A DNA stretch of 44,580 nucleotides from the NCBI GenBank assembly GCA_020717925.1, contig DYDL01000002.1, forward strand, positions 1-44,580. Reading direction: 5' to 3'. The notes beneath the pieces are model-generated. The model did not search any database. It saw only the letters and a program-made list of their open reading frames with translations, and was not told the origin of the DNA. Position 1 is the first letter of the stretch; each line of letters starts with the position of its first letter. A program made the position numbers and the translations under genes. This stretch comes from Desulfocapsa sp. Lineage in GTDB: Bacteria > Desulfobacterota > Desulfobulbia > Desulfobulbales > CG2-30-60-27. Shown piece after piece: positions 1 through 44,580 of the stretch.

Positions 1-54
1 ACCCCGATCCGCAGGTGGCCGAGATTGCCCGGGACATAATGCAGCCGAACCTGG

Positions 55-345
55 CTATCCCGCGGTAGCGTGCAACTTTAGACCAAGCGCCTTGACCACT
101 TTGAGAACCGTGTCAAAAGCGGGATTACGCTCTCCTGACAATGACTTGTACAGGCTCTCGCGCGAGAGGCCCGTTTCCACGGCAATCTGGGCCATGCCCT
201 TAGCACGGGCAATGTCTCCCAAGGCTTTGGCGATGAACAAGGCGTCACCGCCGCTTTCCTCAATGCAGGCGTCCAGATACAAGGCCATTTCTTCTTGGGT
301 TCTCAGATGGTCTGCGACATCATAACGGGTTGTTTTGAGTGCCAT
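55..345 (-). CDS. higA: HigA-type HTH antitoxin (addiction-module antidote family)
   Basis: 96-aa ORF. The segment 'GMAQIAVETGLSRESLYKSLSGERNPAFDTVLKVVKALGLKL' is the Xre-type HTH tail typical of antidote proteins encoded after HigB-like killers. It starts 9 nt after the toxin ORF stop. Confidence 0.8.
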   Translation of the reverse strand: MALKTTRYDVADHLRTQEEMALYLDACIEESGGDALFIAKALGDIARAKGMAQIAVETGLSRESLYKSLSGERNPAFDTVLKVVKALGLKLHATAG

Positions 346-354
346 GATCCGCTC

Positions 355-642
355 CTATTCCCGCGCCAGACGCAACGCGGTTTGAATGTCCTTGGTCTGC
401 GTACGCTTGTCGCCGCCCGCCAGCAATATCACCAGTTCCCAGCCACGCTGTACAAAATAGACCCGATATCCCGGGCCATAGTGAATGCGAAGCTCATAAA
501 CCCCTTCACCCACCGATTCAACATCACCGGGGTTGCCCGCCGCCAACCGTTCAATGCGCGCTTGCACCTTGGCACGCGCCCTTAAATCACGCAGGCCATC
601 AAGCCATTTGACAAAGATTTCAGTTTTCCGAATCTCCACCAT
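355..642 (-). CDS. higB: HigB/RelE-type addiction-module killer protein
   Basis: 'WLDGLRDLRARAKVQARIERLAAGNPGDVESVGEGVYELRIHYGPGYRVYFVQRGWELVILLAGGDKRTQTKDI' matches the killer-protein family pattern. The toxin-first order is typical of HigBA. The ATG at 642 is preferred over the TTG at 648 used by the ORF track. Confidence 0.8.
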   Translation of the reverse strand: MVEIRKTEIFVKWLDGLRDLRARAKVQARIERLAAGNPGDVESVGEGVYELRIHYGPGYRVYFVQRGWELVILLAGGDKRTQTKDIQTALRLARE

Positions 643-645
643 GAA

Positions 646-673
646 CAAATTGTAGCCATTTGGCTACAATTTG
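646..673. promoter_or_regulatory. Perfect 13+13 bp palindrome (2-nt centre), probable HigBA operator
   Basis: CAAATTGTAGCCA tt TGGCTACAATTTG lies immediately upstream of the higB start codon. Confidence 0.6.
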
Positions 674-720
674 TCAAAGAGACATTCTTGCCTGGGTTGG
701 TACCGGAAGTTGCCGAGTCA

Positions 721-749
721 TTGACATACCCCTTTGTTACACGTATACT
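721..749 (+). promoter_or_regulatory. Sigma70-like promoter for the RHH-antitoxin/mazF operon
   Basis: TTGACA (721-726), 17-nt spacer, TATACT (744-749). An AGGGAGG RBS follows at 762-768. Confidence 0.55.
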
Positions 750-774
750 ACACGCATAACAAGGGAGGATGCCG

Positions 775-1005
775 ATGCAAAAAAAATTGACCATAACCGT
801 GGATGAAGAGGTTTACACCGGCCTTTACAAGACCGTCGGCCCGCGCAAAATCAGCAAATTTGTGGAGGATTTGGTTCGTCCGTATGTAATTCGCCCTAAC
901 ATGGAACTATCCTACTCCCAGATGGCAAAAGACAAAAAACGGGAGGCCGAGGCCTTGGATTGGGCGGAAACAACTTTTCAGGACATTGCACATGAAAAGG
1001 GGTGA
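775..1005 (+). CDS. Ribbon-helix-helix type II antitoxin paired with MazF
   Basis: The N-terminus 'KKLTITVDEEVYTGL' looks like an RHH strand-helix. The gene overlaps the downstream MazF gene by 14 nt. The ATG at 775 has better RBS spacing than the ATG at 769. Confidence 0.65.
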   Translation: MQKKLTITVDEEVYTGLYKTVGPRKISKFVEDLVRPYVIRPNMELSYSQMAKDKKREAEALDWAETTFQDIAHEKG

Positions 1006-1315
1006 GGTCTGGTGGGTTAACTTCGATCCCAGCGTGGGCGGCGAGATCAGGAGAAAACGCCCGGCGGTGATCGTCAGCAACGATGCCGCCAACAAATTCC
1101 TCAATCGCGTGCAAGTCGTGCCGCTGACCAGCAAGACCGATCATCTTTATCCAAGCGAGGTCCGGGTTTTATTTGACGACAAAGAGAGCAAGGCCATGGC
1201 CGATCAGTTGGCCACGGTAAGCAAATTACGACTGTATAAACGTGCGGGTCTGATTTCCGATGCAGACATGCTCAGGATAAACGAGGCGATCAAAGTTCAA
1301 CTGGATATTTACTGA
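992..1315 (+). CDS. mazF: MazF/PemK family endoribonuclease toxin
   Basis: 'MKRGEVWWVNFDPSVGGEIRRKRPAVIVSND...VVPLTS' is the canonical MazF/PemK N-terminal pattern. Confidence 0.85.
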   Translation: MKRGEVWWVNFDPSVGGEIRRKRPAVIVSNDAANKFLNRVQVVPLTSKTDHLYPSEVRVLFDDKESKAMADQLATVSKLRLYKRAGLISDADMLRINEAIKVQLDIY

Positions 1316-1382
1316 CAGGCGGGCTGCCCCTAAGTCACTAAAGCCGGAGCGTCCCGTTTCTCCCTCTCGTTTCCCCTCTAAT

Positions 1383-2144
1383 TCAGCCTATTCTCCACGG
1401 CTCAGAAGCGTCCATCGTACGCCTCGCGTTTCGCGCCGCCTCGAAAATTGCCGAAGAAGCCGTCGCGGCGGCAGTGACTTCAAGAGCTACAACAACTTCG
1501 TGAAGTTTCAGGAGAACTGCCTCGACAAATTCCTGCCGCTTGTATCGTGACGGATGGCCGTGCAACATGAAACGACCAGTATCTGAATCGAACAGGTCCA
1601 TAGCCGTTTCATAAGCGCCATGCACATACGCGTCATAGGTCTTGTTTAGGAACCTATGCGTGGTCAGTAACTGCACCCGGTCCAGCTTCGCATTGTTAGC
1701 CTGCCGCACTTCTGCCTTCATCAACTCTTCGCGACTTACATAGTTGCCGCGCTCTGCCGCAGCAAACGCCTCGGGAGTTCGTGGCAAGGGGACAAAGTAC
1801 GCGTTTACAAAGCTTCCCACGGCACGCGGGAGTTCACCCCCACTATTCAGTGCCTCGCCTATTGCATTAATTTCGATACAGAAGTCGGAAACGATTCTCA
1901 ACAGGGAGGCGCACTCTGTTACATAGCCCAAATCTGCGAGCACGAGCGCCGCATGAATGCCACTCACTGCCCGGATGCACTTTCCAATCATGACTGCATG
2001 GGGTCTGTGTTCACGGAATTCCAGGCGAACAACCTCAGAACCCTCGACGAACTGACGAGGAGGCATTAGTGGAGCGGCGAGGCCGTCTACCCACTCATCG
2101 AGCTTGTCAACTAATGCACGCCCAAAGTCGAACCCAGCAGGCAT
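1383..2144 (-). CDS. Hypothetical protein, apparently all-helical, no family recognised
   Basis: 253-aa ORF with coding-like composition and no competing ORF. I recognise no motif in it. Confidence 0.55.
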   Translation of the reverse strand: MPAGFDFGRALVDKLDEWVDGLAAPLMPPRQFVEGSEVVRLEFREHRPHAVMIGKCIRAVSGIHAALVLADLGYVTECASLLRIVSDFCIEINAIGEALNSGGELPRAVGSFVNAYFVPLPRTPEAFAAAERGNYVSREELMKAEVRQANNAKLDRVQLLTTHRFLNKTYDAYVHGAYETAMDLFDSDTGRFMLHGHPSRYKRQEFVEAVLLKLHEVVVALEVTAAATASSAIFEAARNARRTMDASEPWRIG

Positions 2145-2253
2145 GGTGCCCTCGGAGGATGATTCGAGAAACTAGTCGGGGAAATGCCAACAAGTTGCCT
2201 TGAGAAGTGGCCGCCCCCTTCGGTACCAGCACCGACTGCCTTCAAAAAAGCCT

Positions 2254-2352
2254 TTACTCCTTCCAATCCGGCCGCAAATACAACTCCGTCAACTGCTTCC
2301 TGGCCACCGGCGCCGGGCGTCGGTGAGCAGGAAGGTGACTTTTTGGGAAAAC
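2254..2352 (-). pseudogene. Relic copy of the aspS 3' end (insertion scar / att-like direct repeat)
   Basis: 2254-2280 is identical to 4437-4463, the last 8 aspS codons plus TAA. The relic reads VARKQLTELYLRPDWKE*, against VARKQLTELHLRPDWKE* in the live gene. Similarity continues to about 2350 and includes a 1-nt indel. Confidence 0.8.
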
Positions 2353-2532
2353 TCCCATTAACCCTGCCTGTGTGCTGCCTATGCTGTTCAAGGTATGCTG
2401 CTGCGGGAACCGTTTTGCAGGCGCTTACAGAAAAGCTGACCATGGTAAGGGCGGGCAGCACCTTCGTTGACTTGTGAAAGATATGACCTCTTGCTCAGAT
2501 AGCCCCCGTGTCTTCTTTGGAGTGGTCTTTGC

Positions 2533-3078
2533 TTACGCAGCGGCTAAAAGTCCCCTCGCGGCATCCATCTGCCTATCGAGTTCGATCAGAGTCGTTTGCG
2601 CTTCTTCCAGGGAAACATGCGATTTCAGAGCATGAATTTTCTCTGCACGTTGCCTCTCTTCAACCTGCAGTTCCTTGGTGACGTAAAGGGCGGTGGCAAG
2701 TTTTTCCAGTTCCGCTACATTTTTATTGCCAAGCCAATGACCCAGGAAGGCAATTTTCTCTGCATAGCGGTTAATGGTTTTAGGGAAAGTTTCCTTAAGG
2801 TCAGCCCAAGCGCGCCCTGGCAGCATGCGTGGCCCATAAGGGTTCTGCGGCACGACCTTTAACAAGTTGTCGGCCCGGAGGCTGCCTAATTCTTCACTCA
2901 GATCAAAAGAATATGGTCCATGCTTATAAAGGATAAAATCGTGCCCAAGATCGCTTTCCAGCATCTGCTGCAAGAAATAGGTTGCTTTCTGGATATGGGT
3001 TTCTCCGCACCAACTACCATTATTTTCTAATTTTTCAACTAACGAAAGCAGTATTGCGACGCGAGCCATTCTTTTCAT
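2533..3078 (-). CDS. Small partner protein, Panacea (SocA/DUF4065)-like or YwgA-like
   Basis: Its ATG (3078-3076) overlaps the TGA (3077-3075) of the HD gene as ATGA. The core 'GETHIQKATYFLQQ...FILYKHGPYSFDLSEEL' resembles the Panacea/YwgA pattern. This is a motif-level judgement only. Confidence 0.6.
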   Translation of the reverse strand: MKRMARVAILLSLVEKLENNGSWCGETHIQKATYFLQQMLESDLGHDFILYKHGPYSFDLSEELGSLRADNLLKVVPQNPYGPRMLPGRAWADLKETFPKTINRYAEKIAFLGHWLGNKNVAELEKLATALYVTKELQVEERQRAEKIHALKSHVSLEEAQTTLIELDRQMDAARGLLAAA

Positions 3079-4382
3079 TGATCTTCCTCCTCTTCCATCC
3101 TCTGGATAATATCCTTCTTGTTTTCCGCGAGCCATCGGACGGCTTTTTCTTTAACCATGGGGCTGATGAAAACAGAGTCAACGACAATTGAGGGAATGGT
3201 AGGGATGATTTCGGATAAAACCCAAGATGAAACTATTCCATTCATGGAGGTAAGTACAGGAAAATCTATAATTCCGGCGTTTTTACTGTATTGGTCGCGG
3301 CGCACGGTTTCCGCGCCAAATTCAGCAGATACAGCTTCATAGATCATTTTCACGGATTCCAAATTGACTTTGATGTCATCCGGGTTTCTTTCATATAGCA
3401 GACGGTAATGCCCCCGATTACAGATAGTAAGGGCCGGCAGATGGCCTGGATTTTTTTCATCTGCCGCCGCTTTGCGGATTTCGGTGGTGATTTCGGCATC
3501 AGTGATCTGGAGATGACTGTGAATGTCGGTTGAATATTTCCCCCCTGGCAAGGTAGCAAGCAAAAACTCTTTCAAGTGAATGTCGTAAATTCTCCGGACC
3601 GGATGACAGTAAAGCTGGGTGAACATGAAGTGCCTAGCCAGAATTAGGGCTTCGGCGGAGTGCAGTCCACCCGCTTCCACCCCGAGGGTCGGTTCAGATT
3701 GGTGGTTTTCACCCGATGGCAGAATCCGCAACGTGTCGATCAGACGATAATGATCGAATTTTCCGTAGGCCACCCCGGCATGCAGCGAATCACGGAGTAA
3801 ATAATCAATACGATCGACACCAAAGGCATTGCCGGTGATGATTTCCGCAAGGATGGCCTCCCAGCTAGTGAATGTTGCCGTGGGCAATTCCTTCGGTCCC
3901 AAGGCCAGTTTGGCGATATGGTCACTCTTCAGGGGCGGTGTGAGAGAATTCCACAGACGTTCCATTTCCGGACTTTTGATCAAAACAAGGGTAAGGTCCT
4001 CGTGGGTTTTCTTATCGGGCAGCAATTCTTCGGCCGCATGAGAAAATGGCAAGTGGCCGATATCGTGACAAAGTGCCGCCATCCTAAGAACGCGCCGCCA
4101 ATATCGCAACTCGTCGGTGGCCGGAAAAATATCCCGGCAGCCCTCATGCCGGTTTTCCTCGTCGGTGATTACATCGAAAACCCGGCTGGCAAGATGCAAC
4201 ACTCCCAGGGAATGCTCGAACCGTCGGTGCGTAGCACCCGGGTAAACAAGATAGGTCAAGGCAAGCTGGTGAATATGCCGAAGGCGCTGCACAGGAACTG
4301 AATTGAGAACTTCACGTTCGGCGGTGTCGATTTTGACAAATACCGCAACAGGATCACGGATTTCGTGGAATCTTTTTGTCAT
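3075..4382 (-). CDS. HD-domain phosphohydrolase, SAMHD1/EF1143/YwfO-like (COG1078; probable dNTP triphosphohydrolase)
   Basis: Motifs present: 'RLRHIHQL', 'HRRFEHSLGVLHLA', 'AALCHDIGHLPFSHAAE' and 'VDRIDYLLRDSLHAGV'. Confidence 0.8.
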   Translation of the reverse strand: MTKRFHEIRDPVAVFVKIDTAEREVLNSVPVQRLRHIHQLALTYLVYPGATHRRFEHSLGVLHLASRVFDVITDEENRHEGCRDIFPATDELRYWRRVLRMAALCHDIGHLPFSHAAEELLPDKKTHEDLTLVLIKSPEMERLWNSLTPPLKSDHIAKLALGPKELPTATFTSWEAILAEIITGNAFGVDRIDYLLRDSLHAGVAYGKFDHYRLIDTLRILPSGENHQSEPTLGVEAGGLHSAEALILARHFMFTQLYCHPVRRIYDIHLKEFLLATLPGGKYSTDIHSHLQITDAEITTEIRKAAADEKNPGHLPALTICNRGHYRLLYERNPDDIKVNLESVKMIYEAVSAEFGAETVRRDQYSKNAGIIDFPVLTSMNGIVSSWVLSEIIPTIPSIVVDSVFISPMVKEKAVRWLAENKKDIIQRMEEEEDQ

Positions 4383-4436
4383 TATTTTCCCCGTTCTTGT
4401 TGTCGGGTTAGTGTCCTTTTGAGGAAGAAATTCTTT

Positions 4437-6221
<1,785 letters not shown>

Positions 6222-6245
6222 GGTTTACTCCTTGTTGGCTGGGTC

Positions 6246-7520
6246 TCAGCCCACCAAGATTCTTGCGGCCAGAGCGGCCGCCCAATTCTGTAGATTGTCG
6301 CTCAAGGCCAGGGTGTCCTGGCTGCCGGCGGTCATGTCGCGCAGCACCGCCTGGCCGCTGGCCAGTTCCTCGTCGCCCAGAATGAGGGCAAAGCGCGCGC
6401 CCAGCTTGCCGGCCTGCTTCATCTGGCTTTTCAAGCTCTTGTTGTCATGTTCCATGGCTACCCGCACGCCTTGGCCACGCAGGGCGTGCGCCATGCGGAA
6501 GCCCTGCTTGCACGCGGTCTCGCCCAGGGCAGCGAGATAGAGGTCGATGGTGGCCGGGGTGGTGCCAGCACCCTGCTCGGCCAGCAGCAGGGCCAGCCGC
6601 TCCATGCCCATGCCAAAGCCGATGCCCGGCAGCTTGGGCCCGCCCAGTTGGGCCACCAGGCCATCGTAGCGGCCGCCGGCTCCCACCGCGCTCTGGGCGC
6701 CCAACTGGTCGGTCACCAGTTCAAAGGTGGTGCGGGTATAGTAGTCCAATCCGCGCACCATGAACTTGTTGCGCATGGCTGGGATACCCAGCAGATCCAG
6801 CCCCTGCTCCACGGCGGTGAAGTGCTCGGCGCAGCCCGGGCAGAGGTAGTCGATGATGGCCGGCGCCGTCTGATACTGTTCCCGGCAATGGCTGCTCTTG
6901 CAGTCCAAAACGCGCAGCGGGTTGGTGAGCCGCCGCCGTTCGCAGTCCTCGCAAAGGCTACCGGCGCGGGCCGCAAGAAAATCATCCAGGGCCGCCTTGA
7001 AGTCGGGCCGGCAGGCCGGGCAGCCCAGGGAGTTGATCTCCAGGCGCACAGTAAGGCCGAGTTCGGTGAGCACCATCCAGGCCATGGCCATGACCTCGGC
7101 GTCCAGCCGCGGATGATCCGCGCCCAGCACCTCGGCCGAGAGCTGATGGAACTGCCTGAGCCTTCCCTTCTGCGGCCGTTCGTGGCGAAACATGGGGCCT
7201 ATGGTGTAGAGCCGCTGCACCGGCTGCAGCGTGTGCAGGCTGTGTTCGATGAAGGCGCGCAGTACCGGCGCCGTGCCTTCGGGCCGCAGGGAGAGGGAGG
7301 TGCCGTTGCGGTCGATGAAGGTGTACATCTCCTTCTCGACGATGTCCGTGGCCTCCCCGATGGAACGGACGAACAGATCGGTCTTCTCCAGGATAGGCAC
7401 CCGGATCTCGGCAAAGCCGAAGCGGTGAAAGACCTCGCGGGCGGTCCGTTCGATCAGTTGCCAGACCGCGCTTTCGGCGGGCAGTATGTCTTTGAAACCC
7501 TTAAGGGCCTGGACCTTCAC
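6246..7520 (-). CDS. hisS: Histidine--tRNA ligase
   Basis: Contains 'ALKGFKDILP', 'YTIGPMFRHERPQKGRLRQFHQ' and 'GGGRYDGL'. A GTG start at 7520 fits the family N-terminus. The ORF stays open up to a TTG at 7583. Confidence 0.9.
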   Translation of the reverse strand: MKVQALKGFKDILPAESAVWQLIERTAREVFHRFGFAEIRVPILEKTDLFVRSIGEATDIVEKEMYTFIDRNGTSLSLRPEGTAPVLRAFIEHSLHTLQPVQRLYTIGPMFRHERPQKGRLRQFHQLSAEVLGADHPRLDAEVMAMAWMVLTELGLTVRLEINSLGCPACRPDFKAALDDFLAARAGSLCEDCERRRLTNPLRVLDCKSSHCREQYQTAPAIIDYLCPGCAEHFTAVEQGLDLLGIPAMRNKFMVRGLDYYTRTTFELVTDQLGAQSAVGAGGRYDGLVAQLGGPKLPGIGFGMGMERLALLLAEQGAGTTPATIDLYLAALGETACKQGFRMAHALRGQGVRVAMEHDNKSLKSQMKQAGKLGARFALILGDEELASGQAVLRDMTAGSQDTLALSDNLQNWAAALAARILVG

Positions 7521-7625
7521 CCATGCGCTCCCGTGGTAGGGCAGGCTGCCCCGATGCAAGGGGAGCCGGCCGGATGATGCCAATCCGCCGGAAAACCCGA
7601 CGAATCAACGATCTGAAAAGGCGCG

Positions 7626-7654
7626 ACTTTATTCCAAACAGGGTAAAAAGTCAA
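7626..7654 (-). promoter_or_regulatory. Possible sigma70-like promoter for hisS-aspS
   Basis: On the minus strand: TTGACT (7654-7649), 17-nt spacer, TAAAGT (7631-7626). Confidence 0.3.
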
Positions 7655-7722
7655 GCAGCAGCGGGTTCCGGCCTCAGCAGCGCTCCACCTCGCCGACCAT
7701 CAGGTCGGCAGGTTCTTCCCCA

Positions 7723-9816
7723 TCATCGCCTCACGGCCATGAGCACCACCGCGCCCATGGCCGCCACCTCTACGCTGTCCGAGACCATGGGCACGCCCTG
7801 CCCGGGGGCAGCGATGTCGCCGGGCGACGGGGCCGCCGTATCGATCACCCGCAGCCACTGGCAGCCCTTCCGCGGTGCTGGCAGCTCAAAGCTCCGGGGC
7901 TGACGGTGGCCGTTCAGCATAACAAAGAAATCACCATCCGCCGCGCCCGGCACGGCCCGGCCGTCCAGTAGAAAGGCCAGGGTCTTGCACTCCGGCGACC
8001 AATCCTGCTGGCCCCGTTTCGTGGACTGCCAATGGATCTCACCGCCCCCCTCACTCTCGCCCGACGGAAAAAAGGTGGTGCGCCGGAACACGGCATGGCC
8101 CTTGCGCATGGCGATGAGCAGCCGGAAGAAACGGAGCAGCCCCTTGTTCTTCCTGGCCAGACTCCAATCGACCCATCCCAGTTCATTGTCCTGGCAGTAA
8201 GCGTTGTTGTTGCCCTGCTGGGTGCGGCCGAACTCGTCGCCGGCCAGCAGCATGGGCACCCCCTGGGAAAGGAAGAGAATGACCGCGAAGGTCCGCACCC
8301 GGCGGGCGCGCAGAGCCTGAATGCGGCGGTTGCCGGTGTCGCCCTCAATACCGCTGTTCCAACTGATGTTGTGGTCGCAACCGTCGCGGTTGTCCTCGCC
8401 GTTGGCCAGGTTGTGCTTGATGTTGTAACTCACCAGGTCGCTCAAGGTGAAGCCGTCGTGACTGGTGACGAAGTTGATGGAGTTCAGCGGGCTCAGGGTA
8501 CTGCGCTGATAGAGGTCTGAACTGCCGGCAATGCGGGTGGCCAGGCGACGCACGGCGTCCTCCTGGCCGCAGAGAAAGGCCCGCACGTCGTCGCGGAAGT
8601 GACCGTTCCACTCGCCCCAACGGTGGTTGTCGGAGAAGCGTCCCACCTGGTACAGTCCGCCGGCGTCCCATGCCTCGGCAATAATCTTGGTGCGGGACAG
8701 CACCGGATCCTCGGCGATCTGGTCCACCATGGGCGGGTCGGCCAGGATCCTGCCCGTGGCGTCGCGGCCCATGACCGAGGCCAGGTCGAAGCGGAAGCCG
8801 TCGACGTGCATCTCGGTAACCCAGTAGCGCAGACAGTCCACGATAAGCTGCCGCACCACCGTATGGTTGCAGTGCAGGGTGTTGCCACAGCCGGAAAAGT
8901 TGAGATAGTCGCGGTTGTGCCGGTCGAGCATGTAGTAGATGGTGTTGTCCAGGCCGCGGAAGCTTACCACCGGGCCATCGCCGCCGCCCTCGGCCGTGTG
9001 GTTGTAGACCACATCAAGGATGACCTCAATGCCCGCCCGATGCAGGGCCTTGACCATCTCCTTGAATTCCCGCACCTGGTTGCCGTGGTGGGAATCGCTG
9101 GCATAGCCCGCCTTGGGGGCGAAAAAGGCCAGGGGGCTGTAACCCCAAAGGTTGCGCAGCCGCTCGCCGGTGACCGGATTGTGTTGCAGCAATTCGTTCT
9201 CGTTGAACTCGGCCACGGGCATGAGTTCCAGGGCAGTCACCCCCAGTTCGCGCAGATAGGGGATTTTGTCGATCAGGCCGGCATAGGTGCCCGGGTGAGC
9301 CACCGCACCGCTCACGTGGTTGGTGAAACCGCGGACGTGCAGTTCGTAGATCACCGAGTCCCGCAGTGGAATGTTCAGGGGCCGGTCACCCTCCCAGTCA
9401 AAGGATGCGTCCGGTAGGAGGCAACGCCGCAGCCAGCCCCGCTCATGGCCACTACCAGGATCTGGCATCCGGCCCCACTGCTCGCCGCCGGCCAGAGCCC
9501 GGGCATAGGGATCGAGCAGCACGTGGTCAGCGGCAAACCGGTGACCGGAGCCGGCCGGGTCATAGGGCCCGGTCACCCGAAAGCCATACTGAATATCCGG
9601 CGGCAGGTCGTGCACCAGGACGTGCCAGATATCGCCGGTACGGTTGATGGCCGGGTCGAGTTTAATGACCGCGCCGGGCTTGGTGGCTGCCGACGAAAAA
9701 AACAGCAGGGCCACCCCCTCGGCATGCCTGGAGAACAGGGAAAAGTTGACGCCAACGGCCACACGGGTCGGGCCGTGGGGCAGGGGAAAGCCCGGGCTGG
9801 TAACAAAGGTCTTCAT
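7723..9816 (-). CDS. glgX: Glycogen debranching enzyme (isoamylase, GH13)
   Basis: 697 aa. Contains 'YNHTAEG', 'GFRFDLA', 'EAWD', 'FVTSHDGFTL' and 'QGVPMLLAGDEFGRTQQGNNNAY'. Confidence 0.9.
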   Translation of the reverse strand: MKTFVTSPGFPLPHGPTRVAVGVNFSLFSRHAEGVALLFFSSAATKPGAVIKLDPAINRTGDIWHVLVHDLPPDIQYGFRVTGPYDPAGSGHRFAADHVLLDPYARALAGGEQWGRMPDPGSGHERGWLRRCLLPDASFDWEGDRPLNIPLRDSVIYELHVRGFTNHVSGAVAHPGTYAGLIDKIPYLRELGVTALELMPVAEFNENELLQHNPVTGERLRNLWGYSPLAFFAPKAGYASDSHHGNQVREFKEMVKALHRAGIEVILDVVYNHTAEGGGDGPVVSFRGLDNTIYYMLDRHNRDYLNFSGCGNTLHCNHTVVRQLIVDCLRYWVTEMHVDGFRFDLASVMGRDATGRILADPPMVDQIAEDPVLSRTKIIAEAWDAGGLYQVGRFSDNHRWGEWNGHFRDDVRAFLCGQEDAVRRLATRIAGSSDLYQRSTLSPLNSINFVTSHDGFTLSDLVSYNIKHNLANGEDNRDGCDHNISWNSGIEGDTGNRRIQALRARRVRTFAVILFLSQGVPMLLAGDEFGRTQQGNNNAYCQDNELGWVDWSLARKNKGLLRFFRLLIAMRKGHAVFRRTTFFPSGESEGGGEIHWQSTKRGQQDWSPECKTLAFLLDGRAVPGAADGDFFVMLNGHRQPRSFELPAPRKGCQWLRVIDTAAPSPGDIAAPGQGVPMVSDSVEVAAMGAVVLMAVRR

Positions 9817-9926
9817 ATGAGCCGCAAAGTTGCAACAGTGTAACGACGATGCGCGGGCCGCAAACAGCCCAGCGCGCCATTGCCAGAAAGCTATTCCGGC
9901 AATATACTATTGCAATAATCGCTTGT

Positions 9927-10095
9927 CTTTAAAATAGCGGGCAAGAAAAGAGAGGTTGTTTAGTCTGTAGACCGTTAGGGGTGCCGCCACAAACGCCTCC
10001 GCCAAGAGTAACCCCTTGCAGGTCGGACAGGCAGTTCCAAACTTAACTACGTGGTGGATTGCTTGTTTGCCTATTCACCTAAACACCTACAGACC
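9927..10095 (-). repeat. Bipartite conserved intergenic element, copy A (upstream of glgX)
   Basis: Reverse-complemented blocks 10076-10095, 9953-9978 and 9927-9938 match blocks 38237-38257, 38305-38330 and 38336-38347 upstream of selD. Confidence 0.6.
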
Positions 10096-10114
10096 ATATT
10101 CACAAGGAGCCACC

Positions 10115-11053
10115 ATGGAACTGTTTAACACACTCGGAATCAGCAGCGCCGGCCACCCTACCATTGACTGGGAACTGACCCCCGCCGACACCTTCGGCAC
10201 CTTTGAGAGCTGGGGCGGCCGGGAAAGGGTACGCCATGCCAGCGAACGCTTCTACTACTTTTTCATCAACGGCTGGCAGGATCCGCCCGGCCTCTGCCTC
10301 ATGGAGCGGGGCATCAAATTCGCCCGGGTGCTGGCGGAGATCGACGCGCCCAGGGAACTGCTCGACCGCTGCATGGCCAGGCAAGGCGCGTCGAGCTATA
10401 CGGACAAGAATTTCGCCATTGATGCTGACCTGAAGGAGTGGCTGCAGTCCAACCTCCTGGACCGTTTTGACGCCTCCAAGGTCCATCCGGTCAAGTCCGG
10501 CCTGGAGGAAGAAGTCCAGGAAACAGGCCTGCCACGAGCCACCGCCGCCCTGGCCCCGGTCAAGACCATCGCCCTGCGCCACGCCCCGGCAGTGGTGGCA
10601 ACGGCGGAACTCCCGGAAATCCTTGGGCGCCACAACTTCTTCGACAGCCAGCGCAGGCCTCAGGGCCATTTTATCGGCGCCCTGGTGGACAACGCTGACA
10701 CCCTCACGGTTACGGACCGAGTCACCAGCCTCATGTGGCAGCGGAGCGGCTTTGACATCATGTCGCTAAGGGCCATGAAGAGGCGGATCGAAGCGGCCAA
10801 CGCCAGTCGCCTGGCCGGCCATGGCGACTGGCGGTTGCCCACCGTGGAGGAGGCCCTCTCCCTGATGGCGCCCAAGCCCAATTTCAAAGGCCTCTTCCTG
10901 CATCCCTGCTTTTCCCGGGAGCAGGCCTTCATCTTTACCTCCGACCAGCGCAAGCCTGGCGGTTACTGGTTCGTGGATTTCAAACAGGGCACGGTATTCT
11001 GGGCCTCGGGCACCATCCCGGGCGGCTTCGGCCGACTGGTGCGAGCGGTCTGA
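10115..11053 (+). CDS. Hypothetical protein with C-terminal DUF1566-like domain, no signal peptide
   Basis: The start is ATG 10115, preceded by AAGGAG. 'GHGDWRLPTVEEALSLM' is the DUF1566 (Lcl C-terminal) signature. Confidence 0.65.
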   Translation: MELFNTLGISSAGHPTIDWELTPADTFGTFESWGGRERVRHASERFYYFFINGWQDPPGLCLMERGIKFARVLAEIDAPRELLDRCMARQGASSYTDKNFAIDADLKEWLQSNLLDRFDASKVHPVKSGLEEEVQETGLPRATAALAPVKTIALRHAPAVVATAELPEILGRHNFFDSQRRPQGHFIGALVDNADTLTVTDRVTSLMWQRSGFDIMSLRAMKRRIEAANASRLAGHGDWRLPTVEEALSLMAPKPNFKGLFLHPCFSREQAFIFTSDQRKPGGYWFVDFKQGTVFWASGTIPGGFGRLVRAV

Positions 11054-11063
11054 GCCGCCTGTT

Positions 11064-11576
11064 TCACAGCGGCGGCAGCAGAAACTTCAACGACTCCTTG
11101 CCCGGCCTGCGCTCCACCTTTACCTGTAAGTCCATATCCCCGCTCCTCAGCCCCAGGGCCAGGGTCGTCTTAGCCTTGTCCTCGTCAAGATGGAGTATGC
11201 CCCGCATGATGGCGACCATCTTCTCAAACAGCGGCTGACTTGGGGCGGGCAGGGCCACCTTCTCCTCGCCCTTCACAGTCACCGTCACCTTGCCGTCCTT
11301 GCTCTTGAGACTCAGCTTGGCCGCCTTCTCGGTCACCGCGCACATCAGGGCCAGGGCCAGATACTTGATGCTGTTCTCCTCAAGATCGCCGACGACGCCG
11401 ACCATGTGCTGCAACTCCTTGCGGAATTCGGTCTCCATGTAGCAGTCGCACATTTCCTGCAATTTCAGGTGATAGTTCGGTGCCAAATTCTCCACGCCAT
11501 CCTCCTTTAACTTGCTGATAAGAAACACGAAAGCCTCGCGAGGCAAACAACCCCTTTCTCTGCATACAATGGTCAT
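11064..11576 (-). CDS. Hypothetical protein (170 aa)
   Basis: The ATG at 11576 avoids overlap with the divergent 11692 gene. The C-terminal half 'VTVTVKGEEKVALPAP...LHLDEDKAKTT...DMDLQVKVERRPGKESLKFLL' faintly resembles the N-terminal domain of GspE/PilB ATPases. That resemblance is weak. Confidence 0.45.
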   Translation of the reverse strand: MTIVCRERGCLPREAFVFLISKLKEDGVENLAPNYHLKLQEMCDCYMETEFRKELQHMVGVVGDLEENSIKYLALALMCAVTEKAAKLSLKSKDGKVTVTVKGEEKVALPAPSQPLFEKMVAIMRGILHLDEDKAKTTLALGLRSGDMDLQVKVERRPGKESLKFLLPPL

Positions 11577-11691
11577 TGCCAGGTTGTCAAGAGAATCGGG
11601 CGCCAAGGCGTCCCGGTTGCCACGCACTTTCCCTTGACGCCAGGGAGTGCGACATATAGACTCTGCCAAGCAAAATTTATAAGGATACCCC

Positions 11692-14517
11692 ATGGCCTTT
11701 ATCAACTTTCTGCGCCCCAAATGGCAGTCCAGCAGCGTAGCGGTGCGCCTTGCCGCGGTGCGGGGGCTGTCCATGGCCGACGACCGGGAAACCCTCTGCA
11801 CCGTGCTCCGTGAAGACGATCAGGCCGAGGTCAGGCTGGCTGCCCTGGAAAAGTTCAACACCATCCAGCAGCTTGAGCAATTGACCAGCCTTGACCTGCC
11901 CCCGGACACCCGCCAGGGTGTACGCAATAAAATCAACCAACTGTTGGCCGAGGCCTTGCTGCAAGTCACCGATGCCAATGGTCTGGAGGAAACCCTGCAC
12001 CGCATTGATGACCCAGGGGTGCTCATGACCGTCGCCATTGATGCCACCGCTCCCTCGGTACGGCTGGCGGCCATCCAGGGGATCGATGACCAGGAATTGC
12101 TCTGCGCCATCCTGGAGCAGAACTGCGGCAAACTGCCGGCCCGGGCTGCCTTGGATAAGATCAGCGACGAGACCCTGCTCGCACGGGCTGGTACGCATGC
12201 CTCCAGCCGGACTATCCGCCGGCTGGCCGCCGAAAAGCTGGAGGCCCAACGCACGGCCCTGCTACCGCCTAGCGCCGTGCCGATGGAGCAGGAGGAGGTT
12301 ATGGACCCGACCGCAGCCATAGCGGCCCGCCGGGCGGAGCAGGAGCAGCGCGACCGGGATGAGGCAGCCGCCCAAGCGTACGCCACCGGCCAGACCACCA
12401 TCTGCGCGACCATTGAGGGGCTCGTCGGCTCTATGGCTGCGGACGCCGCTGATCATTTCCAGGCAGCAATGGAGCAATGGCATCAGATGCTCGCCAGCGC
12501 TTCCGCCCCCGTGCCGGAAGCACTGGCCAACCGCTTTGCCGCCGCCTGCCACGGCTTTAAGGAGGCGGCCGCGGCTTTTGGCCGGGAACAAGAAACCCTG
12601 GCCCGCCTGGAGGTGAGCGGCCGGGAAACAGCCGAGCTGCTCTCCTCCGGCCAGCTCGTTGCCGCCGATACGCAACTGGCCCTGGCCGAGAAACGCCTGG
12701 ACGCAGCCACCTTCACCCGCCTCGCGCCGGACGCCACCCGGGCGCGGCTGCAAGCTCTGCGTCAGCAACTGCGAGAGCTGCAGGCAACAGAGGCTGCAAC
12801 CGCGCGCCGCCAGCTTGATGAAAACATCGAGCACCGGCGCGCCATCTGCCAGCAAATCGAGGCCCTGCTTGAGGCTGAAAAGCGCACCTTGGCCGAAAAA
12901 CAAGTGAAGGATCTGCGCGCCGCCTGGGCGGCCCTGCCCGCCTTGGCACCCGGGAGCGCCGCCCCGGAGACAACGCGTTACGAGGCCGCCCTGGCCGCCT
13001 TTCACGAGCGCCAGGAAAAATTCCACCGCGAGCAGGAGTGGCAGCGCTGGGCCAACAAAACCCGGCAAGAGGAACTCTGCGCCGCGGCCGACGCCCTTGA
13101 CCAGGAGAGAGATCTTGCACGGGTGGCAACCGTTATCAAGGATCTCCAGGCCGAGTGGAAAAAGCTCGGCCCGGTCCCCCGGGAGGCGGCGCAGCCCCTC
13201 TGGGAGCATTTTCGTGGCGCCTGTGACCGTAATTTTATCCGCTGCACCCCCTATTTCGAGGCCCAGGATCAACTTCGCGTCGCCAGCCTGGAGCGCAAGG
13301 AGGCCATCTGTCAGGAGGCCGCGGCCCTGGCCGACTCCTTGGCATGGCGCAAGGGTGCCGACCAGCTCAAGGCCCTGCAGGGTGAGTGGAAGGGGTTGCC
13401 CTTCACCACCCGCAAAGAGGAAGATCCCCTCTACACGCGCTTCCGCGCCGCTTGCGACACCTTCTTTGCCCGCCGCCAGGCCCATTACCGCGAACTGGAG
13501 CAGGAACAGCGGGCCAATTGCGAGCAGAAAATCAAACTTTGCGAGGCAGCCGAGGCCCTGGCGGATGCACCGGTCTGGCAGCACAGCAAAAACCTCCGCG
13601 AACTGCAGGAACTCTGGAAAGGCATCGGCCACGCACCCCGTGAACAGGATCAGCAGCTCTGGGAACGCTTCCGGGGTGCCTGCGACCGATTCTTCGCCTG
13701 GATCGACGCCCAGCGTCAAGAAAATCTGGCCGCCAAGGAACGGCTTTGCCAGGAGGTGGCGGCGCTGACGGCCACGGCTTCCGCCAGCGCCGATCTGGAC
13801 AAGGTGGCGGCCCGGTTGCACGAAATGCAGAAAGAGTGGAAGGAGTTGGGCCCGGTGCCCAACGAGGTGCGGGAAGAAATCTGGGCGCGCTTTCACCAGC
13901 CCTGCGAGGCCTTTTTTCTGGACCGCCAACAGCAGCACGCCCAACAGGACCAGGAGCGCCAGGCCAACCTGGAGCAGAAGGAGGCCATCCTGCGCCAGGC
14001 CGAGGAGCTGGTCCAGGGCGACGCCAAGGAGGGTGCGGATCGGTTGCGGGAGTTGCAGCGTAAGTGGCGGGCCAACGGCCCGGCCCCCCGCCAGGCGGAG
14101 CAGGCCTTGAATCGCTCTTTCCAGGCCCTGTGCGATGGCTTCTTCAAAGACCGTCATCACCATTATGAACAGTCCAAAGCCGAGCGGTTCGCCAATCTCA
14201 AGCAGAAGGAGGCCCTCCTGCTGCAGCTCGAAAATCTGGTAGGCGTGGCCCCCGCGGTCGCGTCTTTGCCGCGGGCAGACCCGGCCCTCTCCCTGGCCGA
14301 ACGTTTCCGGCTGGCGCGCGAGGCCAACTTCGTGCTGGCCGGCAAGCGTCACGACCGCACGTGGCAGAAGGAAGAGGTTGCCCGCTTGCAGCAGGAATGG
14401 AAAAAGATCGGCCCAGTGCCGCGCGAGCATGACAAGCCCCTCTGGGACCGCTACAAGCAGGCTCTGGACGCCTTTCACCAGGCCAGTGGGAGCAAAAAAC
14501 CAGGCAACGGGGCATAG
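11692..14517 (+). CDS. DUF349 repeat protein (941 aa)
   Basis: At least six repeats of the DUF349 signature, for example 'EWKKLGPVPREAAQPLWEHFRGACDRNF', 'LWKGIGHAPREQDQQLWERFRGACDRFF' and 'EWKKIGPVPREHDKPLWDRYKQALDAFH'. Confidence 0.85.
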   Translation: MAFINFLRPKWQSSSVAVRLAAVRGLSMADDRETLCTVLREDDQAEVRLAALEKFNTIQQLEQLTSLDLPPDTRQGVRNKINQLLAEALLQVTDANGLEETLHRIDDPGVLMTVAIDATAPSVRLAAIQGIDDQELLCAILEQNCGKLPARAALDKISDETLLARAGTHASSRTIRRLAAEKLEAQRTALLPPSAVPMEQEEVMDPTAAIAARRAEQEQRDRDEAAAQAYATGQTTICATIEGLVGSMAADAADHFQAAMEQWHQMLASASAPVPEALANRFAAACHGFKEAAAAFGREQETLARLEVSGRETAELLSSGQLVAADTQLALAEKRLDAATFTRLAPDATRARLQALRQQLRELQATEAATARRQLDENIEHRRAICQQIEALLEAEKRTLAEKQVKDLRAAWAALPALAPGSAAPETTRYEAALAAFHERQEKFHREQEWQRWANKTRQEELCAAADALDQERDLARVATVIKDLQAEWKKLGPVPREAAQPLWEHFRGACDRNFIRCTPYFEAQDQLRVASLERKEAICQEAAALADSLAWRKGADQLKALQGEWKGLPFTTRKEEDPLYTRFRAACDTFFARRQAHYRELEQEQRANCEQKIKLCEAAEALADAPVWQHSKNLRELQELWKGIGHAPREQDQQLWERFRGACDRFFAWIDAQRQENLAAKERLCQEVAALTATASASADLDKVAARLHEMQKEWKELGPVPNEVREEIWARFHQPCEAFFLDRQQQHAQQDQERQANLEQKEAILRQAEELVQGDAKEGADRLRELQRKWRANGPAPRQAEQALNRSFQALCDGFFKDRHHHYEQSKAERFANLKQKEALLLQLENLVGVAPAVASLPRADPALSLAERFRLAREANFVLAGKRHDRTWQKEEVARLQQEWKKIGPVPREHDKPLWDRYKQALDAFHQASGSKKPGNGA

Positions 14518-14519
14518 CG

Positions 14520-14741
14520 ATGACCGACCACGGCCAGGAGCCCATCTGTTACTGCTTCGGCTTCACGGCCGAGGATATCCGGTGCGACTTGGCGGAACAC
14601 GGCCGCTCGCGCATCCTGGAAAAAATATGCACGGAGAAACGCCAGGGCCACTGCCAGTGCGCCAGCAAGAACCCCTCGGGCCGCTGATGCCTTACCGCGG
14701 TCCGCCGGGTGGTGGACGAGGCGCGACGACGAACGAGTTGA
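14520..14741 (+). CDS. Small Cys-rich metal-binding-type protein, candidate selenoprotein (in-frame UGA at 14685-14687)
   Basis: The ATG lies 2 nt (14518-14519) after the DUF349 stop codon (TAG 14515-14517). Translation: MTDHGQEPICYCFGFTAEDIRCDLAEHGRSRILEKICTEKRQGHCQCASKNPSGR-U-CLTAVRRVVDEARRRTS*. A SECIS-like hairpin follows the UGA. If the UGA is a true stop, the product is 55 aa (14520-14687). Confidence 0.55.
14696..14725 (+). promoter_or_regulatory. SECIS-like hairpin downstream of UGA 14685
   Basis: The stem gtccgcc/ggtggac (14700-14706 with 14711-14717, one G-U pair) closes a GGGU loop at 14707-14710. A lower cgcg/cgcg stem sits at 14696-14699 and 14722-14725. The loop starts 22 nt after the U of UGA, the same spacing as in selD. 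Confidence 0.5.
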
Positions 14742-14817
14742 CAACCGGCGGCTAGCGCCGACCTTAACAAACCCCTTTGGTTATTACTTCAACCCCTAGA
14801 CTAGCAAGGAGATTGGC

Positions 14818-15636
14818 ATGAAAATATTCATCGACAGCGCGGACCTGGACGAGATCAAGCAGGCCTATGCCTGGGGGGTGGCGGACGGCGTCACCACCAA
14901 CCCCTCCCTGCTTAAGATGGCGGTAGAGAAGAGGGTGGCCAAGGGCAAGAAGCTCGACCTCAAAACCTACATCATGCAGATCCTCGAAACCGCCGGTGGC
15001 ACGCCGGTGAGCCTGGAGGTCACCAAGACCACGGCCAGCACCATGATCACCCAGGGCAAGAAGCTCTTCAAGCTCTTCAACCCGGTTGCCGGCAACGTTT
15101 ACATCAAGATCCCGGTCAACCCCGCCTTCAAGGCCAAGGACAAGAGCCACTTCGACGGCATCGCCGCCATCCGCGAACTGGCCCGTTGCGGCATTCCCAC
15201 CAACTGCACCCTGATCTTCACCCCGGAGCAGGCCCTGCTGGCCGCCAAGGCGGGCGCCGGCTTCGTCAGCCCCTTTGCCGGCCGCATCGACGACGACCTG
15301 CGCGGCTCGGCCAACCTCAAATTCGACAAGACCGCCTACTTTCCCGAGGACGGCATGGAGATCGACGGTGAAGTGCTGCACGACAACGGCATCGTCTCGG
15401 GCATCGACCTGGTGGCCCAGTGCGTGGAACTCCTGCAGGGCTACGGTTTGGACACCGAGGTACTGGCGGCCTCCCTGCGCAACACCCGCCAGGTGCGCGA
15501 GGCCGCCCTGGTGGGCGCCGACATCGCCACCCTGCCCATCGGTGTTATCGCCGACATGTTGACCCACCACAAGACCAGCGAGGGCATGGAAAAGTTCACC
15601 GCCGACATCGTGCCGGAGTACGAAGCGCTGACCTGA
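14818..15636 (+). CDS. tal: Transaldolase / fructose-6-phosphate aldolase family protein (long form)
   Basis: Contains 'MKIFIDSADLDEIKQAYAWGVADGVTTNPSL', 'YIKIP' and 'NCTLIFTPEQALLAAKAGAGFVSPFAGRIDD'. Confidence 0.85.
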   Translation: MKIFIDSADLDEIKQAYAWGVADGVTTNPSLLKMAVEKRVAKGKKLDLKTYIMQILETAGGTPVSLEVTKTTASTMITQGKKLFKLFNPVAGNVYIKIPVNPAFKAKDKSHFDGIAAIRELARCGIPTNCTLIFTPEQALLAAKAGAGFVSPFAGRIDDDLRGSANLKFDKTAYFPEDGMEIDGEVLHDNGIVSGIDLVAQCVELLQGYGLDTEVLAASLRNTRQVREAALVGADIATLPIGVIADMLTHHKTSEGMEKFTADIVPEYEALT

Positions 15637-15675
15637 ACGCCAGGGGCAGAGGGGTAAAGCTCTAAGTAGCAAATC

Positions 15676-15996
15676 ATGAAAGCTCGATTTTTCCTCAGCC
15701 CGATGCACCCCAGGCCCATGGCTAAGCGCGCGCGTTGCTTGCTCGCGCTTAGCCTGGCATTGCTGACGCTCTTTGCCATAATCTCCAGCAATCTCCACCA
15801 CCACAACGACTTGGCCGAACATCCAGACTGCGTTGTCTGCGATTTCACCCACCACGCCAAAACCACGGCACTGACCAGCCCGACGCCTGGCGCCGTCATC
15901 CTGTTGTTCCTCTCCGTAGTGTTCACCCTGCCGCTCCTGACCGCTCCGCTGGTCAGAACCTCCTTGCTGCTGCCCAGCCGCGCCCCCCCGCAGTGA
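15676..15996 (+). CDS. Small membrane protein with His/Cys-rich loop (putative metal-binding, DUF2946-like)
   Basis: A hydrophobic segment is followed by 'HHHNDLAEHPDCVVCDFTHH' and then a second hydrophobic segment. It is the first gene of the OMP-ZnuA-ZnuB-like cluster. The start codon is uncertain. Confidence 0.5.
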   Translation: MKARFFLSPMHPRPMAKRARCLLALSLALLTLFAIISSNLHHHNDLAEHPDCVVCDFTHHAKTTALTSPTPGAVILLFLSVVFTLPLLTAPLVRTSLLLPSRAPPQ

Positions 15997-16089
15997 CCTC
16001 CTCCATCAGTTGACCATTTGGGGCAATTCGCGTTGCCCCGCCAATCGGTATTCCCTTTTGCGCATATCATGCGCCAACGGAGGTTTTCC

Positions 16090-17436
16090 ATGCGGAGATC
16101 CGTTTTCCTGACGATCCTGTATCTCGCCGTCGTTACACCTTTTTTTCAGGCCCATGCCGCCGACAATATAGCGGCGCGGCTCAACACCCTGGAGACCGAA
16201 CTCGGCCGCCAGAGCGAAATCATCCGACAACAGCAGCAGACCATTAACTCGTTGCAACAAGAACTGACCGAGATGAAGACCCCGGAAGTCCAGCCGGCTC
16301 GGCAAAGTGCTCCGCCGCTGAACGCGGGAATAAGCGGCCTTTTCGGCGCCAGCGCGCTTACCAACCCGAATATCTCCCTGGTACTCGACACCTTTGCCTA
16401 CACCTCGGACCTTACGACCGATGAGCTCGAAAACCGGGGCATCCCGGGATACACGACCAGCGGCCTGGAGCAGCGTAACGGCTTCAACCTGAGGGCGGCG
16501 GAACTTTTTCTTTTTGCCCCGGTCGACCCCTATTTCAACCTCTACGCCGCCCTGCCCGTCACCGAAGAGGGAGTCGAGCTGGAAGAGGTCTATGCCGTAA
16601 CCACCGCCCTGGCCGAGGGGTGGCAGGTCAAAGGCGGTAAGTTCAAGAGCAATTTCAGCCGGCTGGATGCCCAACACCCCCACGCCTGGGATTTTTACGA
16701 TATCGCCCTGCCGTACCGGGCCTTGCTGGGAGACGAGGGGCTGGGGGGCGAAAAAGGGGTGCAGCTCACCTGGCTCCCCGCCTGGCCCATCTACACCCAG
16801 TTCGGCGCCGAGGTGTTCCAGGGAGAGAATGACCTCCTGTTCGGCGCGGATGCCGGTTCCGGCCCCCACGCCTGCTCGCTTTTCGTCAAGAGCTCGGTCG
16901 ATACCACGGACAACTCCACCCTCTATTTCGGCCCTTCGGTGTTGTTCGGCAAGACGCGCAACAGCACCGTCGTCGCTGGCGCCGAGTTTGATGGCGACAG
17001 CGCCCTCTACGGGCTGGAGGCGGTCTGGAAGTGGAAACCGACCAACAGCCAGAAGGTGACCCTGCAGAGCGAATACCTCTACTTGGACCAGGACGGCACC
17101 CTGACCGATGCCGAGACAGCCCAAGCCGACGCCCTGTGCCGGCGCCAGGACGGCTTCTATGTCCAGGGTATCTACCAGTGGCAACGCTGGCGGTTCGGCG
17201 TCCGCTACGACATGCTGGAGCTGTTCGCCGATAGCTTCGAAAGGGCGGGCCAGGAGCAGGATATGGGCGCAACGCCCTGGCGCGCGACTGGGGCCATCGA
17301 GCACAACCTGTCCGAGTTTACCCGTATCCGGCTCCAATACAACCACGACCGCTCCAGCCGGGATGACCGCGGCAACGACGAAGCGATCCTGCAATTCCTT
17401 TACGGTATCGGCGCCCATGCCGGCCACTCATTCTAG
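16090..17436 (+). CDS. Putative outer-membrane beta-barrel protein with N-terminal coiled coil
   Basis: ATG 16090 follows GGAGG. There is a signal peptide 'MRRSVFLTILYLAVVTPFFQAHA', a coiled-coil segment 'LETELGRQSEIIRQQQQTINSLQQELTEMK', an alternating beta-strand-like body and a C-terminal '...HAGHSF'. Confidence 0.6.
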   Translation: MRRSVFLTILYLAVVTPFFQAHAADNIAARLNTLETELGRQSEIIRQQQQTINSLQQELTEMKTPEVQPARQSAPPLNAGISGLFGASALTNPNISLVLDTFAYTSDLTTDELENRGIPGYTTSGLEQRNGFNLRAAELFLFAPVDPYFNLYAALPVTEEGVELEEVYAVTTALAEGWQVKGGKFKSNFSRLDAQHPHAWDFYDIALPYRALLGDEGLGGEKGVQLTWLPAWPIYTQFGAEVFQGENDLLFGADAGSGPHACSLFVKSSVDTTDNSTLYFGPSVLFGKTRNSTVVAGAEFDGDSALYGLEAVWKWKPTNSQKVTLQSEYLYLDQDGTLTDAETAQADALCRRQDGFYVQGIYQWQRWRFGVRYDMLELFADSFERAGQEQDMGATPWRATGAIEHNLSEFTRIRLQYNHDRSSRDDRGNDEAILQFLYGIGAHAGHSF

Positions 17437-17447
17437 GAGGTTACGCC

Positions 17448-18329
17448 ATGCGAAAAATAATTCTTGGCTTGTTCCTGTTACTGTTTTTAGCCACCCCGGC
17501 CCTGGCCGAGCTCAACGTCGTCGCCACCCTGCCCTGGATCGGCAGCCTGGCCCAAACCTTAGGCGGCGACAAGATAACCGTAACCACCCTGCTGAAGCCG
17601 AACCATGACCCGCATCTGGTCGAGGCCAAACCGAGCATGATCCTCGCCGGGCGTAAGGCCGATCTCATCATGTACAACGGCCTCGATTTGGAGATCGGCT
17701 ATCTGCCGCTGATCCTCGAATCGGCCAGGAATCCCAGGATCCTCCCCGGCCAGCCCGGCAACTTCGACTGTTCGCGGTTCGTGCAGGCCATCGACAAGCC
17801 CACGGCGGTCGACCGCGGCCTGGGGGATGTCCATCCGTTGGGCAATCCCCACTACCACTTCTCCCCGTCCAATATTAAACAGGTGGCCGCGGGGATGACC
17901 GACACCCTGGCCGCGATGGACAGCGCCAATGCCGATTACTATCGCCAAAATTTCAAGGCATTTTCAACGAAGTTCGCGCAAAAAGAAAAGGAGTGGCAGA
18001 CCCTTGGCCTGCAAGGGAAGAGGTTTGTCGCCTACCATAAGCTGTTCGAGTATCTGGCGCCCGGATTCGGGCTTGCATTTGTTGGCTACATCGAGCCCAA
18101 ACCCGGCATCCCGCCTTCGGCCGCCCATGTCGAGGGGCTGATTAAAGGCATGCGGGACAACAAACCGAACGGCATTCTCACCACCAATTATTACGGCAAA
18201 AAAGAGTCTGAGTCGATCGGCGAGAAGAGCGGCGTCAAGGTCATCCTCCTGCCCGGAGACGTCGGCTCCATGGCGGGGACGGACGACTGGTTCGCCTTCA
18301 TGGATACGGTTCTGACCGCACTCAAGTAG
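17448..18329 (+). CDS. Metal ABC transporter substrate-binding protein (ZnuA/TroA family)
   Basis: Signal peptide 'MRKIILGLFLLLFLATPALA'. Also 'DPHLVEAKPS', 'GDVHPLGNPHYHFSP' and the general cluster-9 SBP layout. Confidence 0.8.
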   Translation: MRKIILGLFLLLFLATPALAELNVVATLPWIGSLAQTLGGDKITVTTLLKPNHDPHLVEAKPSMILAGRKADLIMYNGLDLEIGYLPLILESARNPRILPGQPGNFDCSRFVQAIDKPTAVDRGLGDVHPLGNPHYHFSPSNIKQVAAGMTDTLAAMDSANADYYRQNFKAFSTKFAQKEKEWQTLGLQGKRFVAYHKLFEYLAPGFGLAFVGYIEPKPGIPPSAAHVEGLIKGMRDNKPNGILTTNYYGKKESESIGEKSGVKVILLPGDVGSMAGTDDWFAFMDTVLTALK

Positions 18330-18390
18330 GCCCTGACCCCGGCAGCCCCACGACCTCGGGGCTGTCGGGGCAATTCATCAAGGAAGAATT

Positions 18391-19182
18391 ATGGAAACCC
18401 TCAACTTTCTCTTCTTTCCCTTCCTGGCGTGCCTGCTGCTGATCGCCATTCACGCCTATTTCGGTATCCACATTCTGGAACGTGGGATCATCTTCGTCGA
18501 CCTCGCCCTGGCCCAGTTCATCGGCATCGGCATCGCGCTGGCGTTCGTGCTGGGCGAGGAGAAAAGTGCTCCACTTTCCCTGTTCTTTGCCTTCCTGGGG
18601 GCCTTTATCCTCTCGCTCTCCAAGCAGGCGGCCCGCCATGTGAACATCGAGGCCTTCATCGGTGTTCTTTACATCTTCTCCTATTCGGTCAGCATCCTGA
18701 TCCTCGACCACAGCCCCCACGGCATTGAGGAGTTCAAGGCGATCATGAACGGCAATATCATCTGGGTGACGCCCAAGGAGGTTCTTTATACCTTTCTCAT
18801 CTACGCGGCAGTGGGGATCTTGCACTTCCTGTTCCGCAAACAGTTCTTTGCGCTCTCCTTTGAAAAGAGGGGCGGCTTGCCGATGGAGTTTCTCTTCTTT
18901 GCCAGCTTCGCCGTTGTGCTGGTAAAATCGGTGGCCATGGCCGGCATCCTCCAGGTCTTCTCGTTTCTCATCATCCCGGCCCTGATCGGCCGGCTATTTT
19001 TCAAGAAGCCGTTACAGATGCTCCTGACCGGCTGGCTCGCGGGGGTTCTGGTTACCATGGGGGGAATTTTCGCCTCGCTCAAGCTGGATATCCCCACCTC
19101 GTCGGCCATCGTGGCGGGGCTCGCCCTGATGTTTTTCCTTTTGCTCACGGTCAAGGCCTTAACCGGGGCAACCCGACGATGA
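18391..19182 (+). CDS. Metal ABC transporter permease (ABC-3, ZnuB/TroC-like)
   Basis: 263 aa and polytopic. 'HAYFGIHILERGIIFVDLALAQ' is typical of ABC-3 permeases. Confidence 0.8.
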   Translation: METLNFLFFPFLACLLLIAIHAYFGIHILERGIIFVDLALAQFIGIGIALAFVLGEEKSAPLSLFFAFLGAFILSLSKQAARHVNIEAFIGVLYIFSYSVSILILDHSPHGIEEFKAIMNGNIIWVTPKEVLYTFLIYAAVGILHFLFRKQFFALSFEKRGGLPMEFLFFASFAVVLVKSVAMAGILQVFSFLIIPALIGRLFFKKPLQMLLTGWLAGVLVTMGGIFASLKLDIPTSSAIVAGLALMFFLLLTVKALTGATRR

Positions 19183-19264
19183 CGGAGTCAACACATCCAA
19201 CAAATTCCTCAATTGCCTTCAACCCTGGCCAGGAACTCCCCCCATGCCCTGGCCATAAAAAAAC

Positions 19265-19303
19265 CGGGGCCTCCCACAGAGAGCGACCCCGGCCTTCAGT
19301 AAT
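19265..19303 (-). terminator. Intrinsic terminator after the PilZ gene
   Basis: The minus strand reads GGCCGGGG-loop-CCCCGG followed by TTTTTTT. Confidence 0.55.
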
Positions 19304-19320
19304 CTATTTTTCAACAATAC

Positions 19321-19665
19321 TCAGGCAACGCCCTCCAGCACCGCCACCTTGTGCACCGCCTGCAGGATCTCCCGCTGCATCGCCACCTTGGGCTTGATGA
19401 ATTTAATGCCCATGCCGTGGTCACGGCGATCGCCGGAGGTGTTGACCCAGGCCACCCGGCCGGCCAGCTCCAGATCCTCCAGACCGTCGACACTGAATTT
19501 GAGGATCACCTTCTGGCCCACGGCCGGCGGATTCTCGGTGCGGATGAACATGCCATCCGCCGAGATGTCGCGGCTCAGTGAGATGATGAAGTCCTCGGCG
19601 TGAATGCAGTCCACCTTGTACTCGGCTGGAACGCGCTTCTTGCCCCTCCGATCTCCTGTACCCAT
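19321..19665 (-). CDS. PilZ domain protein (c-di-GMP receptor type)
   Basis: ATG 19665 follows GGGGGAGAG. It carries the PilZ motifs 'RRGKKR' (RxxxR) and 'DISADGMF' (DxSxxG). Confidence 0.8.
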   Translation of the reverse strand: MGTGDRRGKKRVPAEYKVDCIHAEDFIISLSRDISADGMFIRTENPPAVGQKVILKFSVDGLEDLELAGRVAWVNTSGDRRDHGMGIKFIKPKVAMQREILQAVHKVAVLEGVA

Positions 19666-20075
19666 TCTCTCTCCCCCTTTTCCGAATTTGCCGCCCCCTG
19701 TGGCCCCAAAAAGCCGCAACGCCGCCTGGCTGCACATTCCAGATGGCGCCCACAACGGCATGGAACCGTGGCAGGTCAGGCACTTTTTTCGCTGGATTCC
19801 CCAAACAATATCAATCAGATACATTGGCAAACCAGCAACCCCCCTGAATTGGCATATAGTAACAACTTCTCAGGATTGCAAGATTTTTTTTAATAAATTG
19901 AAAATATTATCCCCTTTTCCCGGGACCGCTCCATCCTGCCTTGCCCATGAATCAGCAGCCCGCGTCAGCCGTTGGCTGTTGAGAGGATGCCAACTTCCCT
20001 TAGGGCGACAAGGGTTTCACGGGGAGGTCGTCAATACCGTCACCCTTTGTAGACAACAGAATCGCCCCGCAGCCC

Positions 20076-22007
20076 TCACAGCTCCAACTGCACGCCCACC
20101 TCAATGATCTGGCTGGGCGGCACGTCAAAGAAGGCGGCGGCATCCATGGCGTTACGGGACATGAACAGGAAGAGGTTCGAGCGCCAGTGGCTCATCCGGG
20201 GATGGGCGCCAATAGACAGCCGCTCGCGGCCCAGGTAAAAGCTGGCGCTGTCGAGCTTCAGATCAATACCCTTGGCGTGCAGCAAGGCAAGAATCATATC
20301 AATCTTTGGTTCTTCCATAAAGCCGTGGTGCACGATGATCTGATAAAACCCGCTGCCCAGCTTCTCGATCTCCACCTTTTCCAGGTTCGGAATGCGCGGC
20401 AGATCCTCGGTGCGGAAGTGCAGGATCGCCACCTCGTTGTGCAGAATCTTGTTGTGCTTTAGGTTGTGGACCAGGGTGACGGGCACCACGTTGGGCCGGC
20501 CGGAGAGAAAAATGGCCTGGCCGCTCACCCGCAGGGGCGGCTCTTTTTGCAGCCTTTCCCGAAACTCAGCCAGGGTGGGGACGATGATCTTCCGTTCATC
20601 GGCCAGAATTTCACGCCCCCGCTCCCAGGTCAGCATCATGACAAAGAAAACTCCGCCAATCGCCAGGGGAAACCAGGCGCCGTGGAAGATCTTGGTGATA
20701 CTGGCCAGAAAAAAGGGGAAATCCACCAGGAAGAAGAGCGAGGCCAGGCCGCCGGCCAGCAGCCGGCTCCAGCCCCAGCGCCGCCGCGCCACCACATAGA
20801 AGATGGTGGTGGTGATCAGCATGGTGGAGGTGACCGCCACGCCATAGGCGGCCGCCAGCTTGCTGGACGACTGGAAGCCCAGTACCAGGCCGATGGTGCA
20901 CAGCATGAGCATCCAGTTCACCGGGGCCACGTAAATCTGACCAATCTGGCTGTAGGAGGTATGGGTGATGCGCAGACGCGGCAGATAACCGAGCTGGATG
21001 GCCTGCCGGGTGAGGGAAAAGGCCCCGGTAATCACGGCCTGGGAGGCGATGATGGTAGCCACGGTGGCCAGCACCACCATGGGGATAAGAGCCCAGCCGG
21101 GAACCATGGCATAGAAGGGATGATGCGCCTCGCCAGGGCTGGCCAGGAGCAGTGCCCCCTGCCCGAAATAGTTGAGCAGCAGCATGGGCAGCACCAGGAT
21201 GGCCCAGATCAGTTGGATGGGCCGCCGGCCGAAGTGACCCATGTCGGCGTAAAGCGCCTCGGCGCCGGTCACCACCAGGAAGACCGCGCCCAGGACGATA
21301 AAGCCATGCATCTTGTTGCGGATCAGAAAGGCGATGCCGTGCCATGGAAAGGCGGCGGCCAGAATCCGCGGCTGCTGAACGATCTGGATCAGCCCCAGTA
21401 CCCCGATCGTCACAAACCACAGAAAGATGATGGGCCCGAAGACGCCCCCCACCCGGGCCGTGCCGTGGTGCTGCATGAGGAACAGGGCCACCAGAATACC
21501 GACGGTGACCGGTACGATATAGGGCGAAAATAGCGGCGTGATAATGCCGATACCTTCAACGGCGCTGAGCACCGAGATGGCCGGGGTAATCATGCCGTCG
21601 CCGTAGAGCAGACAGCCGGCAAAAAGGCCTAGGGCGATCAAGAACCATTGGCGGCTATAGGTAGTGACATTCCGGGTGGAGAGCAGGGAGGTGAGTGCGA
21701 TCACCCCGCCCTCTCCCTGGTTGTCGGCTCTCATGATAAAGGTAAGGTACTTGATGGTGACGATAATGATCAGGGCCCAGAAGATCAGGGAAAGAATGCC
21801 CATGACATTACCATGGGTAACGGGAATGCCGAAGTCGCCATGAAAACACTCGCGAATGGCATAGAGTGGGCTGGTGCCGATATCGCCGAAGGCGACCCCC
21901 AGGGCGGCCATGGCGAGCTTGGCAAGCTTCTTGTTGCTCTCTTTCTCCTCGGGGTCGTAAGGACATACCCCGCTTTCCGCGCACAGCGCTTCCTTTTCAG
22001 GATCCAT
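20076..22007 (-). CDS. kup: KUP/HAK/KT family potassium transporter
   Basis: 643 aa. 'ALGVAFGDIGTSPLYA' and 'GGVIALTSL' are Kup signatures, and the C-terminal cytoplasmic domain is present. Confidence 0.95.
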   Translation of the reverse strand: MDPEKEALCAESGVCPYDPEEKESNKKLAKLAMAALGVAFGDIGTSPLYAIRECFHGDFGIPVTHGNVMGILSLIFWALIIIVTIKYLTFIMRADNQGEGGVIALTSLLSTRNVTTYSRQWFLIALGLFAGCLLYGDGMITPAISVLSAVEGIGIITPLFSPYIVPVTVGILVALFLMQHHGTARVGGVFGPIIFLWFVTIGVLGLIQIVQQPRILAAAFPWHGIAFLIRNKMHGFIVLGAVFLVVTGAEALYADMGHFGRRPIQLIWAILVLPMLLLNYFGQGALLLASPGEAHHPFYAMVPGWALIPMVVLATVATIIASQAVITGAFSLTRQAIQLGYLPRLRITHTSYSQIGQIYVAPVNWMLMLCTIGLVLGFQSSSKLAAAYGVAVTSTMLITTTIFYVVARRRWGWSRLLAGGLASLFFLVDFPFFLASITKIFHGAWFPLAIGGVFFVMMLTWERGREILADERKIIVPTLAEFRERLQKEPPLRVSGQAIFLSGRPNVVPVTLVHNLKHNKILHNEVAILHFRTEDLPRIPNLEKVEIEKLGSGFYQIIVHHGFMEEPKIDMILALLHAKGIDLKLDSASFYLGRERLSIGAHPRMSHWRSNLFLFMSRNAMDAAAFFDVPPSQIIEVGVQLEL

Positions 22008-22229
22008 GTCTCACCTGTGCCAGGCCCCGGGGCTGGCCAATTCTCTTTGGAAAAAGTCCATTCCTCATCATCCAACTGTGCGCTTCGACTACACATCCTT
22101 GCCCGCAAGTACCATATTGCCAAAGTTGCGGCAACAAAGAAGCGCATGGCCTTTTTACGATTCCACCATTTTATGGTCAGGAAAATGTCGTCGGGGAGGG
22201 TTTACCAACTGCTACCCGGGCACCATCAA

Positions 22230-24863
22230 TCAGGTGTCGTCCAGGGTCTTAAGCTCATAGAGCACCTTTAGGGCATCCAGGGGCGTAAGGTTGTCGAGAT
22301 GTGTTTCCCGAAGCTTTTTGCGCACCGGATCCAGGGGTGGCGAAAAGAGGGAAAGCTGGCTGGGGGGCTTGCCGAGCGGCGCGGCCAGGCGTGGCTGGCC
22401 GCTGGCGGTGAGTTCCCCAGCCTCGATGTTCTTGAGCAACTCCTTGGCCCGCGCGATCACCACCTCCGGCACCCCGGCCAGGGCCGCCACCTGGATGCCG
22501 TAGCTGCGGTTGGTGCCGCCGGGCAGGAGTTTATGGAGAAAGACGATGGTGTCGTTCCACTCCCGCACCGCGATGTTGAAGTTGCGGATGCGGTTCCATG
22601 TAAGGGCCAGTTCGGTCAGTTCGTGGTAATGGGTGGCGAAGATGGTTTTGACGCCACGGCCGTTCTTGCTGACCAACGCCTCGGTGACGGCCCAGGCAAT
22701 GGCCAGGCCATCGCAGGTGGAGGTGCCGCGGCCGATCTCGTCCAGTACCACCAGGCTCTTGTCCGTGGCGTTGTTTAAGATGTTGGCGGTCTCGTTCATC
22801 TCCACCATGAAGGTGGACTGGCCGCGCCGCAGGTCATCCATGGCACCCACCCGGGTGAAGATGCGGTCCACCACGCCGATGGTGGCCGTGGCCGCCGGCA
22901 CAAAGGAGCCCATCTGGGCCATGAGGACGATGAGGGCGGTCTGACGAAGTACCGTGGACTTGCCCGCCATGTTGGGGCCGGTGATGATCAGTACCTCGTC
23001 CGTGCTCTGATCGAGGTGGACGTCGTTGGGCACGAAACGGCCGGCGGGCAGGGCTCGTTCGATCACCGGGTGGCGGCCCTCCATAATGGTGATCGCCTCG
23101 CCGTCGTTGACCACCGGTCGCACGTAGCGGTGCTCACGGGCCGCCTCGGCCAGGGCACCGTAGAAGTCAAGCCGGGCAATGGCCGCAGCCACGGCCAAGA
23201 GGCGGGGGCTGGCCGTGGCCAGTTGATTGCGGATCTCGACGAATAGCCGGTACTCCAACTCCAACTGGCGCTCTTGGGCGTGCAGTACCTTGTTTTCAAA
23301 CTCTTTCAGCTCCGGGGTGATGAAGCGCTCGGCGTTGACCAGGGTCTGCTTGCGGATGAAGTGGTCGGGCACGTTAATGGCCTGGCCCCGGCTCACCTCG
23401 AAGTAATAGCCAAAGACCCGGTTGAAGCCGACCTTGAGCTTGGCGATGCCGCTCCGTTCCCGCTCCGCCGCCTCCAGGGCGAGGATGTGGCCCTTGTTGT
23501 CGCTGAGCAGGGCGCGCAGTTCGTCAACCTCGGCATGAAAGCCAGCCCGGATGAGGTTGCCCTCGCGCAGCCCGACCGGCGCCTCCTCGCGGATGCTTCG
23601 CTCCAGCAGTTGGTATAGGTCGACCAGGGGGTCAAGCCCTGCGCCCAGCTCGGCCAGCTCCCCGCGGCCGCTGGCCACCGTGGTCTTAAGGGCTGGCAAT
23701 TGGGCCAGGGAGTGCTTCAGGGCAATGAGGTCGCGGCCGTTGGCGCTGCCCAGCACCACCCGGCTGTTCAACCGCTCCAGATCGTAGACCTGGCCCAGCC
23801 GCTCGCGCAGTTCGGCGCGGCCGTCCAGATTTTCGTAGAGCTGGGCTACCGTGTCGAGCCGCTGGTTGATCTCCCCGGGATCGCGCAAAGGGAAGAGCAG
23901 ACTGTGCTTCAGGTGACGGGCGCCCATCGGCGTCCTGGTAAAGTCCAGGCAGGCCAGCAGCGACCCCTCCCTGGCGTTGCCGATAATGGTGCGGGTGAGC
24001 TCCAGGTTACGGCGCGAGGAGTCGTCCACCAGCAGCACGTTGGCCAGGTCGATGGTCCGCAGCTTCTCGATATGGTCCAGACTGCTCTTCTGGGTCTCCT
24101 GGATGTAGCGCAGCAGGGCGCCGGCCGCGGCCAGGCCTGCCGCCATGTGGTCGATGCCAAAGCCGGCCAGGTTGGCCAGACGGAAGTGTTCCAGCAAAAT
24201 CCGCCGGGCCGTGGCCGGATGGAAGCCCGCCGCCGGCCTCGGGGTGAGGCAGATATCATCGGCCAGGGCGGCGAGCAGGGTCTGGTCCGTGGCCAGGGTA
24301 TCCTCCTCGTCCACCAGCAGTTCAGCCGGCGCCATCCGCTGCAGTTCGTCCACCACCCCGGCCAGGCTGTCGCGTTCCGCCACCCAGAACTCGCCGGTCG
24401 ACAGATCCAAAAGGCTTACTCCCCAAGTGGGTTTCACGCCCTTGCCCGCGCCCCGGCGACAGACCGCGGCCAGGAAGCGGTTGCTTTTGTCATCCAAAAG
24501 CTGCGCCTCCACGGCCAACCCCGGAGTGACCACCCGCACCACCTCGCGCTTCACCACCCCCTTGGCCTGGCCCGGCTCCTCGGTCTGCTCGCAGACCGCC
24601 ACCCGGTGGCCGGCCCGCACCAGCCGGGCGAGATAGCCGGCGGCGGCATGATGCGGCACGCCGCACATGGGGATCTTCTCGCCGTTGTCCTGGTGGCCGC
24701 GGGCGGTAAGGGTGATGCCTAAGACCCGCGAGGCGAGCTTGGCGTCGTCAAAGAACATCTCGTAGAAGTCGCCCAACCGGTAAAAGAGGATGGCGTCCGG
24801 ATGCTGGGCCTTGATCTCCAGGTACTGCTGGAGCATGGGGGTGGTCTTGGCCGGCGGGATCAT
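22230..24863 (-). CDS. mutS: DNA mismatch repair protein MutS
   Basis: Contains '[30 protein letters not shown]', the Walker A 'GPNMAGKST' and 'DEIGRGTST'. The ATG at 24863 overlaps the upstream stop codon as ATGA. Confidence 0.95.
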
Positions 24864-25354
24864 GGCAGGACCGGCACCTCGTGAATGACGCCGCGCAGGG
24901 TGTCGCCGGCCTCCAGAATGGCGTAAGTACCGACAGCGCCATGGCATCCCACGGCCAGGAAGCTGCCCGGGTTGAGCAAAAGGATGCCGCCCTGTCGGCG
25001 ACAGGTCGGGCGGTGGGTGTGGCCGTAGACGATGCAGTCCACCTCGTCGAATTCAAAAGGCAGCCGCTCCTCGGGGTCGTAGCCCAACCCCTGGCCGTGG
25101 ATAAGGCCGATGACAAAGCCCGCCACCTGCACCACCTTTTTCGCGGGCAGCACCTTCCGGGTCGCGGGGCTGCACATGTTGCCGCACACCCCATGCACCT
25201 CCTTGCCACCAAAGGCCTCGAGCACGGCCAGTTCTGTGATATCGCCGGCGTGCAGGATAACCTGGCAGCCGGCAAAGCAGGTTTCCACCAGGGCCTTGAA
25301 GCGCGGCGCGGGCACGGCGAGGTGGGTGTCGGAGAGAACCCCGATGCGGGTCAT
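24860..25354 (-). CDS. YfcE/MJ0936 family metallophosphoesterase
   Basis: Contains '[12 protein letters not shown]', 'HAGDI', 'GNMC' and 'GHTHRP'. Confidence 0.8.
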
Positions 25355-25525
25355 AGTTGCACTATCCCATGGCGAAAGGTTACGAGGCACGCGTCCCGGC
25401 GACTCCGGGGTTTCGGGGGTCCATGATAAACCAGCGGCGCGGAAAACTCAACCGCGCTGGAGTGGACGTCAGGATCTCAGCCGCGAGGCGTTGCGCGCGG
25501 GAAACTATTCGTATAAGTTAACACC

Positions 25526-26263
25526 ATGCCAAACCCTGCAAAACCCCGCACCAGATTCCTGCCCAGAGGTCTCGTGATCCTGCACGAAGACCAGGATATT
25601 CTCGTGGTCGACAAGCCTTCCGGGTTCCTGACCATGGGCACGGACACCGAGAAAGAGCGCACCGTCTACTTCATCCTCACCGATTATGTCCGCAAGGGTT
25701 ACAGCAAGTCCAGGAACCGCATCTTCATCGTGCACCGTTTGGACCGGGATGCCTCGGGGCTGCTCATTTTCGCCAAGAGCGAGGAGGCCAAGCGTCGTTT
25801 GCAGGCGCAGTGGCCCGAGACGAAGAAGACCTATCTCGCCGTGGTGCATGGCAGACCGAAAAAGCCGGCGGCCACCATTTCCTCCTATTTGATGGAAAAC
25901 GCGGCCCACCGCGTCTACTCGACCGTTGACACGCAAAAAGGGTATCTGTCCCATACCGCCTACCAGGTGGTGCGGCAGACCAAAGAGCTGGCCCTGCTCG
26001 AGATCGACCTGCTGACCGGCAGAAAGCACCAGATCCGCGTGCATCTGGCCGAAAGCGGCCACCCCATTGTCGGAGACCGGCGCTATAGCAAAGACGGCGC
26101 CACCTACAAACGCCTGGCCCTGCATGCCATAACGCTTTCCTTTAAACACCCGGCTAGCGGCAAGGAGATGACCTTTACCACCGGGGCGCCTGACTATTTC
26201 ACGAAACTGCTGGGCCGACTGGAGGCGAAAAGCGACAACCGCTCACCCGCCCCGCTCCCCTGA
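25526..26263 (+). CDS. RluA family pseudouridine synthase
   Basis: Contains 'HRLDRDASGLLIFAK', 'KTYLAVVHG' and 'GRKHQIRVHLA'. Confidence 0.85.
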   Translation: MPNPAKPRTRFLPRGLVILHEDQDILVVDKPSGFLTMGTDTEKERTVYFILTDYVRKGYSKSRNRIFIVHRLDRDASGLLIFAKSEEAKRRLQAQWPETKKTYLAVVHGRPKKPAATISSYLMENAAHRVYSTVDTQKGYLSHTAYQVVRQTKELALLEIDLLTGRKHQIRVHLAESGHPIVGDRRYSKDGATYKRLALHAITLSFKHPASGKEMTFTTGAPDYFTKLLGRLEAKSDNRSPAPLP

Positions 26264-26285
26264 GCCGACCGGAAAAAGTGTCCTT

Positions 26286-26828
26286 ATGAACAGATTGTTT
26301 TCAGCCGCCATGCTGGCGATGTTCATTCTGCCCGCGGCAACGGCCTCCTCGGGCGACAAGGAACTCCAGACGGGCGACATCATTACCGGACTACTGCCGG
26401 TGGCGGCGTTCGGAATCGCGTATTGCAAGGGTGACAGCGAAGGGGAAAAGCAGTGGCTGCGCGCCACCGTGATCAATGAAATCCTGAATAACAGCCTTAG
26501 CCTGGCCTGCAATGAAACCAGCCTTGGCGAGGGGCCGAACGGCGAAGCCAACAGTTTCCCGTCCGGACACGCCGGCTTCGCCTTTGCGCAGGCCGGATTT
26601 TTGCGGGAACGCTACGGCTGGAGGTATGGCGCCCCGGCGCTGGTGCTGGCAAGTGCCGTGAGCTATATCCGGGTCAACGAAGAGAAGCATCATTGGCGCG
26701 ATGTCATCGCCGGCGGTGCCCTGGGCTACGGCGTCGCCCTGTTCACGGTAACCCCCCTGAGTGCGCTCCATCTGGCGCCAATCATTGGGCCGGACTGGCT
26801 GGGCATTCGCTATAAGCGATCATTCTAA
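26286..26828 (+). CDS. PAP2 family phosphatase (secreted or membrane-associated)
   Basis: Has a signal peptide, and the motifs 'PSGH' and 'RVNEEKHHWRDVIAG'. Confidence 0.75.
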   Translation: MNRLFSAAMLAMFILPAATASSGDKELQTGDIITGLLPVAAFGIAYCKGDSEGEKQWLRATVINEILNNSLSLACNETSLGEGPNGEANSFPSGHAGFAFAQAGFLRERYGWRYGAPALVLASAVSYIRVNEEKHHWRDVIAGGALGYGVALFTVTPLSALHLAPIIGPDWLGIRYKRSF

Positions 26829-26953
26829 GCCTGGCCCGTTGGTTAATGAGTGTCAAGGGTGGAAGGATTCGACTCTCTATGCGCCACAGACCGCCACGAA
26901 AGAAGTTGGTGGAATAGAAAAGCCGCGGGGTGCCTCTGGCAGGCCATATGAAT

Positions 26954-27055
26954 TGCAATACAAACTACAGGCGGAATTGACGACTCATACCATTGACGGA
27001 GGAATGGCCATCATTTTACAACTATGCGCCAATTCCGCCTGTAGTCCATATTGCA
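26954..27055. repeat. Long imperfect inverted repeat (26-nt arms, 50-nt spacer)
   Basis: tgcaatacaaactacaggcggaattg (26954-26979) pairs with caattccgcctgtagtccatattgca (27030-27055). The 16-bp core is perfect. The spacer holds its own ccatt/aatgg hairpin. Confidence 0.7.
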
Positions 27056-27170
27056 TCGTGTTCGCAAATTCAAACTACTTGAGGGATTTCAATTTATCAA
27101 CGACAAAGGTGATAATAAATGAAAAAAAATAATAATTTTTGCTGAACCATTTGATGGATTTCAAAAATCC

Positions 27171-27200
27171 TTGACATGAATTGCCCTTCCGTGCAAGAAT
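27171..27200 (+). promoter_or_regulatory. Sigma70-like promoter placed so that the 27207 gene would be leaderless
   Basis: TTGACA (27171-27176), 18-nt spacer, AAGAAT (27195-27200). The ATG is 7 nt downstream and has no Shine-Dalgarno sequence. Confidence 0.4.
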
Positions 27201-27206
27201 GTAAAA

Positions 27207-27704
27207 ATGGGTAAAGATGCTTTTTGTGCCGCCGTGGACTGGTGGATCAAATTTAAAGGCCACGGCAGCCAAAAGATAATCGCTGACAAGGCAAAAGAGT
27301 TGACCGGACACCCGGTACACCATTCCACTCTTTCGCGTGTGCGCGATCCAAAGAATATGGAAAGAGGTTCCTATGTCATCCGCGAGGCTGTCGCGCTGGC
27401 GTTGGGCTATTTCACCGTGGCGGAAATAATCGCCGACGGCGAACGCGTGCTCAAAGGGCTGCACCCCTTGAAGGCCATGCCTTCCCTCCCTCAAGTAGAC
27501 GGGGTTATTCTTCCAGAAAAACTCAAATCCTTAATGGAAGTTGATGGGGCCAAAACCTTACTTGATCACCTTGCGGAATTAGCCAAAATCAAGCCCGGTA
27601 CTATTCTGGAAATTGGCGGGAAGGTGGTCGAGCGGCTGGAATTGGAGAGGTCACGCTTGGGGGAAGATGCGCGGGTCAACGACCCGCACCGAAAGGCAAT
27701 ATAG
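27207..27704 (+). CDS. Hypothetical HTH-like regulator (165 aa)
   Basis: 'GSQKIIADKAKELTGHPVHHSTLSRVR' looks like a helix-turn-helix. It lies in an AT-rich islet. Its stop TAG overlaps the GTG start of the next ORF. Confidence 0.5.
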   Translation: MGKDAFCAAVDWWIKFKGHGSQKIIADKAKELTGHPVHHSTLSRVRDPKNMERGSYVIREAVALALGYFTVAEIIADGERVLKGLHPLKAMPSLPQVDGVILPEKLKSLMEVDGAKTLLDHLAELAKIKPGTILEIGGKVVERLELERSRLGEDARVNDPHRKAI

Positions 27705-28102
27705 TGCAGTTGGAAAAACAGTTTGAGGTGCTTCATAAAGAGTGGTTGTCATCAAAAAATCCGATTCTTATCACCGATCTCACTGGAAAAATCTTTCAAT
27801 CCAACCACGCCTTTTTGAGAATGGCTGGCCTGCATAAAACCGACATGAGCCATGTCTTGGCGCCCGAGTTATTAAGAGGGGCCGATATAGCATCCTGCCA
27901 GGAGTGCTACCAGCGGGTGAAGGCAAAGTTGTTGCGGCATCCTGAATTCATCCGCAATTTTTATTTGCCAAATGGTGAAATCAAAAGGGCCCACGTCAAC
28001 GCCGAGGCTATCTACCACAATGACGAGCCCATTGGGGTTGCCGTAAGACTAGCGCCCCTTCAAAAACGCCTGTGCGGGAATTCCGATGACTCTAGAGGCT
28101 AA
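27704..28102 (+). CDS. Stand-alone PAS-like domain protein (132 aa)
   Basis: 'PILITDLTGKIFQSNHAFLRMAGLHKTDM' followed by '...FYLPNGEIKRAHVNAEAIYHNDEPIGVAVRL' follows the PAS fold pattern. The GTG start is coupled to the upstream stop codon. Confidence 0.55.
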   Translation: MQLEKQFEVLHKEWLSSKNPILITDLTGKIFQSNHAFLRMAGLHKTDMSHVLAPELLRGADIASCQECYQRVKAKLLRHPEFIRNFYLPNGEIKRAHVNAEAIYHNDEPIGVAVRLAPLQKRLCGNSDDSRG

Positions 28103-28227
28103 CCAGACCTCTTTCTCAAGTTTGTTTGGCAGGCACCAGGGGGATAGAAGGCCCGTTGGTTGAAAGATGAAAGGACCAGGCAATCGCGATGGAAATTTGC
28201 CGCAAATAATGGCCGTGCACGCCCAAC

Positions 28228-28256
28228 TTGACCAGAACCCCCTTGTCCCGTAAACT
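28228..28256 (+). promoter_or_regulatory. Sigma70-like promoter for mtnA
   Basis: TTGACC, 17-nt spacer, TAAACT, located 36 nt upstream of ATG 28292. Confidence 0.4.
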
Positions 28257-28291
28257 GGCCTCGTCTTCCCTTCAGCCCAGGAACCCAGGCC

Positions 28292-29398
<1,107 letters not shown>

Positions 29399-29435
29399 GT
29401 GTCAGCAGCATAGGACACCCGTTGTCCTAGTCCTT

Positions 29436-30566
29436 TTATCCCTTATCCAGCAGGGCCCAGACCGCGTCGTGAAAAAGCGGTCGGAACGCCTTGATCCGCT
29501 CGTTGTCGCGGCGGGGGTGCACCCGGTTGGTGAGCAGCACCACGGCCGCGTCACGCTCCGGGTCGATCCAGAACGAGGTGCCGGTGAAGCCGAGATGGCC
29601 GACGCTGGTTGGCGAGACCAGGGCGCCAGCGCTGGATCCGGTTGGCGCTGGCGTGTCAAAGCCCAGGGTAAAGGAGCCTGGTGCCGCGCCCGCTGGTCTG
29701 GTCAGAAAAGAGCGCAGATGAGCGGAGTCATAAGCGCCCGGCTCCTCGCGGCCCTGCCACTGGTCCAGGAGATGGCTGACCAGGGCGGTGACGCCGACGA
29801 TGTCGCCGAACAGGCCGGCCTGCCCCGCCACCCCGCCCAAGACCCAGGTGTTGTCGTCGCTCACCTCGCCGCGCAGCACCCGGTCACGCCAGGAACACTC
29901 CTCGGTGCTGGCAAAAACCGTGGCCTCGTGCCCAGCGTGATCGGCCAAAGGCATAAAGAAGAGGTGGTCGGCCAGCCCCAGGGGCGCATAGATTTTTTCC
30001 CGGACAAAATGATCAAGCGGCTGGCCGGCCAGCCGCTCCACACCCCAGCCCAGCAGCAGGAAACCAAGATCACTGTATAACGTCTGGCTGCCCGGCGGGT
30101 ATGCCAGCGGTTCAGCCAGAACCATAGCCAGCATGGCCGGCCCATTGACCGCACTATCACATTCTTGAAGCTTATGATAAAATTCCCGGTGGGCCGGCAG
30201 GCCGGAGCGGTGGCAAAGGAGCTGCCGCAGAGTTATTCCCTCCTTGTCCGAGGGCACCTCCCGCCCCAGGAGGGTGGCAAGACCTATATCCAGCGAGAGG
30301 TGGTGGTCGCGCAGCAGACAGAGCACGGCCAGGGTGGTGGCCAGGGGTTTGGTCAGGGAAGCCAGGTCAAAAACGGTGGCCTTGTTTACCTCGGTTCCGG
30401 TCGGCAACCAAGAGGTAAACCCAGCGGTGAAAAACCAGGTTTTCCTCTTCCCGGCCGTCTTGGCCACGATGCCGGCCGTGGCCCCTGAAAAAACCTGGTT
30501 TTCCACCCCCTCAAGCAGGAGTCTTTTCACTGTTTTTTCCACGTCCTTTTTCCTTTTTTTCGCCAT
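29436..30566 (-). CDS. Serine hydrolase (beta-lactamase / class C-like esterase family)
   Basis: Contains the SxxK motif 'ASLTKPLATT', 'YSDLGF' and 'GHLGFTGTSFWIDP'. The ATG at 30566 is preferred. Confidence 0.8.
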   Translation of the reverse strand: MAKKRKKDVEKTVKRLLLEGVENQVFSGATAGIVAKTAGKRKTWFFTAGFTSWLPTGTEVNKATVFDLASLTKPLATTLAVLCLLRDHHLSLDIGLATLLGREVPSDKEGITLRQLLCHRSGLPAHREFYHKLQECDSAVNGPAMLAMVLAEPLAYPPGSQTLYSDLGFLLLGWGVERLAGQPLDHFVREKIYAPLGLADHLFFMPLADHAGHEATVFASTEECSWRDRVLRGEVSDDNTWVLGGVAGQAGLFGDIVGVTALVSHLLDQWQGREEPGAYDSAHLRSFLTRPAGAAPGSFTLGFDTPAPTGSSAGALVSPTSVGHLGFTGTSFWIDPERDAAVVLLTNRVHPRRDNERIKAFRPLFHDAVWALLDKG

Positions 30567-30602
30567 GGGGTGGCTTCTTGGGAAGCTGCTTATTAAAAGC
30601 AA

Positions 30603-30985
30603 GTCTCTGCACCCGTGTTTGGCTTTATAATGATTGAATTCTGGTCGATTTTACACTATGCTTCCCATACTTTTTCAGCCACCTGTGCCGGCCCTAAAAA
30701 ATGGTTTTAATTTAATAATAAAATCAGCCTGATATAGCGATATCACCGGGACCGACTTTCCCATCATATTAAACCCTTTTTATAACCCTTGGGAAAAGGT
30801 GTTGGTTGCTTTGGGAAAAGATGTTGAAAAGATGTTTTTAGCGCTCTTCCACATATTGTCCACACGCTGTGTGTTAACAATCTTTGTTATAATTTTAAAG
30901 AGTTATGTTTGTTATACACAAACCAACACCCCTTACTATCACCATTTTTTTTAAATAAATTAAACAAAGACAGAGGGAACACGCT
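30603..30985. other. oriC-like AT-rich intergenic region with DnaA-box-like 9-mers
   Basis: It lies upstream of dnaN between divergent genes. Boxes: TTGTCCACA (30856-30864), TTATACACA (30912-30920) and TCTTCCACA (30845-30853). There are AT tracts at 30696-30725 and 30945-30965, and direct repeats of gggaaaag and aaaagatgtt at 30790-30838. Confidence 0.5.
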
Positions 30986-32116
30986 ATGTCGTTGACCATG
31001 AACGTGAACAGGAATGATTTACTGTCCGGCCTTTCATCCCTGCAAAACGTGACAGGTAAAAAAGGCAGCATGGCTATTCTTGGCAATGTGCTGCTTCAGT
31101 CGGAAGAAGGAAGGTTGTTGCTTACCGGTACGGACCTTGAGGTTGGCATCCGCACCAGCGTGCCCGCGGAAATACTAAGCCCTGGTACAATAACTCTGCC
31201 TTGCAGGAAATTTTTTGAGGTTATAAGGGAGACGCCGGCCGAGAACGTAAGGCTGGAGATGCTGGAAAATAATCAGGCGCGTATTTCCGCGGGAAAAAGT
31301 GAATATCGACTGGGAGGCACTCCCAGCGAGGAATTCCCCTCTTTTCCAGAATATAAAGAGGAGAGCATGGTGACCCTGCCATCTGAACTGATGGCCGAGC
31401 TTATTGACAAGACTATATTTTCCCTGGCCCCGGAGGGTGAAAGTCAGTTCAACCTTACCAGTCTGCTGTTGGAGAAGGAGGAAAGGGGGGAAATAATGGT
31501 GTTGCGCACCGTCTCCTCGGACGGTCACCGCCTGTCGCTCATGGAAAAGGAGGCGAGCGACGAGATAAAAAAAATTGCCATGGATCGCACTATTCTCATT
31601 CCGCGAAAAGGGGTGCAGGAGATAAGAAAGTTCTGCGACCTGTCCGACAACGTGCGTTTTGGGCTTGAGGAAAAGCAGGCTGTGGTAAAGAGCGGCAACG
31701 CCCTGCTGATCATCCGCCTCATGCAGGGTGACTTCCCAGACTATCGCAATATCCTGGGTATTATAAAAAAGGAAAATCCGGTGGTGGTGGAGCGCGGAAA
31801 TTTTATTAACTCCATGAAGCGCATGAACCTCTTTGCCGAGGACAAGTACAACATGGTGCAGTTCGACATCAAGGGACGCACCATGGTGCTCTCCTCCCAG
31901 AGCGTAGACCTGGGCGATGCCAAGGACGAGTTGGAAATAGACTACGCGGGCCAGGATCTCAACCTGGGCTTCAACGGCAGATACTACCTGGAAACCATGC
32001 AGGCCATGCACAGCGACAAGGTCAAGTCCTATATCAACAGCGAGGAAAGCCCTTGCCTGGTCGAGGGCGACGATGACCCGGGCTTCATGAGCATCATCAT
32101 GCCCATGAAGATCTAG
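30986..32116 (+). CDS. dnaN: DNA polymerase III beta sliding clamp
   Basis: 376 aa. It has the typical start '...LLSGLSSLQNVTGKKGSMAILGNVLL' and end '...PGFMSIIMPMKI'. Confidence 0.93.
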   Translation: MSLTMNVNRNDLLSGLSSLQNVTGKKGSMAILGNVLLQSEEGRLLLTGTDLEVGIRTSVPAEILSPGTITLPCRKFFEVIRETPAENVRLEMLENNQARISAGKSEYRLGGTPSEEFPSFPEYKEESMVTLPSELMAELIDKTIFSLAPEGESQFNLTSLLLEKEERGEIMVLRTVSSDGHRLSLMEKEASDEIKKIAMDRTILIPRKGVQEIRKFCDLSDNVRFGLEEKQAVVKSGNALLIIRLMQGDFPDYRNILGIIKKENPVVVERGNFINSMKRMNLFAEDKYNMVQFDIKGRTMVLSSQSVDLGDAKDELEIDYAGQDLNLGFNGRYYLETMQAMHSDKVKSYINSEESPCLVEGDDDPGFMSIIMPMKI

Positions 32117-32159
32117 TTGGGGCCAAGAATTAGCGATTTTTACCTGAAATAAAAGAGGG

Positions 32160-34568
<2,409 letters not shown>

Positions 34569-34622
34569 TACGGGGCAGAGGGTCAAAACGACCCCTGCCC
34601 TATAAGAAATTAGCGACACAGG

Positions 34623-37169
<2,547 letters not shown>

Positions 37170-37178
37170 GCGAAAACC

Positions 37179-38216
37179 ATGGCCCCCGAGCAGGTTGCAG
37201 TCATCGGCGCCGGCAGTTGGGGAACGGCCCTGGCCTTGCTGCTGGCCGGCAAGGGCCACGGCGTAACCCTCTGGGCGCACCGAGCCCGCCAGGCCCAGGC
37301 CATGATCGAAGAGGGCGAGAACCGCGCCTATCTGCCCGGCTTTCCCTTGGGCCAGGGCATCGTCGTCACCGCTGACCTGGCCGCGGCCGTGGCCGGTCGG
37401 CCCTATGTGGTCATGGCCGTACCCTCGCACGGTTTTCGCGTTGTCTTTGAACAACTGCTGCCGCTGCTAGTCAACGGCGCCCACGTCATCTCCGCGGCCA
37501 AGGGCATCGAGACCACTACCCTGCTTACCATGTCACAGGTCATGGCCGAGGAGCTGGCCGCGGTCGGCGACCCGGCCTGGAGCAACGCCATCCGCCTGGG
37601 TGTGCTGGCCGGGCCGAGTTTTGCCCGCGAGGTAGCCCAGGGACTCCCGACCGCGGTTACTGTGGCCGCCAGCAACATGGAGGCGGCCCGCAGTTTTCAG
37701 GAACTTTTTTTCACCGAGCGCTTCCGGGTCTATGCCTCGGCCGATGTCCTCGGCCTGGAGCTGGGCGGCGCGCTGAAGAATATCGTGGCCATTGGTGCCG
37801 GCATCTGCGACGGCCTGGGCTACGGCACCAACACCCGGGCCGCCCTCATCACCCGGGGCCTGGCCGAGATCACCCGGCTGGGCGTGCGTTTGGGCGCCAA
37901 CCCGCTCACCTTTTCCGGCCTGGGCGGCCTGGGCGACCTCGTCCTCACCTGCACCGGCGACCTGTCCCGCAACCGCCAGGTAGGGTTGCAGCTCGGCCAG
38001 GGCAAGAGCATCACCCAGATACTGCATGAGATGCACATGGTGGCCGAGGGCGTCAAAACCACCCAGAGCGCCTGGAACCTGGCCCGGAAGATGGGAGTGG
38101 ACATGCCCATCCTGGAGCAGGTCCATGCGGTGCTCTACGAGGACAAACCGGTGCAACAGGCGGTGCAGGATCTGCTTACCCGCGGCCAGAAGGAAGAGGT
38201 TGATTTCCTCAACTGA
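37179..38216 (+). CDS. gpsA: NAD(P)H-dependent glycerol-3-phosphate dehydrogenase
   Basis: Contains 'VAVIGAGSWGTALA', 'GALKNIVAIGAGICDGLGYGTN' and 'VAEGV'. Confidence 0.92.
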   Translation: MAPEQVAVIGAGSWGTALALLLAGKGHGVTLWAHRARQAQAMIEEGENRAYLPGFPLGQGIVVTADLAAAVAGRPYVVMAVPSHGFRVVFEQLLPLLVNGAHVISAAKGIETTTLLTMSQVMAEELAAVGDPAWSNAIRLGVLAGPSFAREVAQGLPTAVTVAASNMEAARSFQELFFTERFRVYASADVLGLELGGALKNIVAIGAGICDGLGYGTNTRAALITRGLAEITRLGVRLGANPLTFSGLGGLGDLVLTCTGDLSRNRQVGLQLGQGKSITQILHEMHMVAEGVKTTQSAWNLARKMGVDMPILEQVHAVLYEDKPVQQAVQDLLTRGQKEEVDFLN

Positions 38217-38236
38217 GGGTAACGACACAGGTGGAT

Positions 38237-38347
38237 AGTCTGAAGGTGTTTAGGTGGAGAAGATAACGCACAAAGTTTATCATGGTGTAACTTTGGCCCT
38301 CAAGCTAACAGACTACAGTCTAAACAACCTGAGTAGCTATTTTAAGG
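38237..38347 (+). repeat. Bipartite conserved intergenic element, copy B (upstream of selD)
   Basis: agtctgaAGGTGTTTAGGTGg (38237-57), ctaacagactacagtCTAAACAACCT (38305-30) and gctattttaagg (38336-47) match copy A, which lies in the same orientation relative to its downstream gene. Confidence 0.6.
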
Positions 38348-38351
38348 CTTC

Positions 38352-39410
38352 ATGGAAAAAATCACCAAGAACAGGCCGGCCTTGACCAGCACTGTCGAAG
38401 CCGCCGGCTGAGCAGCCAAACTCGGTCCAGGGGTCCTGGACCATATTTTGAGCTGCCTGACGCGGATCACCGACCCGAACCTCATTGTTGGCGCCAATAC
38501 CTGCGATGACGCCGGGGTCTACCGTCTCACCGACGACATCGCCCTGATCCAGACGGTGGACTTCTTCACCCCTATCGTTGACGACCCCTATGCCTTTGGC
38601 CAGATCGTGGCGGCCAACGCCCTGTCCGATGTCTACGCCATGGGCGGCAAGCCGCTTTTGGTCATGAACCTGGTGGCCTTTCCGGTTAAGGATATGGAGC
38701 GCTCGGTGCTAACCGAGATGCTGCGCGGCGGCCAGGACAAGATTAACGAGGCGGGCGCCATCCTGGTGGGCGGCCACTCCATTGAGGACAAGGAACTCAA
38801 GTACGGCCTGTCGGTCACCGGCATCGTCCACCCGGACAAGGTGGTATTGAACGGTGGCGCCCGCGTCGGCGACCGGCTGTTGCTCACCAAGCCCATTGGC
38901 ACCGGCATCCTCGCCACCGCCTTGAAGGGCGGCCTGGTCGAGGCTGGCACCGAGGCGCTCATCACCACGGTCATGGCCACTCTGAACCGGGCTGCGGGCG
39001 AGGCCATGGCCAAGGTCACCGTGCACGGCGCCACCGACATTACCGGCTACGGCCTCATCGGCCACCTGCACGAGGTGGCGGCCGCCTCGGGCGTGGCGGT
39101 GCGGCTGGACGCAAGGGGTGTCCCCCTGCTGCCCGGCGTCGCGGACCTGGCCGCCATGGGCATTATCCCGGCCGGTGCTTACAAGAACCGAGACTTTTAC
39201 CAAAAGTGGGTGACCAGCACCCTTGTTGCCCTCGACCCCTTGGAGATGATCCTCTACGACCCCCAGACCTCCGGCGGCCTGCTGATCTCCGCTCCCCAGG
39301 CGGCCATCGACCAGATCGTCGCCCGCCTGGCCCAGTGTTCCTACCCCCTGGCCGTGGCCGTGGTGGGCGAAGTCACGGCCGGTCCCGCCGGCACCATCAC
39401 CGTGGGGTGA
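38352..39410 (+). CDS. selD: Selenide, water dikinase, Sec-containing form (UGA 38409-38411)
   Basis: The ORF track starts at 38448, but the in-frame upstream ATG at 38352 gives MEKITKNRPALTSTVEAAG-U-AAKLGPGVLDHILSCL.... This aligns with the E. coli 'GAGCGCKISPKVLETIL' active-site loop, with U at the catalytic Cys position. A SECIS hairpin follows the UGA. Confidence 0.85.
38424..38442 (+). promoter_or_regulatory. SECIS hairpin of selD
   Basis: ggtccag-GGGTC-ctggacc: a 7-bp perfect stem whose loop starts 22 nt after the U of UGA. Confidence 0.7.
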
Positions 39411-39504
39411 GCGGATCATCAAGCCCGTGGATGGTAATGGATTTCATGGCCCTTCTCCTTTGCAAGGGGCAGAAAGGTGGCGCACAGCGGGCGCGTTGAA
39501 TTTC

Positions 39505-39532
39505 TTGACAAAACGTGCAACCGCGCTATCAT
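39505..39532 (+). promoter_or_regulatory. Sigma70-like promoter driving the riboswitch leader
   Basis: TTGACA (39505-10), 16-nt spacer, TATCAT (39527-32). Confidence 0.5.
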
Positions 39533-39534
39533 CG

Positions 39535-39670
39535 CGTTCAAATTGTAGCCGAGATCCGTTTATAAACGGATGCGGGGGACCCAAGTATCCGGGGCGTATT
39601 CCTCATCGAGGATAGGGCACTTTCAAGCCCGAGCCCGTCAGCTAACCCCGTAGGCATTTGGAAGGGCAAT
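39535..39670 (+). promoter_or_regulatory. ydaO/yuaA-type cyclic-di-AMP riboswitch
   Basis: Hallmark blocks are present: 'GCGGGGGACCCA', 'GGGGCGUAUUCC...GGAUAGGGC' and 'CCCGAGCCCGUCAGCUAACCCCGUAGGC'. A possible P1 pairs caaat (39539-43) with atttg (39655-59). It sits upstream of a KimA (YdaO)-like transporter gene. Confidence 0.8.
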
Positions 39671-39688
39671 GGTCAGAGCTGCCAACCG

Positions 39689-39720
39689 GCCGCTGGCTAT
39701 GATGCGCCAGCGGCTTTTTT
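39689..39720 (+). terminator. Intrinsic terminator (riboswitch expression platform)
   Basis: gccgctggc-tatgatgc-gccagcggc: a 9-bp stem followed by TTTTTT, located 47 nt before the transporter ATG. Confidence 0.8.
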
Positions 39721-39766
39721 GCGCCATGCCCTTGAATGAAACGCACGTTCATTGCGGAGGGTCTAT

Positions 39767-41749
39767 ATGCAGCCTGATCAACCCGTGGTACGCCCTGGGG
39801 TGGTCCCCAGAATTCGCCAGCTTCTTTTCGGCGCCCCCAAGTACATCAAAGATCCGCAGTTGTTTCACAAGATGTCGCTGATCCCGGTGCTTGCCTGGGT
39901 CGGCCTGGGCGCCGACGGGCTTTCCTCGTCGGCCTATGGTCCGGAGGAGGCCTTTCGCGCCCTGGGCAGCCACACCTACCTGGCCATTTTGCTGGGCCTG
40001 GCCACGGCCCTTACCGTCTTCATCATCTCGGCCGGCTATTCCCGCATCATTGAACACTTTCCGCACGGCGGCGGCGGTTACATCGTTTCCACCCACATGC
40101 TGGGCGCCAAGGCGGGCGTGGTCTCGGGCAGCGCCCTGCTGGTCGATTACATCCTCACCATCACCATCTCGGTCGCCTCGTGCACCGATGCCCTGTTCAG
40201 CTATCTGCCCATGGCTTACCATCACCTGAAGGTGCCGATGGCCTGCCTTTTGATTTTGCTGCTCATTGTGCTGAACATCCGCGGGGTCAAGGAATCGATC
40301 GCGGTGATGGCTCCGATTTTCATGGTCTTCGTGGCCAGCCACCTCCTGCTGCTGCTGGACGGGGTCTTCACCCACACCGATCAGTTCGTGCCGCTGGCCC
40401 GGGACTTTCAAGCCGGGCTGAATCAGGATCTTTCCAGTATCGGCCTGTTCGGGATTCTCCTGATCTTTTTTCGGGCCTACTCGCTGGGCGGTGGCACCTA
40501 TACCGGGATCGAGGCGGTGTCGAACGGTATCCAGATCATGCGCGAACCCCGGGTGAAAACCGGTAAGCGCACCATGCTGTACATGGCCACCTCGCTCGCC
40601 TTTACCGCCGGGGTGCTGTTCGTCTGTTACGCCCTGCTCAAGATCGCCCCGGTGGCCGGCAAGACCTTAAACGCCGTGCTCGCCGATGCCCTGTTCGCCG
40701 ATTGGCCAATGGGACGGGCCATCGCCTTTATCACCATCTTCTCCGAGGGCGCCCTGCTCCTGGTCGCGGCCCAGGCCGGCTTCGTGGACGGACCTCGGGT
40801 CATGGCCAACATGGCGGTTGACTCCTGGATTCCGCACCGTTTCGCCGCCCTCTCCGAACGCCTCACCATGCATAACGGCATCATGCTGATGGGTGGTGCC
40901 GCTATCGCCCTGTTGCTCTATACGCACGGCTCGGTCTCGGCCCTGGTGGTCATGTACTCCATCAATGTATTTATCACCTTTTCCCTCTCCCAACTCGGCA
41001 TGACCCGCTTTTATATCAAGCGCCGCCACGAAGACCCGCAATGGAAACGACACCTGCCCATCCACCTGGTGGCCTTTGTTCTCTGCGCCGCCATCCTGGT
41101 GGTAACCACCTATGAAAAATTCCTTGAAGGCGGCTGGGTCACCTTCCTGATCACCTCGGTGGTCATCGTCTGCTGCTATATGATCCGCACCCATTACCTC
41201 AAGGTACGCCAGGCGATGATGGCCATGGACGAGTCGCGGCTCGCCATGCCGGTTCCCGGTCCGGCCAACACCGCCATGCCCCGGCCGGAAGATCCGACCG
41301 CCATCCAGTTGGTCTCGGCCTACAGCGGTTTCGGCATCTCCGCCCTGTTTTCGATTATCAAGAACTTCCCCGACACTTACAAGAACATCATCTTTGTCTC
41401 AGTGGCGGTTATTGATTCCGGCTCGTTCAAGGGGGCAAGCGAAATCGAGGCGCTGGAGAATTCGACTCGCGATGCCTTGAAGAAGTATATAAAACTGGCC
41501 CAACGGCTTGGCTTTGCCGCTGATTGTCGGTTGGTGGTGGCCACGGACGTGGTGGAGGGCGCCAGCGGACTATGCAAGGAGATCAGCCAGGAATTCCCCC
41601 GCTCCACGGTTTTTACCGGCCAGCTCACCTTTTGCCTGGAAAAATTTTATCACCGCATCATGCACAACGAGACCGCCTTTGCCATCCAGCGGCGCTTGCA
41701 GTGCGAGGAGATTACCACGGTTATTCTGCCGATCCGGCTGGCGTTGTGA
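39767..41749 (+). CDS. KimA-like APC-superfamily K+ transporter
   Basis: ATG 39767 follows GGAGGG. 'LGADGLSSSAYGPEEAF' and 'YSRIIEHFPHGGGGYIVSTHMLG' parallel B. subtilis KimA 'LSSDALSSVAYGTEQIL' and 'YRQIIYAYPQGGGAYIVSKENLG' (recalled from memory). A C-terminal cytoplasmic domain is present. Confidence 0.75.
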   Translation: MQPDQPVVRPGVVPRIRQLLFGAPKYIKDPQLFHKMSLIPVLAWVGLGADGLSSSAYGPEEAFRALGSHTYLAILLGLATALTVFIISAGYSRIIEHFPHGGGGYIVSTHMLGAKAGVVSGSALLVDYILTITISVASCTDALFSYLPMAYHHLKVPMACLLILLLIVLNIRGVKESIAVMAPIFMVFVASHLLLLLDGVFTHTDQFVPLARDFQAGLNQDLSSIGLFGILLIFFRAYSLGGGTYTGIEAVSNGIQIMREPRVKTGKRTMLYMATSLAFTAGVLFVCYALLKIAPVAGKTLNAVLADALFADWPMGRAIAFITIFSEGALLLVAAQAGFVDGPRVMANMAVDSWIPHRFAALSERLTMHNGIMLMGGAAIALLLYTHGSVSALVVMYSINVFITFSLSQLGMTRFYIKRRHEDPQWKRHLPIHLVAFVLCAAILVVTTYEKFLEGGWVTFLITSVVIVCCYMIRTHYLKVRQAMMAMDESRLAMPVPGPANTAMPRPEDPTAIQLVSAYSGFGISALFSIIKNFPDTYKNIIFVSVAVIDSGSFKGASEIEALENSTRDALKKYIKLAQRLGFAADCRLVVATDVVEGASGLCKEISQEFPRSTVFTGQLTFCLEKFYHRIMHNETAFAIQRRLQCEEITTVILPIRLAL

Positions 41750-41830
41750 TGGTTGGTGCTTGATTTTTCTTCACCCTGCCGGCGAATTGTCCGAAAAGCT
41801 ACATAAGGACATTTGCGCACGGAGGGAACC

Positions 41831-42835
41831 ATGAAGATCCAGCAGGCCCAGGCCCAACTAAGCGCCAGCCATTTTTTACAGAAAAGTGATGAAAGCCAGG
41901 AGTCGTTGCGCATGTGGGTTGATGACCCGCCTGTAGCGACACCGGTGGCCCGGGATCGCGTCACCTTGACATCGGCTGCCGCACCACCAGCGGCTGGTGA
42001 CCCTGAGGTTGGCCTGGACCCGCGTTTGCAGGCCATGCAGCGTATCCTGGAGTTTCTCACCGGCCACAAGATCTCGGGCAGCGCTCTGCAACTGCACGAT
42101 TCCGGCCCTTTGCCAACACCTTCATCAGGTGGTCTGGCCGGGACAGCCGACGGCCCGGCCAAGGTGGGCTGGGGGCTGTCCTATGACGCCACCGCCCGAC
42201 ATACGGAACAGGAGTCCACCACCGTTACCGCCAGCGGCACCCTGGTCACAACGGACGGCCAAAAGATCGACTTCAGCGTCAACCTCGCCATGGATCGCTC
42301 CAGCACTCAGACCGAGACCACCCGCATCCGGGCCGGAGACGCCAAGCTGGTCGATCCCCTGGTGATCAACTTCAACGGTACCGCGGCCCAGCTCACCGAC
42401 CTCACCTTTGCCTTTGACCTGAACAGTGACGGCGGCAAGGAGCGGATCGCGCAACTCGGCGCTGGCAGCGGCTTTCTGGTATTAGACAAAAATGGCGACA
42501 ACCAGGTGAACAACGGTCAGGAGCTCTTCGGCCCAACCACGGGCAACGGCTTTGCCGAGCTGGCCCGCCTGGACAGCGACAACAACGGCTGGCTCGACGA
42601 GGGTGACCAGCAGTGGCAGGCCCTCAAGGTCTGGACCAAGGACACGGCGGGCGGTGATCACCTTGAGACTCTGAGCGCCCGCGGGGTGGGCGCCATCCTG
42701 CTGCAACCCGTCGCCTCGCCCTTTAGCCTGACCGATGCCAGCGGCACCCAGCAGGGTGCTATCCGGGAGAGTTCCATCTTTGTTGGCGAACAGGGTGGGG
42801 CCGGCATAGTGCAGGAGGTTGATCTGGTGGTTTGA
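41831..42835 (+). CDS. Hypothetical protein with EF-hand-like Ca-binding loops
   Basis: ATG 41831 follows GGAGGG. The loops are 'DSDNNGWLDEGD', 'DKNGDNQVNNGQE' and 'DLNSDGGKE'. There is no obvious signal peptide. Confidence 0.55.
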   Translation: MKIQQAQAQLSASHFLQKSDESQESLRMWVDDPPVATPVARDRVTLTSAAAPPAAGDPEVGLDPRLQAMQRILEFLTGHKISGSALQLHDSGPLPTPSSGGLAGTADGPAKVGWGLSYDATARHTEQESTTVTASGTLVTTDGQKIDFSVNLAMDRSSTQTETTRIRAGDAKLVDPLVINFNGTAAQLTDLTFAFDLNSDGGKERIAQLGAGSGFLVLDKNGDNQVNNGQELFGPTTGNGFAELARLDSDNNGWLDEGDQQWQALKVWTKDTAGGDHLETLSARGVGAILLQPVASPFSLTDASGTQQGAIRESSIFVGEQGGAGIVQEVDLVV

Positions 42836-43079
42836 ATCACAGGTCAGGTGGTTAAGCAGCTTGCCTTCAGCTTCTTGTCACGGCCACAGGGTAAGCGTTT
42901 ATATGCAATCGCCTCAGGCCGACAGGCCGGCAAGCCAATCGGCGGCATCGGTAACTCTGATGCCGTTGCGAAACTTTTCTGCAAAAAAGTCGCAACGTTA
43001 TTGCACAGGCCTTCAATATAGTCGCAATATTGCTTGTTGTAAATCCGTCTCATGACCTTGCCCTTCAGCCTGACAAACG

Positions 43080-43436
43080 TCACTGCGTCGGCAGCAGGGT
43101 CAGCGCCGTTGCCTGCAAGCGCTTATCCAGGGTCCACAGGGGTATCCGGGTCAGCAGGGCCGAAATGAGCAGATGGATGTCGATATACCCCAGCCCTTTT
43201 CCCATCAGCCGGTGATCGTCAATGAATGGTATTACCTCATCATCGTTGGCGCAGGATGCGATTGGCAGGTCTTGCAGGAGAGAGAGGATCTGTTTTCTGT
43301 TTTTGAGATTGCCGCAGGCAAGTTCACCGATAATAAATGGGTGACAGGCTACCTGGCCGTCATTTAATAGGGCATCAAGCCCGATAGTCCCGGAGCGTAA
43401 ATGTTCCACCCAGACCGACGTATCAACCAGAATCAT
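43080..43436 (-). CDS. vapC: PIN-domain type II toxin VapC
   Basis: Starts 'MILVDTSVWVEHLR' and contains 'HPFIIGELACG' and 'GYIDIHLL'. It starts 1 nt after the vapB stop codon. Confidence 0.88.
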   Translation of the reverse strand: MILVDTSVWVEHLRSGTIGLDALLNDGQVACHPFIIGELACGNLKNRKQILSLLQDLPIASCANDDEVIPFIDDHRLMGKGLGYIDIHLLISALLTRIPLWTLDKRLQATALTLLPTQ

Positions 43437-43437
43437 G

Positions 43438-43635
43438 TTACCTGCCCGCTGTTCTTCGGCGCGGGATCATCTGCAAATTCTTTTCAGACCCTCCCAACCC
43501 GGCCAGACGCTTCGCGCTTTCCTTGGCAATCAGCGCTTGTAACCCAAGCCGGACCAGGGATGTCTTTTCCGTTACGCCGGTCAACTTCGCAGCCTTTTCC
43601 AGCAGGGTATCTTCGATATTCAGCGTAGTTCTCAT
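43438..43635 (-). CDS. vapB: VapB-type antitoxin
   Basis: Starts 'MRTTLNIEDTLLEKAAKLTGVTEKTSLVRLGLQALI'. The ATG at 43635 lies 6 nt after GGGAGA. Confidence 0.8.
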   Translation of the reverse strand: MRTTLNIEDTLLEKAAKLTGVTEKTSLVRLGLQALIAKESAKRLAGLGGSEKNLQMIPRRRTAGR

Positions 43636-43647
43636 AAACATTCTCCC

Positions 43648-43679
43648 GTATGCATATTTAATATGTACTAGTATGCATA
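43648..43679. promoter_or_regulatory. Two copies of GTATGCATA (palindromic core TATGCATA), probable VapB operator
   Basis: The copies are at 43648-43656 and 43671-43679, immediately upstream of vapB. Confidence 0.5.
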
Positions 43680-43982
43680 CAATATATGCTTTGGTCAAGC
43701 GCTGAATTTTGCAGATGCCATTCCGGAGGGAAAATTTAACTCACTGAAGCATGACCGTTTTCGCTTTTTAGTCTCAATACTTTGGAAGCAGCATCACTTT
43801 TCAAAGCAAGGGAATAGTCCAGATTCAAAGGTAACATCTTTACCGAGGAACTTCATGAAACGTCCATTCCTGAGGGCCTGTCTTGACAAATCCCTCCCAA
43901 CAATCATTTGCCTTGCTAACAGAAAGCTCCCGGATTATATCTCCCTTAGGCCGGGGCCGCAAATCGGCTCAGTTCAACAACA

Positions 43983-44031
43983 TTTTATCGATCATCCCGC
44001 AAGCGGAACGATCGATAAAACGCTAAGCGTT
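43983..44031. promoter_or_regulatory. Nested palindromes upstream of the nuclease-like ORF
   Basis: ttttatcgatc..cccgc-aa-gcgg..gatcgataaaa (43983-44020) has outer arms of 11 bp. It is followed by aacgct-a-agcgtt (44019-44031). Confidence 0.5.
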
Positions 44032-44052
44032 AGAGATCGAAGAAAGGAAACA

Positions 44053-44580
44053 CATGGAACCAGTATTCACGCTTCCATATTCCGAGTATGCCGTTGTCAA
44101 TGAGTTCAGTCAGCACTTTGGCAAACGGGATGGTTTTTCGATCTATGTCCCAGCCAGTCGGCAAGAGAAAAACGTCGATTTCCTCATGCACTATTCTTAT
44201 GACAATACGTGCTTACGATTTCAGGTCAAGAGTTCACGGTCCTACATCAACGAAAATCAACGATCCCTTGCAAAAGGAGCATTGAAGTATCAGCTGTGGT
44301 TCAATAATTTCATCAATCGCTACAAGCCCAATCAAGCTGACATCTATGTACTATTTGGTTTGTATCCTGCTTATGCGATCGACAAGTCAATCCATTCAAA
44401 GCAATCTTTCTGGCGTTCCCTCATTTTGTGCTTGAGAGATGAAGAAATGGGAGCATTGCTAGCGCAGGTCAAGACAAAGAAAGAAAAGAAACAAGATCGT
44501 TTCTTCGGCATAGGGTTTGATTCTCCGAAGGCCATTTACGGCACCCGCGGTTTCTCACCCCAAATAGACATGACGCATCA
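44053..44580 (+). CDS. Partial ORF (runs off the window), PD-(D/E)xK nuclease-like
   Basis: Not in the ORF track because no stop codon is reached. ATG 44053 follows AAGGAA, and 176 codons are open. The spacing in 'NVDFLMHY...LRFQVKSSRSY' resembles a D...(E/Q)xK restriction-endonuclease-like core. A hand count of 44101-44200 gives 45 G+C per 100 nt. Confidence 0.5.

Follow-up and report, generated by a model that had tools for sequence, protein, structure and literature searches.

Behind aspS in a Desulfocapsa sp. contig (DYDL01000002.1, assembly GCA_020717925.1) lie two overlapping, AT-shifted genes, one encoding an HD phosphohydrolase and the other a small protein that we refer to as the partner. 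The stretch of DNA analysed, referred to here as the window, spans positions 1 to 44,580 of the forward strand, 44,580 nucleotides in all. The locus raises the question of why a predicted nucleotide-degrading enzyme should be tied so closely to this small protein, and whether the two genes serve the metabolism of the cell, belong to a restriction system or, as a preliminary description of the window had proposed, make up a toxin–antitoxin (TA) or defence module.

Organisation of the locus

The HD gene occupies positions 3075..4382 of the minus strand. Its open reading frame (435 aa), together with Pfam and PDB phmmer searches, identifies the product as an HD phosphohydrolase of the SAMHD1/EF1143/Aq_1910 type and a predicted dNTP triphosphohydrolase effector. 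The partner gene follows at 2533..3078, also on the minus strand. Its product (181 aa) belongs to a YwgA-labelled family and, from its open reading frame, DarG HMMs and an AF2 model searched with Foldseek, is a predicted binder and inhibitor of the HD protein. The minus-strand junction of the two genes reads GAAGATCAATGAAAAG, in which the TGA of the HD gene and the ATG of the partner share a single ATGA (3075..3078, minus strand), an arrangement indicative of translational coupling. A longer partner of 200 aa, starting from an upstream ATG, is unsupported by both the family alignment and database entry P0001, and the 181-aa version with its ATG at 3078 was kept.

The pair runs in the same direction as hisS–aspS. 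The leader that separates the aspS stop codon from the HD start (4383..4435, minus strand) contains a GGGG(A)-type ribosome-binding site, and the gap from aspS to the HD start is 54 nt. We saw no promoter-like or terminator-like consensus site in this 54-nt leader; it is only on this account that read-through from aspS into the cassette is plausible, and transcription of the cassette in the window probably depends on read-through from hisS–aspS. On the other side, the non-coding tail of the insert extends from the partner stop codon to the insertion scar described below (2348..2532, minus strand). Neither leader nor tail is conserved in relatives; in two of these loci (L001 and L085), DNA similarity begins just 5 nt upstream of the HD ATG. 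Rfam families were sought in positions 1–4700 of the window and none was found.

The G+C content is 0.498 for the HD gene and 0.476 for the partner, against 0.650 for aspS and 0.657 for hisS. Two TA loci are located nearby, namely a PemK/MazF toxin gene (986–1315) with a small upstream ORF (769–1005) and a Gp49/HigB-like gene (355–648) with an HI1420-type antidote (55–345). The preliminary description had noted both of these loci, the ATGA overlap with its 181-aa ORF, the featureless gap behind aspS and the AT shift, and all are as it described them; its hand counts of G+C, 44 per 100 nt in 3361–3460 and 73 per 100 nt in 4561–4660, are exact. PADLOC recognised no further gene among the 10 largest ORFs of the window. 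The pair is stand-alone here, with no Hma or RM gene among the largest ORFs. A 253-aa downstream ORF was considered as a further member of the module and excluded because it has no homologue in any related locus and lies outside the scar.

The HD protein has the hallmarks of SAMHD1-type enzymes

The motifs HRRFEHSLGV, CHDIGHLPFSH and DRIDYLLRD, from which the 435-aa ORF had been assigned to the SAMHD1/EF1143 family, are all present and their key residues are invariant across the family. The assignment itself is upheld by Pfam matches to HD (PF01966; 31.8 bits, cut-off 22) and HD_assoc_2 (PF19276; 34.6 bits, cut-off 23.1), and by phmmer searches of the PDB, which revealed full-length similarity to Aquifex Aq_1910 (2HEK; 5.5e-54, residues 6–414), EF1143 (2O6I; 2.2e-28) and SAMHD1 (2.4e-18 to ~1e-17). 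Residues H52, R54, H57, H106-D107, H110, H115, H127-E128, D190, R191, D193, Y194, R197-D198, Y258 and H260 do not vary among 18 diverse homologues, and every one of them is found in the protein encoded in the window. Conserved positions include the metal-binding H...HD...D set as well as the catalytic H/E, R and Y, and we take these invariant positions to be equivalent to those of SAMHD1. As judged from sequence, the catalytic machinery of SAMHD1/EF1143-type dNTP triphosphohydrolases is present in full in the HD protein, for which this activity is predicted; its substrate specificity is not readable from the sequence. With SAMHD1, EF1143 and Aq_1910, representatives of the COG1078 lineage, it shares the HD plus HD_assoc_2 architecture and the catalytic motifs. 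It differs from SAMHD1 in having no SAM domain, and from all three in that its gene is accompanied by a dedicated small partner downstream, is mobile and is often pseudogenised.

The enzymes of the anti-phage dGTPase system (Tal et al. 2022) and of Clover (PMC12265719) are of the Dgt type, from which the HD protein is set apart by its scores of 16–30 bits against Dgt cut-offs of at least 152 bits. The NCBIfam models for Dgt (TIGR01353; 30.3 bits, cut-off 152) and antiphage_dGTPase (16.3 bits, cut-off 400) match below threshold, and the PADLOC dGTPase model (5.2e-7) covers only the HD motif region, residues 51–122. These Dgt scores, far under their thresholds, would suit an enzyme that is not a dNTPase and acts instead on some other nucleotide (NTPs, alarmones or cyclic oligonucleotides) or as a nuclease; the HD superfamily is catalytically diverse, and the closest solved structure, 2HEK, is annotated merely as a hypothetical protein. 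We nevertheless consider this unlikely, given that the invariant residues agree with the SAMHD1/EF1143 motifs, among them the H-E dyad and the DxxDYxxRD segment, and that the protein carries HD_assoc_2, a domain typical of this lineage.

The partner resembles the C-terminal domain of DarG

Searches of Pfam at E ≤ 10 with the partner as either 181 or 200 aa returned no family, Panacea/DUF4065 (PF13274) and the Macro domain included, and a sequence search of the PDB gave only a marginal match, to DarG (E 0.49). HMMs and a fold search were needed to link the partner to DarG. The PADLOC DarG model matches it at 6.8e-10 over profile positions 164–311 only, and the NCBIfam antitoxin_DarG model at 2.5e-8 (33.6 bits, equivalog cut-off 250) over positions 169–318 only; both matches are confined to the C-terminal, DarT-binding domain of DarG. 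The AF2 model of the partner (pLDDT 96) was aligned by Foldseek with chains B and D of the DarT–DarG complex 7YK3 (probability 1.0, TM 0.61–0.68, ~185 columns), and these DarG C-terminal domain (CTD) chains are its sole significant fold matches in the PDB. In the model, a winged-helix N-terminus is joined to a helical body with the fold of the DarG C-terminal domain; the N-terminal half is winged-helix-like, and MarR-type folds are found among the low-ranking Foldseek matches. The HGP[YF]S motif of the partner, in which G54 is invariant and P55 near-invariant across the family, aligns with YGPYS in DarG. A partial, N-terminal match to the PADLOC model PDC-M19A (3.9e-7) was also obtained. The HMM matches and the predicted fold support the view that the partner is antitoxin-like.

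The partner had previously been described as Panacea/YwgA-like. The YwgA part of this description stands, in that JGI applies the label 'uncharacterized protein YwgA' to 15 or more of the 120 best homologues, and this label on many close homologues is also a point of likeness to ywfO–ywgA of Bacillus subtilis, for which we found no functional study in the literature. The antitoxin character likewise reappears as the DarG-CTD fold. Direct membership of Panacea had to be dropped, since Pfam gave no match at E ≤ 10. The partner does recall the Panacea systems (DUF4065, PanA/SocA) in that these too have small antitoxin-type domains with unrelated effectors alongside, but it differs from them in having no PF13274 match at E ≤ 10, and the main text of the Panacea paper makes no mention of an HD toxin. 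What connection there is to Panacea is indirect, as it is made through a published statement of homology between DUF4065 proteins and the C-terminal domain of DarG (PMC13621843), through a GP[YV]-type motif and through a single weak match to a SocA-like Panacea protein (E 0.28) in a BFVD fold search. The motif argument refers to the GPV signature of Panacea (PMC8832971), which resembles the GP[YF] of the partner by motif type and not by alignment to Panacea proteins. We regard the partner as a distinct family, at best within the Panacea superfamily.

The two genes form a conserved unit

Of 80 genomes selected through the partner, 75 have the HD gene immediately upstream of it and, conversely, a partner is found directly downstream of 39 of 41 close HD homologues, with divergent partners behind a further 18 more distant HDs. 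One such arrangement, in L158, represents a Firmicutes sub-family in which the HD protein is 40% identical and the partner divergent, which is a second point of likeness to the Bacillus ywfO–ywgA genes; a Firmicutes sub-family partner used as the query has 30 close relatives. The spacing of the two genes ranges from −20 to +14 nt; among 56 intact pairs, overlaps occur in 39, and in 19 of these the overlap is exactly 4 nt. The two proteins co-vary (Mantel r 0.77). There is no third gene conserved across the loci, where only Hma genes recur, and no natural fusion of HD and partner among the best 120 HD homologues. Just one intact close HD was found without a partner. Partners are missing from a distant clade of HD proteins, mostly from Chlamydiae, and these solo HDs look vertically inherited. 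The pair is a conserved two-gene unit, and the survey that the preliminary description had called for reveals strict co-occurrence.

In about 20 of 78 informative loci, the partner is intact and the HD gene carries a frameshift, is truncated, is interrupted by an IS (L028) or is missing. In the HD-selected set there are eight HD-only losses against one partner-only loss, which is not significant under a length-proportional null (p ~0.2). This asymmetry of decay, once considered as proof that the HD protein is toxic, is no more than suggestive because it is subject to ascertainment and gene-length bias: the partner is intact by construction in partner-selected loci, and the HD gene is 2.4 times longer than the partner.

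Strict co-occurrence and co-variation would suit any obligate complex, and the role of the partner could instead be that of activator, sensor or DNA-binding subunit. In such a two-subunit enzyme or sensor–effector pair, the partner would act as a positive regulator or specificity subunit, its winged helix sensing, for example, phage nucleic acid or a nucleotide signal and switching the HD enzyme on; activity would require both proteins, and the HD protein alone would be harmless. The modelled winged-helix-like N-terminal half, with MarR-type folds low in its ranking, is compatible with this arrangement, as are the 0-nt gaps by which the pair is tied into Hma operons; activation of SAMHD1-family enzymes, moreover, is allosteric, and oligonucleotides can occupy their allosteric sites (PMC7854603). 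The sole significant structural relative of the partner is, however, a toxin-neutralising domain, and orphan partners are common and intact HDs without a partner rare, the opposite of what a dispensable activator predicts. The coupled gene order also speaks for a toxin followed by its antitoxin, as darT precedes darG. On balance, an activating role for the partner seems to us improbable.

The comparison with DarTG can be taken further. In darT–darG, the toxin gene comes first and the antitoxin gene second; here the effector gene is likewise first and the putative binder second, and the partner matches, by HMM and by fold, the helical C-terminal domain with which DarG binds its toxin. The differences are that the partner has no macrodomain and that the upstream gene encodes an HD phosphohydrolase and not the ADP-ribosyltransferase DarT. 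As it has no macrodomain, the partner is not expected to reverse damage enzymatically.

Insertion scar and mobility

The pair had been placed inside an insertion scar, and we find it bracketed by a duplication of the 3' end of aspS that encloses the HD and partner genes only. The direct repeat consists of 65 nt at 88% identity (2253–2317 and 4436–4500), extended by BLASTN to ~96 nt at 82%. Copy 1 (4436..4531, minus strand; 65-nt core plus BLASTN extension) is the functional aspS 3' end including the stop codon, and copy 2 (2253..2347, minus strand; repeat search and BLASTN) is the displaced, non-functional aspS 3' end, or scar, at the far border of an insert of ~2.1 kb behind aspS. The scar copy also matches, at 82%, the aspS 3' end of L095, the closest aspS relative in an AspS-based locus search, which has neither pair nor insert. 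An exact-match search of the genome contigs for an empty aspS site returned nothing. In our interpretation, the cassette in the window was inserted at the 3' end of aspS.

The pair is AT-shifted with respect to its flanks in 46 of 50 loci, and flanking target duplications were detected at 8 of 58 loci, compared with 1 of 93 controls. Homologues of ~50–59% identity turn up here and there in Desulfobacterota, Planctomycetota, Acidobacteriota, Bacillota, Methanothrix, Methanoperedens and other groups, so that the distribution is patchy across bacteria and archaea and the identity of the pair is ~55% regardless of taxonomy. The family is large: species-representative genomes yielded 479 matches, and the numbers of clusters exceed 2,600 for the partner and 7,400 for the HD protein. 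Its members are found mostly in uncultured anaerobes thinly represented in RefSeq, and also in methanogen or ANME-type archaea. The tblastn searches gave no match in a phage collection and one distant match in a plasmid collection, on an archaeal plasmid and adjoining a PolB gene. A site-specific, att-type element with ends of its own was rejected, since the ends of the cassette showed no conservation at the DNA level. The sequence comparisons support a pair that is horizontally mobile; the alternative named in the preliminary description, a vertically inherited core operon, is not borne out.

These observations bear on whether the pair might be a housekeeping regulator of the dNTP pool, comparable to Dgt or to Bacillus ywfO–ywgA, with no role in conflict with mobile elements and with defence genes as incidental neighbours. 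Many loci lie amid metabolic genes, as in two related genomes where the pair sits between msrA and a HAD hydrolase gene; the pair in the window is co-directional with hisS–aspS; the solo HD homologues of Chlamydiae appear to be inherited vertically; and a Dgt enzyme of Caulobacter promotes cell-cycle progression (PMC12186491). A housekeeping role is nevertheless hard to reconcile with a patchy, cross-domain distribution at even identity, with a closest relative that has no pair, with the target duplication around the insert, with the systematic AT shift, with an HD gene that is often inactivated, once by an IS, and with the presence of 16 of 80 loci within Hma operons. We consider it quite improbable.

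Association with defence operons

The 16 loci just mentioned have the pair between HmaA and HmaB/C, oriented as the Hma genes are and often with 0-nt gaps. This interval is a known slot for defence cassettes: seven of nine Hma-embedded cassettes tested gave phage protection, and 96.7% of embedded genes have the same orientation as the host system (bioRxiv 10.1101/2024.01.29.577857). About 12 other loci adjoin RM or ATPase defence genes, and the neighbours encountered include type I RM, BsoBI RM, HerA–NurA, ABC ATPases and STAND NTPases; hsdS or hsdM adjoins the pair in L001, L012, L038, L041, L076 and L085. More than half of the loci lie among housekeeping genes with no recognisable defence neighbour. 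The Hma-operon embedding and the flanking target duplications in many genomes are the strongest evidence from context, and both are additional to the preliminary description.

PADLOC-DB v2.0.0, a check that had been suggested earlier, contains no system with a strong full-length match to both proteins, and its matches are weak and partial. Literature on YwgA, YwfO, COG1078 and dNTPases with antitoxins yielded no description of the pair, in agreement with the preliminary description, whose author knew of none. The pair has in common with the Hma-/RM-embedded candidates of Payne et al. (HEC/PDC) that it occupies the same HmaA–HmaB/C slot and that, like the validated HECs, it also occurs alone; it differs in that no model of these candidates matches the pair as such, the partial N-terminal PDC-M19A match of the partner being the only one.

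A position between HmaA and HmaB/C, where in several loci the genes overlap or abut, the six loci adjoining hsdS or hsdM and the shared orientation of embedded genes would also be expected of an accessory module that works only with modification-based systems such as the Hma/DUF499 type and type I RM, in the way that PrrC depends on EcoprrI; it might, for instance, be a back-up effector freed when the RM complex is inhibited. Such dependence appears very unlikely when Hma and RM genes are missing from the fetched flanks of at least 60% of loci and from the largest ORFs of the window; Payne et al., furthermore, argue for independent action of cassettes that also occur outside Hma.

A model for the pair

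Because it is widespread, mobile and often inside phage-defence operons, the pair is, on genomic grounds, a credible candidate for a new nucleotide-depletion defence or TA module. Type II TA systems are compact, co-transcribed, horizontally moving two-gene units, and the pair appears to be such a unit. We favour, at slightly less than an even chance, a self-contained and mobile conflict module of the type II TA-like or abortive-infection kind, in which a dNTPase effector is restrained by a DarG-CTD-like binder. In DarTG, the C-terminal domain of DarG obstructs the substrate site of the toxin DarT, to which it binds. By analogy, the partner would bind the HD enzyme stoichiometrically and keep it off. 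Infection would free the dNTPase, the partner being lost or turned over once host expression is shut off; alternatively, a phage factor may engage the winged-helix N-terminus of the partner. The free enzyme would then hydrolyse dNTPs, so that DNA replication of the phage, and of the host, would stop.

The idea that an HD dNTPase depletes nucleotides is shared with the anti-phage dGTPase (Tal et al. 2022) and with Clover, which comprises the dNTPase CloA and the nucleotidyltransferase (NTase) CloB (PMC12265719). Clover also provides a precedent for a second gene that restrains an otherwise toxic enzyme, its dNTPase being highly toxic without the restraining partner (PMC12265719). The brake in Clover is a small-molecule signal made by the NTase, whereas here it would be a non-enzymatic protein predicted to resemble the DarG-CTD.

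A more far-reaching proposal, which we regard as possible but doubtful, is that the pair is an unrecognised, widespread anti-phage system of anaerobic bacteria and archaea and the first case of a SAMHD1-lineage dNTPase held by an inhibitory protein from the DarG-CTD/Panacea superfamily and freed on infection. In this proposal the module would, in addition, travel as a bare two-ORF cassette with neither recombinase nor conserved ends, landing at gene termini (aspS, aroA, der, hsdS) with target duplications of 20–360 nt and stacking beside other cassettes at hsdS 3' ends. Such behaviour would point to an undescribed mode of cassette insertion.

Implications

The family is concentrated in poorly studied anaerobes and in archaea of the methanogen or ANME type, groups with few tested defence systems, and its recurrent embedding in Hma operons provides a direct way into experiments. 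How small defence cassettes move is a separate question, posed by the integrase-less insertions and their long target duplications. Nucleotide depletion is an antiviral strategy conserved from bacteria to humans and, to our knowledge, the silencing of nucleotide-depleting enzymes is understood in few cases, namely the allostery of SAMHD1 and the small-molecule brake of Clover. If our interpretation is correct, a protein brake of the DarG/Panacea superfamily would be a third way to silence a dNTPase, and the range of toxins neutralised by the DarG/Panacea fold would extend to a metabolic enzyme.

Genes, junction and base composition

The HD gene (3075..4382, minus strand, 435 aa) and the partner gene (2533..3078, minus strand, 181 aa) lie where the preliminary description had placed them and overlap as it had claimed: the minus-strand junction reads GAAGATCAATGAAAAG, in which the ATGA is common to the HD stop codon and the partner start codon. 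A longer, 200-aa reading of the partner is not supported, since the homologues all start at MKR... and the database entry is the 181-aa form. The G+C fraction is 0.498 for the HD gene and 0.476 for the partner, against 0.650 for aspS and 0.657 for hisS, and it is 0.49–0.54 across positions 1–4436, below the 0.61 of the remainder of the window; the earlier hand counts of 44 and 73 per 100 nt proved exact. The two neighbouring toxin–antitoxin (TA) loci are indeed present. The PemK/MazF-type module (769–1315, plus strand) has its toxin gene at 986–1315, overlapped by an upstream 78-aa ORF without a Pfam match; the Gp49/HigB-like module (55–648, minus strand) comprises the toxin gene (355–648) and its HI1420-type HTH antidote (55–345). 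No PADLOC match was obtained for the ten largest other ORFs in the window, and the pair here stands alone beside two TA modules.

The insert behind aspS

The proposed insertion scar is an imperfect duplication of the 3' end of aspS, stop codon included, which brackets exactly the two-gene insert. The direct repeat has a 65-nt core (2253–2317 and 4436–4500, 88% identity), extended by BLASTN to about 96 nt at 82% (2253–2347 and 4436–4531). The copies are spaced 2,183 nt apart; the HD gene, the partner gene, a leader of 54 nt and a tail of 185 nt are all that they enclose. In the closest available relative, L095, whose AspS is 94% identical (aspS, 90% at the DNA level), unrelated genes follow aspS, and no insert, HD or partner is found there. 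The nearest cassettes elsewhere, L001 and L085, share 84% and 78% DNA similarity with the window pair and adjoin hsdM and hsdS, respectively, not aspS. The similar stretch opens 5 nt upstream of the HD ATG; in L001 it runs to the partner stop, and in L085 it breaks off about 20 nt short of it, so that the transferred unit is essentially the two ORFs. Comparison with these two loci revealed no conserved cassette ends, and clustering of the neighbouring ORFs revealed no recombinase near the pair.

In the 54-nt leader, no consensus resembling a promoter or terminator was found, in agreement with what had been said of the gap after aspS, and transcription of the pair by read-through from aspS is plausible. 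The 253-aa ORF directly after the scar (1383–2144, minus strand), which has no Pfam, NCBIfam or PADLOC match and no homologue in any related locus, would have been the downstream neighbour of aspS before the insertion.

Flanking repeats are not unique to the window. Direct repeats flank the pair in 8 of 58 testable loci, compared with 1 of 93 shifted control windows (Fisher p 0.002); the repeat-flanked pairs (loci L012, L014, L022, L038, L041, L042, L047, L061, L076 and L077; repeats of 21–363 nt) include many in unrelated genomes. Duplicated targets are the 3' end of aroA (170 nt), the 5' end of der/engA (113 nt) and the 3' ends of hsdS. In three Methanothrix/Methanosarcinales loci (L076 360–3380, L041 3750–7320 and L038 4400–6643), several small cassettes are stacked array-like at the hsdS 3' end, and behind every one of them the last ~60–90 nt of hsdS recur ('...FRGEL*'); the cassettes include a TumE toxin gene and HicB-like reading frames.

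The HD protein

The HD protein contains the Pfam domains HD and HD_assoc_2. Its best solved relatives include Aquifex Aq_1910 (2HEK; 5.5e-54, nearly full length), with Enterococcus EF1143 at 2.2e-28 and SAMHD1 at about 1e-17. An alignment of 18 homologues, 52–89% identical, shows H52, R54, H57, H106-D107, H110, H115 and H127-E128 to be invariant, together with D190, R191, D193, Y194, R197-D198, Y258 and H260. We take these to be the metal ligands, H–E dyad and substrate-contacting residues known from SAMHD1 and the dNTP triphosphohydrolases. The kinship with SAMHD1 and EF1143 put forward earlier is thus upheld by domains, solved relatives and invariant residues, and the protein is, as far as its sequence goes, a catalytically complete SAMHD1-type enzyme. 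These relatives and the conserved residue set make dNTPase activity a strong prediction; a substrate other than dNTPs, which the same residues speak against, seems unlikely. Identity as a Dgt-type dGTPase was ruled out, the models scoring 16–30 bits against cut-offs of at least 152 bits.

The partner protein

Of the Panacea/YwgA resemblance claimed for the partner, the second half finds a counterpart in the JGI label 'uncharacterized protein YwgA' carried by many close homologues. Placing the partner directly in Panacea/DUF4065 finds no support, because a Pfam search gave no match even at E<=10. Partner residues 6–156 do match DarG models (PADLOC DarG, 6.8e-10; NCBIfam antitoxin_DarG, 2.5e-8), and the region matched is the C-terminal domain only (profile positions 164–311 and 169–318, respectively). 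A Foldseek search of the PDB with an AlphaFold model built from a 62-sequence alignment (mean pLDDT 96) returned just two significant matches, both DarG C-terminal-domain chains of the DarT–DarG complex 7YK3 (probability 1.0, TM 0.61–0.68); among viral models, a SocA-like Panacea protein was weakly matched (E 0.28). DUF4065 proteins are reported to be homologous to the DarG C-terminal domain (2026; PMC13621843). A GPV signature has been named for Panacea (PMC8832971), and the alignment of the partner family shows an HGP[YF]S motif in which G54 is invariant and P55 nearly so. We conclude that the partner, as modelled, is folded like a toxin-binding antitoxin domain. That it is instead an activator or sensor of the enzyme is a doubtful reading beside this fold; it and the non-dNTP substrate are the most serious of the four rivals considered.

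Pairing, transfer and decay

A pattern scan using one genome per species gave 479 partner loci, and in 75 of the best 80, which were examined, an HD gene lies immediately upstream. Conversely, the partner lies downstream of 39 of the 41 close HD homologues with enough flank. The genes overlap in 39 of 56 intact pairs, 19 of them by ATGA, and spacing never exceeds 14 nt. Sequence identities among the HD proteins track those among the partners (Mantel r 0.77, p 0.001), in 46 of 50 loci the pair is poorer in G+C than the flanking DNA (mean difference −5.5 points), and clustering of all neighbouring ORFs yielded no third conserved gene. Identity is uniform (47–59%) across hosts as scattered as Desulfobacterota, Planctomycetota, Acidobacteriota, Bacillota, Nitrospirota, Methanothrix, Methanoperedens and ANME archaea, which argues for horizontal transfer of the pair.

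More distant HDs fall into 18 (31–44% identical) with a divergent partner and 17 without one, mostly from Chlamydiae. This partnerless clade (35–44% identity; loci within L144–L183) may represent a housekeeping branch that exists without a partner and is inherited vertically; that the pair itself serves dNTP-pool housekeeping is improbable. Two further arrangements were seen. On the Methanomethylovorans hollandica plasmid pMETHO01 (L106 5998–6543), a remote homologue of the partner (26% identity, 6e-8) comes after a family-B DNA polymerase gene, not an HD gene, which hints that the partner domain pairs with other proteins too. In a Methanothrix locus, L073, the pair is immediately preceded by a further HD paralogue in opposite orientation (3444–4367, minus strand), which is divergent, with 33% identity.

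Among loci gathered through partner homologues, HD is intact in 56, frameshifted, shortened or interrupted by an in-frame stop in 16–18 and absent despite available flank in 4–5, counts to be read with the caveats that partners are intact here by construction, that HD is 2.4 times longer and that several assemblies are long-read MAGs. In L028 (2615–5996), an insertion of ~2 kb, in which a DDE transposase and an arylsulfotransferase-like fragment are encoded, interrupts HD and leaves the partner intact. Two Methanothrix loci (L062 3963–6522 and L074 874–2126) share an AAA_21/AAA_15 ABC ATPase and a 175-aa gene as neighbours; both genes of the pair are present in L062, and in L074 the partner alone, spaced as in L062 from the 175-aa gene, so that HD appears cleanly missing. 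Among close HDs that are intact, a single one is without a partner. This decay pattern is as expected were HD harmful without its partner, and is suggestive only; in the loci gathered through HD homologues, 8 losses of HD alone stand against 1 of the partner alone, a difference without significance when a length-proportional null is assumed. In L012, L015, L052, L058 and L073, the HD frames are full length with a single in-frame stop each, and where the genome is of Methanosarcinales, the stop may be a UAG read as pyrrolysine and not a nonsense mutation.

Defence context

In 16 of the 80 loci, the pair has the gene of an SNF2-helicase/NOV_C protein on one side and those of a DUF1156 methyltransferase and a DUF499 ATPase on the other, often with 0-nt gaps; PADLOC identifies the surrounding genes as HmaA (1.5e-198), HmaB (3.3e-124) and HmaC (4.6e-115) of the Hma defence operon. 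Defence cassettes were shown to concentrate in this slot, and 7 of 9 Hma-embedded candidates tested gave phage protection (Payne et al., bioRxiv 10.1101/2024.01.29.577857). In about 12 further loci, the pair or partner adjoins other defence-type genes: type I restriction–modification (RM) genes, a BsoBI RM system, HerA–NurA with a methylase, AAA_21/AAA_15 ABC ATPases, STAND/KAP NTPases, a Schlafen-AlbA protein or a giant helicase–nuclease. Dependence of the pair, as an accessory, on Hma or RM systems would suit such loci, and is slightly less probable even than the housekeeping role; in the remaining loci, more than half, the pair lies among ordinary genes. Orphan partners, 49–53% identical to that of the window, were seen directly downstream of an AAA/KAP/STAND-like NTPase with a Schlafen-AlbA protein (L009 4711–6543) and of a BsoBI-type RM pair (L043 3311–6516). 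Overall, we conclude that HD and partner are obligately paired and translationally coupled, and that the unit is mobile and associated with defence loci.

Proposed mechanism and significance

In the mechanism we favour, the HD enzyme would deplete dNTPs, the partner would bind and silence it, and infection would lift this block, halting phage DNA synthesis. The closest functional analogue is Clover, in which a Dgt-type dNTPase is toxic unless its partner restrains it (PMC12265719); restraint there is by a nucleotide made by an NTase, whereas in the pair it is predicted to be by the partner protein. The closest structural analogue of the partner is the DarG C-terminal domain; the full DarG protein includes a macrodomain as well, and the toxin it counters is an ADP-ribosyltransferase. 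PADLOC v2 has no dedicated model for HD or partner, and no description of their pairing was found in the literature searched. The module is a new combination of known parts and, if the mechanism holds true, a candidate new form of nucleotide-depletion defence and of DarG/Panacea-type neutralisation.

Follow-up and report, generated by a model that had tools for sequence, protein, structure and literature searches.

Two reviews tabulate, among the predicted selenoproteins of prokaryotes, a '(2Fe-2S)-binding protein (CopZ family) form 1, GxUC' (U being selenocysteine, Sec), along with a 'form 2', which is the Csac_0668 CU family; neither offers an analysis of function or gene neighborhood for form 1 (PMC13188914, 2026; PMC9312934, 2022). 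The GOS paper cited by these reviews gave no match for the family names in its main text or supplements, and the primary description was not traced. The domain in question is represented by the N-terminal region of CopZ (NCBIfam NF047645, CopZ_Nterm_CC; PDB 2HU9), with its CYC...C(x)C...NPSGR-CC layout, and Sazinsky et al. 2007 are said to have found a [2Fe-2S] cluster in the corresponding part of A. fulgidus CopZ-NT. A related domain, covered by the 161-position profile NF045877 (CopZ_Nterm_CU, the Csac_0668 family), is also a selenoprotein and has its Sec in the same Cys-Cys dyad, in second place (CU). Bacterioferritin-associated ferredoxin, Bfd (PDB 4E6K, 6E6R), is likewise small and helical, of a kind that binds [2Fe-2S], and has a CxC motif in its N-terminal part. 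The HMA metallochaperones, namely NmerA, MerP and the HMA domain of CopZ, are unrelated to the protein considered here in fold and motif, and resemble it in position and possible role only.

The window analyzed here, a stretch of 44,580 nucleotides from Desulfocapsa sp., contains at positions 14520–14741 of the forward strand what we hold, with very high confidence on the basis of sequence, to be a genuine Sec-decoding gene. When read through an internal TGA, it comprises 73 codons (M1...R55-U56-C57...S73) and a stop, as established by translation and by the family alignment (A4). The ATG start codon (14520–14522) lies 2 nt past the TAG (14515–14517) of an upstream gene on the same strand (11692–14517), whose called product of 941 aa matches DUF349 (PF03993), and it is likely that the two genes share a transcript and are translationally coupled. 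From the ATG, 55 sense codons ending in ...NPSGR (MTDHGQEPICYCFGFTAEDIRCDLAEHGRSRILEKICTEKRQGHCQCASKNPSGR) lead up to the in-frame TGA at 14685–14687, which we interpret as the codon for U56. It is directly followed by TGC (14688–14690), which makes U56 and C57 adjacent, and by 16 sense codons (LTAVRRVVDEARRRTS), with the frame staying open until the true stop codon, the TGA at 14739–14741. Hence, the in-frame UGA is succeeded by 17 further sense codons, as expected of a selenoprotein, and the coding extension at 14688–14738 amounts to the invariant C57 and 16 residues (CLTAVRRVVDEARRRTS). The original prediction had counted 18 codons in this extension, one too many; its placement of the start codon 2 nt after the DUF349 gene, of the U-C pair and of a 73-aa product was borne out by the sequence and its translation. 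The start is also in keeping with the N-termini of relatives, which have 3–8 residues ahead of the ICYC motif.

Gene callers give just the first 55 codons, and the public assemblies with this contig accordingly list a product of 55 aa. The same fate has befallen a homolog from Desulfopila sp. IMCC35006, RefSeq WP_136815760.1, which is annotated as a 51-aa 'BFD-like (2Fe-2S) protein'. Within its CopZ-like/BFD-like domain the read-through product has the residues G54-R55-U56-C57, i.e., the GxUC motif of form 1. From motif and domain, as opposed to an alignment with the form 1 representative WP_245779778.1, we infer that the window gene is form 1: both show the relationship to CopZ-like/BFD-like [2Fe-2S] proteins and both belong to selenoprotein-rich anaerobes, with no known difference between them. 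As the GxUC family has already been listed as a prediction, the window gene adds to it a member that had not been annotated before.

The candidate SECIS element is a hairpin at 14700–14717 on the forward strand that starts 12 nt after the UGA. Its 7-bp stem is formed by gtccgcc (14700–14706) and ggtggac (14711–14717), which enclose a GGGU loop (14707–14710; gggt in the DNA). Criteria of the bSECISearch type look for a loop 16–37 nt from the UGA, a stem of at least 4 bp and a G in the first two loop positions; here the stem has seven pairs, the loop opens with G and its start lies 22 nt from the U of the UGA, just as originally predicted. The minimum-free-energy fold adds a possible lower helix, 14689–14693 paired with 14718–14722, giving an extended SECIS of 14689–14722 that is less well supported than the core. 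The cgcg/cgcg lower stem that had been proposed is absent from this fold and is not conserved in relatives. Taken by itself, the hairpin region has a folding z-score of -0.10 against shuffles, that is, no better than shuffled sequence, and a comparable hairpin follows 32 of the 1294 TGA triplets (2.5%) across the window, which has a G+C content of 60%. Among those 32 sites the frame is open on both sides only at the 14520 gene and at selD. The other 30 were rejected as selenoprotein candidates for want of an open, coding-like frame on both sides, and one of them, at 7725 on the minus strand, simply terminates a long gene as an ordinary stop. Thus, the hairpin alone is unexceptional, and it is the comparative evidence that takes the case beyond chance. 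Rfam, searched at both gathering and permissive thresholds, yielded no SECIS family at the candidate, nor at the bona fide SECIS of selD, and is uninformative here because the latter also escapes detection.

The gene for selenophosphate synthetase, selD (38352–39410, forward strand), is itself a selenoprotein gene. Its UGA (38409–38411) sits in the motif AAG-U-AAK and is followed by the SECIS hairpin ggtccag-gggtc-ctggacc at 38424–38442, in which the distance from U to loop is again 22 nt, an agreement with the candidate that had been pointed out at the outset and that holds. The presence in the window of selD with its own UGA and SECIS indicates that the organism decodes Sec. There is no tRNA gene in the window, and a scan of the window proteins turned up neither selA nor selB. 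TGA is the commonest stop in the window, where it terminates 14 of the 24 long ORFs; this rules out a global reassignment of TGA and means that any recoding must be local.

A word-indexed protein search recovered just three relatives, each of which breaks off at the same point, and in the DNA of these three that point is TGA-TGY, followed by an open and similar frame. Scanning 185,579 species genomes yielded 48 loci, 44 of them with TGA-TGY in the matching column. The remaining four comprise two that are apparently frameshifted (L045, L047), one that is disrupted (L050) and a long form with CC (L049). Together with two further relatives (L001 and L002) and the window itself, the 44 loci make up a set of 47 TGA-TGY sequences; in the alignment, 46 of 46 relatives have TGA in this column. 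The carriers are mostly Desulfobacterota or Nitrospirota, with single metagenome-assembled genomes (MAGs) of Myxococcales, Fibrobacterota and Chloroflexota; cultured ones include strains of Nitratidesulfovibrio, Desulfopila and Desulfovibrio, and some genomes carry two copies. Searched exhaustively with HMMER, a set of 1.84 billion representatives yielded 814 clusters at E<=0.001. Of the best 150 of these, 125 end at about the U position, while the residue at that position is W in five, R in two and part of a CC pair in a few; the five instances of W are consistent with a gene caller that applied genetic code 4 and so translated TGA as Trp.

The peptide encoded after the TGA is conserved across the 47 TGA sequences as C-L-x-D-V-R-(R/Q)-V-(V/A)-D. 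Its codons vary synonymously in the manner typical of coding sequence: the invariant C57 is encoded by TGC in 32 and TGT in 14, Leu58 by five synonymous codons (six codons in all when three non-Leu sequences are counted) and the Asp by GAT or GAC. This conservation of C57 and of L-x-D-V-R-x-V-x-D downstream of the UGA is accompanied by homologs with Cys in place of Sec, both short (P0007, P0130, P0139, P0153) and long (P0155, L049), and by A. fulgidus CopZ-NT (2HU9). The short Cys form P0007 aligns with the window protein over 65 residues without gaps at 58% identity, with U opposite C, and the long CC form P0155 is 57% identical to it. The original prediction had turned on whether homologs uniformly end at the U and whether Cys orthologs occur there. 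On the first count, all 47 sequences continue in frame with a conserved extension; on the second, CC is found in P0007, P0155, L049 and 2HU9, all of which extend past it.

Its third test, the conservation of the hairpin, likewise came out in favor of a selenoprotein. In a 46-sequence alignment (A2), a stem of six to seven pairs recurs at a fixed offset of 12 nt after the TGA. Across the 46 relatives 91% of the stem cells are paired and four pairs show compensatory changes on both sides. The lower helix corresponding to 14689–14693/14718–14722 is 78% paired, and the whole tested structure with both helices is paired at 86%, versus 32–51% when the partner columns are slid. Individual sequences illustrate the covariation: L032 has a changed peptide (VYQVVK) and keeps the pairing (GUUUACC/GGUAAA), and in L002 and L003 A-U has taken the place of G-C, and U-A that of C-G. 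Since the stem overlies conserved codons, the cleanest signal comes from synonymous sites. The codon for Arg62, in the stem, is CGC in 44 of the 44 sequences with Arg there; for Arg55, just 5′ of the TGA, all six Arg codons are used. Likewise, Val61 in the stem is encoded by GTC or GTT only, and Val64 in the loop by all four Val codons. The loop positions G34 and T35 are conserved, in agreement with the G/U determinants by which SelB binds the fdhF SECIS of E. coli. Among the Cys forms, the distant long L049 is without the hairpin; the close P0007 has TGT at the U position and keeps a slightly weakened hairpin, which suggests a recent change from Sec to Cys.

Pfam scans of the read-through and 55-aa products recovered no match at E<=1, and this includes PF04324 (Fer2_BFD) and HMA; the protein also has no CxxC motif, and thus none of the marks of an HMA fold with MxCxxC. 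The affinities emerge with NCBIfam. NF047645 matches the window protein with E 6e-14 and 52.4 bits over positions 83–137 of 138, which is below the curated cut-off of 100 bits set over the full 138-position profile. NF045877 gives 25.9 bits against a cut-off of 190, and the dyad of the window protein, with Sec first, is UC as opposed to CU. All 41 aligned members tested match both NF047645 (best E 4e-16) and NF045877, which bears out the tentative early assignment to a Cys-rich CopZ N-terminal or Fe-S metallochaperone type, and 27 of the 41 match NifU_proper, a model of a [2Fe-2S] domain. None of the 41 reaches a curated cut-off, showing that the family has no dedicated NCBIfam model. In the structure 2HU9, CYC...C...NPSGRCC aligns with the window protein such that U falls opposite the first Cys of the pair; the match is weak (E 0.0045), and in a PDB search with the family profile 2HU9 came up with just E 0.16, among chance matches to beta-2-microglobulin. 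Unlike NF047645 and 2HU9, the window protein lacks the N-terminal Zn-ribbon-like half and a fusion to the HMA domain of CopZ, and has Sec in place of Cys.

Residues C10, Y11, C12, F13, G14, D23, S30, I36, C45, U56 and C57 are invariant in the A4 alignment, and C47 is nearly so (L036 lacks it), giving the family six conserved Cys/Sec residues. An AlphaFold model of the Cys homolog P0007 (pLDDT 96.1) shows a short strand and four helices, the last of which is formed by residues 54–68, encoded after the UGA position. When this model was compared with the PDB using Foldseek, the four best matches were to P. aeruginosa Bfd (TM 0.57–0.71), with an E of about 1.5 that is not significant. Bfd differs from the modeled homolog in the spacing of its C-terminal ligands, shares 16–18% identity with it and is without Sec. 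Based on sequence and model, the protein appears to be only the C-terminal, cluster-binding half of CopZ-NT-like proteins, existing as a stand-alone unit with a Bfd-like fold.

The gene neighborhoods of about 17 of 46 loci feature metal(loid) clusters (ars, mer or hgc), counts that are not phylogenetically independent; these contexts come chiefly from a single Nitrospirota clade and a handful of other loci. The Nitrospirota arrangement is arsR-(arsC)-acr3-(thioredoxin-like)-gene, with either hgcA-hgcB or ccdA-ECF sigma-AhpD after it. In five Nitrospirota loci the gene lies directly upstream of hgcAB, whose products pass the thresholds for HgcA (381 bits vs. 275) and HgcB (123.5 vs. 99). That ars genes and hgcAB are linked is known (PMC7438021); no paper was found that mentions the small gene in the ars/hgcAB context. 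At two deltaproteobacterial loci the gene is accompanied by arsC, an ArsP/SaoE-like permease and acr3. Associations with mercury resistance are seen in L002 (merF-merA-gene, with a divergent merR), in L034 (merR-gene) and in L014, where a single frame, read through the TGA, joins the domain to the N-terminus of a MerA above the TIGR02053 cut-off (569 bits vs. 454). In many MerA proteins the N-terminus is occupied by the HMA domain NmerA, the very place taken by the UC domain in L014. No conserved neighbors were found among the approximately 29 Desulfobacterota loci. The DUF349 neighbor is common only to the window and its close relative L001, as seen by a tblastn match. Downstream of the window gene lies a transaldolase/fructose-6-phosphate aldolase gene, with a Zn/Mn-type ABC transporter about 2.7 kb further, an arrangement found again in L001 alone. 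The surroundings of the gene (DUF349, gene, transaldolase) are no conserved metal context, and the window has no arsenic or mercury genes.

We propose a mechanism in three steps, of which the first is well supported. The ribosome would meet the UGA at codon 56, and the hairpin 12 nt downstream would serve as a bacterial SECIS, its G/U apical loop recruiting SelB with Sec-tRNA(Sec). With Sec inserted, translation would run for 17 more codons to the stop at 14739–14741 and yield the 73-aa protein. In the second step, which derives from homology and the model, this protein would bind a [2Fe-2S] cluster via C10, C12, C45 or C47, and one of the U56-C57 pair. In the third, for which we draw on the gene neighborhoods of relatives, the remaining selenol or thiol by the cluster would constitute a redox-active or soft-metal-binding site that might take up thiophilic metal(loid)s, for instance Hg(II), As(III) or Cu, reduce them or pass them on, and selenium would make this exchange faster and tighter than sulfur. 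It is the ars, mer and hgc contexts of the relatives that suggest such handling of thiophilic metals by a spare selenol or thiol, and it may not hold for the organism of the window. We have high confidence in the account as a whole, i.e., a SECIS-driven selenoprotein that would be a CopZ-NT-like [2Fe-2S] protein of the Bfd fold with a soft-metal site. A more specific version, in which the U-C dyad by the [2Fe-2S] cluster acts as a Sec-dependent functional analog of NmerA for the capture and hand-off of Hg(II) and As(III), strikes us as unlikely, and we raise it only tentatively; such an analog would feed MerA where it is fused or adjacent to it, and feed or protect HgcAB and ars efflux in Nitrospirota.

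The decoding step has to be set against the possibility that the TGA is an ordinary stop, that nothing beyond the 55-aa peptide is made, and that the hairpin is a structure stabilizing or attenuating the transcript. Every gene caller does produce the 55-aa product, the RefSeq homolog is similarly short, and the hairpin on its own is not statistically unusual. However, an ordinary stop fails to account for a downstream frame that is open and conserved in amino acids, with synonymous variation, in 46 relatives, or for Cys homologs that read on past this position to form the same helix. A 55-aa product would also be deprived of its last cluster ligand and C-terminal helix, and the hairpin has no T-run 3′ of it. 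We therefore give this explanation almost no credence.

With the TGA read as Sec, the protein might still serve iron or Fe-S metabolism as an electron-transfer ferredoxin like Bfd, and not as a chaperone of soft metals; Sec would then tune the potential of the cluster or ligate it. That the best structural matches are to bacterioferritin-associated ferredoxin and that a majority of the members tested match the NifU [2Fe-2S] domain model speak for such a role, as do FeoB (3) and DtxR-type iron repressors (2) near a few Desulfobacterota loci and a window without arsenic or mercury genes. Yet these iron-related neighbors are scarce and lack conservation, iron mobilization can hardly explain a fusion to MerA or a place within mer, ars and hgc operons, and six conserved Cys/Sec residues are more than the four that a cluster needs; we regard a ferredoxin of this kind as possible, if doubtful. 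The six conserved residues could also be taken to mean that there is no cluster at all, with CxC, CxC and UC forming a direct polythiolate/selenolate metal site or a selenenylsulfide redox center. The adjacent U-C pair could form a selenenylsulfide, and the lack of C47 in L036 would be in keeping with this, but the homology to NCBI families named as 2Fe-2S cluster-binding, the Bfd-like fold of the model and the cluster that A. fulgidus CopZ-NT reportedly has in this subdomain render a clusterless protein quite improbable.

For the window itself, the outcome is that the gene was correctly recognized as belonging to a family already predicted. With the gene miscalled as 51–55 aa and no dedicated NCBIfam model to recover it, the selenoproteome of these anaerobes is under-counted. 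Sec in or beside a predicted [2Fe-2S] site is chemically interesting, and the recurrence of the gene in arsenic-resistance, mer and hgcAB clusters, together with the MerA fusion, offers a testable lead into the handling of mercury and arsenic by anaerobes. Should the U-C dyad indeed prove to be a functional analog of NmerA, an overlooked and routinely truncated component would be added to the clusters for mercury methylation and resistance.

The nearest Cys-form homologue of the UC selenoprotein, the database protein P0007 (relative locus L054, positions 512-721), bears the motif GH-CC and has a TGT codon at the Sec position. The hairpin is retained in a slightly weaker form (gtccgtc/aggt/ggtggac) and looks like a relic SECIS left after a recent Sec-to-Cys conversion. 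Five further database proteins (P0012, P0063, P0084, P0093 and P0114) show W at this position, which is consistent with the gene caller having read TGA as Trp under genetic code 4, while the R found in two others (P0046 and P0056) could reflect either TGA-to-CGA/AGA variants or errors. Elsewhere in the domain, the nearly invariant C47 is replaced by Ser in a single member, from Nitrospirota (L036, positions 5001-5210; local sequence CNSKS). This substitution might be a sequencing error or, alternatively, a hint that C47 is non-essential as a cluster ligand.

Several genomes, including those of both cultured Nitratidesulfovibrio species, carry two paralogues of the UC gene. One such pair, L010 and L017, lies on a single contig (CAVYEB010000002.1), and further pairs are L016/L020, L021/L024 and L028/L035.

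In the window itself, a stretch on the forward strand (16018-19182), lying 1.3-4.4 kb past the selenoprotein gene, comprises a 472-aa ORF with no match in NCBIfam and, after it, genes for an AztC/ZnuA-like and an AztB-like component of a metal ABC transporter. Farther along, a c-di-AMP (ydaO/yuaA) riboswitch (39537-39671, forward strand), detected at 90 bits where the gathering score is 38, precedes a 665-aa ORF (39752-41749), which likewise has no match in NCBIfam.

In five Nitrospirota loci (L027, L031, L037, L039 and L048), the UC selenoprotein gene (at about 5000-5220 in each) lies between an ars cluster and hgcA-hgcB, with all genes on one strand and none intervening. The adjacent ars cluster has the order arsR-[arsC]-acr3-[thioredoxin-like], and in L048 the likely hgcA start abuts the UC gene stop. 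At L043, hgcAB sits 4-5 kb upstream of the UC gene. We found no mention of a UC gene adjoining hgcAB in the literature searched.

Other relatives place the gene in a mer context. Locus L002 displays the order merF-merA-UC gene (1641-4182), with a divergent merR. In a Myxococcales MAG (L014, 1806-3476, forward strand), merR precedes a fusion in which the frame of the UC domain runs on across the TGA into a MerA; this MerA passes TIGR02053 and terminates in CCAA. Here, the UC domain occupies the same place as the HMA domain NmerA in many MerA proteins.
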